From Spirochaetia bacterium (lineage in GTDB: Bacteria; Spirochaetota; Spirochaetia; SZUA-6; Bin103): DNA of 64,000 bases. The stretch lies in the NCBI GenBank assembly GCA_965203905.1, contig CBDBDQ010000005.1, positions 4,896,001 to 4,960,000 of the forward strand. Direction: 5' to 3'. The translations under genes and the position numbers were made by a program. This document shows positions 1 to 64,000 of the stretch, one piece after another (the stretch's first letter is position 1; every line of letters begins with the position of its first letter). The notes beneath the pieces are model-generated. The model was not told the origin of the DNA. It saw only the letters and a list, made by a program, of their open reading frames with translations, and did not search any database.

Positions 1-54
1 GAGAATCATGATTGGTCGTCCAGACGGGGCAGATTTGATGTCCAACGAGCGCGA

Positions 55-537
55 ATGATAGATGCACAAGATCCTCCAGTGGACACGGTCCTTGCCCACA
101 TCAAGACGGCCGGGGAGCTGTACCATCGCCTGATCCTGGTCGTGTCCCCCGGCGGATCAGGGAAGACCGCGACGCTACGGGCAGTTGCAACACACACTGG
201 CGTGCAGATAGTCAATCTCAACCTGGAGCTCTCTCGCCGGTTGCTGGATCTCACCGAGCGCCGTCGGGCGCTTGAGGTGCCCGGTGCCCTGGATGAGATC
301 CTGGGGTGGGACAAGCCGCTCGTCCTGCTGGACAACACCGAGATTCTGTTCGACCCGGCGCTCCAGCAGGATCCTCTCCGTCTGCTGCAGCGCGCGTCGC
401 GCAACCGCACGATCGTCACGTCCTGGAACGGCACGGTCGACGACCGCTACCTGAGCTACGCGGACCCCGGCCATCCTGAGCACCGTCGTTACTCGACAGA
501 CGGTCTGGTGATCGTAGTCCCTTCAGCGGTAACGTAA
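55..537 (+). CDS. brxF: BREX-3 P-loop protein BrxF
   Basis: 160 aa, Walker A SPGGSGKT, 'VLLDNTEILFDPALQQDPLRLL' and 'YADPGHPEHR' motifs, directly upstream of brxC. Confidence 0.9.
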   Translation: MIDAQDPPVDTVLAHIKTAGELYHRLILVVSPGGSGKTATLRAVATHTGVQIVNLNLELSRRLLDLTERRRALEVPGALDEILGWDKPLVLLDNTEILFDPALQQDPLRLLQRASRNRTIVTSWNGTVDDRYLSYADPGHPEHRRYSTDGLVIVVPSAVT

Positions 538-552
538 GGTAGACGAGACACG

Positions 553-3500
553 ATGACCTACAACGACCTGATTCAGTTCGAGCCGATCGAGACGGTGGTG
601 CAGTTGCGCGACGCCGATCACGAGTCGGCTGCTCACCGGCTGGTGGCCACCTACGTGGTGAGCAACGAGATGGCCGAGAAGCTCGCCGCCGTTCTGATCC
701 CCCAGCTTCAGTTCGACGAGCCGGCCGACAACAAGGGGTTCCTGGTGGTCGGCAACTACGGAACCGGCAAGTCCCACCTGATGTCGGTCATCTCCGCGGT
801 AGCGGAGCGCGGCGAGTTGCTCGATGCGCTCACTAACGAGGACCTGGTTGCCGCGGCGCGCCGGATAGCCGGCCGGTTCAAGGTAGCCCGCACCGAGTTG
901 GGCGCTACCACGATGGATTTCCGTGAGTTCGTCTGCTCCCAGCTTGAGGAGGCACTCGCCACGTGGGGCATCGAGTACCGATTCCCGCCCCGAGACACCA
1001 TCCCGAACCACAAGCGGGCATTCGAGGAAATGATGGCCGCGTTCCACCGGCAGTACCCCGATCACGGGTTGCTGCTCGTGGTGGACGAGTTGCTCGACTA
1101 CCTCAAGAGCCGCAGAGACCAGGAGTTGGTCCTCGACCTGAACTTCCTGCGTGAGGTGGGCGAGGTGTGCAAGGACCTCAGGTTTCGCTTCGTGGCCGGA
1201 GTGCAGGAAGCGATCTTCGACAGCCTTAGATTCGCCCACGTGGCTGATAGTCTTCGGCGCGTCAAGGATCGCTTCGATCAGCTTCTCATCGCCCGAACGG
1301 ACGTGAAGTTCGTGGTCTCCCAACGGCTGCTCAAGAAGAGCGGCGAGCAGCAAGCGCAGATCCGCGATTATCTGTCTCCGTTCACGAAGTTCTACGGCAA
1401 CATGAACGAGCGGCTGGACGAGTTCGTGCGCCTGTTTCCGGTCCACCCCGATTTCATCGACACCTTCGAGCGAATCACGGTGATCGAGAAGCGAGAGGTC
1501 CTTAAAGCGCTCTCGGTGGCGATGAAGCGGGTCATAGACCGCGAGTTGCCGTCCGACAGCCCAGGTCTGATCGCGTACGATGCCTACTGGCGCACGTTGC
1601 GCGAGAATCCCGCATTTCGCGCCGACCCCGACATCAAGGCGGTGATCGATTGCAGCCAGGTGCTGGAGGCACGCATCAGGCAGGCGTTCACCCGCCCGGC
1701 CTACCAACCGGTCGCGTTGCGGATCATTCATGGGTTGTCGGTCCACCGCCTGACACACCAGGACATCTACGCGGCGCTGGGAGCTACTTCGGAGGAACTC
1801 CGGGACGGCCTGTGTCTGTACCAAGAGGGAATCGAGGACTTGGGGGGCGAGCCGGCGGACGACCTGCTCACGCAGGTCGAGACTGTCCTGCGTGAGATCC
1901 GGCGAACCGTGAACGGGCAGTTCATCACCGCGAACGCCGACAACGGCCAGCACTACCTCGACCTCAAGAAAACCGACGACTACGACGCCTTGATCGAGAA
2001 GCGCGCCGAGACACTCGACGAGTCGCAGCTAGATCGCTACTACTACGAGGCGCTCAGAAGCGTGCTGGTGGAACGCCCAGAGGCGATCTACGTTCCCGGC
2101 TACCAGATCTGGGAGCACGAGCTGGAGTGGCTTGAGCGTCACGCATCGCGGCGGGGCTACCTTTTCTTCGGGGCGCCCAACGAGCGATCCACGGCGGTCC
2201 CGCCGCGCGATTTCTACCTGTACTTCGTCCAACCGCACGATCCGCCGCACTACCAGGACCAGAAGAAGCCGGACGAGGTGTTCTTTCGATTCACCGGCCA
2301 GGACGACACCGTGCGGCACGCGCTCAGGAGCTACGCCGCGGCGCTTGATCTGGCATCACGCGCATCTGGGCACGCGAAGGAAGCGTACGATGGGAGAGCG
2401 CGAGGCTCGCGGCAGGACGTGACGAATTGGCTGCAGGACCGGATGACCACGGCGTTCGAGGTCACCTACCGAGGAAGGACCAAGCCCCTGATGAGATGGA
2501 TCAAGGGCAGGCGTACCGGAACGGGCGCGCGAGCCAACGTCAGAGAGATGGTGAACGCAGCCTCTTCGGTTGCCCTCGCCGCTCACTTCGAGAACGAAGC
2601 TCCGCAATATCCTACCTTCGCGGACTATCACACCCCCAAGAGCCGGCTGCAGGCGGTTCGGGACGCTCTGCGATGGATAGCCGGTTCCGCAAAGACGCAA
2701 CAGGCGGCAAAGGTCCTCGACGCCCTGGAACTGCTCGACGGTGACCGGCTCGATCCCAAGCTTTCAAAGTACGCGGGCCACATTGTCGATTCGTTGCGCA
2801 AGAAGGGGGTCGGGCAGGTCCTCAACCGGGAAGACCTCATCGACACCGTTCAGGATGTCGAGTACTTGGCGCCGGCCACGTTTCGGCTGGAGCCTGATTG
2901 GGTGGTCGTTCTGCTGGCGAGCCTCGTCTACTCCGGCGAACTGGTGCTCGCCGTCCCCGGCAAGAAGCTGGATGCCACTGACGTGGCAGTCCTCGCAGCC
3001 ACGCCGGTAGATGAACTCGCCAACTTCAAACACGTCGAGCGCCCCAAGGAGTGGAACATCCCGGCCCTGAGCGCCGTGTTCGAAACGGTGGGTCTGACCC
3101 CAGGCATGGCGCGACTCGTGACGCAGGGCAAAGACGCACCGGTTCAGGAACTGCAGAAGGCGGTGACCTCCTTCGTGACCAGGGCAGTCACGGCGCAGCA
3201 GGCGATACGGGAAGGGCTGCACTTTTGGGGCAGTAACCTGCTCGACGAGCAGGCCGACCTCAATCTGCGCAACAACCTGGATACATTCAAGGTGTTCCTT
3301 GAATCGCTGCAGGCGTACTCGTCGCCCGGGAGGCTCAAGAACTTCCGCTACGACCGGTACGAAGTGGAGGCGCAACAAGCCGGACTGAACGCCGTGCGAG
3401 AGGTTGAATCCCTCGTGGCGCTGGTCGCGGCGCTCGGAGGCACGGCGTCCTTCTTGTCGGCAGCGGAGGCCGTGCTGCCACCGGACCACGAGTGGACTGC

Positions 3501-4266
3501 ACGGATGAAACAAGCAAGGACGACCCTCCTCGGACAGATCGTCGATCCCGCGGCACGGTCTCAGCCCGCGTTCCGCCGCGAGGCGCAGCGGGCGCTCGGC
3601 GATCTGAAGCAGCAGTATGTCCGCGTATACCTCGACCTTCACACGCGAGGCCGACTCGGCGTCAACGACGACGCGCGCAAGCGCTGGCTCCTCAAGGACG
3701 AACGCCTGAAGAAGGTAAGCACACTGGCTACCATCGACCTGATGCCCCGCGGGCAGCTCGCGGGCTTTCAGGACCGTCTGGCCGGTGTGAGAAGCTGCTT
3801 CCGACTGACCGAGCAGGATCTCGTTGCGTCCCCTGAGTGTCCACATTGCGGATTCCGGCCGGCTACTGAGTCGACACCCGCGCGCGCTGGCGACGTGCTC
3901 TCGAACCTCGACGACGAACTCGACACGATCCTGTGCGGTTGGACTCAGACCCTGCTCACCAACCTGGACGACCCGATCGTCAGCGAGCAGGTGGCACTCT
4001 TGGATTCTGCCGAGGGCAGGCTTGTCAGTGCATTCATCGAATCCCGCACGCTCCCCGAAGACCTGGATCACAGCTTTGTCCACGGCGTTCGCACCCTGCT
4101 CTCCGGCTTGGCCAAGGTGGTCATAGCCACGGCGGATCTTCGCGAGGCGCTCCTTTTCGGGGGATCACCTGTGACTATCGACGAAATGACGACACGGTTC
4201 GGTGACTATCTAAGCGACCGATCGAAGGGTAACGACCGCGACAAGGTGCGGATCGTGCTGGAGTAG
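553..4266 (+). CDS. brxC: BREX-3 ATPase BrxC (DUF6079 family)
   Basis: 1237 aa, N-terminus '[16 protein letters not shown]', Walker A GNYGTGKS, Walker B LLVVDE, C-terminal CPHC and 'KVRIVLE' end. Confidence 0.92.
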
Positions 4267-4333
4267 TGCTAGATGACGCTTCTACACACGATCCTTGGCA
4301 CCATTATAATCAGAACAATAGCCCAAGGTAGGA

Positions 4334-5557
4334 GTGATGACACTTTACCCTCGACAACCAGCATCCGGAGATGGCCAGACCGAGACCAATCCGCGAGTCT
4401 TCGTGAGTTCCGTAATGGAGAACTTTGCTGAGTACCGAGAGGCAGCCGCGATAGGGATTCGCCGCGCTGGATGCGAGCCGGTCCGGGCAGAGGACTTCCC
4501 CGCGCAATCCACTTCACCACGGACGGCCTGCTTGGACGGGGTTCGTAGTGCAGACGCACTGGTGCTCATCCTTGGCGAGCGTTATGGATTCGTCGGACCT
4601 TCCGGCCTCGCCGCAACCGAAGAAGAATACCGGGAAGCTCTGAAAACTGACAAGCCCGTATTGGTATTTATACAGGCTGGTGTCATACACGAGCCCCGAC
4701 AGGCGTCTCTGATCGCCAACATTCAAGGTTACGTCGACGGCCACTGGCGCAAGGCATTTCGGGGATCCTCGGAGTTGGCGGAGCTCGTGGAAGACGCAGT
4801 GAAAGCCGCAGACTTGGACGCCGTACCGCTTCGCGGAAGCCAAGCAGCAGCGAGGAGGGTGCGTTCCGAGCTGACGGATGGTTTCACGAACGGTACGGAC
4901 GCAGTAGTCCTGCGGACAGTCTGGGCAACGCTGCGCAACGAGGAGGTCATTGATCCTCTTGAGCTCGACGACGGCGAGTTCAAGCGAGTACTGCTACGTA
5001 TAGGGCATGAGTGCGTCCCACCGGTATTCGACTACGCCTGCGGCAAGAGATCATTCGTCGAGACTTCACGTATCAGGATAAATCAAGGTGATATCCAGAA
5101 TTGGGGCGGTACTGAGCACTTCGCCGCTGTGGAGATCAGCGTCCAAGGAACGATGGTGGTCACGCAAGGCGTCACGGGAGCCGAGGATCGACGCGACACG
5201 CTCGACCATCATCTAAGTGCTCATGTGATTGATCCGAACGTCTTGCAGGCGCAGATGAAACAAGCGTGGGCCTTCGCCGCGGGTTGGTGGAAAGAACGTG
5301 ACCCCTATCTGAGACACGATAGGCTACTGTACAATGTTGGTCTCTACAACATAGGACACCGTGTATTCGGCCCGCCTCCTCGCGCGGGAGAACCCATCAC
5401 GGTGCCGTTTGTGCCCTTGGACGGTCCGTTGATCGTGTTCGACTCGCCCCGAACCGTATCTCGTGCCTCTCTCGATGTCTCCGACGATGAGGTTGCACGA
5501 GCTATCAGTCTTATCGGACGCCGGTTTCGCCAACTCCACGATAGATGGCAGCGATGA
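4334..5557 (+). CDS. DUF4062 domain protein with uncharacterised C-terminal domain
   Basis: 'RVFVSSVM...R..A...CLDGVRSADALVLILGERYG...TEEEYREA...KPVLVF' typical of DUF4062. Confidence 0.85.
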   Translation: MMTLYPRQPASGDGQTETNPRVFVSSVMENFAEYREAAAIGIRRAGCEPVRAEDFPAQSTSPRTACLDGVRSADALVLILGERYGFVGPSGLAATEEEYREALKTDKPVLVFIQAGVIHEPRQASLIANIQGYVDGHWRKAFRGSSELAELVEDAVKAADLDAVPLRGSQAAARRVRSELTDGFTNGTDAVVLRTVWATLRNEEVIDPLELDDGEFKRVLLRIGHECVPPVFDYACGKRSFVETSRIRINQGDIQNWGGTEHFAAVEISVQGTMVVTQGVTGAEDRRDTLDHHLSAHVIDPNVLQAQMKQAWAFAAGWWKERDPYLRHDRLLYNVGLYNIGHRVFGPPPRAGEPITVPFVPLDGPLIVFDSPRTVSRASLDVSDDEVARAISLIGRRFRQLHDRWQR

Positions 5558-7395
5558 CGCGGAGTGCGCTGATCGATCGCCTGAGCAAGTACGAGTGGTC
5601 GGATGTCGAATTCAAGGAGGCACGCAACGCAGCGCCCAAGAGTGCGTACGAGACGGTTTCCGCGTTTGCCAACACTGCTGGTGGTTGGCTGGTGTTCGGT
5701 GTCCGCGACCGCGGCGGGTCGCTCGGAATCGTTGGCGTCATTCAGGTTGACAAGGTACAGAACGAGTTCCTGAGCACCCTCCGGTCCGGGCAGAAGATCA
5801 ACCGCGCCATCGACGTTGCCGAGGACATGGTCGAGACCGACGGCAAGACGCTCCTCGTCTTCCACATCCCGGAGTCGCCTCGGAGCGAGAAGCCAGTCTA
5901 CCTCGACGGCGACATCCGGCGCTCATTCATTCGGCGCGGCGCCGGCGACGAGCGTTGTACTCCTGCGGAGATCGAGCGGTTTCTCCGAGATGCTTCCGCG
6001 GACCGCTACGATGGCGAGACGCTGTCCGGACTGGACGCCGAGGAGTTCTTCGACGCGGAGTCCGTGCGCTGGTACCGGCGCGTGTTCGACGAACGCAACC
6101 CCGGCAGGCATCAGGGGCTCTCGGATGTGGAGTTCCTGAACGAATGGGGCTTCGTCGTGGAACAGGGCGATCGCCTGGCGCCCACGCGCGCGGCGACCCT
6201 CGTCTTTGGTCGCGCGCGCCACGTACGCCGGATACTGCCGCGACCGGTCGTCGATTGCCAGTTCATCGACTCTCCGTTCCACTCGTGGTCGACCGACCGG
6301 CGATGGTACGACCGAATCGTAGTCGAGGAGAATCTCGTTCAGGCGTGGCTGATGCTGTCCGAGCGCTACGCGAAACATGCCGAACACCCGTTCAGCGTAG
6401 ACGCGGCAACGCTCCGGCGGGATGACGATCCGCCGGACTACGTCTCATTCCGCGAAGCGGCCATCAATCTGCTTATCCACCAGGACTACGGCGATCACGG
6501 CCGCAAGGCGTCTATCAGGTTCTTCCGCGATCGGACCGTGTTCTGGAATCCGGGCGACTCCTTCGCCGCCACCGATGAGCTTCTGGACCCCACCGAGAAG
6601 GAGGTGCGCAACCCGGCGATCGTTGGCGCGTTCCGCCGGATCGGGCTGAGCGAGCAGGCGGGGACCGGCGTACGCGCGATCTTCCAGGGCTGGCAGCGGC
6701 TGGGCCACGTTCCTCCGGTGATCGAGGACGACAAGGCGAAGAAGACATTCGAGCTTCTGCTGTTACGCGAGGTGCTGGTCAGCAGAGAGCAGCGGCTGCT
6801 GCAGGCGCAACTCGGCGTGAACCTCAGCGAGCCGCAGGCACGGCTCTTCGCCGTCGCCTGCCGTCGGCGCGGCGCCTCGCTCGCGGACGCGAAGGCGGTG
6901 ACGGGCCATTCGGGGCCGGAGGCTCGGAAGGTGCTGGACGCGCTTGCCGTACAAGGACTCCTGGAGGCGTCGGGAGATACAGGCCGGTACGGCCTTGCCG
7001 AGCACATCAAGGGTAGCCTCGATACTGCACAGCTTGATCAGTCGACGAGTGACCAAGTCCGGGAAGGCGCCGCCGGCTTGGTCAGTGACCAACCCGGCAG
7101 ACCTGACGCCCACTTGGTCACTCCCGCGCTGCCCAATCTGACCGACGATCAGCGCGCGATCATCACGCTGTGCGAAGTACCGCGCAAGCAAGCCGAGCTC
7201 ATGCGGGAGACCGGGCTCTCGCACCGTACGTTCTTTCGGCGTAAGCGCTTGGACCCATTGCTTCGGGCCGGGCTGATCCGCATGACCCGCCCGGACGAGC
7301 CGAACCACCCCGACCAAGCGTACGTGGTGACCGAGGCAGGTCTCGCATTCCTGCACGAATGGCGAGCCGAAGTTGGCCGCGAGGGAGACCCATGA
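5554..7395 (+). CDS. AlbA_2/Schlafen domain + HATPase_c_4 (RecG_C-like) + C-terminal HTH protein
   Basis: 'EWSDVEFKEA...ETVSAFANTAGGWLVFGV' (AlbA_2); 'REAAINLLIHQDY...NPG...RNPAI...EQAGTGV'; C-terminal 'LDPLLRAGLIRMTRPDEPNHPDQAY'; ATG 5554 overlaps the upstream TGA. Confidence 0.85.
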   Translation: MTRSALIDRLSKYEWSDVEFKEARNAAPKSAYETVSAFANTAGGWLVFGVRDRGGSLGIVGVIQVDKVQNEFLSTLRSGQKINRAIDVAEDMVETDGKTLLVFHIPESPRSEKPVYLDGDIRRSFIRRGAGDERCTPAEIERFLRDASADRYDGETLSGLDAEEFFDAESVRWYRRVFDERNPGRHQGLSDVEFLNEWGFVVEQGDRLAPTRAATLVFGRARHVRRILPRPVVDCQFIDSPFHSWSTDRRWYDRIVVEENLVQAWLMLSERYAKHAEHPFSVDAATLRRDDDPPDYVSFREAAINLLIHQDYGDHGRKASIRFFRDRTVFWNPGDSFAATDELLDPTEKEVRNPAIVGAFRRIGLSEQAGTGVRAIFQGWQRLGHVPPVIEDDKAKKTFELLLLREVLVSREQRLLQAQLGVNLSEPQARLFAVACRRRGASLADAKAVTGHSGPEARKVLDALAVQGLLEASGDTGRYGLAEHIKGSLDTAQLDQSTSDQVREGAAGLVSDQPGRPDAHLVTPALPNLTDDQRAIITLCEVPRKQAELMRETGLSHRTFFRRKRLDPLLRAGLIRMTRPDEPNHPDQAYVVTEAGLAFLHEWRAEVGREGDP

Positions 7396-7416
7396 GCCGC
7401 GGTTTCCACGTGCCGA

Positions 7417-7483
7417 GGTTGGTCACTGAGCAATCCCTCTGCCATGCGGCAACTTGGTCACTGTCTTCCGCTGACTTGGTCAC
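7417..7483. repeat. TTGGTCAC motif triplet (spacing 35/22) upstream of pglXI
   Basis: TTGGTCAC at 7419, 7454 and 7476; same motif and spacing at 21672/21707/21729. Confidence 0.75.
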
Positions 7484-7509
7484 GGTACGACTTGCCGGAG
7501 GCGATGTGG

Positions 7510-10353
7510 ATGGCTGAGCGAGACGACCGCTCGCAGGAGAAGCTCTTCCGTACCGAAACAGTCCCCGGCAAGGCCGGCAGCGGGAGACTGTTCGACGAAC
7601 GTCCGGTCACGCCGGAGCCGGTGGAGTGCCTCGGCATGAGGTTCGAGTCGGAAGATGCACGGCGCACGTACTTCCTTGACCGCCTGAAGGAGCAACTCCC
7701 CGATCTGCGGAAGCGCTCCGACTTCCCGGTCGGAGAGGACCACGACATCTTGCGCCTGTCCGACCCACCCTGGTACACGGCCTGCCCCAACCCGTTCCTG
7801 GCCGAGTTCGTGGGATACCGTGGCCGTCCGTACGACCCGGACCAGCCGTACCACCGCGAACCGTTCGCCGTGGACGTGAGCGAGGGCAAGACCGACCCGC
7901 TGTACCGGGCGCACGGCTACCACACCAAGGTGCCCCACCGGGCGATCGTGCCCTCCATCCTGCACTACACCAAGCCGGGCGACATCGTCCTGGACGGCTT
8001 CTGCGGCGCCGGTATGACCGGGGTGGCGGCGCAGTGGTGCGAGACTCCGCCGAGCCAGTACCGCGCCGAGATCAAGGCGCGATGGCAGGAGCAGGGCCGT
8101 CCGGCGCCCGAGTGGGGGCCACGCCACACGATCCTGGGCGATCTGTCCCCCGCCGCCACCTTCATCGCCGCCAACTACACGATCCCGTTCGACGTCGATG
8201 TTTTCACGTGCGCGGCCCGGCGCCTGCTCGACGACGTGGAAGCGGAGATCGGCTGGATGTACGAGACGTTCCACGCCGCAGGCGAGACCGGGAAGATCAA
8301 CTACACCGTGTGGAGCGAAGTGTTCTCCTGTCCGGAGTGCGCGGGCGAGGTTGTATTCCTCCGGGAGGCGCTCGACCAGGAGACCATGCGCACACGCGAT
8401 CAGTTCCCGTGCCCGCACTGCTCGGCGGTATTGTCGAAGGACAATCTGCAGCGATCCTTTCGTTCCCGTTCCGACCCGGCTTCAGGCGAACCGTGGCAAC
8501 GCATCCGGTTGCAACCGGTGCTGATCGACGCTCACGCGGCGGAAGTGGGTCGATACGGAACCACCCCGGATCGCGGTGACTTGGCGAAACTCGAGCGAAT
8601 CGATAATCTCCCGCTGGTGCCCGAGGTTCCGGCGAACGCGTTCCCTATTGACGCGATGTATCACGGTTCGCGGCTTGCGCCGAAGGGATTTACCCACCTG
8701 CACCACCTGTTCCTGCCCCGCGCCGCGCACGCGCTGGCCGCGCTGTGGCGTCGGGCGCACCGATACGACGAGCCCCGGCTGCGCAACATGCTGCTGTTCT
8801 TCGTCGAGCAGGCGATCTGGGGAATGTCGCTGCTCAACCGGTACCAACCGCTCCAGCACGGTCGGCCTGGAGGGTCACAGGTGAATCGCCAGCTATCGGG
8901 TGTCTACTACGTCGGGTCGCAGATCGCCGAGGTCTCACCGCGGTACATCCTCAACGGCAAGTTGCAGCGCTTGAGCAAGGCGTTCAAGAAAACGCACCGG
9001 CGCCGCACCGTTGTGGTCTCCACCGGTAATTGCGGTGCCCTCGACCTGCCGGACAACGCCGTCGACTACGTGTTCACCGATCCGCCCTTCGGCGAGAACA
9101 TCTACTACGCCGACCTCAACTACCTGGTCGAATCGTGGCACCGCGTCCGCACCGCCAGCGGGCCGGAGGCGATCATCGACCGCGCCAAGGGCAAGGACCT
9201 CACCGACTATCTGCACGCGATGCAGCGCTGCTTCGCGGAATACCGCCGGGTTCTCAAGCCGGGCCGCTGGATGACTGTGGTGTTCCATAACTCCCGCAAC
9301 GCCGTCTGGAACGCCATCCAGGAGGCGATGCTCGCCGCCGGCTTTGTGGTCGCGGACGTGCGAACCCTCGACAAGCGGCAGGGCTCCTATCGTCAGGTGA
9401 CCAGCACCGCAGTCAAGCAGGACTTGGTCATCTCCGCCTACAAGCCAAACTTCGGGCTCGAAGCACGGTTCGAGCTGGCAGCCGGTACCGAGGATGGCGT
9501 CTGGGACTTCGTCCGCACCCACCTGCGGCATCTCCCGGTGTTCGTGGCGCGGGACGACCGTGCGGAGGTGATCGCCGAGCGCCAGAACTCCCTGCTGTTC
9601 GATCGCATGGTCGCCTTTCACGTCCAGCGCGGCGTTCTGGTGCCGCTCGCCGCCGCCGAGTTCCACGCCGGACTGGCAACGCGCTTCCCCGAGCGCGACG
9701 GTATGTTCTTCCTGCCGGAGCAGGTCGCCGAGTACGACCGCAGGCGGCTCAAGGCGAAGGCGCTCGACCAACTGACCCTGTTCGTCGACGACGAGGCGAG
9801 CGCGATCCAATGGCTGCGGCAGGCACTCACCAGAAAGCCGCAGACCTTCCAGGACGTGCACCCTCACTTCATCCGGGAGTTGCGCGCCTGGCAGAAGCAC
9901 GAGCGAATGCCCGAGCTGTCGGCGCTGCTGGCGCAGAACTTCCTACGTTACGACGGCAAGGGTGACGTCCCGGGCCAGATCCACGGCTACCTGTCGACCA
10001 ATTTCAAGGAGTTACGCAACCTTGAAAAGGACGACGCCGCCCTCCGCGCCAAGGCCAGGGACCGCTGGTACGTGCCCGACCCACGCAAGGCCGGCCAACG
10101 GGAGAAGCTGCGTGAACGCGCCCTGCTGCGGGAATTCGACGACTACCGCGACTCCGCCAAGCGGCGCCTGCGCATGTTCCGCCTGGAAGCGGTGCGCGCG
10201 GGCTTCCGCCGTGCCTGGCAGCGTCAGGACTACGCCACCATCATCGCCGTCGCGCAGAAAATCCCGGACGCGGTGCTCCAGGAAGACCCGAAACTGCTCA
10301 TGTGGTACGACCAAGCCCTCACCCGCAGCCCCGAATCACGGACGACGCCGTGA
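7510..10353 (+). CDS. pglXI: BREX-3 amino-DNA methyltransferase PglXI
   Basis: Motif I 'VLDGFCGAGMTG', motif IV 'FTDPPF', CPEC/CPHC zinc ribbon, C-terminal 'LQEDPKLLMWYD'; GGAGG at 7497-7501 supports ATG 7510. Confidence 0.88.
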   Translation: MAERDDRSQEKLFRTETVPGKAGSGRLFDERPVTPEPVECLGMRFESEDARRTYFLDRLKEQLPDLRKRSDFPVGEDHDILRLSDPPWYTACPNPFLAEFVGYRGRPYDPDQPYHREPFAVDVSEGKTDPLYRAHGYHTKVPHRAIVPSILHYTKPGDIVLDGFCGAGMTGVAAQWCETPPSQYRAEIKARWQEQGRPAPEWGPRHTILGDLSPAATFIAANYTIPFDVDVFTCAARRLLDDVEAEIGWMYETFHAAGETGKINYTVWSEVFSCPECAGEVVFLREALDQETMRTRDQFPCPHCSAVLSKDNLQRSFRSRSDPASGEPWQRIRLQPVLIDAHAAEVGRYGTTPDRGDLAKLERIDNLPLVPEVPANAFPIDAMYHGSRLAPKGFTHLHHLFLPRAAHALAALWRRAHRYDEPRLRNMLLFFVEQAIWGMSLLNRYQPLQHGRPGGSQVNRQLSGVYYVGSQIAEVSPRYILNGKLQRLSKAFKKTHRRRTVVVSTGNCGALDLPDNAVDYVFTDPPFGENIYYADLNYLVESWHRVRTASGPEAIIDRAKGKDLTDYLHAMQRCFAEYRRVLKPGRWMTVVFHNSRNAVWNAIQEAMLAAGFVVADVRTLDKRQGSYRQVTSTAVKQDLVISAYKPNFGLEARFELAAGTEDGVWDFVRTHLRHLPVFVARDDRAEVIAERQNSLLFDRMVAFHVQRGVLVPLAAAEFHAGLATRFPERDGMFFLPEQVAEYDRRRLKAKALDQLTLFVDDEASAIQWLRQALTRKPQTFQDVHPHFIRELRAWQKHERMPELSALLAQNFLRYDGKGDVPGQIHGYLSTNFKELRNLEKDDAALRAKARDRWYVPDPRKAGQREKLRERALLREFDDYRDSAKRRLRMFRLEAVRAGFRRAWQRQDYATIIAVAQKIPDAVLQEDPKLLMWYDQALTRSPESRTTP

Positions 10354-19807: not shown

Positions 19808-20824
19808 ATGTCTGAGGTTCCACAAGCTCCGAGCGATTATTCAAAGGGACAACTGCCTGTGGAGAGTCCCGATCAAACGTCGTTATTTGAGGATGTACAG
19901 CATCCAGTATCCGTCGCCAACGAGTCGCCTGCTGCCGTCTGGGAGCGAGAAGCAGTTAAGCATGCTTTGGATGAGCTGTTCAGCCTCACTCATCAGTACA
20001 AAGGGAGCCGTGAATACAATAATCTGCTTGAATTTGTCGGACGTTTTCGATCCTACTCACCGTTCAACGCTATGCTGGTTCACGTTCAGATGCCTGGTGC
20101 AAAGTTTGTGGCTCCGCCAAGGCGGTGGCTTGACATATACAAGAGAACGATAAAGCCGGGAGCACGACCGATTATCATTCTGCAACCGATGGGGCCGGTA
20201 ATGTTCGTTTTCGATGTCGGTCAAACAGAGCCGATTGATGGAGATCAGGGTTTGCCGCCTCAGATAGAGAACCCGTTTAGAACGACTGGAAGACAAATTC
20301 GTAAGGGACTCCCACGTGCGATCGAAAACGGAAAACGTGATGGTGTCCGCGTAACGCGCATACTTCAAGGATCTCAAGCGGCTGGTTACATCGTTCGCGT
20401 CGACAAGAGAGTCAGGATATCGCAACCGTTTCAATCAGGATTAGACTCGAACAGAAACCCGATCTTGACGAATATCCCAGTCAAGTACGATCTTGTGGTC
20501 AATGCTGCGTTGAGTGATGAAGAACAGTATGCTACCATCGCTCATGAACTTGCTCACTTGTACTGCGGCCACATTGGCTCTCCGAATCCGAGTTGGTGGC
20601 CTAACCGAATAGGATTGGACACTGTCTTAGCTGAGTTTGAAGCTGAGTCGGTTGCTCACATGGTATGTCAGCGGTTCGGGATACAAAGCCATTCGGAGAA
20701 GTATCTCGTCGGATATCTTGAAACACACCGTCAGATTCCACGCATAAGTCTGGAACTCGTGATGAAGGCGGCGGGACTCATCGAGTCCATGACGAAAGGC
20801 CGGTTGAAGCTACGAAAAGCGTGA
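19808..20824 (+). CDS. ArdC-like N-terminal domain + HExxH zinc metallopeptidase (ImmA/IrrE/MPTase-like)
   Basis: 'FRSYSPFNAMLVHVQMPGAKFVA...W' (ArdC-N-like), 'HELAHLYCGH', 'EFEAESVAHMVC'; visibly lower GC than flanks. Confidence 0.75.
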   Translation: MSEVPQAPSDYSKGQLPVESPDQTSLFEDVQHPVSVANESPAAVWEREAVKHALDELFSLTHQYKGSREYNNLLEFVGRFRSYSPFNAMLVHVQMPGAKFVAPPRRWLDIYKRTIKPGARPIIILQPMGPVMFVFDVGQTEPIDGDQGLPPQIENPFRTTGRQIRKGLPRAIENGKRDGVRVTRILQGSQAAGYIVRVDKRVRISQPFQSGLDSNRNPILTNIPVKYDLVVNAALSDEEQYATIAHELAHLYCGHIGSPNPSWWPNRIGLDTVLAEFEAESVAHMVCQRFGIQSHSEKYLVGYLETHRQIPRISLELVMKAAGLIESMTKGRLKLRKA

Positions 20825-21564
20825 AGACACAAGACAGACTCGTGGGATTCGATCGTAAGGTCCGGCTGAGCTGGTTGGATGCGACCGCGGAGTGGGTCGC
20901 CCAGGGGCTCTCTGTTGCTGATATCCGACTTAGACTCGACCGTCTTCTTGACGGTGAGGTCACGGGAGGAGGCTCTCACACCGCTCGTGGCAAGACGATT
21001 ACGGTGTTGCTACATATTTGGGTGGTTGTACCTGGCGAGATTGTGTCTTTGCGTAACGACGGGCTTGATGTACTTGACGGGCTCGAAGGTCGTCAGCGAG
21101 TGATCGCGCACTGGGGTATGTGTCTGGCGACCTATCCGTTCTTCCGCGACGTGGCTGCGACGACGGGCCGCCTTCTCTCGCTTCAGGGACGGGCGTCGCT
21201 GTCGCAGATCGTCCGACGCGTGTCGGAAGCCTGGGGCGCACGGAGTACAGTGCCGCGGGCGGTACAGCGAGTGATCCGGTCGTTCGTGTCCTGGGGTGTC
21301 CTGGCCGAGACGCCGGTACGGGGGATATACGAACCGGCGCCAAAGATCGCAGTAACACAAAGCAAGATCGGGGCTTGGTTGCTGGAAGCGCGATTGGCAG
21401 ACGAGGGCCTTGGAGGCTGTCCCATCCACACGGTAGCCCGCGACGCGTCGTATTTCCCGTTGGACCTGAGATTGACGGTGCCCGACATAAACCGGAATCC
21501 ACGGCTGGAAGTCGTCCATCAAGGGTTTGACGCCCCGGTCGTTACGTTGAAGCGGACCAGATAG
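20821..21564 (+). CDS. brxA: BREX-3 BrxA-like protein
   Basis: 'VGFDRKVRLSWLD...KTITVLLHIW...HWGMCLATYPFF...WGARSTVPRAVQRVIRSFVSWGVL'; terminal position in the type 3 locus. Confidence 0.82.
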   Translation: MKTQDRLVGFDRKVRLSWLDATAEWVAQGLSVADIRLRLDRLLDGEVTGGGSHTARGKTITVLLHIWVVVPGEIVSLRNDGLDVLDGLEGRQRVIAHWGMCLATYPFFRDVAATTGRLLSLQGRASLSQIVRRVSEAWGARSTVPRAVQRVIRSFVSWGVLAETPVRGIYEPAPKIAVTQSKIGAWLLEARLADEGLGGCPIHTVARDASYFPLDLRLTVPDINRNPRLEVVHQGFDAPVVTLKRTR

Positions 21565-22020
21565 CCCGCTACGTGCAGACCGTCCGCCAGGATGAGCGGG
21601 CTCCGTGTCGAGATGTCGTGCACACCAATCGTCGGAAGGAGCGACACGCATCGCAAGCGACCATTACGAGGTTGGTCACTGACCAACCTGTTTGCTCACG
21701 AGGAGCTTGGTCACTCCTTGTTCCGGGGTTGGTCACTGCCCCGGCGCCGGCGAGGTGCGGATTGCAGGTCTGGCTGTGACCCGAAGGCGGCGGCCAGCGT
21801 CTTGCGCTGGTCGGTGTTGAGCAGTTCGCGCGGGCTGAGTTCCAGCACCACGGTCTTGGCCCCGGATGGATCGCCGTCGCCTCGCGGAGCAGATCTTCGT
21901 CGAGGTAGATGGATCTCCATGAGGAGATGGTGGCCCGGAAGTGTGGAGTCGCTCAATGCGCCCCTTTGGGTTGGCCTCGGTTGGTACCGGCGCAGCCCCC
22001 GACCCGAGCGGTCGTTCCTT
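21547..22020 (+). repeat. Diverged ~480 bp direct repeat, copy 1
   Basis: Aligns by eye with 24087-24575 from TTGAAGCGGAC onward. Confidence 0.9.
21711..21920 (-). pseudogene. Frameshifted VapB-type (RHH) antitoxin remnant
   Basis: Across frameshifts reads 'SIYLDEDLLREATAIHPG..KTVVLELSPRELLNTDQRKTLAAAFGSQPDLQSAPRRR', resembling DUF2191/VapB. Confidence 0.55.
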
Positions 22021-22037
22021 GACTACGTTTCCGTCTA

Positions 22038-22628
22038 ATGATAGTATTTTCTCTCGATATGGTGGATAATCAAACGCATATTAGCCTATTGGGTACCGGC
22101 GAATTGTCTTTGTCGGTTAAAGAATTTCAAGATGAAATAGGATACGACGGACTCACAGTAAAGCGTAGACATCGAGATGAGTGGCCAGTACATGCCGGAT
22201 TAGAAGCATATCTTCCAACTCTGGTATTGCTTGTCATAGGCAGTGCATATTTCAGGAGCTTTCTACAACAGGCGGGCAAGGACCACGCGGTCATTTTGAC
22301 CCGTGCACTTGAGAGACTCTCAAAGAAGCTCTTTCATAGAGAAAAGGACGCAGCTATCGTTGGCCGGGACAAAACGAATAAACCAGACTACTCATTCCTT
22401 TTTTCTGTTTGGGCCAGTGTCAACAAATGCACAGTAAAGTTCATATTTAAGACGCGATGTTCGGACGAAGAATATGCGGCGACCGGAATAGCCGCGATAG
22501 AGTTCTTGAATGAGTACCATACTGGCGGAAATTTGGCAAAATACCGGGCGATCATTGACGCGACTGAAGATCACACACAAATCGTGGTTGCATACGATTA
22601 TGATTCCGACTCACTATATCTCTTGTGA
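22038..22628 (+). CDS. Hypothetical protein, low GC, one hydrophobic segment
   Basis: 196 aa ORF in an AT-rich stretch; no recognised family. Confidence 0.55.
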   Translation: MIVFSLDMVDNQTHISLLGTGELSLSVKEFQDEIGYDGLTVKRRHRDEWPVHAGLEAYLPTLVLLVIGSAYFRSFLQQAGKDHAVILTRALERLSKKLFHREKDAAIVGRDKTNKPDYSFLFSVWASVNKCTVKFIFKTRCSDEEYAATGIAAIEFLNEYHTGGNLAKYRAIIDATEDHTQIVVAYDYDSDSLYLL

Positions 22629-23099
22629 CCTTTCATCCCACCCTATCAACCCTATTGCCCCAATGCCAACATATACGACGTTAATCAGAGGGAGGCGGCC
22701 CCACGGTAAACCCGTAGCGTTGCTTATAATTGCGCTACCGTGGTGACGCTCGATGGCGCGCGGAGTCAACCCTGCGACCGGTTCTTCATTGGCTGCACCC
22801 GCTCAACGATTGTCGATAGTGCCTGGAACCTGAGGTCCGTCCTAATAGCTCTATGGGACCGCAGGGGTTCGACTGGAAAAAGAGGTCGAAAAAATGACGG
22901 AAGCTCTGAAAGACGCAATCGGTCACTAGGAAGGATGCCCAATGAATGGATGCCGAATCTGCGAAGCACGTCCATCTGCGCTTGACACAGTAAGCGGGTG
23001 GCGAATCCAGGTATTGATGGCGGTGACGGCGGCGGACGGGCAACAGGGAGGAGCGCGAGACACTCGGCGCGGGTGCGGGCATGGCTGAGAACGCGTCGC

Positions 23100-23438
23100 T
23101 CACGACGCGAAGGAATGATCCGGTCGTGTATCGCCGGCATCCTCGCCAAGTGCCCTGACCACCGCCTCAGGGTCATGATCGATGACGGTCAGCAGCACCC
23201 GGGCTGCCCGATCGGGAACGCGCCGACCCTGTTCCCATTCCTGAAGAGCCCTCACATCGAGACCGAAGCGATCGGCGAACTTCTGCCGGCTCAGCCGCAA
23301 CCGCTTGCGGAGCGCGACAATCCGGCTGGCGGCGGGATTGTCGACGAACCGACACGACAGACCCGTCTCACCACGAACATGGGCGAGAACCTCGCCCAGA
23401 GCCGTTTCGATCTCACATCCAAGATCGGTGCGTTCCAT
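23100..23438 (-). CDS. HigA/NadS-like HTH antitoxin
   Basis: 'LRKRLRLSRQKFADRFGLDVRALQEWEQGRRVPDRAARVLL' XRE HTH directly downstream of the toxin. Confidence 0.88.
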   Translation of the reverse strand: MERTDLGCEIETALGEVLAHVRGETGLSCRFVDNPAASRIVALRKRLRLSRQKFADRFGLDVRALQEWEQGRRVPDRAARVLLTVIDHDPEAVVRALGEDAGDTRPDHSFAS

Positions 23439-23440
23439 CG

Positions 23441-23770
23441 TCACTTTTCCTGGTACTCCTTCTTGATAGCGGCAACCAGACGCGTCAACGCCTTGGTGTC
23501 CGCCGGGGTCAGATCCTCGCGATCCGCCTTCGCATAAGCCGTCAGCAAATAGATGGCGTCGGGGCCAGCCTGATAGAAGACCGTACGAATGCCCCCTCGC
23601 TTCCCACGACCGGAACCGGCCCATCGCAGCTTACGGATGCCGCCGGTCCCCCGGATGACCGGCGCTGCATCGGGGGCTGCGACAATCGAGTCCTCCATCT
23701 CTCTGCGGGCCTCTTCCTCGAGCAGCTTGCGAATGGCACGCACGTACGTGCTCGTGGAGAAGACCTGCAC
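23441..23770 (-). CDS. RelE/HigB-family toxin
   Basis: 'IRGTGGIRKLRWAGSGRGKRGGIRTVFY...YLLTAYAK' signature; toxin-first order. Confidence 0.88.
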   Translation of the reverse strand: MQVFSTSTYVRAIRKLLEEEARREMEDSIVAAPDAAPVIRGTGGIRKLRWAGSGRGKRGGIRTVFYQAGPDAIYLLTAYAKADREDLTPADTKALTRLVAAIKKEYQEK

Positions 23771-24086
23771 CGTTCAGAAATATGCGGCATTGCCGCAGTC
23801 ATATGCAAGCGCTCGCAGCGGTGCCCGGGAACGCCCAGGACGTCGACTAACGCGACACCTCGCTGGCGTTCTCTAATCTCGCCGCCTCCTGGATTCCAGC
23901 GACGAGCCTTCTTGGGCCCGGGAGGAAGCCATCGCCGTATGAAGCTGCCTCGCGTTCTTGCGGGCAGTGAGGTCGCCGGATTGCTGGGGCGGCACTACGG
24001 CTAACCACGTGACCGCTGAGTTGACAGTCGGCGGCAGCACCCACCGCGTAACTGTGCCTCGACACGCCGATGTCCGCGGGGCGGGC

Positions 24087-24575
24087 TTGAAGCGGACAAT
24101 ATAGCCGCTACGTCCGTGGCGTTTGCCAGAAAATGAATGGGCTCCGTGTCGAGAGGGCGTGTGCACCAATCGTCGGACGGAGCGACACGCATCGCAAGCG
24201 ACAGTTTACGAGGTTGGTCACAGGTTGGTCACTGACCAACTGTTGGCTCACGAGCAGCTTGGTCACTCCTTATCCCGAGGTTGGTCACTGCCCCGGCGCC
24301 GGCGAGGTGAGGATCGCAGGTCTGGCTGTGACCCGAAGGCGTCGGCCAGTGTCTTGCGCTGGTCGGTGTTGAGCAGTTCGCGCGGGCTGAGTTCCAGCAC
24401 CACGGTCTTGGCCCCGGATGGATCGCCGTCGCCTCGCGGAGCAGATCTTCGTCGAGGTAGATGGATCTTCATGAAGAGATGGTGGCCCGGAAGAGTGGGG
24501 TTGCTCAATGCGCCCTTTGGGTTGGCCTCGGTCGGTACGGGCGCAGCCTCCCGCCCCGACCGATTGTTCGCTTGC
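24087..24575 (+). repeat. Diverged ~480 bp direct repeat, copy 2 (vapB remnant at 24263-24472)
   Basis: Aligns with 21547-22020; has one extra AGGTTGGTCAC unit. Confidence 0.9.
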
Positions 24576-24660
24576 CCGGCGGGGGCGGTTGGGGTTAGGC
24601 TGCGCCGGCAATTCGACGGGCAGGGCCGGGGCCGGTCCGCCCATGTGAAAAGGAGTAGCT

Positions 24661-26577
24661 ATGAGGATTACCGCGATGCGGACGGGGTTGCTGGCGTTGG
24701 TGCTGGCGGTGCTGGCCGGGGGCGCCGGGTGGGCGCAGATGTACAACGAGGCGCCGATGCTGGCGGCGATGGTGGCGGCGGGCGAGCTGCCGCCGGTGGA
24801 CGAGCGGCTGCCGAGCAACCCGCTGGTGGTGGAGCCGTTCGACTCGATCGGCACCTACGGCGGCACGGTACGGATGATGGACGTGTCGGACCGCATGTCG
24901 ATCGGCCTGCGGGTGCGCCACACCGGGCTGTTCCGGTACAACCAGACCGCCAGCCAGTTCGAGCCGGACCTGGCCGAGAGCCACGCCTGGTCGAACAACA
25001 ACCGCACCCTCACCCTGAAGCTGCGCGACGGGCTGCGCTGGTCGGACGGCGAGCCGTTCACCACCGCCGACCTGATGTTCAAGTGGGAGCACGAGATCAT
25101 CAACGAGGAGATCCACCCGCGCGGCATCGATCCGTTCTGGACCCTGGGCGGCGAGCGCGCCGTGTGGGAGCCGCTCGACGACACTACGCTGCGCATCACC
25201 TGGGCAGCCCCCAACCCGGTGGCCATGGACCGCTTCGGGCGCACCCACTTCTCCGGCGACAACTCGCTGTTCCTGCCGGCCCACTACCTGGAGCAGTTCC
25301 ACGCCGACTTCAACGACGACGCGGCTTCTCTGGCCGCCGAGCTCGGCTTCGAGGACTGGATCAAGATGTTCAACGACCGCCGCGCGCAGGGCTACAACCA
25401 GTCCGCGGTGACCGTCGGGCGCCCCTACATGGACTTCCACGTGCCGGAGGTGGTGGAGAGCAACCGCGTGCTGCTGGTGCGCAATCCCTACTATCACCAC
25501 GTCGACACGGCCAACAACCAGTTGCCCTACGTCGACCGCCTGGAGATTACCCACGTCGGCGACAAGCAGCTCTACGACCTGAAGGCTTCGGCCGGCGAGG
25601 CGGACTTCGTGGCCTACTACACCGGCGCACCGAGCCTGCCCACCTACAAGGCGGGCGAGGCGCAGGGCGACTACCAGACCGTGATCGCGCAGTCGCTGCG
25701 CACCGCCGAGCTGGTGATGTTCATCAACATGAACTACCCGGATCCGCTGCTCAACGAGCTGTTCAACGACCGCGATTTCCGCATCGCCCTGTCGGTGGCG
25801 CTGAACCGCGACCAGATGAACGAGATCGTGTTCTTCGGCCTCGGCGACCCACACCCGGCCACGCCGCTGAACACCATGGAGTTCTTTGACCGAGCCTGGT
25901 ACAACGACAACCTGGCCTACGATCCGGACCGCGCCAACCGGCTGCTCGACGCTGCCGGACTCGACCAGCGCGACGCCGACGGCTTCCGGGTGCGCCCGGA
26001 CGACGGCAAGCGCCTGAACCTGGTAATCGAGATCGGCGTGCTGGAGGGGCCGAAGCAGGCGATCTGCGAGCTGATCTCCAACGACTGGCGCCAGGTCGGC
26101 ATCGAGGGCGCCTGCAAGCTGGTGGACGGCGCCCTGCAGAGCGAGCGCCTGGACGCCAACGAGACCGCCATCACCGCCTGGCACCTGGGCCGCACCACGC
26201 TGCTCGGGCGCGGCACGCCGGACCAGTTCGCGTTCGAGCGCTGCGGCGCCAACAACTGGGGCCGGCAGTGGTGCTTCTGGTTCGTGTCGGGCGGCCAGAG
26301 CGGCACCGAGCCCCCGGCCGAGATCAAGGCGCTGAACGAGCGCTGGCAGGCGTTCAAGCAGGCCGCCACCGGCACCCCCGACGCGGCGCGGCTGGGCAAG
26401 GCGTACTTCGCCTTCTTCGCCGACGAGTTGCCGATGATCCCGACCATCGGGCTGGCCCCGCATCCGGTAATCATCCACAACCGCCTGAAGAACGTGCCCG
26501 CCGACAACATCTTCTGGGGCTCCGACACCAACTTCTACGCCCCCTACAAGCCGGAGCAATGGTATATCGCGGAGTAG
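24661..26577 (+). CDS. ABC transporter substrate-binding protein, family 5
   Basis: Signal peptide, 'YNEAPML...GELPPVDERLP', 'WSDGEPFT', 'NQLPYVD'; AGGAG RBS. Confidence 0.92.
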   Translation: MRITAMRTGLLALVLAVLAGGAGWAQMYNEAPMLAAMVAAGELPPVDERLPSNPLVVEPFDSIGTYGGTVRMMDVSDRMSIGLRVRHTGLFRYNQTASQFEPDLAESHAWSNNNRTLTLKLRDGLRWSDGEPFTTADLMFKWEHEIINEEIHPRGIDPFWTLGGERAVWEPLDDTTLRITWAAPNPVAMDRFGRTHFSGDNSLFLPAHYLEQFHADFNDDAASLAAELGFEDWIKMFNDRRAQGYNQSAVTVGRPYMDFHVPEVVESNRVLLVRNPYYHHVDTANNQLPYVDRLEITHVGDKQLYDLKASAGEADFVAYYTGAPSLPTYKAGEAQGDYQTVIAQSLRTAELVMFINMNYPDPLLNELFNDRDFRIALSVALNRDQMNEIVFFGLGDPHPATPLNTMEFFDRAWYNDNLAYDPDRANRLLDAAGLDQRDADGFRVRPDDGKRLNLVIEIGVLEGPKQAICELISNDWRQVGIEGACKLVDGALQSERLDANETAITAWHLGRTTLLGRGTPDQFAFERCGANNWGRQWCFWFVSGGQSGTEPPAEIKALNERWQAFKQAATGTPDAARLGKAYFAFFADELPMIPTIGLAPHPVIIHNRLKNVPADNIFWGSDTNFYAPYKPEQWYIAE

Positions 26578-26592
26578 CGACTCTCTGACACG

Positions 26593-26627
26593 GGAGAATG
26601 GGCGGCGCGCGACGCCGTCCATTCTCC
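26593..26627 (+). promoter_or_regulatory. Stem-loop after the SBP gene (mRNA stabiliser/attenuator-like)
   Basis: GGAGAATGGGCGGCG-loop-CGCCGTCCATTCTCC inverted repeat. Confidence 0.55.
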
Positions 26628-26644
26628 GCTCGTGCGCCGGCTAA

Positions 26645-27640
26645 GTGAACTACACCTCCTACCTGGTCCGCCGCCTGCTCTACATGGTCGTCACCGTGGT
26701 GGCGATCAGCGCGGCGATCTTCGTGGTGATCCAACTGCCGCCGGGCGACGCCGTGGACGCCATCGTGGCCGAGCGCGAGGCGCAAGGTGACGTGGTCACG
26801 GACGAGGACGAGCGCGAGCTGCGCAGCCTGTACGGCCTGGACCGGCCGATGGTGGTGCAGTACGGCGACTGGGTGATCCGGTTCCTGACCGGCAACATGG
26901 GGCGCTCGATCCGCGGCCTGCCGGTGAGCGGCCTGATTACCGAACGGCTCGGCGCCACCGTGATGCTGTCGCTGGTCAGCATCCTGTTCACCTACCTGGT
27001 GGCGATCCCGATCGGCATCTACAGCGCCACCCACCAGTACAGCTTCAGCGACTACGCGCTCACCACGTTCGGCTTCATGGGCCTGGCGACGCCCAACTTC
27101 CTGCTGGCGCTGATCCTGCTGTACCTGTTCTACCGCTTCTTCGGGCTCAGCATCGGCGGCTTCTACTCGCCGGGCATGGAGGAGCAGCCGTGGAGCCCGG
27201 CCAAGCTGCTCGACCTGATCGGCCACCTGTGGATACCGGTGGTCGTGATCGGCACCGCGGCGACCGCCGGCACCATCCGGGTGATGCGCGCCACGGTGCT
27301 CGACGAGCTGGGCAAGCAGTACGTGATCACGGCGCAGGCCAAGGGCCTTGCGTGGCGCCCGCTGCTGATGAAGTACCCGGTGCGGCTGGCGCTGAACCCG
27401 ATCGTGAGCACGGTGGGCGGCATCCTGCCGGAGCTGATCGCCGGCCAGACCATCGTCGCCATCGTGCTGAACCTGCCGACGCTCGGCCCGCTGCTGTTCA
27501 CGGCGCTGCGCTCGCAGGACATCAACCTGGCGGCGAGCGTGCTGATGATGCAGAGCGTGCTGGCCGTGATCGGCGTGCTGGTGTCCGACGTCCTGCTGGT
27601 GGTGGTGGACCCGCGCATCCGCTTCGAGAAGGGCGGCTGA
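26645..27640 (+). CDS. ABC permease (DppB/OppB-like)
   Basis: 'QLPPGD', 'ATPNFLL', 'LDELGKQYVITAQAKG', 'DPRIR'. Confidence 0.92.
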   Translation: MNYTSYLVRRLLYMVVTVVAISAAIFVVIQLPPGDAVDAIVAEREAQGDVVTDEDERELRSLYGLDRPMVVQYGDWVIRFLTGNMGRSIRGLPVSGLITERLGATVMLSLVSILFTYLVAIPIGIYSATHQYSFSDYALTTFGFMGLATPNFLLALILLYLFYRFFGLSIGGFYSPGMEEQPWSPAKLLDLIGHLWIPVVVIGTAATAGTIRVMRATVLDELGKQYVITAQAKGLAWRPLLMKYPVRLALNPIVSTVGGILPELIAGQTIVAIVLNLPTLGPLLFTALRSQDINLAASVLMMQSVLAVIGVLVSDVLLVVVDPRIRFEKGG

Positions 27641-27641
27641 G

Positions 27642-28814
27642 ATGGATCGATCCGGGCAGGCGGATGAGCGTGCCGCAACCGCCGCAGCGGTGACCGATAC
27701 CGCTCCCGAGACCAGCGCCGAGGAACGCTACTTCATCGCTTCGCAGCGCCAGTTGATGTGGCGCAAGTTCAAGAAGCACCGCCTGGCCGTGGTCTCGGGC
27801 GTGATCCTGGTAATCGCCTACCTGGCCGCGTTTGCGTTCGAGTTCTGCGCGCCCTACGGTCCGCTGACCCAGCACGAGGGGTTCGTGAACGCGCCGCCGA
27901 CGCGCATCCGCCTGTTCGACCCCGACGGCCGCCTGCGCGCGCCGTTCGTGTACGGGCTCAGCGGCAAGGTGAACATGGAGACCTTTCAGCGCGAGTTCGT
28001 GGAGGACACCGCGATCATCCATCCGCTGCGCTTCTTCGCGCCCGGCGAGGGGTACCGCTTCTGGGGCAGCTTCGACGCCAGCCGCCACCTGTTCGACGCC
28101 GGCGAGGGGCGCATCTTCCTGCTCGGCACCGACGCCCTCGGCCGCGACGTGTTCTCGCGCGTCATGGCCGGCAGCCGCATCAGCCTGACCATCGGCCTGA
28201 TCGGGGTGCTGATCAGCTTCGTGCTCGGTTGCATCCTGGGCGGCGTGTCCGGCTACTTCGGCGGCGTGCCCGACCTGGTGATCCAGCGCGTCATCGAGTT
28301 CCTGGGGGCGATTCCGAACATCCCGCTGTGGATGGCGCTGACCGCGGTGATCCCGGTCAACTGGCCGGTGATTCGCGTCTACTTCGCCATCACCATTATC
28401 CTGAGCGTGCTGAACTGGACCGGCCTGTCGCGGGTGGTGCGCGGCAAGCTGCTGGAGCTGCGCGAGTACGACTACGTGACCGCCGCCAAGCTGGCCGGCT
28501 CGCGTACCGGGGCGATCATCACCACCCACCTGCTGCCCGGCTTCCTGAGCTACCTGATCGTGCGCCTGACGCTGGCGATTCCGGGCATGATCCTGGGCGA
28601 GACGGCGCTGAGCTTCCTGGGACTGGGCATCCAGCCGCCGGCGGTGAGCTGGGGCACGCTGCTGCAGGGGGCGCAGAACGTGACCAATATCGCCATCTAT
28701 CCGTGGCTGCTGACGCCGGCCCTGTTCGTGGTGGCCACGGTGCTGCTCTACAATTTCGTCGGCGACGGGTTGCGCGATGCCGCCGATCCCTACGCCATGA
28801 GCGGCAGGGGGTAG
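27642..28814 (+). CDS. ABC permease (DppC/OppC-like)
   Basis: 'LGTDALGRDVFSR', 'ETALSFLGLG', 'GDGLRDAADP'. Confidence 0.92.
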   Translation: MDRSGQADERAATAAAVTDTAPETSAEERYFIASQRQLMWRKFKKHRLAVVSGVILVIAYLAAFAFEFCAPYGPLTQHEGFVNAPPTRIRLFDPDGRLRAPFVYGLSGKVNMETFQREFVEDTAIIHPLRFFAPGEGYRFWGSFDASRHLFDAGEGRIFLLGTDALGRDVFSRVMAGSRISLTIGLIGVLISFVLGCILGGVSGYFGGVPDLVIQRVIEFLGAIPNIPLWMALTAVIPVNWPVIRVYFAITIILSVLNWTGLSRVVRGKLLELREYDYVTAAKLAGSRTGAIITTHLLPGFLSYLIVRLTLAIPGMILGETALSFLGLGIQPPAVSWGTLLQGAQNVTNIAIYPWLLTPALFVVATVLLYNFVGDGLRDAADPYAMSGRG

Positions 28815-28857
28815 GGGAGTTGAGGCACCTCAGCTCCAAATGGCCGCCGCGACCTCT

Positions 28858-28915
28858 GGTGGCTCAGAGGTTCTTCATGCAAGGCATCAACCTCGCGGGT
28901 GCACGGAAAGCGTAG
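28858..28915 (+). pseudogene. C-terminal remnant of a carbohydrate ABC permease
   Basis: 'VAQRFFMQGINLAGARKA*' resembles a CUT1 permease tail. Confidence 0.45.
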
Positions 28916-28967
28916 ATTGGCGCGTGCAACGCCAGGGGCCACCAGATAGTGCCGGCGCGCCCCTCGG

Positions 28968-30414
28968 TCACTGGAGCGGCACTTCCACCAGCACTACGGT
29001 GGCCGGGGGCAACTCAATCGGTGACAGGGGTGACTCGGGCACTTCGGACCACACCGCGCGCACTCGATCCGGGGCCTCGAAGGTGTTGTGGTCGTGCGGG
29101 TCTGCAGCCTGCAACACCGCCATCTTCGCCGAGTCGCCGAACGCGGCCCCGCCGTGCAACCCAAGCCGGACCTGGGCCGATTCCCCGTACCTCAGGTTTG
29201 CAAACGTGATGGTCAGGGCGCGGCCCCGGAGCGACGCCGAGCAGGAAAGCGACGGGACCTCCGCCGAGTTTCCGTTCTCGTCCGTGTACTCGATCTCCTC
29301 GGCATCGCAGAGGGTCCTCACCGCGGCGGCGCCCTGGTGGCCCTTGAACATATGGTACACGTCATAGTTGGGCGTTCTCAGGCACCGATCGCCTGCGGCG
29401 AGGAAGAGCGAGTGGAGATTGTTCACGAGCTGGGCGATGTTGGTCATGACGACCTTGTCACAGTGATTGTTGAAGATGTTGAGAGTGAGCGCGGCCACGA
29501 TGGCGTCCCGCATCGTGCTTTGTTGCTCGAACAGGTTGCCTCCTCTTGACGGCCCTGATCCATCGGGATGCCAGCATCCCCATTCATCGATGATGAGCCC
29601 GATAGCCCGCTCGGGATCGTGGAGGTCCATCGCGGACCGTTGTTGTACCACCAGCCTCTCCATCAGCGCCGCCTTGGCGAGGAGCTGGTACCACTGGTCG
29701 GTATCGAACTGAAGGGCGCTACCGGCAGTGCCGCAGTAGTAGGGCGGCAAATCCCTGAAAAAACGCGGGAAGGTCCTCGATTCTGTCTCGCATCTTTTCG
29801 AAGAATCGAATCGTCCAGTCCAGGTCGTTGCCGCTCGGGCCGCAGGCGATGTACTGCCGGTCGCGACCGCCGGCGTTCGCGGCCACCGTCGTGGATCTTC
29901 TGAATATTCCCGCGTAATCCTCGGGTGTCATGTTCCCGCCGCCGCCCCAGTTCTCGTCGCCGATTCCCTAGTAGGTCACGTCGAACGGCTCGGTGTCTCC
30001 GTGCTGTGCTCGCAGGTCCGCGAGAGAGGTGGACTCGCTCGGGAATGTGCAGTACTCGATCCAGTTCCGAATCTCCAGGGGAGAGGTCGAGGTCGCGTTG
30101 GCGGCAAAGTAGGGCTCGGCGCCCACCATGCGGCAGAAGTCGGCGAACTCGTGCGTGCCGACGGCGTTGGATTCGAGGCGGCCGTCCGAGCCGTACCACC
30201 AGTTCACCGTCGTCGGCCGCCGGTCCACGGGACCAATCCCGTCGCGCCAGTCATACGTCTCCGCAAAGCAACCACCGGGCCAGCGGATCACAGGCGCACC
30301 AAGACGCCGAAGGTCGTCGACGATAGCTTTGCGAAAGCCACGGACGTTCTCTACCGGCGAGTCCTTTCCCACCCAGATTCCGTCGTAGATGACCCCGCCG
30401 ATGTGCTCGGCAAG
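28968..30414 (-). pseudogene. GH51 alpha-L-arabinofuranosidase, disrupted
   Basis: 'AEHIGGVIYDGIW', 'IRWPGGCFA', 'GDENWG', 'IDEWG', 'NIAQLVNNL'; in-frame TAG at 29968-29970, frameshift near 29755, 5' end missing. Confidence 0.85.
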
Positions 30415-30724
30415 ACCCGCACCTGATCCGCGGCTTCTCATGCCACGACCTACGTGAGCGTACGGTCAGCGAAGGGTTCGCGGTGGGCCAAGCGCCTGAA
30501 AAAAGTCGAGAAAATCGCTGGGTGCGGGCCTGAGGGGGTTGACATGGTTTTTTGGCGCGTGATCGGGCCACGTCCCCGACCCTGCCCATTCCGCTCGCGT
30601 TTCCGCCCTCAGCGCGCGCTCTCGGCCGGCCGCGTCCGGGTTTGGCCCGCAAAGCCCAAATCGGACGATCGGCTCGTCCACGGGCCGGCATGGGGGCACC
30701 GGATAACGGGTGTACCATGGCGGC

Positions 30725-32365
30725 ATGCCACCTGACACCAGTACGCTGCCGCCGACGCCGGCAGCGCGGCCTGAAGCGGCGACCACCGCGCCAGCCGCGA
30801 CCGCGGCCACCCCCGCTCTGATGGCGCCCGGCGCGAGCGAGACTGCGACGCTCGCCGTTGCCGACAGCGGAGCGCCGCCGGCCCCGGAGGCGCCGCCCGA
30901 CCTGGATCGGCTCGGTAACCGCATCGCCGAGCTGTCGGCACGCATCCAGGCTGCCACCTACGAGCTGCTCTGTTACCTGCGCGTGTTCGACCGCCACCAT
31001 GGCTGGGAGGGCTTTCGTTCCTGCGCCCACTGGCTCAACTGGCGCACCGGCCTCGATCTCGGCGCCGCCCGCGAGAAGCTGCGCGTCGCCGCCGCCTTGG
31101 CCGATCTCAACCACCTCTCCGCGGGCATGGCCTGCGGCCGGCTTTCCTACTCCGTCGTACGTGCCATCACGCGAGTGGCCACCCCCGACAACGAGGCGTG
31201 CCTGGTCGCCATTGCCTGCTGCGCCACCGGGGCACAGGTGGAACGGCTGGTGCGGGCGTGGCGGCAGGCGGATGAGGACGCGCAGCCGGACGCCGAGCAG
31301 GTGCGGCTGGCGCGGCGCACGCTGAGCACGCGGATGGACGAGGACGGCATGGTGGTGCTGCGGGCGCGGCTTACGCCTGAGGTAGGCGCGGTAGTGCTGC
31401 GTGCCCTGGAGGCGGCCCTGGAGCAGGTGCCGGCGGCGGCGCAAGACGCGGCGAGCATCGCGCAGCGGCGCGCAGATGCGCTGGGGCTGGTGGCCGAGAG
31501 CGCGCTGGCGGGCGGGCTCGACCCCGGCAGCACCGGCGACCGCTACCAGGTGACGGTCCACGTGGAGGCTGATGGGCTTTCCTGCCAAGAGGTCGCCGCG
31601 GTCCCGCGGCACGTTTCCGCGGAAATTGCGCCAGGCAACGAGCCGGCCTTGGAACCGGCGGCAGCGTCACTGGACGGCGTGGCGGACCAGGTGTCCATCG
31701 AGCACGCGGACGATCTATCGGTCACCGAGGCAACGCACGACCGCGACCGGGCGGTCCCGATGCCTGGCTCCGATGCTGGGCAGGCGGTGATCGAACAAGC
31801 AGGAGGCATCCACATCGGCAAGGAGGCAGCGCGCCGGGTCGCCTGCGATGCCGGCCTCGTGGAGCTGCGCCACGCCGGCGACGGCGAGGTGCTCGACGTC
31901 GGCCGCAGGACCCGCACCATCCCGACCGCGCTGCGCCGTGCCCTGCAGAGCAGAGATCGCAACCAGTGTCAGTTCCCCGGCTGCAGTTCGCGCCACTGCG
32001 ACGCCCATCACGTCGTGCATTGGGCCGACGGAGGGGAGACGCAGCTCACCAACCTGGTCAGCCTGTGTCGTTTTCACCACCGCGCGGTGCACGAGGAGGG
32101 CTTTCAGGTGGTCGCTGACAGCGCCGGGCAGTTCCAGTTCCTGCGCCCGAATGGCGAGCCGCTGCCGGCGGTGCCACCGGCGGCGCGCTGGGAGGGTGTC
32201 GGGCCGCCGCTGGCGCCGACCGTGGAGCGCCTGGCGGCGGCCGGCATCAGCATTGGTCCGCACACCGCTACTCCCGAGTGGTATGGCGAATCGCTGAACG
32301 TGGCGGCGGCGCTCGACGTGCTGTGGGAGCCGCCGGTGGCGGCGGCGCGTGGCGGCGCTCCCTGA
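30725..32365 (+). CDS. DUF222 (13E12-repeat) protein with C-terminal HNH endonuclease
   Basis: 'GFRSCAHWLNWRTG', 'QRRADAL', 'RRVACDA', 'RDRNQCQFPGC...DAHHVVHWADGGET..TNLVSLCRFHH'. Confidence 0.9.
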   Translation: MPPDTSTLPPTPAARPEAATTAPAATAATPALMAPGASETATLAVADSGAPPAPEAPPDLDRLGNRIAELSARIQAATYELLCYLRVFDRHHGWEGFRSCAHWLNWRTGLDLGAAREKLRVAAALADLNHLSAGMACGRLSYSVVRAITRVATPDNEACLVAIACCATGAQVERLVRAWRQADEDAQPDAEQVRLARRTLSTRMDEDGMVVLRARLTPEVGAVVLRALEAALEQVPAAAQDAASIAQRRADALGLVAESALAGGLDPGSTGDRYQVTVHVEADGLSCQEVAAVPRHVSAEIAPGNEPALEPAAASLDGVADQVSIEHADDLSVTEATHDRDRAVPMPGSDAGQAVIEQAGGIHIGKEAARRVACDAGLVELRHAGDGEVLDVGRRTRTIPTALRRALQSRDRNQCQFPGCSSRHCDAHHVVHWADGGETQLTNLVSLCRFHHRAVHEEGFQVVADSAGQFQFLRPNGEPLPAVPPAARWEGVGPPLAPTVERLAAAGISIGPHTATPEWYGESLNVAAALDVLWEPPVAAARGGAP

Positions 32366-32534
32366 GGCACCCGCAACCTGGTGGTGAGCGCAGCGAGGAT
32401 GAGTAGTGCACGCGCGATGGAGACTGCCTCCAGATCGCCCTGGCTGCTGCGGAGTCGTGCACACCCACTGCAGGGGAGTGCCACCGCTTCCGCGACTGGC
32501 CTGACCTGTTTGCGCCGGGTCGAGTTGGACTAAG

Positions 32535-33602
32535 ATGGTGGAGATGCAGCGACCGATTCGCCTGGGTCTGATCGGCTGCGGCGGGATCGTGCGGATCGCA
32601 CACGCGCCGGGGTATCAGTCGATCCCTGAGCTGGTGCAGGTCACCGCGCTGGCCGATCCGGTCGGTGACAACCTGCAGCAGATGGGTGAGATGCTGGCCG
32701 TGCCGCCGGAGCGGCGCTACGCCGACCACCACCAGATGCTGGAGCACGCCGGGCTGGACGCGGTCACCATTGCCACGCCGCACCACCTGCACGCCGGACA
32801 CGCAATGGACGCGGCGGCCGCGGGCGTGGCCGTGATCTCCGAGAAACCGATGGCCACCTCCGTGGAGGAGGCGCAGCAGGTGCTGGCGGCGGTGCGGCGC
32901 CACGGCGTGCCCTACGCGGTGGTGCACAACTTTTTGTTCACGCCCGGCATGGAACGGGCGCGGGCGCTGCTGGCCGAGGGCGCCGTGGGGACGCCGTTCT
33001 TCGGGCGCGCCAAGTCGCTGTTCAACAAGACCGACGACCGGGCCGATCCGCGCAACGAGTGGCGTGCCTCGCGTGCGGCCGGGGGCGGCGCCATCAACGA
33101 CACCGCCTACCACGAGATCTACCTGCTGGAGACGCTGGTCGGCTCGCCGGTGCGCTACGTGGAGGCGCGGGTGGCAACGCAGCACTTCGCCTTCGACGTG
33201 GACGACCTGGCGCTGCTGCTGCTGGAGCACGAGGGCGGTGCGCTGTCCACGGTGGCCACCGCCTGGTGTGTGCCCGGCGGCGACGCCGGCGAGAGCGCCA
33301 ACCTGGCCGAGGTGCAGGGCCCGACCGGCGGGGTGCGCGTCATGCGCCGCGGCCGCGGGTTGTGGCAGTATGCGCGCGGCACGCGGCAGTGGCGGGAGGT
33401 AGCGCTGCCGCCGCAGCCAGATTGGGCCGAGAGCGGCCACGGGCGTTACTTCGCCGCCACCTTCGAAGCCCTGGCGAAAGGGGCGCCGCCACCGGTCGGC
33501 GCCGAGCTGGCCCTGCACAACCTGCGCATCGTCGCCGCCGCCCGCCGTGCCAGCGCCGAACGGCGCGCCGTGGAGCTGCCGCCGCCGGACACCGCCGGCT
33601 GA
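32535..33602 (+). CDS. Gfo/Idh/MocA family oxidoreductase
   Basis: 'GLIGCGGI', 'IATPHHLH', 'SEKPMA', 'GGGAIND...H'. Confidence 0.9.
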   Translation: MVEMQRPIRLGLIGCGGIVRIAHAPGYQSIPELVQVTALADPVGDNLQQMGEMLAVPPERRYADHHQMLEHAGLDAVTIATPHHLHAGHAMDAAAAGVAVISEKPMATSVEEAQQVLAAVRRHGVPYAVVHNFLFTPGMERARALLAEGAVGTPFFGRAKSLFNKTDDRADPRNEWRASRAAGGGAINDTAYHEIYLLETLVGSPVRYVEARVATQHFAFDVDDLALLLLEHEGGALSTVATAWCVPGGDAGESANLAEVQGPTGGVRVMRRGRGLWQYARGTRQWREVALPPQPDWAESGHGRYFAATFEALAKGAPPPVGAELALHNLRIVAAARRASAERRAVELPPPDTAG

Positions 33603-33666
33603 CCGGCGAACATCCGGCACCGGACTCCCGAGCGACCGAGTAACCGAGCTTCAAGGAGGAGCAACC

Positions 33667-34507
33667 ATGAGACCCTATATTGACTGTCACAACCACATCG
33701 GGCGCACCCTGAACCGGCTGCCGCCCACGGGCCAGAGCACCGCCATGGCGCTGGCCCGCTTCGCCGAGACCAGCGTCTACGCCAGCCTGTCGATGCCGAC
33801 CGCCACCGGCGGCCTGGTGCTGCGCGGGCTGGAGGACATCCGCGACCAGAACCGGGTGATCGCCCGCGCGCGCCGCGACTTCCCCGCGCACGTGCCGCTG
33901 GGGCTGGCCCTGGTCGAGCCGTGCCTGGGGCCGATCGCCGTCGACGAGGCGGAATGGGCGCTGAGCGAACTGGGCCTGCACGGCATCGTGTCCCATCCGC
34001 CGGTGCGCGAGGCCTGCATCCCGTTCGTCGAGATGGCCGCGGCACGCGGCGGCCTGTGCAACGTGCACATGCACGACGCGCTGTTCGGCGAGATTGCGCG
34101 CATGTTCCCGGCCGCCACCTTCATCACCCATGCCAGCAGCCACGCCGCCGAGCACTTCGGCGGGCTGGACAACGTCTGGTTCGAGGTGGTGCAGTATCCC
34201 GACGGGCGCGGCAGCCGCTGGGACTTCGCCCGGCTGGCCGACCGGGTGGGACGCGAGCGCATCATCTTCGGTGCCGATCTTCCCTACTACGACTACCGCC
34301 TGCTGCAGCAGATCATCGAGCAGGCGCCGGTCGACGACGACCTCAAGGACCGCATCGCCTACCGCAACATGCTGGGAGCTGATCCGCCGGTACAACCCGG
34401 AGTGGCAGCTCCCCGACGCCCCACCCGCGGCGCCGCGCGTGTATCGGGCCGAGGAGCTGTGGGCCGTGGACCCGGAGAAACCCGATCGCCTGACCGTCTA
34501 CGGCTGA
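33667..34507 (+). CDS. Amidohydrolase family protein with a frameshift near 34375
   Basis: 'IDCHNHIG', 'IIFGADLPY'; C-terminus continues in another frame to TGA 34507; GGAGGA RBS. Confidence 0.75.
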
Positions 34508-34515
34508 GCCCGGTC

Positions 34516-35916
34516 TCAGTAGATCGAGTTGAGTTCGAAGGCCTCCATGGACACAACCCGTGCCTTCCGGCCTCGCGGCCACGGCATTCCGTAGGTGGCC
34601 AGACGATACCGGGCACCTTCCTGCGGCAGGAAGCAGGAGCTCATCGAGACCGCGCCATCGTCGGCGAAGACCTCGATCGAGGTTCTGTCGACGAGCAGGT
34701 GCAGCCGGACGGTATCCTTCGCCGGCGGCACGCGCGCACTGCTCCCCCCGCACGAGAGGCGGCGGCTCCTTTGTTCATAGCGGACCGCTTCACCCTTGAT
34801 CGTGAATATCACCTCGCGTGCGTCGCCGGGGTCTATCTCGGCGCGGATCTCGAGCAGGTCAGTTTGGATGCCCTGGAGCAGGTTCTCGGTATGGGTAATC
34901 TCCTCATCCTGCCAATGGTGGCGCTTTCCGCGTAGCGTTTCCAATTCCTCGACCGGACGACGGTCCATTCGCAAACCGGATGGCGTGCGCCGGAGCACAA
35001 GCTCACAGGGGAAGCTCATCTGCTGGTCGAAGGGCATCTGCGGATACTCGCCGCCGCCCATCCATGCAATCTGCACGCATCGACGTTGCGACTCCGGCAG
35101 CCCGAACCAGGTCTGCGCCGCGTAGAAGTTCTTGCCGTGATCGGCGCGCAGAACCCCGGTTTGCGGATGAAACTCCGTGCCGTCGAATGTGCCCACGAGG
35201 TAGTTGCCGTTGGCTGCCCAGAACACCCACTTGAGGTCGGCCACGTCGCCGTCGACGGGTAGGGCAAACAGGTCTGGACATTCCCTGCCTCCGGGCACAT
35301 GCACCGTCGAAAGACCCTGCCAGGTCTTGAGATCGGGCGAGGAGAACAGGGCGTACTCGTTCCCGCTCAGGAACAGCGCCATGATCCACTTGGACTCAGG
35401 CTCATACCAGATGACCTTCGGATCGCGGTTCTCGGCCACGATGTGGGAAATGACCGGATTCCCCTCGAAGTGCTTCCAGGTCCGGCCGCGGTCGTTGCTG
35501 TAGCTGATGTTCTGGGTACACGGCCTGTTGGTCTCCACGGTGGTGTCGCCGGCAGTGTAGACAGCCACGATCACTTCCTCGGCGCCGGTCTTGAAGCCCG
35601 CGGTGTTCGGATAGTCCACCACCGAGGATCCCGACCAGATCCAGCCCTGCTCATGCGGCTCTATGGCGTGGTCCCGCTGTTTCCAGTGGACCAGGTCGGA
35701 GCTTATGGCATGGCCCCAACGACTCGGTCCCCAATCCGCTCCCGTCTGATGCTGAAAGAAGAGATGATACTCGCCGTCGTGGTAGACCAGCCCGTTGGGG
35801 TCGTTGAGCCATTTCTCTCGTGCCGTGAAATGAAACTGTGGCCGGTACCTCTCGTGGTACGTGTTCTCGTGTTGCACATGGATCTCCTGTTCGACCGATT
35901 CCCCCGGTGCTGTCAA
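34516..35916 (-). CDS. GH32 beta-fructofuranosidase/levanase
   Basis: 'WLNDPNG', 'WSGS', 'RDPKV', 'ECPDL' catalytic motifs. Confidence 0.92.
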   Translation of the reverse strand: MTAPGESVEQEIHVQHENTYHERYRPQFHFTAREKWLNDPNGLVYHDGEYHLFFQHQTGADWGPSRWGHAISSDLVHWKQRDHAIEPHEQGWIWSGSSVVDYPNTAGFKTGAEEVIVAVYTAGDTTVETNRPCTQNISYSNDRGRTWKHFEGNPVISHIVAENRDPKVIWYEPESKWIMALFLSGNEYALFSSPDLKTWQGLSTVHVPGGRECPDLFALPVDGDVADLKWVFWAANGNYLVGTFDGTEFHPQTGVLRADHGKNFYAAQTWFGLPESQRRCVQIAWMGGGEYPQMPFDQQMSFPCELVLRRTPSGLRMDRRPVEELETLRGKRHHWQDEEITHTENLLQGIQTDLLEIRAEIDPGDAREVIFTIKGEAVRYEQRSRRLSCGGSSARVPPAKDTVRLHLLVDRTSIEVFADDGAVSMSSCFLPQEGARYRLATYGMPWPRGRKARVVSMEAFELNSIY

Positions 35917-36351
35917 CCGACGGCGCCGACTCGCCCGGACAGCTCCAGCAGCAGGGTGCCGCGGCGGACGGCTCGATCCGCCACCGGCCAGGGCACCGCT
36001 GCAGCGCTGGGCGGCTTCCGCGCTCGACCGCTACGGTTGCTGCCGGCCCCGCACCGTACTCAACCGCCGTCGCTGGCGCTCGTAGCATGACACCGTGCCG
36101 CGGCCACGATCAAGGTTGAGCCGAGCAGCCGCCGTCGTGTTGCGCGGGAGACACCCGCGCGCCCTGTGGAACATCGACGGCGCACCGCGTGGTCGCAGCC
36201 GATCCGAGCCTCCCATCGTCGCTCACCTCTTCCGCCGACAACGGCCGCGGCCTCCACCTGGCAGACGTCCGGACGGCGCTTGCACTACCGCCGGTGGCTC
36301 GCCATCATGGGGTCCGTCGCGAACCAGCCTTGATACTGCCCGCGTCTGACG

Positions 36352-37317
36352 ATGACTTCTGAACCAACCACCATGGTCGCACGTTCACAGAAAAAGACCG
36401 GCGGTCTGCTCAAAGACATAAGCAACAATAAAGCCAGCTATCTGCTGGCGCTGCCGGCGCTCGTGTACGTATTCATATTCCAGTACCTGACCTATCCCTA
36501 CATCGCCATTGCATTTCAGAAGTTCAGCTACAGAACCGGGATGTCGTTCTGGAACAACCAGTGGATCGGCCTCAAGAATTTCGAATTCTTCTTCAAGTCC
36601 ATCTATTTCTCGCGGGTAACCTGGAATACCGTCAAGTTCAGCTTCCTGTTTATCATCTTCGGAACCTTCGTGGCACTGATTTGCTCATTGCTGCTCAACG
36701 AAGTGCGCCAAAGATGGTTTGCCAAGAGCGCTCAATCCATCTACCTGTTTCCTCACTTCCTGTCTTGGGTGGTAGTGAGCTACATCGTGTTCAGCCTGTT
36801 TGGCACCGAATTCGGGTTGGTGAATACGACCCTGCAAGCGCTGGGCATGGAGCCAGTCTCCTGGTATTCCATGCCGGCTGCCTGGACCTGGATAATCGTC
36901 GCGATGCGAGTCTGGAAGAGCACCGGAATAATCACCATCATCTTTCTGGCTGCGATCACGGGCATAGACGAGCAGCTCTACGAAGCCGCGACAGTCGATG
37001 GCGCTACCCGCTGGCAGAAGATCAAGTCGATCACGATCCCGCTGTTGATGCCCACTGTTGCTATCCTGACTCTCCTTGAGATAGGGAAGATGATGTACGG
37101 TGACTTCGCCATGATGTACGCCATCATAGGCGATAACGGACTTCTCTATCCGACCGCGGACATCATAGATACCTATGTCTTTCGCGCCCTCAGAAAGATA
37201 GGTGACCCTTCGCACGCCATGGCCGTGGGCCTGTATCAGTCACTGGTAGGATTCGTGCTCGTGCTCATTACCAATCTGGCGGTAAGAAAGTACTTCAGGG
37301 AAGGAGCGCTGTTCTAG
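36352..37317 (+). CDS. Carbohydrate ABC permease (LplB/YteP-like)
   Basis: 'PHFLSWVVV', EAA loop 'IDEQLYEAATVDGATRWQ'. Confidence 0.92.
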   Translation: MTSEPTTMVARSQKKTGGLLKDISNNKASYLLALPALVYVFIFQYLTYPYIAIAFQKFSYRTGMSFWNNQWIGLKNFEFFFKSIYFSRVTWNTVKFSFLFIIFGTFVALICSLLLNEVRQRWFAKSAQSIYLFPHFLSWVVVSYIVFSLFGTEFGLVNTTLQALGMEPVSWYSMPAAWTWIIVAMRVWKSTGIITIIFLAAITGIDEQLYEAATVDGATRWQKIKSITIPLLMPTVAILTLLEIGKMMYGDFAMMYAIIGDNGLLYPTADIIDTYVFRALRKIGDPSHAMAVGLYQSLVGFVLVLITNLAVRKYFREGALF

Positions 37318-37350
37318 ACACCCCATGAGATCCACAGCTTCCCTTGGGAT

Positions 37351-38196
37351 GTGCCGATATACCTGTTTCTCCTGGTGTTCTCCGTGTTCTGCGCGGTGCC
37401 GATGCTGCTCATCGTAATGGTGTCGGTGACCGACGAGGCGTCTATCATCAAATTTGGGTATTCGCTGATCCCCGCTGAATTCTCTGTCGAAGCATACAAG
37501 ATTGTCTTTCGTCGCGGCTCGAGCGTTCTCAGGAGCTACACGGTTACCGTGTTCGTTACTTTCGTGGGGACGTTGCTGGCAGTTGCGATCACCGCGATGG
37601 CTGCATACACGTTGGCCAACAAACACGTGAAGTATCGCAATGGCATGGCCATGTTCGTCTTTTTTACGATGCTCTTTCATTCCGGGCTGGTCCCATGGTA
37701 CGTCATGTGCCGGAATCTAGGACTCACCGACAATGTGCTTGCTCTCATTATTCCGTCGTTGCTGTTCAATCCTTTCAACCTGTTCCTCGTAAGGAACTTC
37801 ATGAAGGGTATCCCGGATTCCTTGATGGACTCGGCGAAGATCGATGGAGCCTCCGACTTCAGGATCGCTTTCGCAATCTTTTTTCCGCTTTCGACACCGG
37901 TGCTGGCGGCGGTGTCGCTGTTCTATGCGCTGGGCTACTGGAACGACTGGTTCAACGCTATCATGCTGGTGGATGACAAGCGCCTGTATCCGCTTCAGTA
38001 CCTGTTGTTGAAGTTGCGTGAATTGCAGACGCTGGCAGAGCTGCAGATGGCAGGTATGGGGTCTGATTTTACTGTTCCCGGAGAGTCGTTGAAGATGGCG
38101 ACCGCGATTGTAACGATTGGACCGATTGTCTTCTTCTATCCTTTTCTGCAGCGCTACTTCGTGAAGGGATTGATAATCGGATCCATCAAGGGGTAG
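37351..38196 (+). CDS. Carbohydrate ABC permease (LplC-like), 5' end possibly clipped
   Basis: 'IPDSLMDSAKIDGA', 'YPFLQRYFVKG'. Confidence 0.88.
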   Translation: MPIYLFLLVFSVFCAVPMLLIVMVSVTDEASIIKFGYSLIPAEFSVEAYKIVFRRGSSVLRSYTVTVFVTFVGTLLAVAITAMAAYTLANKHVKYRNGMAMFVFFTMLFHSGLVPWYVMCRNLGLTDNVLALIIPSLLFNPFNLFLVRNFMKGIPDSLMDSAKIDGASDFRIAFAIFFPLSTPVLAAVSLFYALGYWNDWFNAIMLVDDKRLYPLQYLLLKLRELQTLAELQMAGMGSDFTVPGESLKMATAIVTIGPIVFFYPFLQRYFVKGLIIGSIKG

Positions 38197-38484
38197 GGGA
38201 TCGGGGTCCGGAGGATCGGTAGTACGACGTTCGCGGACGAGGGCGCGTGGCACGTCGCTGTGGCGCGTCGCTCAGGCGGGCGGCAGCATCCTCTGGGAGT
38301 CGTGCGGGCGGGGAGCGGCCGGTGTGGGTGTGGCGGTGGGGTGTGGCGGTAGCGGCAGTAGCGCTGGGCCCACGGCCGCTGCCCATCGCTGTCATCGCTG
38401 TCGCTGTGACATCGCCTGGACGGGCGTACCGGTCATCGGGTAGCCTGCTTGGCGTGCTATTCCTACCTATCAGGAGGTGTTCTC

Positions 38485-40059
38485 ATGAGTAAGGGAGCGC
38501 AGTCACGGAGCCGGCGGCTCTATCTGCTGCTGGCGCTGATTCTGATCGTACCGTTTGCCGTCCATGGCGCAGGCGAGGAGGAGTCTGCAGGGGCGGCAGC
38601 AGCCGAACCGAAAATGGTGAGGTTGGTCGCCACCTTGTGGGGCGACGTGCCGGTAGATGAGAAACGAGTTCAGGACGCAATCAATGAGCGACTGCAGGCG
38701 GATGGGCTCAACCTCTACTATGAGAGGACCTGGATCCCCTTTGGCGGCGGTACTACTTGGGAACAGAAGACGAATCTCATGTTGTCTACCGGCGAGGAGT
38801 TCGAGCTTCTCAGCGTGCTGCAGGACCGGTGGCCGGTCAGTCAGTACGTCGGACAAGGCGCAGCGCACGCCATTGACGAGTATCTGGATGAATACGGACC
38901 TGCGATCATGGAGGGTATACCGGACAACCTCTGGAAAGATGTCACCATAAACGGCAAGATATATGCGTTGCCCGCGTATTTTGCCCCTATGACGAGCAAC
39001 ATCGAGAGGATCAGCATTCGCAAAGACCTTTACGACAAGCATGGCCTGGATATTCCTCAGACCAGAGAAGAGCTGATACGCGCTTCGGAGATCATCCATG
39101 CCAACGAGCCAGACCTCAAGCCGCGAGCATGGACAAAGCTCGGTCACGACCCCTCCGTCTTTCTGCATCGAGGTTATGAAACCTACCCATTTACCGTACA
39201 AGACGAGATGATCTACATCGATCAGAAAGGAAACGTAAAAGCGTGGATAGAGACGGAGGAGTTCAAGCAGGACAGCGCTTTCTGGAGGGAACTCTACGTC
39301 AAGGGCCTGGTACATCCCGATCTGCTCCCCGGTGGTTCCGATCTTCGCCACAGGGAATTGAACAAGGAAGCCATCACGTTCGAGCACTCCATCTGGCATC
39401 CCACGTCAATTCAAGGGAACGAGCCGGAAGGCGAGTACATGACGATCCTCTTGTACCCGGACGAAGTGAAGTTCAACAGTTTCGGCATGAGGAACGGAAC
39501 GCTCGTTCCCATTACCGCAAAGCATCCTGAAGCCGCGATACAGTTTGTCAACTGGGCTTATTCGAGCCAGGAAAATCACGACCTGTTGGCTTTGGGAATT
39601 GAAGGCGTGCATTGGCGAGAATCGGACACCGTGCTGACCTGGAACAATCCCCATGCGGCAGGCTCCAAGACATCCTGGGAGTCGCCTGCGGTAGAAAAAA
39701 TTGTGGATCCGGAAACCAACCAGGCTCTGTACAACCACTGGGTATTCCTGATCGGTCAATTGCGCTGGATGCGGATCAGTCCGCTGTCCCATCCATCCCA
39801 ATTGGAAGAGCGCGACCCAGCCTATACCAACGTCGAGGACAGCATTACCATCGGATTTGCGTTCGATTCGTCACCGGTAGCGACTGAGTACGCAAACCTG
39901 AAGGCGATGATTGCGGAGAACGTGTGGCCCATGAGGTTCGGTATCGTGGATTACGACGAGGCTTACGACAAGGCTCTGAAAAACATGAAAGCCGCAGGCC
40001 TCGATCGAGTGATCGAAGAATATCAGAAACAGTTCAGCGCTTATATGGCATCGAACTAG
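38485..40059 (+). CDS. Carbohydrate ABC substrate-binding protein (LplA/DUF3502-like)
   Basis: AGGAGG RBS, signal peptide, 'GKIYALP', C-terminal 'KAAGLDRVIEEYQKQ'. Confidence 0.88.
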   Translation: MSKGAQSRSRRLYLLLALILIVPFAVHGAGEEESAGAAAAEPKMVRLVATLWGDVPVDEKRVQDAINERLQADGLNLYYERTWIPFGGGTTWEQKTNLMLSTGEEFELLSVLQDRWPVSQYVGQGAAHAIDEYLDEYGPAIMEGIPDNLWKDVTINGKIYALPAYFAPMTSNIERISIRKDLYDKHGLDIPQTREELIRASEIIHANEPDLKPRAWTKLGHDPSVFLHRGYETYPFTVQDEMIYIDQKGNVKAWIETEEFKQDSAFWRELYVKGLVHPDLLPGGSDLRHRELNKEAITFEHSIWHPTSIQGNEPEGEYMTILLYPDEVKFNSFGMRNGTLVPITAKHPEAAIQFVNWAYSSQENHDLLALGIEGVHWRESDTVLTWNNPHAAGSKTSWESPAVEKIVDPETNQALYNHWVFLIGQLRWMRISPLSHPSQLEERDPAYTNVEDSITIGFAFDSSPVATEYANLKAMIAENVWPMRFGIVDYDEAYDKALKNMKAAGLDRVIEEYQKQFSAYMASN

Positions 40060-40072
40060 GACGGAGATTCCA

Positions 40073-40105
40073 GCATGAAGCCGGCTACCGTGGCGGGCTT
40101 CATGC
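40073..40105. terminator. Hairpin between convergent genes
   Basis: GCATGAAGCC...GGCTTCATGC inverted repeat. Confidence 0.55.
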
Positions 40106-42181
40106 GCGTTCCTGATCCTCGAGAATACCTCGCTGGATCAGCTTCATGATGAGACTTGCCATCTTGGAGGCCGTGCAACCCCAGTCGTTGTTGTAGTTGG
40201 GCTTCGATGTTGTCCAGCGGTGATTCTGCGGGCAGCTTCCGAGTGTTGACACGGGCTCTTCCCTGACGTCCCCGGTGAACTGAAAATACGTGTGCCAGTT
40301 GACGAAGGCGACGAGGAAGTCCCGATAGGATTCGTTGCGGGTAACCTCGTATGCCCTGAGGAGCGCATCCCCCAGCTCGTTCCGGTTCATCAAGGCATGC
40401 CCATAGCGGCTCGGCCAGTTGCCATGGGTAATGCCGCCTGCGATCTTGCGGTCCATACCGTGATCTCCCAGGGTGACCTTGTAGGAGCCGCGGAGAAATT
40501 CCTCGTGCGGCTCCCAGAGGGCGAACAGGCAGAGCAGGATCGCGGCGAACTTGTCCACCAGTTGTCGATACCTCTCATCCCCGGTCAACTGATACGCGTC
40601 TGCGTATCCCCATACGATGTAGGCGACACCCGTTGGGTCGATCGCATTCGCATCGAGGTACAGCCAGTCGAGCTCTCCCTGCCCCCAGTGGGGGATCGTC
40701 TCGGCCAGGTGCGGGTAGGCATAATCCGCAAGTCTGAGAGCTGACTCTTGGTAGCGTTCGTCGTAACGTTCGTCGTCCGTCGCTCCATGGAGCTCAAGGA
40801 GGGCGCTTGTCATGTACAGGCAGGAACCGGGCTGAAACTCACGGATCACCCGAGCCTTCCCGTTCTCGAATGCCCAGAGCGAAGGCACGGATCCGTCCGT
40901 ATCCTGCACCCTGAAAAACCACTCGGCGATCTGCAGTGCGTGTTGCCGGTACCCGGGATCGCCCGTGAGGGTAGTGATCCTGGACAGGAAGTAGATCATG
41001 TAGGCGTTGTGGCAGGTCCAGATGATGTCCTGCTCCTGCTCCTGTCGCACGGGGCCTTGCACGCGGACGGCCGCCACGAAGGAGTCTTTCATGTCGCCCG
41101 GCGCTTGCCAGCTCACCGTAGCGTCGAGGCGGAACCGGGGATTCTCGATCCATCCTTTCAGCATCCGGATGGAGTGCTCGTCAATGAACCGTTTCGTCGC
41201 CTCGTCCGCATACAGGTGCCGGTACTGGTTGAAGGCGTAGATCATCTCCAGATCCCAGCAGCCGCTCCAACCCGGCCCCTCGCGGTCCTCGTCGATCACG
41301 AAATGCCTGGTCGACGGATCACCCCGAACCACGCCGTGATTGATGATGCCGTCCCCCTCGGCATGCCACTTCCTGGGGTCCTGCAAGGCCCGCATCACCA
41401 GGTCGACGTGCTTGCGCAATCCGTAGCGCGGTGCGAGAGGTTCCAGAGGCTGAATCCTCAGCACCTGCTCCATGGTGTCGTAGTAGGTGCCCTCCGCAAC
41501 CAGGAACGCGAAGTGCACCGAGACCGTCTCGCCGGCTGCCAGCAGGTTCTTCGAGTCGAAATCGGTATACCCGGGTGGAAGCTTCACATTGCACTCCAGC
41601 ACACCGACATCCGACATGTTGATCTCCAGCGCCTGGCAGCCGTCATACTTGCTGATCCCGGCCGAGTGATCGTAGGTGGATATGATCCACAGGGCAAGGC
41701 CCGTATCGCGATCGAAATAGCCCATCTGCGAAGGGCTGTAGAGCCAACTGAAATTGTCTATCGCCTCGTCTCGCTCAATCGCGACGCCATATCCGAAATG
41801 AGGTCTCTCGTTTGCACACGGAAGCTGCCAACTTATCTTTCCCATCAGACAGCCTTGTTTGGTTACCGTGTAGCTGCATGCCATCTGCAGCTCGGTGCCG
41901 CCGATTTCCTGGGTCCACGCCCATCGCAACGTGTCGTCTCCGATGGCGGTGGGCTGCACGCAAGACGGAATGCGGTAGACTCTCTCCCGCCACGAGACCG
42001 GACCAAACAGAAAGGCTCGAAAGCCCGTCCGTGCCGTCTCACCGGCCAGGCAGGCCCACCGGCCCTTCGCTGCGCGACCGAGAACCCGCAGCCGCCACTC
42101 GCTCTCTTCTCGAGTCCACTCCAGCTTGACGTTCCTGGTCTCGATGGAGGCTGGTTCCGGCGTTGACATCACCGTGGGCAT
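40100..42181 (-). CDS. Hypothetical protein, probable six-hairpin glycosidase-like helical domain
   Basis: 693 aa with repeats 'TGDPGY', 'TDDERY', 'TGDERY', 'TRNESY' typical of (alpha/alpha)6 folds. Confidence 0.6.
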   Translation of the reverse strand: MPTVMSTPEPASIETRNVKLEWTREESEWRLRVLGRAAKGRWACLAGETARTGFRAFLFGPVSWRERVYRIPSCVQPTAIGDDTLRWAWTQEIGGTELQMACSYTVTKQGCLMGKISWQLPCANERPHFGYGVAIERDEAIDNFSWLYSPSQMGYFDRDTGLALWIISTYDHSAGISKYDGCQALEINMSDVGVLECNVKLPPGYTDFDSKNLLAAGETVSVHFAFLVAEGTYYDTMEQVLRIQPLEPLAPRYGLRKHVDLVMRALQDPRKWHAEGDGIINHGVVRGDPSTRHFVIDEDREGPGWSGCWDLEMIYAFNQYRHLYADEATKRFIDEHSIRMLKGWIENPRFRLDATVSWQAPGDMKDSFVAAVRVQGPVRQEQEQDIIWTCHNAYMIYFLSRITTLTGDPGYRQHALQIAEWFFRVQDTDGSVPSLWAFENGKARVIREFQPGSCLYMTSALLELHGATDDERYDERYQESALRLADYAYPHLAETIPHWGQGELDWLYLDANAIDPTGVAYIVWGYADAYQLTGDERYRQLVDKFAAILLCLFALWEPHEEFLRGSYKVTLGDHGMDRKIAGGITHGNWPSRYGHALMNRNELGDALLRAYEVTRNESYRDFLVAFVNWHTYFQFTGDVREEPVSTLGSCPQNHRWTTSKPNYNNDWGCTASKMASLIMKLIQRGILEDQERA

Positions 42182-42271
42182 CTTGCGCTACTCGCCGTGG
42201 AGCATGGCCTGCGACCGGCCGTTGAGCAAGTGGCGCGAGTAGGGTAGGGTAGCCGGGTCCGGATCGGACTG

Positions 42272-42345
42272 GGGCAATTAGCTCAGCTGGATAGAGCGCT
42301 GGCCTCCGGAGCCAGAGGTCGTGGGTTCGAATCCCCCATTGCCCG
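42272..42345 (+). tRNA. tRNA-Arg(CCG)
   Basis: Acceptor GGGCAAT/ATTGCCC, D-arm GCTC/GAGC, anticodon arm CTGGC-CTCCGGA-GCCAG, TTCGAAT; one T-stem mismatch, CCA not encoded. Confidence 0.9.
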
Positions 42346-42449
42346 TTCGTAATTCGTTTTCTGACCAGCCGTTACCCGTGCGTCGTCGAATCGCTGGAGC
42401 CTGGCCACGCACTTGGCATCAACGTGCTGCCGTTTTTGGGCGACAGCAG

Positions 42450-42700
42450 CCATACGGGGCTGCACAGCCAGCCCAGACGCTCGGCGCCGATGCCCACTTC
42501 ATGTCGCTGCCGATGGTGGGTAGCTCGGCGGCGCTGCGCAACGCGCTGGCCAGGGAGGCCGGTATCCGTGAGGTCATCGATCGCTGGGATCATCTGGATG
42601 TTGTGTGCGTCGGTGTTGGCATGCTGCCGCCGGTTCCGAGCATGTCTACATCGGCGAGGAGTACGTTCCCAAGCTGATGGCGGCCGAAGCCGTGGAAAGC
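42450..42700 (+). pseudogene. SorC/DeoR-type sugar-binding regulator fragment
   Basis: 'AQTLGADAHFMSLPMV...LRNALAREAGIREVIDRWDHLDVVCVGVG'. Confidence 0.5.
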
Positions 42701-42728
42701 AGGCGCTCAACGCTGCGCGGCTTCGGCT

Positions 42729-42821
42729 GGCAACACGATCGTCGTGCTGCTGGCCGGCGGGGACAAACGAACCCAGAGTCGGGATATCGAGACGGCGTTG
42801 CGGCTCGCACGAAACCTGTAG
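42729..42821 (+). pseudogene. C-terminal remnant of an addiction-module killer (HI1419/HigB-like) toxin
   Basis: 'IVVLLAGGDKRTQSRDIETALRLARNL*'. Confidence 0.75.
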
Positions 42822-42830
42822 GTGGGCACC

Positions 42831-43163
42831 ATGAACAGGACCGTTACTACACCCTATGAAGTCGCCGAGCACCTCCGCGCGCCGGAGGAGATAGCCGCAT
42901 ATCTGGAAGCGTGTCTAGAGGAGGCCGACGGCGATGCGGCGTTCGTCGCCAAGGCGCTGGGCGATATCGCCCGTGCCAAGGGCATGGCGCAAGTTGCGTG
43001 CGATGCCGGGTTGTCCCGAGAAAGTCTCTACAAGGCGCTTTCGGGAGACCGCAATCCGACCCTGGAAACGGTTCTCAGGGTCATCGGAGCACTGGGCCTG
43101 AAGCTGCGCGCCGAAGTGGTACCTGATTCGGCCACGGCCGGACAGGGCGCCCCCGGCATATAG
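42831..43163 (+). CDS. Addiction-module antidote protein (HI1420 family HTH)
   Basis: 'IAAYLEACLEE..GDAAFVAKALGDIARAKGMAQVA..GLSRESLYKALS..NPTLETVLRV'. Confidence 0.9.
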   Translation: MNRTVTTPYEVAEHLRAPEEIAAYLEACLEEADGDAAFVAKALGDIARAKGMAQVACDAGLSRESLYKALSGDRNPTLETVLRVIGALGLKLRAEVVPDSATAGQGAPGI

Positions 43164-43369
43164 CCGTACGCGCACGCCGGCAGGCGTTGCGACCAGGGCG
43201 TCTGGAGGCGGTCGGCGCCCCGACTTGCGACAAGACCGTCAGCCATGACGGTCTGCGCCATGCTCGGTGCGGATCAGCAGCGAGGATGCGCTCGCCGTCG
43301 CGTAGTAGACAGTCTGCCGCATGGCCGTGCCACAGAACGGGGTCGCACCCCCCGTGCGTTGACCGTGCG

Positions 43370-43790
43370 TTGAATCGCCTCTTGCACTATCGTGGCGAGT
43401 GTGAGAATATGAGGGCTTGATGCGTCGCGGGACCAGCGCGCTCACCGCTCACCGCTCACTAGCCGCGCCGTTCCGACAGCTCGGCAGCGATGCTGAGCGC
43501 GGCACCATCGTTCCATCCGTCCCCAACGGCCGCCTACGACGGCCGCGTACGCACCCTTCACCAGCCGCCCGTGCCGGCGTTGCCGGCCGAACCGAAAGAA
43601 ACGGGCAACGGTACACCCGACCCGAAAGAGGAGGACCACTATGGTCCGATTTGTTTCACTGACACTGGCGTTCGCGCTGGTGGCAGCCTCTGCGTTCGCA
43701 GCGGGCGGTGGCGAAGCGCCGGCCGCCGCTGCCGAGAAGGAGATGGTGCTCGACCCAGCCACCGGCGAGGTGGTCACCGCGCCCGAATAG
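43370..43790 (+). repeat. Copy of the promoter, leader and 5' end of the SBP gene at 55989-56430
   Basis: Near-identical to the upstream region and first ~48 codons of ORF 56287; here ATG 43641 stops at TAG 43790. Confidence 0.88.
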
Positions 43791-43865
43791 ATGGAGGACG
43801 GAAAGGGCATTGTTGGAAAAGCGGTACGAGTGAGTATCGTCCCACCAATAGACGAGGAGACGAAG

Positions 43866-45884
43866 ATGAAGAAGTTGTTTGTATTGCTGCTCGGCTCGGT
43901 CATGTGGACCGCAGGAGCGTTCACTGCCGTTGCCGCCTCTCAGCCAGAGGAGGAGGCTGCCGCGATCGAAGAAGGCGAGGCGATTGGGGAGAGAGTCGGG
44001 CTCTATGCCACTTTGGCTGAATATGAAGAGCTCACGGGAGAGCGAATACCACAATTCAGCGAAGCTCCCATGCTTGAGACCAAGGTCGCCGCAGGAGAGC
44101 TCCCGCCTCTTGATGAGCGGCTTCCCGAAGAACCCATGGTGATCGAGCCCCTGGAGAGGATTGGCCGGTATGGTGGGACAATTAAGCTCGCCGGCGTGGG
44201 CCGGGAAAACATGGAAATGGGACACCTCAGACGGTTCTTGGGTCACACGAGCTATGACGGCAAGCGGATGGTTCCTTTTCTCGCCAGAGGTTGGGAGCAG
44301 GCAGGCGACTCCATGTCGCTCACGTTGTACTTGAGAAAGGGGCTGAAGTGGTCGGACGGCGCAAGCTTCACTGCTGATGATATCGTCTTCTGGTATGAGG
44401 ATATCGTCCTCAATAAGGAGCTCAGCCCAGCTGTACCGCAGAAGTGGGCGCCCGGCGGCGTACCGCTGACGCTGATCAAGGTAGATGACTACACGCTCCG
44501 ATTTGAGTTCGCTGTCCCGTATCCGCGCGCGAGCATGGTGGTTGCTGCAGAGGGTAGAGGGCTTCAACCCGAGCATTATCTCCGCAAGTACCACATCGAA
44601 TACAACGCGGATGCTGACAAGATCGCCAGAGAAGAGGGCCACGATCACTGGTGGCAGGCATTGAAGTCCCATACAGGTAGTGCCGTCGAATGGGATACCG
44701 ATCTGCCGTCTTTCTACCCCTGGGTACTGACGAGAATAGATGCTGGTCAGAACAGGTACTGGGAGCGGAACGCCTACTATTGGATGGTGGATACTGCTGG
44801 GAATCAGCTCCCATACATTGATGCAATTCAGTATACGGCGGTAGCGACACCCGAGCTCGTTGCACTCAACGCAATGGAAGGAGAGCTGACCAGTGCCGTC
44901 AAGGGATTGAGCTTCTCCGACTTCGCCGTCTACAAGAGAAACGAAGAATCGGGTGGCTACAAGATCCATCTATTCGATACGTCCAAATACTATACGGGAA
45001 CCGCTCTCGCGTATCTTTTCAACTACACTCACAAGGACCCCGTGTTGAAGGAGATCTTCAACGATCTTCGCTTCCGGCAAGCTACCTCTCTGGCAATTAA
45101 CCGTGAGGAAATAAGCAAGACCGTATTCCTTGGGAAGAACGCTCCTTACACTCTACCAGTACCTCCCACACGGACTGGCTACGAGGATTGGATGGGAACA
45201 GCCTACGCGGAATACGATCCTGCCAGGGCCAACGAGCTGTTGGATGAGATGGGTCTCGAATGGGATCAGGCTCACGAGTTTCGTCTCAGACCCGATGGGA
45301 AGCCCCTGCACTTCCTGCTCGAATACTCCCTGGAGTGGCTCGGAGCCTACCCCGGCCAGGTGCTGGAGCTGATCAAGGAGTACTGGGCAGAGGTCGGAAT
45401 CAACGTAACTCCCAAGTACATGACGGAGAAGCTCATTGGCGAACGAGCGGCGGCAAACGAAGCCGACACAGGCATTTGGGCCACGGAGTTTGCCGGCGAA
45501 CGGAGACAGTGGGCATCGTACCCCATATGGGTATCACCTCCCTGGCACTGGTATCCTGGCCTTGGAGCCGGCGGCCCAGAGTGGCGTACGTGGCACGAAA
45601 CGAAAGGTGCGCAAGGAGAGGAGCCTCCGGCGGAGATACGAAGGCTCTTCAATCTTGTCGATCAATGGCTCGCTAGCTCTTATGGATCAGAAGAATTCGC
45701 CACGGCGGGCAAGGAGATACTTACCATAAACGCCGAGGGGCTCTATCACATCGGCACGGTGGGTCCTGCTCCGCGCCTGGTGCTGAGAGCGAACAATCTC
45801 AGGAATTCGGTCAGAGACCAGGGCCACTTCATCGGCTGGTGGACCGGAGTCTACATAATGGAGCAGTGGTTTCTCGAGGAGTGA
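43866..45884 (+). CDS. ABC substrate-binding protein, family 5
   Basis: GAGGAG RBS, 'MKKLFVLLL', 'FSEAPML...GELPPLDERLP', 'GNQLPYID'. Confidence 0.92.
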   Translation: MKKLFVLLLGSVMWTAGAFTAVAASQPEEEAAAIEEGEAIGERVGLYATLAEYEELTGERIPQFSEAPMLETKVAAGELPPLDERLPEEPMVIEPLERIGRYGGTIKLAGVGRENMEMGHLRRFLGHTSYDGKRMVPFLARGWEQAGDSMSLTLYLRKGLKWSDGASFTADDIVFWYEDIVLNKELSPAVPQKWAPGGVPLTLIKVDDYTLRFEFAVPYPRASMVVAAEGRGLQPEHYLRKYHIEYNADADKIAREEGHDHWWQALKSHTGSAVEWDTDLPSFYPWVLTRIDAGQNRYWERNAYYWMVDTAGNQLPYIDAIQYTAVATPELVALNAMEGELTSAVKGLSFSDFAVYKRNEESGGYKIHLFDTSKYYTGTALAYLFNYTHKDPVLKEIFNDLRFRQATSLAINREEISKTVFLGKNAPYTLPVPPTRTGYEDWMGTAYAEYDPARANELLDEMGLEWDQAHEFRLRPDGKPLHFLLEYSLEWLGAYPGQVLELIKEYWAEVGINVTPKYMTEKLIGERAAANEADTGIWATEFAGERRQWASYPIWVSPPWHWYPGLGAGGPEWRTWHETKGAQGEEPPAEIRRLFNLVDQWLASSYGSEEFATAGKEILTINAEGLYHIGTVGPAPRLVLRANNLRNSVRDQGHFIGWWTGVYIMEQWFLEE

Positions 45885-45892
45885 GCACCGAT

Positions 45893-45970
45893 GAAGGGAG
45901 CTCCGCCCAGGCAGAGCTCCCTTCGAGAGCGTTCCACTGAGAGCTCTGCGGTAGGATGCGCAGAGCTCTC
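45893..45970 (+). promoter_or_regulatory. Two tandem stem-loops after the SBP gene
   Basis: GAAGGGAGCTC/GAGCTCCCTTC (45893-45924) and GAGAGCTCTGCG/CGCAGAGCTCTC (45939-45970). Confidence 0.6.
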
Positions 45971-46048
45971 TTCACCTCAGGAACATCAAGTCGTTTCGTT
46001 TTTTCCCTGGAGTTCGCGTAGCCATCACCTCAGAGGGGGAGATGAGGT

Positions 46049-47053
46049 GTGCTGAACTACATCATTCGCCGCTGCGCCTATATGTTCGCGGTCTTGTGGG
46101 TGTTGTCGATAGTGTCGTTCGTCATCATTCAGCTCCCGCCAGGCGATTTTGTCACCTCCTACGTCATGCGGCTCGCGCAAAGTGGTCAGCCCGTCGACGA
46201 AGCGGAACTTGCCTCGTTCAGGAAGCAATATGGGCTGGACATGCCAATGTACCGCCAGTACTTGCGGTGGGCGTGGAACATGGTCCGGGGGAATCTGGGA
46301 TGGTCTTTTCAACTGGAAAGACCAGTAGGCGAATTGATCGGCGAGCGACTGCCAATGACGGTGATCATTTCTCTGTGCACCCTCTTTTTCACCTATCTCG
46401 TGGCTATTCCAATAGGAATCTACTCGGCCACGCACCAATACTCCCTTGGCGATTTTGCCTTTACCACCGCCGGCTTTGTGGGTCTGGCCACGCCCAACTT
46501 CCTTCTCGCGCTGATATTGATGTTCATCTTCCTCAAGTATCTCGGCCTGAGCGCGGGCGGTCTTTTCTCATCTGAATACCTATGGGCACCCTGGAGCTTG
46601 GCCAAGTTCGTCGACATGCTAAAGCATCTCCCCATCCCCATAATCGTCATAGGCACCGGCGGCACGGCGGCGCTCATCCGTGTCATGCGCGGCTGCCTTC
46701 TCGACGAGCTCGGCAAGCAGTACGTCATAACCGCTCGCGCCAAGGGAGTCGAAGAGAGGACGCTACTGTTCAAGTATCCCGTACGCGTGGCTGTCAATCC
46801 GATAATAAGCACCATTGGCTGGACGCTCCCCGCCATCGTTTCTGGGGAGACCATTACTGCCATCGTGCTCAGCCTGCCTACGACCGGCCCGCTTCTCTTT
46901 AGCGCGTTAATGGCCGAGGACATGTACTTGGCGGCGAGTACCCTGATGATCTTGGGTTTTCTCACCGTCGTGGGGACCTTCGTTTCCGATATTCTTCTGG
47001 TTTGGGCAGATCCCCGGATTCGTTACGAGAGCAGGCAAGAGGCAGCGCGTTGA
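46049..47053 (+). CDS. ABC permease (DppB/OppB-like)
   Basis: Paralog of 26645..27640 with the same motifs. Confidence 0.92.
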   Translation: MLNYIIRRCAYMFAVLWVLSIVSFVIIQLPPGDFVTSYVMRLAQSGQPVDEAELASFRKQYGLDMPMYRQYLRWAWNMVRGNLGWSFQLERPVGELIGERLPMTVIISLCTLFFTYLVAIPIGIYSATHQYSLGDFAFTTAGFVGLATPNFLLALILMFIFLKYLGLSAGGLFSSEYLWAPWSLAKFVDMLKHLPIPIIVIGTGGTAALIRVMRGCLLDELGKQYVITARAKGVEERTLLFKYPVRVAVNPIISTIGWTLPAIVSGETITAIVLSLPTTGPLLFSALMAEDMYLAASTLMILGFLTVVGTFVSDILLVWADPRIRYESRQEAAR

Positions 47054-48162
47054 CGACAGAGAGGAGACTCAGCGCTGAGGAGGAATACTATGTAGCCACC
47101 CAGTGGCAGCTTATGTGGCGCAAGTTCAAGAAGCATAGGCTGGCCATAGTGGGAGCTAGCATACTGGGTCTCTTCTATTTCGTGGCTATCTTCTGTGAGT
47201 TCTTCTCACCTTACGATATATACAAGCGCTATCCAGACTACATTTACATGCCTCCGCAAAGAGTGCATTTCTTCGATGAGCAGGGGGGCTTTCATCCGGT
47301 GCCCTTCGTTTACGGAACCCAGCGCGAGGAAGATCCGGTAACCTGGGAGGTGAAGTTCGTCGAGGACAAGGAAAGGAAATACCCAATTCGCCTCTTCATC
47401 CGTGGTGATGAGTATGAGCTATGGAATCTGTTCTCCGCAGACATCCACTTGTTCGGTGCGACGGGGTCGGGAACGCTGTTCCTCTTTGGCACCGATGCCA
47501 TGGGTAGAGACCTGTTCTCTCGCGTTCTCTACGCCGCCCGTGTCTCCCTGTCCATAGGGCTGGTAGGGGTAGCACTTAGCTTCATTCTTGGAGTCATCCT
47601 GGGGGGAATCTCCGGCTATTTCGGTGGCGTCAGTGATACTGCCATCCAACGGATGATCGAGTTTCTCATCTCCATTCCGACCATCCCGCTCTGGATGGCG
47701 CTGGCGGCGGCCCTACCAGACGACTGGCCAGCGATCAGGGTCTACTTCGGTATCACGATCATTCTGTCTTTTGTGGGTTGGGGCGGCTTGGCCCGCGTCG
47801 TGAGGGGAAAATTCCTGGAGCTAAGGGAAGAGGATTTCACCATGGCGGCTATGATCGCCGGGGCAACGGAGGGAAGAATCATAGCGCGCCACCTGGTTCC
47901 TTCTTTCCTGAGTTACCTCATAGTGAGCCTGACCTTGGCGGTACCGACCATGATCCTGGGAGAGACTTCGTTGAGCTTTCTTGGCCTGGGCCTTCGCCCG
48001 CCTGCAGTGAGCTGGGGAGTCCTGCTGCACCAGTCTCAGAATATCCGCACTGTTGCCCTCTATCCCTGGCTTTTCATTCCGGCCATCTTCGTGATTGTCA
48101 CCGTTTTGGCCTTCAACTTCCTCGGCGACGGCCTTCGCGACGCCGCCGATCCGTATAAGTAG
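47050..48162 (+). CDS. ABC permease (DppC/OppC-like)
   Basis: Paralog of 27642..28814; TTG overlaps the upstream stop. Confidence 0.9.
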   Translation: MTTERRLSAEEEYYVATQWQLMWRKFKKHRLAIVGASILGLFYFVAIFCEFFSPYDIYKRYPDYIYMPPQRVHFFDEQGGFHPVPFVYGTQREEDPVTWEVKFVEDKERKYPIRLFIRGDEYELWNLFSADIHLFGATGSGTLFLFGTDAMGRDLFSRVLYAARVSLSIGLVGVALSFILGVILGGISGYFGGVSDTAIQRMIEFLISIPTIPLWMALAAALPDDWPAIRVYFGITIILSFVGWGGLARVVRGKFLELREEDFTMAAMIAGATEGRIIARHLVPSFLSYLIVSLTLAVPTMILGETSLSFLGLGLRPPAVSWGVLLHQSQNIRTVALYPWLFIPAIFVIVTVLAFNFLGDGLRDAADPYK

Positions 48163-48329
48163 GCGAAGCAGAGCATGCGGTTCGCCATCAACGGCGATTC
48201 GGCGAAATTGCCCTGGACGCCGCCCGGTGATCGACGCGCTGCTTCAAGATCCCAGCGTCTCACCGCCATTGTGACGCGACCGCACCACCGCAGCGCGCTC
48301 AACCGACATCCGGGTCTGTGTGCCGCGTC

Positions 48330-48390
48330 TATAAACCGGCAGCGTTAGTGACCCCCCATCGGCACTTTTGGGGAACCCCGGGGTCGGCAT
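48330..48390 (+). mobile_element. Degenerate IS21-like terminal sequence
   Basis: TATAAACCGGCAGCGTTAGTGACCCCCC... closely matches the reverse complement of 60643-60704. Confidence 0.6.
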
Positions 48391-48563
48391 CCCGACAACC
48401 TGCCCGAGAGACCGGAGTCTCGGGAGAGTTCACACTCGCGGAGATGCTGAAGCGGGCATATGTGTACGAGCCGATCCACCTGGAGGCCACGGCATCTTGA
48501 GTTCCGCACGACCAGTGCTCGCGTATTTGCGTGACCTCACTGCCAGGCGGTAGGGTTTGGGCT

Positions 48564-49466
48564 ATGAACCATCACGAGAAGTACTTCTTCGACCTGCGCG
48601 GGTACCTTGTCGTCAGAAACGCCCTGACCGCCGACCAGGTCGCCGCCTTGTCCGAGCAGTTCGAACGGGTGCGGGCCAAGGGCGCCAAGCGTCACTACGG
48701 GTCCGACCGAACCCGATTGCCGGACGATGCCGACCGGGCCTGGTCGTCGGCCTCGCTGCTCGAGTGGGGCGGTCCCTACATCGACCTCATCGACCTCCCG
48801 ACCATCGCGCCGTATCTGGACGAGCTCCTGGGCGTGGGCTACCGGCTCGATCACGACTACCTCAACGTCAACAATGCCGAGAACCACAGATCGCTCCATC
48901 TGCACGGGGGCGGGCAGGGCGCCGGCGGAGACACCACTCTGGTAGGCCCCACCGATGGTGGTCAGTGCTACTACCGCTACAACAACGGCAAGTTTTACCA
49001 CGGTTTGATCGCGGTTGCGTACGAACTGAACACGGTGCAGCCCGGCGATGGTGGTTTCGCCTGCATCGCGGGCAGCCACAAGGCCAACTTCGAGCTGCCG
49101 CCTGACTGGAAGAACAGCGCCACCCAGGACGAAATCCCGGAGGTTGTGGACGCCGTAGCTGTCGATGCGGGCGACGCCATCATCTTCACCGAAGCGCTTG
49201 CCCACGGAACCGTGCCCTGGAGGGGACCGAACGAACGGCGTACGATCTTCTACAAGTACACTCCGCACGCCGTGGCCTGGAGCCCGTGCTACTACAACGC
49301 TGATCACTATGGTGATCTTTCGGACAGGCAGCGCGTGATGCTGATGCCGCCGAGCGCTTACGGTCCCGACGAGCGCACCAGGGCCATCTGGAAGCGCGCC
49401 CAGGCTGAGCAAGCTGAGCTGGTGCGGTTGCGCGAGGAAGTCGCCGCTCTCAAAGGGTCGGCCTGA
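48564..49466 (+). CDS. Phytanoyl-CoA dioxygenase (PhyH) family protein
   Basis: 'YFFDLRGYLVVRNAL', 'GGFACIAGSHK', 'GDAIIFTEALAHG'. Confidence 0.88.
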   Translation: MNHHEKYFFDLRGYLVVRNALTADQVAALSEQFERVRAKGAKRHYGSDRTRLPDDADRAWSSASLLEWGGPYIDLIDLPTIAPYLDELLGVGYRLDHDYLNVNNAENHRSLHLHGGGQGAGGDTTLVGPTDGGQCYYRYNNGKFYHGLIAVAYELNTVQPGDGGFACIAGSHKANFELPPDWKNSATQDEIPEVVDAVAVDAGDAIIFTEALAHGTVPWRGPNERRTIFYKYTPHAVAWSPCYYNADHYGDLSDRQRVMLMPPSAYGPDERTRAIWKRAQAEQAELVRLREEVAALKGSA

Positions 49467-49647
49467 GCCACTGGATTCGGGACGAGGCGGAGCGCGCTTT
49501 GGTGGCCAACATCAACACCATCGAGCTGAGCATCGGGCGACGGAGGGTGGCGCCATGGCAGATGTCTCGCAAGGTGACATGACGGCGAGGGATGGAGCCC
49601 CGGTGGTTCTTTTCCGCGTTCTCTGCGGTGAAAGCCGTCTTGGCGGT

Positions 49648-51733
49648 TCAGTTTCTCAGGCGTGTCATCTCGGCATCGAACAACGGCTCCTTCCTTACCG
49701 TGGCCGCGTACCGCTCACCAAAATACTCCACCTCCACAGAGGTGCCCTCCGCCGCGTACTCCACAGGTAGATAGCCGTAGGCGATGAACGCGCCGACACT
49801 GTATCCGAAGTTGGCGCTGGTGACATAACCCAGCTTCCGATCGCCGCTCAGAATGGGTTCCTTGCCCAGCAGCACCGCGTCGCGATCGTCCAGCGTCAGG
49901 CAGCACAACCTGCGCTGGATCCACTGGTCTCGTGCCTTCGGCAACGCCTCCCGGCCGATGAAGTTGCCTTTGTCGAGGCGCACCGCCCAGTCGAGGCCGG
50001 CCTCGAGGGGGTTGTACTCGGTGTGAATGTCGGCGCCCCACAGGCGATAGCCTTTCTCCAGCCGCAAGGAGTCGAAGGCTCCTCCGCCGGCGGCCAGAAT
50101 GCCGAACTCCAGCCCGGCCTTCCACACTCGATCCCAGACCCACCCGGCATACTCGGTGGGTGCGTGGATTTCCCAACCCAGCTCGCCGGCGTAGGAGACG
50201 CGGAGGGCATAGACCGGCACGTGCACCAGCGTGACAGTCTGGGCTGTGTAGTACGGGAAGGCTTCGTTCGAAACGTCCTCTTCGACGACTTCTTGCATCA
50301 CCACCCTGGATGGGGGACCAGTTTTGGCCCGCCCAGCCGCTACGCTTCGGTATACGGTCCTCATATTGCTTCAGCAGGGAAGCATTGGCCTCGTACCACT
50401 GCGGCGCCTCCCAGCCGGCGTTGGCGAAGAAGATGCCCTGCTGCTCCACAAAGTGGGCGTGGAAAGGGCTGAGACGCAGGTCACGGGGATCCTCCGACTG
50501 CTTCAAGGGGTGGATGATGTCGTACACCTCGCGGTAATTCGCGGCACAGCGGGTCTGCATGTAGGAGCGTGTCGTCTGATGGGCATGAAAGCGGTTGATG
50601 TCTGCCTCGCGAAGGTCCGTGCTCGGCTCCCCCTCCGTCATCCACTCGGCGATCGCCCGACCCACTCCGCCGGCGTGGGCGATCCACACGCCGACCGCGC
50701 TCCAGAAGCCCTTGAGGTGAGATGCCTCCCCCATGATCGGATAGCCGTCCACCGTGAAAGCGAACATGCCGTTGAAGGAGTCCACCAACTCGGCGTTCTT
50801 GAGCGTCGGCATCAGCTCGCACCCAGCCTGCCACGCGACTTCGTAGTGCTCCGGTGTAAACGGCAGCATGGCGGTCTTCCCCAGATCGCGGGGATCGACC
50901 ATGAGCGGCTCGTGCCGGTAGCTGCCGACCCCGTACCGGTCGCGGAACTGACGGAAATACATCGAGAAGTCCTGATGGCGCAGCATCGGGTGAACGATCT
51001 CCCGCGTCTCACCCGCAAGCTCGGGAAGCTCGGTGGTGAGACTATGGAGATGCTGGGCGGCGAGCAGAGGAAGGGGAACCCCGACTTTCTGCCCCAACAC
51101 CGGGGCCCAGATATTGGCGCACAGCAGCACCTGCTCGGTGCCGACGCGACCCTGGCTGGTCAGCACCCCCGAGACGTGTCCGTTCGTGACCTCGATGTCG
51201 GTAACCGTGGTGTCGCCGATGAATTCCGCATCGCCCTCGGCAACGGCGTCCCGCGCCAAGGCGCGAGCCGCATGCCATCCGTTGATGTTGGTGTCGCCCG
51301 GCACGTAGAAGCCGCCCAAAATGACGCGCTCGTCGACGAGAGGAATCTTCTCCTTGACTTGGGCCGGGGTGATGAGAAACGACTCCACGCCGTAGGAAGT
51401 GGCCCAGCCGTGGCGCCGCTTCAGGTCCTCCAGACGCTCGGGGGTAGTGGCGACTTCGATGCCGCCGACCGGACGGTAGAGCGGCGGGCCGTCCTCGGGA
51501 TCCTCCAGCGTTCCGAAGAGTTCCGCCGAGTAGCGGGCGAACTCCGTCATCATTTTGGAAGGATTCGTGAGAAACATGCTGCCAGGTGCGTGGGAAGTGG
51601 AACCGTCGTTCTCGAACAGGGGTCCCTTGTCGATCACGAGGATATCGCGCCACCCCAACCGGGTCAGATGGTAGGCAGCGCTGCAACCGACAATGCCGGC
51701 GCCGATGATGACGAGACGAGCCTCGGTACGCAT
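49648..51733 (-). pseudogene. Dimethylglycine oxidase/dehydrogenase-like (FAD + GcvT), internal deletion
   Basis: 'IIGAGIVG', 'GSTSHAPG'; GcvT C-terminus 'SLRLEKGYR' lies in another frame; part of the GcvT domain is missing at ~50305. Confidence 0.85.
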
Positions 51734-51778
51734 GCTGTGGATCCGCCGATCAGAACTCGTCGGCCGGTTCCGTATTCG

Positions 51779-53024
51779 TCATGCCGCCACCTCCTCGCGG
51801 CCCTCTCGAGCGATGCCCATGCTGAAGAACACCAGGGAGCCTGCGGTCACCAGCAGGGCGAGCAGGAACGGCATGCGGAAGGAAGCGGTAGCATCACGGA
51901 GCACTCCCCCCGCATAGACGCCGGCGATCTGCCCCGCGGCGTGAACGAGCGTGATCTTGCCCATGTACACGGATGAGAGCTCTCTGGTCCGACGCATCAC
52001 GATCCCTCCGAACACGGTAAGGTAGCCGAAGAAACAGAGTCCGAATAGCGCTGCCGAAATCCCCGCCGCGAGAACGGATGGAGCGACCACGGGAAGCAGG
52101 AGAGCGAGGGCGATGAGCGCGTAGTTGTAGTACAGGATCGCGCCGGTCCTGCTCCGGTCGAACCAGGCGCCCCAGAGGGCGCTGCTGAAGGCCGAGGTGA
52201 CGCCGAAGAGACCCCAGACCGCCACAGAGACTCCTTCTCCCCCCACCTCCGTAGCGAAGGCAACGATATAGGTGAGATAGCTGGCATACGAGAACCCAAA
52301 GAGGAGGTAGGCGAGAGTTATGTTCCTGTAGGGCGGTTCCGAGAACAGCCTCTGCCAGATTCTCGCGTACCGGACTCGACCGGTTTCCCCTGCGCTGCCG
52401 CCGCCTTCGGCCCTCACTCGTCTGGCGAGGAGCGCGTGGGCCGGAATGAGCAGGCCGCCGATGACGGCGGCGGCCACCCAGATGTGGCGCATATCGAAGG
52501 CGATGCTGCCACGCGAGAGCAGCAGGGCCAGCGCTGAGAGCAGGAATATCCCACAGCCGGCGCCGGAGATGATGAGGCCCATCCTCCGGCCGTAGGTCGC
52601 CTCCTCGAAGTGGCCGTGCACGGTTTGAAAGATGCTCACATAGAGCGATGCTGCGGCCGCACCCATCAGGAAGGCGAAAACGCAGAGGGGTAGAAACCGG
52701 TCCTCCAGGTAGAAGACGATGAACGCCATCGAGATCACGACCAGGGAAACCAGGACTACGGTCGTTTCGCCGAATCTATGGGCGGCGACCCCGCCCAGAT
52801 AGGAAAACACCAGGTAGCCCGATATCAGCAGGCCCCCGATCATGCCGATCTGGGTGTAGGAAAAGAGGTACGCGCCGTGGAGATGGGGAACGAAGAGGGA
52901 GAAGAGGAATCTTCCGAGCCCCAACGCGGTCAGGACATTGAAAAACCCCAGTACGACGATGAGTTTCCGACTGGCAGTTTGGCGCTCGGCCCGCATCCAC
53001 GCTTTCAACGATCGAGGTACCATC
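51779..53024 (-). CDS. MFS transporter (YbfB/YjiJ-like)
   Basis: About 12 hydrophobic segments, 'GLGRFLFS'; start uncertain. Confidence 0.8.
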
Positions 53025-53420
53025 AAAGGGTGCGAAAATAAGAAACGGCGGTGAGTAGCCTCCAGGTGACGAAACCGATGGAGGGGCACCAGCATGGACA
53101 AGGGAGCCACGAAGGAGCCAGTCACGTCAACGCCGGCGTTGCCGGTGGCCATCGGAGTGTAAGCGGACGGTCACAAGGTGGTGTTGGCGGTGAGCAGCGG
53201 CTACCGCGAGTCGACGGCATCGTGGAGTGCCCGGCTGCGCGATCTGAAGGCTCGGGGGATGAATGAACCGCGGTTGCCGGCCGTGGCCGCCGGGCAACAG
53301 TATCACGACGGCCTATCGATCAATGCAGGCCAACACCAGGAGGCCGCCGCCTGATCCGTTTACACACATTGGCGGAACCTCGCTTGCTCATGATATCTTC
53401 TCGAGGTGCAGAAGGGCGCC

Positions 53421-54428
53421 ATGGCAGATGTAGGCACGAGAGACGCACGGGGAGAGTGGCAACCGGACCGCCTGCCCAGGCCCAGCCCCCTCGGCCGTTG
53501 GCCGCTCGAGCCTGCGGAGATCCTCAAGTTCTTCTTCGGTCAACAAGGGCTGCTGAGGTGGCCCAATCTGGTCTACTTGAGCCTCGCGTTGGTCAGCTGG
53601 CTATTCCTCACGCCGAGCATGGAGCGCATGCGGTTGTTCGCGTTCGACTGGATCCTGCTCATCTATCTGCGCAATGTCGCGTTACTGACTCTGGTCGCCG
53701 GTGGCCTGCATCTGCGGCTTTACATCAAGCGGGCGCAGGGCCAGAAGTACAAGTTCTCGAACAGCTGGCTTGCTAAAGACGACAACAAGTTCCTCTTCAA
53801 GAACCAGACCTTGGACAACGTGTTCTGGAGCCTCGCCAGCGGATGCGTGATCTGGTCGGGTTACGAGGTCGTCACACTATGGGCGTACGCCAACAACCTG
53901 CTGCCCTTCGTGGATTTTCGCACACGTCCGGTCTATTGCGTGGCGCTGATGTTCGGTGTTGTGCTCTTCCGTCATGCCCACTTCTACTGGACCCACAGGT
54001 TCACCCACTGGAGGCCGCTGTACAAGGCGGCCCACTACTTACATCACAAGAACATCAATGTCGGACCCTGGTCCGGTCTTTCGATGCATCCGATCGAACA
54101 CATACTGTACCTCTCGGGAATATTCATCCACTGGTTGATTCCCTCGCACCCTCTGCACGCGATCTTCCACATAGTGCACGCGGCCATCAGCCCGGCCAGC
54201 GGGCATTCCGGTTTCTACAAGTACGTCGTTGCTGGTGATGATGAGACCGAGGAAGAGAAGGCGCTGCGGGCCGGCGGCTACTTCCACTACCTGCACCACC
54301 GCTTCTTCACGGTCAACTTTGGGAACGAAGAAGTACCGCTGGACAAGTGGTTCGGCAGCTTCCATGACGGCACACCGGAGGCTCATGCGGCGATGATTTC
54401 CCGTCGCAAAACCAAGCCGAAGAAATAG
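53421..54428 (+). CDS. Sterol desaturase/fatty acid hydroxylase family protein
   Basis: His boxes 'HFYWTHRFTH', 'HYLHH', 'SMHPIE', 'HYLHHR'. Confidence 0.88.
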   Translation: MADVGTRDARGEWQPDRLPRPSPLGRWPLEPAEILKFFFGQQGLLRWPNLVYLSLALVSWLFLTPSMERMRLFAFDWILLIYLRNVALLTLVAGGLHLRLYIKRAQGQKYKFSNSWLAKDDNKFLFKNQTLDNVFWSLASGCVIWSGYEVVTLWAYANNLLPFVDFRTRPVYCVALMFGVVLFRHAHFYWTHRFTHWRPLYKAAHYLHHKNINVGPWSGLSMHPIEHILYLSGIFIHWLIPSHPLHAIFHIVHAAISPASGHSGFYKYVVAGDDETEEEKALRAGGYFHYLHHRFFTVNFGNEEVPLDKWFGSFHDGTPEAHAAMISRRKTKPKK

Positions 54429-54600
54429 CGGCGACGCGCAGCCACGGGCTCTATTCCTCACCGTGTTCGACAAACGGGGGCGGCGGGCGTGGACCAATCC
54501 GATCAGCATGTAGGTGGCGCGGATGGTGGCTGAGCTGCAGGCAGAGCTGAACGGGGTGACCTAACGGCTTGCGGATGCGCCGGACCTGCTCGACGCAGGT

Positions 54601-54766
54601 GGCGTGTGTGAGGTGGCCGCCGCCGACGTCAGCGTGGCTGCCGACTGCGCCGCCGTGGTCGACGCGTGCCGGGAGACCTACGGCCGGATATGATATCCTG
54701 GACAACAGCGTCGGCATCGAGGTGGCCGGCGGCCTGGAGGAGTCCAGCGAAGCAGATTGGGATCGA
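54601..54766 (+). pseudogene. SDR oxidoreductase internal fragment
   Basis: '[32 protein letters not shown]...SEADWDR' with a frameshift. Confidence 0.65.
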
Positions 54767-55676
54767 TAAAGGCCGTCGACGATGTCAGTTTCGACCTGCA
54801 CAAGGGGGAAACCTTCGGCTTCGTCGGCGAGTCCGGCTGCGGCAAAACGACGTTGGGCCGTTTGCTTTTGCGCGCGATCGATCCGACCTCCGGCTGTACC
54901 TGAATGGCAACGCTCACGAGCTCACTGCAATGCGACAGCGCGAGTTGCGTTCAATCCGCAGGCATATGCAGATGGTTTTCCAGGATCCGTTTTCGTCACT
55001 GAGTCCGCGCATGACGGTCCTCGAGCTCATCGGAGAACCTCTACGGCTCAACGGCGTCGCCTCAGGAGTTGAATTGCAGCGGCGAGTAATGGAGTTGATG
55101 GACGTTGTCGGGCTGAACGTAAACCACGTGAAGCGCTATCCGAATGCCTTTAGCGGCGGCCAGCGGCAGCGAATTGGTATTGCCCGAGCGCTTGCTCTCA
55201 GACCGGAGTTGATTGTCGCAGACGAGCCGGTTTCGGCCCTTGATGTATCGATTCAGGCGCAAATCCTTAACCTGCTGCAAGATCTCCAGGCGCAGTTCAA
55301 TCTCACCTATGTCTTCATCACCCATGATCTCAGCGTTGTTGAGCACATCTCGGACCGAATTGCCGTGATGTATGCCGGAAAGATCGTTGAGCTGGCAACT
55401 AAGGAAGCCCTCTTCAGGAGACCCCGGCACCCGTATACGGCAACGCTGCTCGCAGCCGTCCCGAACCCGGATCCTGATATACCTCCCCAGCAGGTACGTC
55501 TGAGTGGAGAGGTGGCAGATCTGGCGAATCTTCCCCCGGGGTGCGCCTTCCACCCCAGGTGTCCCCATGTGGGCGAACGTTGCCGGTCAGAAGTACCCGC
55601 TTTGGAGCAAACAGCACCGGGACATATGGCTGCGTGCCATTTTGCCAATGAGCTCGACCTACGCGATAGTGGATAA
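54765..55676 (+). pseudogene. Oligopeptide ABC ATPase (OppF/DppF-like), 5'-truncated and frameshifted
   Basis: '[17 protein letters not shown]' in one frame; 'FSGGQRQRI', 'DEPVSALD' and the oligo_HPY tail in another. Confidence 0.82.
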
Positions 55677-56055
55677 TGGCATCAGCTTTGGGAGTGACGC
55701 CCATGCGCTGTACGAGGTCGGGGAGTTTCCCCCCACCTGGGGCTGCTTGCCGACATCGGCTTCGACGGCGATTTGACCGACATTCTGCTGCCCAGGGTGT
55801 CGATCCCCGGTTGCTGAAGACGGAAGGACATCCGCCACCGAGGCACGTAGGCACTTCGGCAGTGAACCACGCCGCTCAAGCATCGAATGCTCACCTCGCG
55901 CGCGGTCGTGTCCAATGGCTTCTGCGCACCCGCCTCTTCAGCCGCTGACTGCAACATGGTCGCCGGCGAAGGGGCCTTGCCCTCGCGTGAATCGCCTCTT
56001 GCACAATCGTGGCGAGTATGAAAGTATGACGACATGATGCGTCGCGGGACCAGCC

Positions 56056-56104
56056 CGCTCACCGCTCACCGCTCACCGCTCACCGCTCACCGCTCACCGT
56101 TCAC
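56056..56104 (+). repeat. 7-bp tandem repeat CGCTCAC, 6 perfect + 1 variant unit
   Basis: Direct reading; the paralogous leader at 43439-43459 has 3 units. Confidence 0.9.
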
Positions 56105-56286
56105 TAGCCGCGCCGTTCCGACAGCTCGGCAGCGATGCTGAGCGCGGCACCATCGTTCGATCCGTCCCCACCGGCCGCCTACGACGGCCGCTTACGCACT
56201 CTTCACCAGCCACCCGAGCCGGCGTTGCCGGCCGAACCCAAAGAAACGGGCAACGGTACACCCGACCCTAAAAGAGGAGGACCCCT

Positions 56287-58053
56287 ATGGTCCGATCAAT
56301 CTCACTGACACTGGCGTTCGCGCTGGTGGCAACCCTTGCGTTCGCCGCCGGCGAGAGCGAGGAGGCTGCCACTACCGAGAAGGAGATGGTGCTCGACCCC
56401 ACCACCGGCGAGATGGTCACCGCGCCCGAGTATGGCGGGACCCTCACCTACGGCCGGACCGGAACCGGTGAGCACGGCGACTCCTTCTTCAACAGCGGCT
56501 GGTCCCACCACTTCGCCGGCGTGGTCACCGAGATGCTCGCTATCGGGGACTGGGCGGTCGACAGGAGTGAGCACAACCTTCGCCCCAGACCCTTCCCCCT
56601 GTCTCTCCTGCGAGGACAGTTGGCGGAGAGCTGGGAAACGCCCGACGACACCACGATCATCGTCAAGGTCCGCTCGGGAGTTCACTGGCACGACAAGGCG
56701 CCGATGAACGGTCGCGAGCTCACCGCCAGCGATGTCGAGTTCAACTATCATCGGCTGCTGGGGATCGGCAGCGGCTTCACCGAAGCCTCGGCGCACGTAG
56801 CTCAGCTGCCCAAGATCGAATCCGTGACGGCCACCGACGCATCGACGGTGGTCTTCAAGCTGGCCGAGCCAGACCTCTTCGGGCTGAGGAGGATACTCAA
56901 CCAGTGGATTGTCGGGATCTACCCACCGGAGGTGATCCGGCAGCACGGCGACGTCCAGGATTGGAGGAACCTGGTTGGCACCGGGCCAATGGAGTTGACG
57001 GACTTCGTCGAGGGCAGCTCCATCACGTGGACCAAGAACCCCAACTACTGGGGGTTCGACGAGAAGTTCCCGGAGAACCGCCTGCCGTACGTCGACGAGA
57101 TTGTCACCCTGATCATGCCGGATGCGGCGGCGCGGATCGCTGCCCTGCGCTCTGGTCAACTCGACATGCTGGGGACTGTTGGCGACAGTCAGTTGAGGTC
57201 GATCGACCAGGTCGAGAGCCTGAGAAGGACCGATCCCGACATCAACATGTGGGAGCGCGTCTCTCGCTCCGACAACGCATTCCGTTTCATCACCGTGAGC
57301 AGGCCCCCGTTCGATGACATCCGCGTACGCCGGGCCATGCAGTTGGCTCTGGATCTGGAGACAATCGCCAGCACCTACTTCAAGGGGTTCGCGGACCCGA
57401 GGCCGCATGGAGTCATTCACAACGATGTGTCGCTCGGTACGCCGTTCGACCAGTGGCCGGAGGAGGTCAGGCAGTACTACCGCTACGACCCGGAACTGGC
57501 GAAGCAGCTTCTGGCCGAGGCGGGCTATCCCGATGGCTTCAAGACCACGTTGGATTACTTCGAACGCTACGATGCGAACTGGGCAGAGCTCGCCATTGGC
57601 TACTGGGCTGAGATTGGCGTGGAGGTCGAGATGACCGTTCACGACACCGCGGCGTTCATTGCCGCCCAAGCCGAGCACACCACAGAGGGACTCGCAGCCG
57701 GCGAGAACGCTGGCGTGGGTCATGATGTCGGCGCCATTAACTGGTATTACCACTCGAAGTCCCGCTACAACGCGGGGGGATTGGGGCTCAACGACCCGCA
57801 CATGGACGAGCTGATCGACGGCGCAAAGGCAGCCACGACGCTGGAGGAGCGGAATCGGCTCACCAGAGAGGCAAATCTATACGCCTTGGGCCTGCACTTT
57901 CACATCACGGCTCCGGTCAGCCCGCAGTTCAACGTGGCCCAGCCCTGGATCAAGGGCTACAATGGGGAGGTCTCGATCGGCACGGCACAATTCACCACGA
58001 TTCTTGCCCGTCTCTGGATCGACCAGGATCTGAAGCGGGAGCTTGGATTCTGA
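56287..58053 (+). CDS. ABC substrate-binding protein, family 5 (DppA-like)
   Basis: GAGGAGG RBS, signal peptide, 'LAESWE', 'VGTGP', 'LPYVD', 'LLAEAGYPDG'. Confidence 0.92.
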   Translation: MVRSISLTLAFALVATLAFAAGESEEAATTEKEMVLDPTTGEMVTAPEYGGTLTYGRTGTGEHGDSFFNSGWSHHFAGVVTEMLAIGDWAVDRSEHNLRPRPFPLSLLRGQLAESWETPDDTTIIVKVRSGVHWHDKAPMNGRELTASDVEFNYHRLLGIGSGFTEASAHVAQLPKIESVTATDASTVVFKLAEPDLFGLRRILNQWIVGIYPPEVIRQHGDVQDWRNLVGTGPMELTDFVEGSSITWTKNPNYWGFDEKFPENRLPYVDEIVTLIMPDAAARIAALRSGQLDMLGTVGDSQLRSIDQVESLRRTDPDINMWERVSRSDNAFRFITVSRPPFDDIRVRRAMQLALDLETIASTYFKGFADPRPHGVIHNDVSLGTPFDQWPEEVRQYYRYDPELAKQLLAEAGYPDGFKTTLDYFERYDANWAELAIGYWAEIGVEVEMTVHDTAAFIAAQAEHTTEGLAAGENAGVGHDVGAINWYYHSKSRYNAGGLGLNDPHMDELIDGAKAATTLEERNRLTREANLYALGLHFHITAPVSPQFNVAQPWIKGYNGEVSIGTAQFTTILARLWIDQDLKRELGF

Positions 58054-58081
58054 ATCAGTCGCCCCACGGCGATTGAACGGG

Positions 58082-58105
58082 GCCCGCCTGAGGGCGGGCT
58101 TCTTT
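58082..58105 (+). terminator. Intrinsic terminator-like hairpin
   Basis: GCCCGCC-TGAG-GGCGGGC followed by TTCTTT. Confidence 0.6.
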
Positions 58106-58165
58106 GCCACATGACGGAGTGGGATGGTGGCGTGTGCTGCCGTCCCACTTTCCCGGCACTCTGCA

Positions 58166-59137
58166 ATGCGAACCTACGTTATCCGACGCGTCCTGCTGCT
58201 GGTCCCGACGTTCCTCCTGTTGACGGTGCTGGTGTTTCTGTCGGTGCGCTTTCTTCCCGGGGATGCCGTCGACGTCATGATGGCACGCCTGGCGGCTATG
58301 GAAGGCGCTTCGGGGACGGTGGACTTCGACCGCGAGCGGGTCGTGCGGATGCTGGGACTGGATGTGCCGGCGCACGTGCAATACGTCCGCTGGCTGGGCG
58401 GCATCTTCTTGCGCGGCACCCTGGGTGACTCACTCTTCGGTGGATATACCGTCGAGGAGAAGATCATCGACCGGCTGCCGATCACCGTCGAGCTCGGCGT
58501 CCTCGCCATACTCATCGGGGTGGTCATCGCCGTCCCGGTAGGCATCTACTCGGCGGTGCGGCAGGACACGGCGGCCGACTACGCCGGCCGCTCCATCGCC
58601 ATCATCGGCCTGGCCACACCCAACTTCTGGCTGGGCACCCTGGTGCTGACCTTTCCCGCCATCTGGTGGGCGTGGGCGCCGCCGCTGCGCATGGTGGCCT
58701 TCGTCGATGATCCGCTCCGCAACCTCGGCCACATGTTCATTCCCAGCCTCATACTGGGCACCTACCTCTCGGCAACCGTGATGCGCATGACGCGGACGAT
58801 GATGCTGGAGGTACTCCGCCAGGACTACATCCGCACCGCCTGGGCGAAGGGACTGAAGGAACGGGTGATCATCCTCCGGCACGTCATCAAGAATGCGCTG
58901 ATCCCGGTGGTAACGCTGGTCGGATTGCAGCTGCCGATCCTGGTCGGCGGCTCGGTGATCATGGAGAACATGTTCGCCCTGCCTGGGCTGGGGCGGCTGA
59001 TGCTCGAGGCGCTCTCCGCGCGCGACTACCCGGTGGTGTCGGGCATCAATCTGTTCTTCGCCACCGCGGTCATGACGATCAACCTGTTGATCGACATTCT
59101 CTACGGCTACCTGGACCCACGGGTGCAGTACCGTTAG
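58166..59137 (+). CDS. ABC permease (DppB-like)
   Basis: 'LPGDA', 'ATPNFWLG', 'QDYIRTAWAKG', 'DPRV'. Confidence 0.92.
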   Translation: MRTYVIRRVLLLVPTFLLLTVLVFLSVRFLPGDAVDVMMARLAAMEGASGTVDFDRERVVRMLGLDVPAHVQYVRWLGGIFLRGTLGDSLFGGYTVEEKIIDRLPITVELGVLAILIGVVIAVPVGIYSAVRQDTAADYAGRSIAIIGLATPNFWLGTLVLTFPAIWWAWAPPLRMVAFVDDPLRNLGHMFIPSLILGTYLSATVMRMTRTMMLEVLRQDYIRTAWAKGLKERVIILRHVIKNALIPVVTLVGLQLPILVGGSVIMENMFALPGLGRLMLEALSARDYPVVSGINLFFATAVMTINLLIDILYGYLDPRVQYR

Positions 59138-59171
59138 GAGGCTGGCGCGTGCGACAGACTCCTGGCCATTG

Positions 59172-60143
59172 ATGAGCGATCCATCCAGACCCCAATCCAA
59201 ACCGCGGCCGTTTCTGTTCGACCTGGCGCGGAGGCTGCTCAAGGAGCGTCCGCTGGGGGCGGGGAGCGCGGTGGTGGTGGTGCTGCTGGCGGTGATCGCC
59301 ATCTTCGCCGACGTTCTGGCCCCCTTTCCGTTCGCCGAGATGCACCTGGTCGACCGGCTGGGCGACCCGTCGCGCACCTACCTGCTCGGCACCGACCAGC
59401 TGGGCCGCGACGTGCTGAGCCGGCTGGTATACGGCGCCCGCATCTCGCTTGGAGTAGGCGTCGCTGCGACGCTGCTGAGCACGCTGGTGTCGTTGCTGGT
59501 CGGCGGCGTGGCCGGCTACGTGGGCGGCAAGCTGGACATTCTCGTGCAGCGCTTCGTCGACGCCTGGATGTCGTTCCCCGGCCTGTTGCTGCTGCTGACC
59601 ATCATCGCCATCGTCGGCCAGGGCATTCTGCAGATCATCGTCGTGCTCGGGGTTACCTCCGGCATCGGCAATTCGCGTGTGATCCGCAGCGCGGTGATCG
59701 GCATCAAGGAGAACCCCTATTTCGAGGCCGCGCGCGCGATCGGCAGCACTCGCTGGCACATCCTGCGGCGCCACGTGTGGCCCAACATCACCGCGCCGGT
59801 GATCGTCGTGTTCTCGATCACGATCGGCGGCATCATCATCGCCGAGGCGTCCTTGAGCTTCCTGGGCTTCGGGTTGCCGACCACGGTGCCGAGCTGGGGT
59901 GGCATGCTGAGCCGCGAGGGGCGCCAGTTCATGGAGATGGCGCCGCGGCTGGCGATGTGGCCCGGCGTGGCTCTCACGGTCGTGGTGTACTGCCTCAACA
60001 TGTTCGGCGATGCGGTCCGCGACCTCCTCGACCCGCGGCTGCGGGGCGGCGGCGGGGGAGGGGCAGGCCTGGGCGGCGGCATGGGCGAACGGGCCGCCAA
60101 GGGCGCCCGCCGCGCCCTGGAGAAGGCCGCGCGGTCCGCCTGA
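59172..60143 (+). CDS. ABC permease (DppC-like)
   Basis: 'LGTDQLGRDVLSR', 'EASLSFLG', 'GDAVRDLLDPR'. Confidence 0.92.
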   Translation: MSDPSRPQSKPRPFLFDLARRLLKERPLGAGSAVVVVLLAVIAIFADVLAPFPFAEMHLVDRLGDPSRTYLLGTDQLGRDVLSRLVYGARISLGVGVAATLLSTLVSLLVGGVAGYVGGKLDILVQRFVDAWMSFPGLLLLLTIIAIVGQGILQIIVVLGVTSGIGNSRVIRSAVIGIKENPYFEAARAIGSTRWHILRRHVWPNITAPVIVVFSITIGGIIIAEASLSFLGFGLPTTVPSWGGMLSREGRQFMEMAPRLAMWPGVALTVVVYCLNMFGDAVRDLLDPRLRGGGGGGAGLGGGMGERAAKGARRALEKAARSA

Positions 60144-60213
60144 AGTTCCCCAGGGAACGAGCTGTGGCCGCCATCGAGGGATCGACCGAGTACTACCGCT
60201 GGCCGGACTGACG
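60102..60213 (+). repeat. 112-bp direct repeat, copy 1 (copy 2 at 61924-62035)
   Basis: Near-identical segments containing the permease 3' end. Confidence 0.9.
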
Positions 60214-60253
60214 CAATCCGACCCTGGAAACGGTTCTCAGGGTCATCGGAGCA

Positions 60254-60704
60254 CCCACTTCGCCGCTGAGGCTTACCAAGCGCGAGGCAGGCAGCGACTG
60301 CTCATCTACCGGCGGCATCAAGCGCGTCCGCGCGCTGCTCCAGAACGAACTCCTCGGCAACACCTCCAGCCACCACTGGCGCCAGCGCCTCAGCGTACGC
60401 CGGCTCAACGTCGGCGCCTGCAACTCCTTGCGCACCCAGCGAATTACCTTACGGTGCTTGCCGCTCTCGCGCTTGATCGCCCTGATCGACCGATTCATCC
60501 TCAAGCGTCGGACGATATCCAGTAGTTCCATCGTCGCTGTCCTCCTGGCCATCTGACCTCCCTCACGCGGTTCGTTGTTTGCACGCCACGCGCCGTGCAC
60601 CGTGAGGGGGGCCTCTTGGATGCCGAGGAGGCGGGTCACTTTGAGTGCCGACCCCTGGGTCCCTAAAGTCGCCGAGGGTGGGTCACTAACGCCGCCGGTT
60701 TGCA
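60254..60704 (-). mobile_element. IS21-family remnant: left end plus N-terminus of IstA fused to another fragment
   Basis: End reads TGCAAACCGGCGGCGTTAGTGACCC with repeated GTGACCC; RBS + ATG 60552 'MARRTATMELLDIVRRLRMNRSIRAIKRESGKHRKVIR' (IstA-like HTH). Confidence 0.65.
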
Positions 60705-60823
60705 ACGCCCCGGTCCGGGGGCATCCGCGGGCTTGCGGTGCACGGGACGCGGCGTGGCGTCCCGAGGCCGAGCGTGACGTTGACACCGGCGCTGGCGAGG
60801 GCTACGTTCGGCGCCGGGTCTTC

Positions 60824-61822
60824 ATGGCCGACCAGCGGGCAGAGCAACCGGACACCGGCGAGCCGGAGGAGGCGGTCAGCCAGCCGCACGACAAGTACTT
60901 CTACGGCGTGTTCTCGAACGAGCGGGACGCCGCCAGCCTGCTGCGCACCTGCGTGCCGCAGCCGCTCGCCGACACCTTGCGGTGGCCGACGCTCACGGTG
61001 CTGCCGGGGCGTTTCGTGCGGGACGACTGGCGCGGCAACGAGGCGGATCTGGTGTTCTCGGTGGAGCGGGAGGGGAGCGACACGCCGGTGCTGGTGTACG
61101 TGCTGCTGGAGCATCAGTCGACGCCGGACCAGTGGCTGCGGTTGCGACTGCTGGGGTACTGCGTGCAGGTCTGGCTGAGGTGGCAGCGGCAGCACGAGGA
61201 CGAGGAACGGTTGCCGTTGCTGGTGCCGCTGGTATTCTATCAGGGGGCTCGGCGGTGGGAGTACGCGCGGGAGTTCGCGGACCTAGTCACGGACGCGGAG
61301 CCACAGTGGCGCTGGGTGCCGAGGTTCGAGCATCTGCTGATCGACCAGACCGAGCAGGGCGCGGAGTCGGTGACGGGCGCGGTGGCGGCGCGGCTGCTGC
61401 AGATCGCGATGATGGCGACGTTTCGGGACCCACCGGGGGAGTTGCTGGAACGGGCGACGCGGTTGATCGGCGAGTTGTACCGGGCCGTCGGGTTCGAGGA
61501 AGTGGCCAAGCACGTGGAGTACGTGCTCGCGACGCAGCCGGAGGAGCACCGGAAGCTGTTTTCGAAGGCATTGCGGAGGAACGTGCCGGGGCGCGGAGGA
61601 GAGCTGATGAATTACGTGGAGGAATTGATCGAGCAAGGCCGCCAGGAAGGCCGCCGCGAAGGCGAGCTGAGAGGCCGCCGCGAAGGCGAGCTGAAGGGAC
61701 AGGTGCGGGCTATCGAGGGGTTCGTGGCGCGGGACATACCATGGTCCACCATCGAAGCGGCCACGGGAATCGACGAGGCCACGTTCCGGCGCCTCAGACA
61801 GCGCATCGCCGACGCAGACTGA
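60824..61822 (+). CDS. Rpn/YhgA-like PD-(D/E)XK nuclease (Transposase_31)
   Basis: 'PHDKYF', 'ADLVFSV', 'YVLLEHQS', 'VPLVFYQG', C-terminal (R/E)EG repeats. Confidence 0.9.
   Translation: MADQRAEQPDTGEPEEAVSQPHDKYFYGVFSNERDAASLLRTCVPQPLADTLRWPTLTVLPGRFVRDDWRGNEADLVFSVEREGSDTPVLVYVLLEHQSTPDQWLRLRLLGYCVQVWLRWQRQHEDEERLPLLVPLVFYQGARRWEYAREFADLVTDAEPQWRWVPRFEHLLIDQTEQGAESVTGAVAARLLQIAMMATFRDPPGELLERATRLIGELYRAVGFEEVAKHVEYVLATQPEEHRKLFSKALRRNVPGRGGELMNYVEELIEQGRQEGRREGELRGRREGELKGQVRAIEGFVARDIPWSTIEAATGIDEATFRRLRQRIADAD
61607..61822 (+). CDS. Putative intragenic RpnS antitoxin (71 aa)
   Basis: In-frame ATG with GGAGGAG at 61595-61601 just before the EG-repeat region. Confidence 0.65.
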   Translation: MNYVEELIEQGRQEGRREGELRGRREGELKGQVRAIEGFVARDIPWSTIEAATGIDEATFRRLRQRIADAD

Positions 61823-61923
61823 AGTCCGCTCCTGACCATCGCCTTCAGACGAGGACCTGTCGCAGCGCGGCCGCTCATGAGCGTGCCCCATGCCACCCCG
61901 CCCGCTGGACCGGCGGGTGCCGC

Positions 61924-62035
61924 GGCGCCCGCCGCAGCCTGGAGAAGGCCGCGCGGTCCGCCTGAAGTTCCCCAGGGAACGAGCTGTGGCCGCCATCGAG
62001 GGATCTACCGAGTACTACCGCTGGCCGGACTGACG
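61924..62035 (+). repeat. 112-bp direct repeat, copy 2
   Basis: Matches 60102-60213. Confidence 0.9.
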
Positions 62036-62298
62036 GCGGTGGGCTGGTTTGTCAGAGCAGCTATTCTTCGCCCGCGGGAATGATCGGCAGGACCACACAT
62101 GACGGAAGGCCGGTGCTGGTGTGCACGGTGTTGGCCGTGACCATCCGCGCGCTGGCCCGCCCTCAACTCCGTCTCACCCGGTTTGAGCAGCGAATACCAC
62201 CACGGCTGGGCCACTCGCGGTGCTCGCGGTGCTTCACACTCGTTCGGGTTCTCGATATGCTGTTTCCGATCGATTCCTATCACTCGAGGAGGATAACG

Positions 62299-64000
62299 AT
62301 GCTTCACAGGAGATTGCTAACACTTGCGCTGATCGCCCTTGTGGCGACCGCGACGGTCTTTGGGGGCGGAGAGGCCGAACCCGAGGAGGCAGCGGCCGGT
62401 GCAGACGGTGAGGCGCAGCAAGCACTGACGGCAACGGGTGACCAGTGGCCCAACGCTGCATTCAAGACGGGGGATTTCGTGTATGCCACGCCGGCCGACT
62501 TCACGGAAGCCACCGGCCACGAGATAACCAGCTACCAGGAAGCGCCGGAATTGACGGCCAGGGTCACCTCCGGAGAGATCCCGCCAGTGGAACAGAGGCT
62601 TCCCAAAGAGCCTCTGGTGCTGGTTCCGATGGAGAAGGTAGGCCAATACGGCGGCAGCATGCGTGTGGGTTCGGTCGGCTTTACCGGGTGGACGGATTTC
62701 ACCGATGCTCGCTGGCCCGGACTGCTGAGATACAGTGCGGATACCGCCCAGGTGCTGCCCTACCTGACCAAGGGTTACGAGCTCTCGGCAGACGGCAAGA
62801 CTATCACCCTTCACTTCAGGGAGGACCACAAGTGGTCCGACGGCTCGCCGTTTACCCTTGAGGACGTACTCTTCTGGTGGGAGGACCAGATCCTGAACGA
62901 TGAGCTTACACCGACCAAACCCGGACGGTGGATGTCGGGAGGCGAGCTCGCGCAATTCGAGAAGATTGACGACACTACCCTGCGCATCCGGTTTGCGGAA
63001 TCGAATCCCGCCGCGGTCTTCACCATTGCCCACCACGGCGGTCGGCAGAACGCATTCTACCAGCCAAGCGAATATCTGAAGAACTGGCACATAGAGCACA
63101 ACTCCGAGGCCAACGCGGTAGCAAAAAAGGAAGGCTATGACAGCTGGTGGGAGGCCTTCAATTTCCACCGAACCTACGGTCCGCAGCAGACGGACACGGG
63201 GTTGCCTGTGGTTGCCGCGTGGGCACTGGATACCGTTGCTCCCACCCACAGGACTTTCGTCAGGAATCCCTACTACCTGGCGGTCGACACGGCGGGCAAC
63301 CAGCTTCCCTACATAGACAGCATCACCAGATCCTTGGTCGGTGACGCTGAGACTCTGAAATTGCAGGTGGTGGCGGGCGAATTCGACATCAACTGGAGAG
63401 AGGTCTCGGGAGACGACTATCCCTTGTTGTTGAAGAACCAGGAGAGCGCGGGCTATCGTGTTGCGCTGGTAAAATATCCCGGGCACCTCGTGTTCCTGGC
63501 CTTCAACCAGACCAGCAAGGATCCTGCCAAGCGGGAGATTTTCCAGAATGTCGCGTTTCGGCGAGCCATGTCCATGGCCATTAATCGGGACGAAATCAAC
63601 GAGATCGTTTTCGCCGGCCAGGGGGTTCCCTCGGCGGTGACACCGGACGCATCAACCAGCTTTTACAAGCAGGGGTGGGAAAGCGCGTGGGCTCAGTTCG
63701 ATCCGGATCATGCCAACCGACTTCTCGATGAGATCGGCCTGGCGGAGCGGGACGACAGCGGCTTTCGCCTGAGGCCCGACGGCGAGAAGCTCGTGGTGAT
63801 CATAGAGTACCAGGAGAGAGGACCCAGAACGCCGACGCTCGAACTCATAAAAGAATACTGGGATGCAGTCGGTGTACAGACGGAGCTGAAGCCCCTGGAG
63901 CGCACGTTCTACTTCACCCGGATCAGCGCCGCCGAGCACGACGTCGGGGTGTGGCATCTGGACGCCGCACTGGAGGGGCCGCTGCTGGCCTCAAAGAACG
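62299..64000 (+). CDS. ABC substrate-binding protein, family 5 (runs off the window end)
   Basis: GAGGAGG RBS, 'MLHRRLLTLALIALVATATVFGGG', 'YQEAPEL..GEIPPVEQRLP', 'GNQLPYID'; absent from the ORF track, consistent with no stop before the window end. Confidence 0.88.
   Translation, partial: MLHRRLLTLALIALVATATVFGGGEAEPEEAAAGADGEAQQALTATGDQWPNAAFKTGDFVYATPADFTEATGHEITSYQEAPELTARVTSGEIPPVEQRLPKEPLVLVPMEKVGQYGGSMRVGSVGFTGWTDFTDARWPGLLRYSADTAQVLPYLTKGYELSADGKTITLHFREDHKWSDGSPFTLEDVLFWWEDQILNDELTPTKPGRWMSGGELAQFEKIDDTTLRIRFAESNPAAVFTIAHHGGRQNAFYQPSEYLKNWHIEHNSEANAVAKKEGYDSWWEAFNFHRTYGPQQTDTGLPVVAAWALDTVAPTHRTFVRNPYYLAVDTAGNQLPYIDSITRSLVGDAETLKLQVVAGEFDINWREVSGDDYPLLLKNQESAGYRVALVKYPGHLVFLAFNQTSKDPAKREIFQNVAFRRAMSMAINRDEINEIVFAGQGVPSAVTPDASTSFYKQGWESAWAQFDPDHANRLLDEIGLAERDDSGFRLRPDGEKLVVIIEYQERGPRTPTLELIKEYWDAVGVQTELKPLERTFYFTRISAAEHDVGVWHLDAALEGPLLASKN

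Follow-up and report, generated by a model that had tools for sequence, protein, structure and literature searches.

A reverse transcriptase (RT) gene and a nitrilase gene lie between the methyltransferase and helicase genes of a complete type 3 BREX operon from a Spirochaetia bacterium, and the two are best read as one two-protein defence module of class 3 UG/Abi type, split here but fused in other members of the family. The module is probably an autonomous abortive-infection system of class 3 type that rides in the operon as co-transcribed cargo, in a slot of variable content next to the methyltransferase gene. The whole stretch analysed, termed the window, comprises 64,000 nt of contig CBDBDQ010000005.1 (positions 4,896,001 to 4,960,000).

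The BREX-3 operon and its additional genes

The original prediction of a complete type 3 BREX operon was borne out by full-length PADLOC matches to BrxF, BrxC, PglXI, BrxHII, PglZ and BrxA, which form one co-oriented cluster in the canonical order brxF-brxC-pglXI-brxHII-pglZ-brxA. Compared with type 3 BREX, the window has five additional genes interleaved with this core, as listed below.

1..537, + strand, BrxF, BREX-3 core (PADLOC BrxF, 194 bits)
553..4266, + strand, BrxC ATPase, BREX-3 core (PADLOC BrxC, 1867 bits, full length; Pfam DUF6079)
4334..5557, + strand, DUF4062 protein, non-core cargo (Pfam DUF4062 at 3e-20)
5545..7395, + strand, Schlafen AlbA_2 + HATPase_c_4 + wHTH protein (Pfam matches)
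7444..10353, + strand, PglXI methyltransferase, BREX-3 core (PADLOC PglXI, 1333 bits)
10350..13007, + strand, reverse transcriptase, 885 aa, between PglXI and BrxHII
13004..14746, + strand, RT-associated nitrilase protein, 580 aa (PADLOC RTasNitrilase, 119 bits)
14765..17662, + strand, BrxHII SNF2 helicase, BREX-3 core (PADLOC, 1430 bits)
17659..19674, + strand, PglZ, BREX-3 core (PADLOC PglZ, 899 bits)
19808..20824, + strand, ImmA/IrrE (M78) peptidase-like protein, non-core (Pfam Peptidase_M78 at 3.8e-5)
20821..21564, + strand, BrxA, BREX-3 core (PADLOC BrxA, 210 bits)

The BrxF gene is a 180-aa ORF that, in the genome of the organism itself, begins 6 nt before the window, so that all six core genes are intact. 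BrxHII residues 37-960 align to positions 4-930 of the PADLOC profile. Its reading frame opens at 14765 and offers ATG codons at 14840, 14855 and 14864, which puts the gap between the nitrilase gene and BrxHII at 18-117 nt; the start likely falls within 14840-14864. The described type 3 BREX gene set contains neither an RT nor a nitrilase, the terms "reverse transcriptase", "nitrilase", "retron" and "DRT" have zero occurrences in the main text of PMC12839542, and no published description of an RT-nitrilase module in BREX was found in the literature searched.

The RT of ~885 aa and the nitrilase protein of ~580 aa that had been predicted between pglXI and brxHII are both present as ORFs, and so are their junctions. 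The PglXI TGA at 10351-10353 overlaps the RT GTG at 10350 (GTGA) and the RT TGA overlaps the nitrilase ATG at 13004 (ATGA), by which the pair is built into the operon without intergenic room. A promoter-like site was located at 4281-4310, ahead of the DUF4062 gene, and none on the + strand between 4310 and 22019. Since the start and stop codons overlap those of the neighbours and no promoter-like site is nearby, the pair is probably read from the operon transcript. Two metatranscriptome libraries yielded ~94% identical contigs, one of which bridges the RT/nitrilase junction and another the nitrilase/BrxHII junction; these weakly hint at co-transcription, as DNA carry-over is possible. The four read runs examined were contigs from metagenomes of relatives, whose uncovered parts are uninformative. 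Long skips joining PglXI to BrxHII or PglZ had sides of just 34-38 letters at 88% likeness and were discarded.

The slot between PglXI and BrxHII is variable in close relatives. The relatives L072, L073 and L074 carry the same BREX-3 operon without the RT-nitrilase pair, with PglXI 83-90% identical, and their slot is occupied by a 380-aa protein of unknown kind, an opposite-strand DUF4238 gene or a DDE transposase. Of 41 related genomes, 2 were found to have the RT and 16 to have PglXI.

Three further non-core genes of the operon, encoding the DUF4062, Schlafen-type and M78 peptidase-like proteins, had been overlooked in the original prediction. The DUF4062 gene is present in L074 and missing from L072 and L073. 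The Schlafen-type gene is shared at 93-95% identity by relatives lacking the RT, and the available part of PMC12839542 describes its AlbA_2 + HATPase_c_4 + wHTH architecture as a kind of BREX-embedded auxiliary effector. The M78-like gene, whose atlas neighbours are ImmA/IrrE and ArdC-N clusters, has a homologue immediately 3' of the nitrilase gene in L003 and L028 and is missing from the RT-less L072-L074; it may travel with the pair. Grouping it into one partner family with the HTH-M78 gene that precedes the RT in BREX-1 hosts was rejected, as the two have no pairwise similarity.

The RT-nitrilase pair among UG/Abi systems

The RT domain spans approximately residues 20-400, and the C-terminal half behind it is helical. 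Its identity is based on a weak Pfam RVT_1 match, a PADLOC RT_UG6 match, an AlphaFold2 model (pLDDT 87) and a Foldseek search, in which the model matched group II intron RT, DRT9 and AbiP2, confirming the RT fold. Motifs A (Asp D221) and B (GIPTGLAVSG) are invariant. Motif C reads FADE rather than FADD (acidic pair D355/E356), a feature missed in the original prediction, so that the second catalytic Asp of this putative polymerase is replaced. Most relatives have FADD, while FADE is shared by the window, L001 and 12 of the 119 listed homologues spanning the motif, these 12 being 66-93% identical and all full length. Features of a maturase-type RT within a group II intron were not found, TIGR04416 scoring 55.7 bits against a cutoff of 300 and no intron RNA being matched.

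The C-N hydrolase domain occupies residues 312-574 of the nitrilase protein, with E323, E374, K398 and C445, and the ~300 N-terminal residues match no family. The E323/K398/C445 triad is invariant in all 38 aligned relatives, the fold is amidase-like (model pLDDT 91), and the profile matches the solved DRT1 structure 9yfd (E 3.7e-13). In 43 of 49 related loci, a nitrilase match lies directly 3' of the RT or is fused to it; of the remaining six, five run into a contig end and one consists of an RT fragment. The family is rare and occurs split, as in the window, or fused (~1470 aa), with 70 split-length and 50 fused-length proteins among the matches listed (n=120); the fused homologues speak for the two halves forming a unit.

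According to the best PADLOC matches, which are RT_UG6 for the RT and RTasNitrilase/UG5-nitrilase/Drt1a for its partner, the pair belongs with the class 3 UG/Abi RT-nitrilases, nearest to DRT1, UG5 and UG6. The original prediction had named an ordinary catalogued UG/DRT system as the outcome that would refute it; by HMM score, the pair falls in none of the catalogued UG groups. The RT_UG6 match (83 bits) is partial, covering RT residues 271-555 against profile positions 131-364 of 925, and seven other family members score 37-94 bits in the palm region only. The PADLOC RT profiles of UG1 and UG5 gave no match to the RT family, and the RT profile retrieved no DRT1 chain from the PDB at E <= 0.01. 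Because the RT domain is very distant from that of DRT1, the mechanistic analogy with DRT1 rests mainly on the nitrilase and the architecture.

Like the class 3 UG/Abi RTs (DRT1, which is UG1; UG5-large, which is DRT11; UG5-small; and UG6), the pair combines an RT with a C-N hydrolase, either fused or in the next gene, and shares with them the Glu-Lys-Cys triad, a long linker between the parts without assigned function, a defence-island setting and no evident ncRNA. There are differences as well. UG6 has a DnaG-type primase partner (cluster 192 in the available part of PMC9226505), whereas no primase domain was detected by Pfam or PADLOC in any of the 11 operon genes; nor does the RT match the UG6 RT profile over its full length. 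UG5-large and DRT1b have a transmembrane partner which the window pair lacks, and motif C, of YxDD type in class 3, reads FADE in the window lineage. In PMC9226505 and PMC13436386, "BREX" occurs 0 times each and nesting in BREX, Hma or DISARM is unmentioned.

Retrons resemble the pair in that an RT is coupled with an adjacent effector gene and abortive infection is the expected logic, but here there is no space for an msr/msd RNA upstream of the RT. The RT start overlaps the PglXI stop, and no Rfam match reached the gathering score in 1-24000; PADLOC lists ten families for the RT, with RT_UG6 ranked first, and no retron RT model is one of them. The search for an upstream ncRNA likewise turned up only a tRNA at 42272-42345 across the whole window (Rfam, gathering threshold), and a shared upstream element was rejected from ~400 nt of nine standalone fused loci, in which the mean column identity is 37% and no column is invariant.

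The pair is also comparable to effectors that serve as cargo or backup within BREX loci (Schlafen, HEPN, OLD/TOPRIM nucleases; PARIS), a recurrent pattern according to the available part of PMC12839542. Like these, it lies co-oriented between core genes, its family also occurs standalone and the slot content varies among close relatives; unlike the embedded nucleases, the effector here is an RT plus a nitrilase.

Recurrent nesting in methylation-based systems

In total, 13 of 49 related loci are nested between core genes of BREX-3 (4), BREX-1 (4), Hma/BREX-related (3) or DISARM (2) systems, a context count which leaves out the 20-odd closest protein homologues (60-93% identity). Among the 26 loci flanked on both sides by at least 7 kb, 12 are nested; the unnested loci of the 49 are standalone or on short contigs. 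The count was obtained by BLAST with exemplar proteins annotated by PADLOC, and other kinds of systems around the remaining loci were spot-checked. The recurrent placement of RT-nitrilase relatives in methylation-based operons suggests a recurring second layer of immunity.

The predicted association with BREX recurs, as the RT follows PglXI in three further BREX-3 loci and in one that has decayed, and as four BREX-1 loci hold the RT-nitrilase between BrxC and PglX. The RT is immediately 3' of PglXI in the window, L003 and L006, while in L001 a Dcm-like methylase gene separates it from a truncated PglXI. The four BREX-3 hosts are labelled Spirochaetia (L001, of the same genus as the window's genome), Acidobacteriota and Gemmatimonadota. 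The operons of L003 and L006 contain the RT-nitrilase and no BrxHII, and no BrxHII orthologue was found elsewhere in these two genomes, the best matches being generic SNF2 proteins of 36-37% identity. The nitrilase ORF of L005 overlaps the PglX start. ATPase modules of PARIS-like or OLD type share the slots, including HEC-01A/B (L004, L007), AriAB-like (L025) and Ppl-like (L007, L019) modules.

The RT tree requires at least three changes of the nested label and at least five of host type, with 11 of the 49 loci left out of it (L026, L028, L031-L035 and L046-L049, whose best RT segment covers <500 query residues or contains stops). A single origin of BREX nesting was rejected by the AU test of an exclusive clade of the eight BREX-nested rows (p 0.0025), a group picked after viewing the tree. 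Another refuting outcome named at the outset, that close homologues sit mainly outside BREX, holds for the family, with 41 of 49 loci outside, and fails for the nearest subclade, in which 8 of 11 rows (window included) are inside. Decay was observed within the family: L028 is a fragmented remnant, L026 retains a fragment of the RT, and a DDE transposase interrupts L021. A tblastn search (E <= 1e-10) found no RT match in 72,556 plasmid or 50,697 phage records.

Proposed mode of action and alternative explanations

By analogy with DRT1 and DRT5, the RT would most likely make short DNA in a template-free, protein-primed manner, this DNA would keep the nitrilase oligomer dormant, and a phage replication factor would release the oligomer to cause abortive infection. 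In the available portions of the sources, template-free, protein-primed synthesis is described for DRT1, DRT5S and DRT5L (PMC13275509), and no ncRNA was found for UG5-large (PMC13436386). Such a mechanism would account for an arrangement which needs neither an upstream ncRNA nor intergenic room. The module would be made together with BREX, because it is probably on the operon transcript, and would act as an independent second layer; its family repeatedly lands in slots of BREX-1, BREX-3, Hma/BREX-related and DISARM systems beside cargo such as PARIS-like ATPases.

The BREX-RT hybrid or new subtype proposed originally does not stand as stated, since the same family nests at different positions in Hma/BREX-related and DISARM operons, is often standalone, and is missing from near-identical BREX-3 operons of relatives which hold other inserts in the same slot. 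A narrower version, in which the operon is a BREX-3 variant whose RT-nitrilase cooperates with BREX proteins, replacing or complementing BrxHII or serving as an effector controlled by PglXI or BrxC, is unlikely. It would explain why the RT is kept right after PglXI across BREX-3 hosts of several phylum labels, and it draws on the start/stop overlaps joining PglXI, RT and nitrilase, on the nitrilase-PglX overlap in L005, and on the BrxHII-less operons of L003 and L006, which it fits better than casual cargo does. However, 23% of type 3 loci lack BrxHII anyway, with no RT reported for them in the available part of PMC12839542, and with only four intact cases BrxHII may have been lost by coincidence or decay. 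The varied positions of the family in BREX-1, Hma and DISARM systems, its members standing alone or in other islands, the gene order kept by near-identical operons without the pair and the AU rejection of an exclusive BREX-nested RT clade, named post hoc, also argue against integration.

The pair might instead, though this too is unlikely, consist of autonomous enzymes guarding methylation-based immunity and set off when a phage counters BREX, restriction-modification or DISARM, for instance with a DNA mimic or an enzyme that degrades SAM. The precedent for such a guard would be PARIS, a system nested in BREX and triggered by Ocr. All four host system types are methyltransferase-based, the module usually adjoins a methyltransferase gene, and its slots are shared with PARIS-like or OLD-type ATPase modules; yet many family members are not beside any recognised methyltransferase system, and shared hotspots and co-transfer alone can account for the nesting. 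Moreover, the sole known trigger of a class 3 RT-nitrilase, that of DRT1, is the T4 Dda helicase and no anti-restriction protein (available part of PMC13275509). Less probable still is a decaying, functionless remnant whose polymerase was disabled by FADE. The replaced motif C Asp and the decayed loci L028, L026 and L021 would agree with it, as would the loss of defence in DRT1 double Asp-to-Asn mutants (same source), but both ORFs are full length with all other conserved residues retained, Glu retains the carboxylate, the models of both proteins are confident, and the recurrence of FADE in 12 full-length homologues among the matches listed points to purifying selection.

The autonomous, co-transcribed abortive-infection module is thus the preferred reading. 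A bolder proposal, and a rather doubtful one, is that methylation-based immunity has in this RT-nitrilase lineage a dedicated companion which reads the state of the machinery (perhaps phage inhibition of the methyltransferase or ATPase complex, or unmodified replicating DNA) and which, in operons of the L003/L006 type, would have become the effector arm instead of BrxHII; such readout would account for the repeated recruitment beside methyltransferase genes.

The mechanism of class 3 RT-nitrilases is very recent (DRT1, 2026), and the FADE variant together with the split and fused forms offers ready comparisons for biochemistry. With the pair, the backup effectors embedded in BREX come to include a polymerase-hydrolase pair besides nucleases, and a lineage repeatedly nested in BREX, BREX-related and DISARM systems lends itself to testing whether modules of this type protect epigenetic immunity from phage counter-defence.

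Gene content and junctions of the BREX-3 operon

Eleven co-oriented genes occupy one block on the + strand of the window (1-21564), delimited by open reading frames and identified with PADLOC and Pfam profiles.

Genes of the BREX-3 operon in the window (coordinates, strand, product)
1-537, +, BrxF
553-4266, +, BrxC
4334-5557, +, DUF4062 protein
5545-7395, +, Schlafen AlbA_2/HATPase_c_4/wHTH protein
7444-10353, +, PglXI
10350-13007, +, reverse transcriptase (RT), 885 aa
13004-14746, +, nitrilase-domain protein, 580 aa
14765-17662, +, BrxHII
17659-19674, +, PglZ
19808-20824, +, M78 peptidase-like protein
20821-21564, +, BrxA

The original prediction of an intact six-gene core was borne out, as all six BREX-3 core proteins gave end-to-end PADLOC matches and the organism's own genome places the BrxF start 6 nt before the window. 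The overlapping junctions were likewise found as described, a GTGA at 10350-10353 between PglXI and RT and an ATGA at 13004-13007 between RT and nitrilase; the gap from the nitrilase gene to BrxHII is 18-117 nt, depending on the choice of the BrxHII start codon. No sigma-70-like site was detected on the + strand over 4310-22019, a scan that is weak evidence in an organism of 64% G+C. Contigs of ~94% identity from two metatranscriptome libraries, derived from relatives, span the RT/nitrilase junction (12656-13076) and, in another contig, the nitrilase/BrxHII junction (14666-14959), a weak hint of transcription across both, DNA carry-over being possible.

The DUF4062 and Schlafen/HATPase_c_4/wHTH genes are two more cargo genes between BrxC and PglXI (4281-7395). 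A strong promoter-like site (4281-4310; TATAAT, 10/12 matches) lies just 5' of the DUF4062 gene, G+C dips to 0.58-0.59 over 4001-6000, and of the related BREX-3 loci L074 has the DUF4062 gene and L072 and L073 lack it. Directly after BrxA, two small ORFs (148 and 196 aa; 21592-23000) matched no Pfam, PADLOC or NCBIfam family, and G+C at 22001-23000 is 0.49, against ~0.65 in the surroundings.

The RT and nitrilase proteins and their family

The window RT matches RVT_1 of Pfam weakly, and its best PADLOC defence profile, RT_UG6, reaches only 83 bits over profile positions 131-364 of 925. A confident AlphaFold2 model built from 69 sequences (pLDDT 87, pTM 0.91) superposes through its N-terminal ~450 residues on group II intron RTs, a DGR RT, DRT9, DRT4 and AbiP2, and structure comparison gave no specific match for the helical C-terminal half. 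Motif C reads FADE, compared with FADD in most relatives; the Glu recurs in L001 (one of 49 fetched loci carrying RT relatives) and, among the 119 listed homologues spanning the motif, in 12. As these 12 are all full length and 66-93% identical to the window RT, the residue appears to be a retained variant and not a recent lesion. In the metatranscriptome libraries X22 and X23, a higher-depth contig of ~1 kb aligns with the 3' part of the RT from window position 12227 onward, where it is preceded by unrelated, AT-richer sequence, which suggests that the RT gene of some relative contains a different junction.

Residues 312-574 of the nitrilase protein match RTasNitrilase (119 bits), UG5-nitrilase and Drt1a in PADLOC, and a search with the profile of its family retrieves 9yfd, a solved structure of DRT1, at E 3.7e-13. 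In the model (pLDDT 90.7), the C-terminal half folds as an amidase/nitrilase; E323, E374, K398 and C445 are invariant across 38 aligned relatives, and the N-terminal ~300 residues matched no Pfam family.

A word-indexed search returned 248 relatives, the best 120 of which comprise 70 of split length (<1000 aa) and 50 of fused length (at least 1200 aa, ~1470). The family is rare: across 1.84 billion cluster representatives, an exhaustive search recovered 132 matches at E <= 1e-30 and 433 at E <= 1e-3. A tblastn search with the RT found no relative in plasmid and phage collections. Of the 49 loci, 35 come from species genomes and 14 from metagenomes. In 43, a nitrilase match either is fused to the RT or follows it directly; of the remaining six, five stop at a contig edge and one, L026, is an RT fragment. 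In L021 (10001-15791), the fused gene is broken by an opposite-strand DDE transposase (DUF772/DDE_Tnp_1), a second copy of which lies 1 kb upstream.

Seven diverse family members scored 37-94 bits against RT_UG6, partial every time. UG6 is thus the nearest profile, but by profile the family is no UG6 member, and the window operon lacks the primase partner that PMC9226505 describes for UG6. The family is filed as a putative unclassified lineage of the class 3 kind, beside DRT1, UG5-large, UG5-small and UG6.

Host systems and the variable PglXI-BrxHII slot

Nesting of the pair in BREX, as originally observed, is real and recurrent, extending to further BREX-3 operons, to BREX-1 and to kindred systems.

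Host systems of nested relatives (system, loci, arrangement)
BREX-3: L001, L003, L006; RT-nitrilase after PglXI
BREX-3, decayed: L028; DUF4062 gene, RT fragment, broken nitrilase gene, M78-like gene, PglZ fragment and BrxA remain
BREX-1: L004, L005, L007, L019; BrxA-BrxC-(HTH-M78)-RT-nitrilase-(HEC-01A/B)-PglX-PglZ-BrxL
Hma/DUF499 BREX-related: L013, L015, L018; pair between HmaC and HmaB, adjoining an AAA-PD-(D/E)XK gene and a Shosha pair
DISARM: L025; DrmD-DrmMI-AriAB-like-RT-nitrilase-SoFic-DrmA-DrmB
DISARM, split: L016; pair between DrmA-like and DrmMI-like genes, these on the other strand

Nested loci account for 13 of the 49, and for 12 of the 26 flanked by 7 kb or more on each side. Spot checks of non-nested loci revealed defence-island neighbours, including a DrmMI-like methylase with a DruE-like helicase, a Ppl-like gene, PDC-S06, an MzaC-like gene and a type I methylase. 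On an RT tree with 39 rows, built by quick search after dropping 11 loci with short or broken matches, every BREX-nested row falls inside one 11-row group (SH-aLRT 91) that also takes in three non-BREX rows (L002, L036 and L038), the Hma-nested rows group with L016 elsewhere (support 100%), and L025 lies far from both. The nested label requires at minimum three changes and host type five. An exclusive clade of the eight BREX-nested rows, a group named after seeing the tree, was rejected (AU p 0.0025).

Within the operon, the site of the pair is a hotspot. Of 41 related genomes, counting that of the window, the RT was found in 2 and PglXI in 16 (E <= 1e-30); the L001 genome, a MAG, is of the same genus as the window's. 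Three related loci, L072, L073 and L074, share the order BrxF-BrxC-(DUF4062)-Schlafen-PglXI-...-BrxHII-PglZ-BrxA; by tblastn, their identity to the window is 83-89% in PglXI (up to 90% in another search), 93-95% in the Schlafen gene and 83-84% in BrxC. They have neither the RT-nitrilase pair nor the M78-like gene, and their PglXI-BrxHII slots hold a 380-aa protein without a family match (L072), an opposite-strand DUF4238 gene (L073) and an ISAzo13-type DDE transposase (L074). BREX-3 therefore occurs, with its gene order unchanged, also where the pair is missing, and the pair likewise occurs without BREX.

Two other related loci, L075 (2902-12175) and L076 (7436-13364), carry two or three tandem PglXI paralogues, 46-75% identical, between PglXI and BrxHII, which might serve as a reservoir of alternative methyltransferase or target-recognition genes. 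In L001 (6820-9854), a truncated PglXI of 645 aa (query residues 18-639) is separated from the RT by a C5-cytosine methylase gene; the BREX methylase there may be out of action. The 'sponge metagenome' runs X3, X6 and X8 contain 20-31% of the sampled words of window 7000-18000; X3 pieces are spread over all of this stretch, mostly at 90-99% identity, so that such samples contain close relatives of the locus.

In a protein atlas, the neighbours of the M78 (ImmA/IrrE) peptidase-like protein include ArdC-N-like ones. Its gene is flanked by PglZ and BrxA in the window and lies directly 3' of the nitrilase gene in L003 (14431-15396) and L028 (12194-12862), with none in the RT-less relatives; the protein is a possible third component of the module. 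The BREX-1 hosts L004 and L005 have an unrelated HTH-M78 gene directly 5' of the RT, and L007 has one 5' of the RT with a reverse-strand ORF in between.

Mechanism and relation to BREX

According to PMC13275509, the class 3 systems DRT1, DRT5S and DRT5L carry out template-free DNA synthesis primed on protein; in DRT1, which needs both active sites, the DNA adducts build dormant filaments that keep the nitrilase closed, and activation requires the T4 Dda helicase and results in abortive infection. For a UG5-large system, PMC13436386 reports that no ncRNA was found. By analogy, the window pair would work in trans, as UG5-small, which fits with the lack of room or signal for a template RNA.

Full-text literature searches returned no paper that reports an RT or a nitrilase within BREX; hits that were checked concerned unrelated nitrilases or lists of systems. 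PMC12839542 catalogues nuclease backup effectors embedded in BREX, among them the Schlafen architecture of the window, and the terms reverse transcriptase, nitrilase, retron and DRT do not occur in its main text.

A tie to BREX closer than that of cargo could take the form of a new subtype with an integrated RT-nitrilase function, which we consider unlikely, or of a dedicated guard of methylation-based immunity, which we rate slightly lower. Such a tie is favoured by nesting in four types of methyltransferase-based systems, usually beside the methylase gene, by slots shared with PARIS-like or OLD-type modules, and by tight junctions, the gap before the RT being at most ~90 nt in BREX hosts and the nitrilase ORF of L005 overlapping the PglX start. 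The BREX-3 operons of L003 and L006 are complete except for BrxHII, and their genomes contain no BrxHII orthologue (best matches 36-37% identical over the SNF2 core); yet PMC12839542 reports that no more than 77% of type 3 loci (702 taxa) have BrxHII anyway, and four intact cases are too few for showing enrichment. From the original interpretation, the recurrent nesting in BREX and kindred operons stands, and the new subtype is less favoured than a cargo module. The RT-nitrilase pair is thus probably an autonomous second-layer module residing in a cargo hotspot of its host operons.
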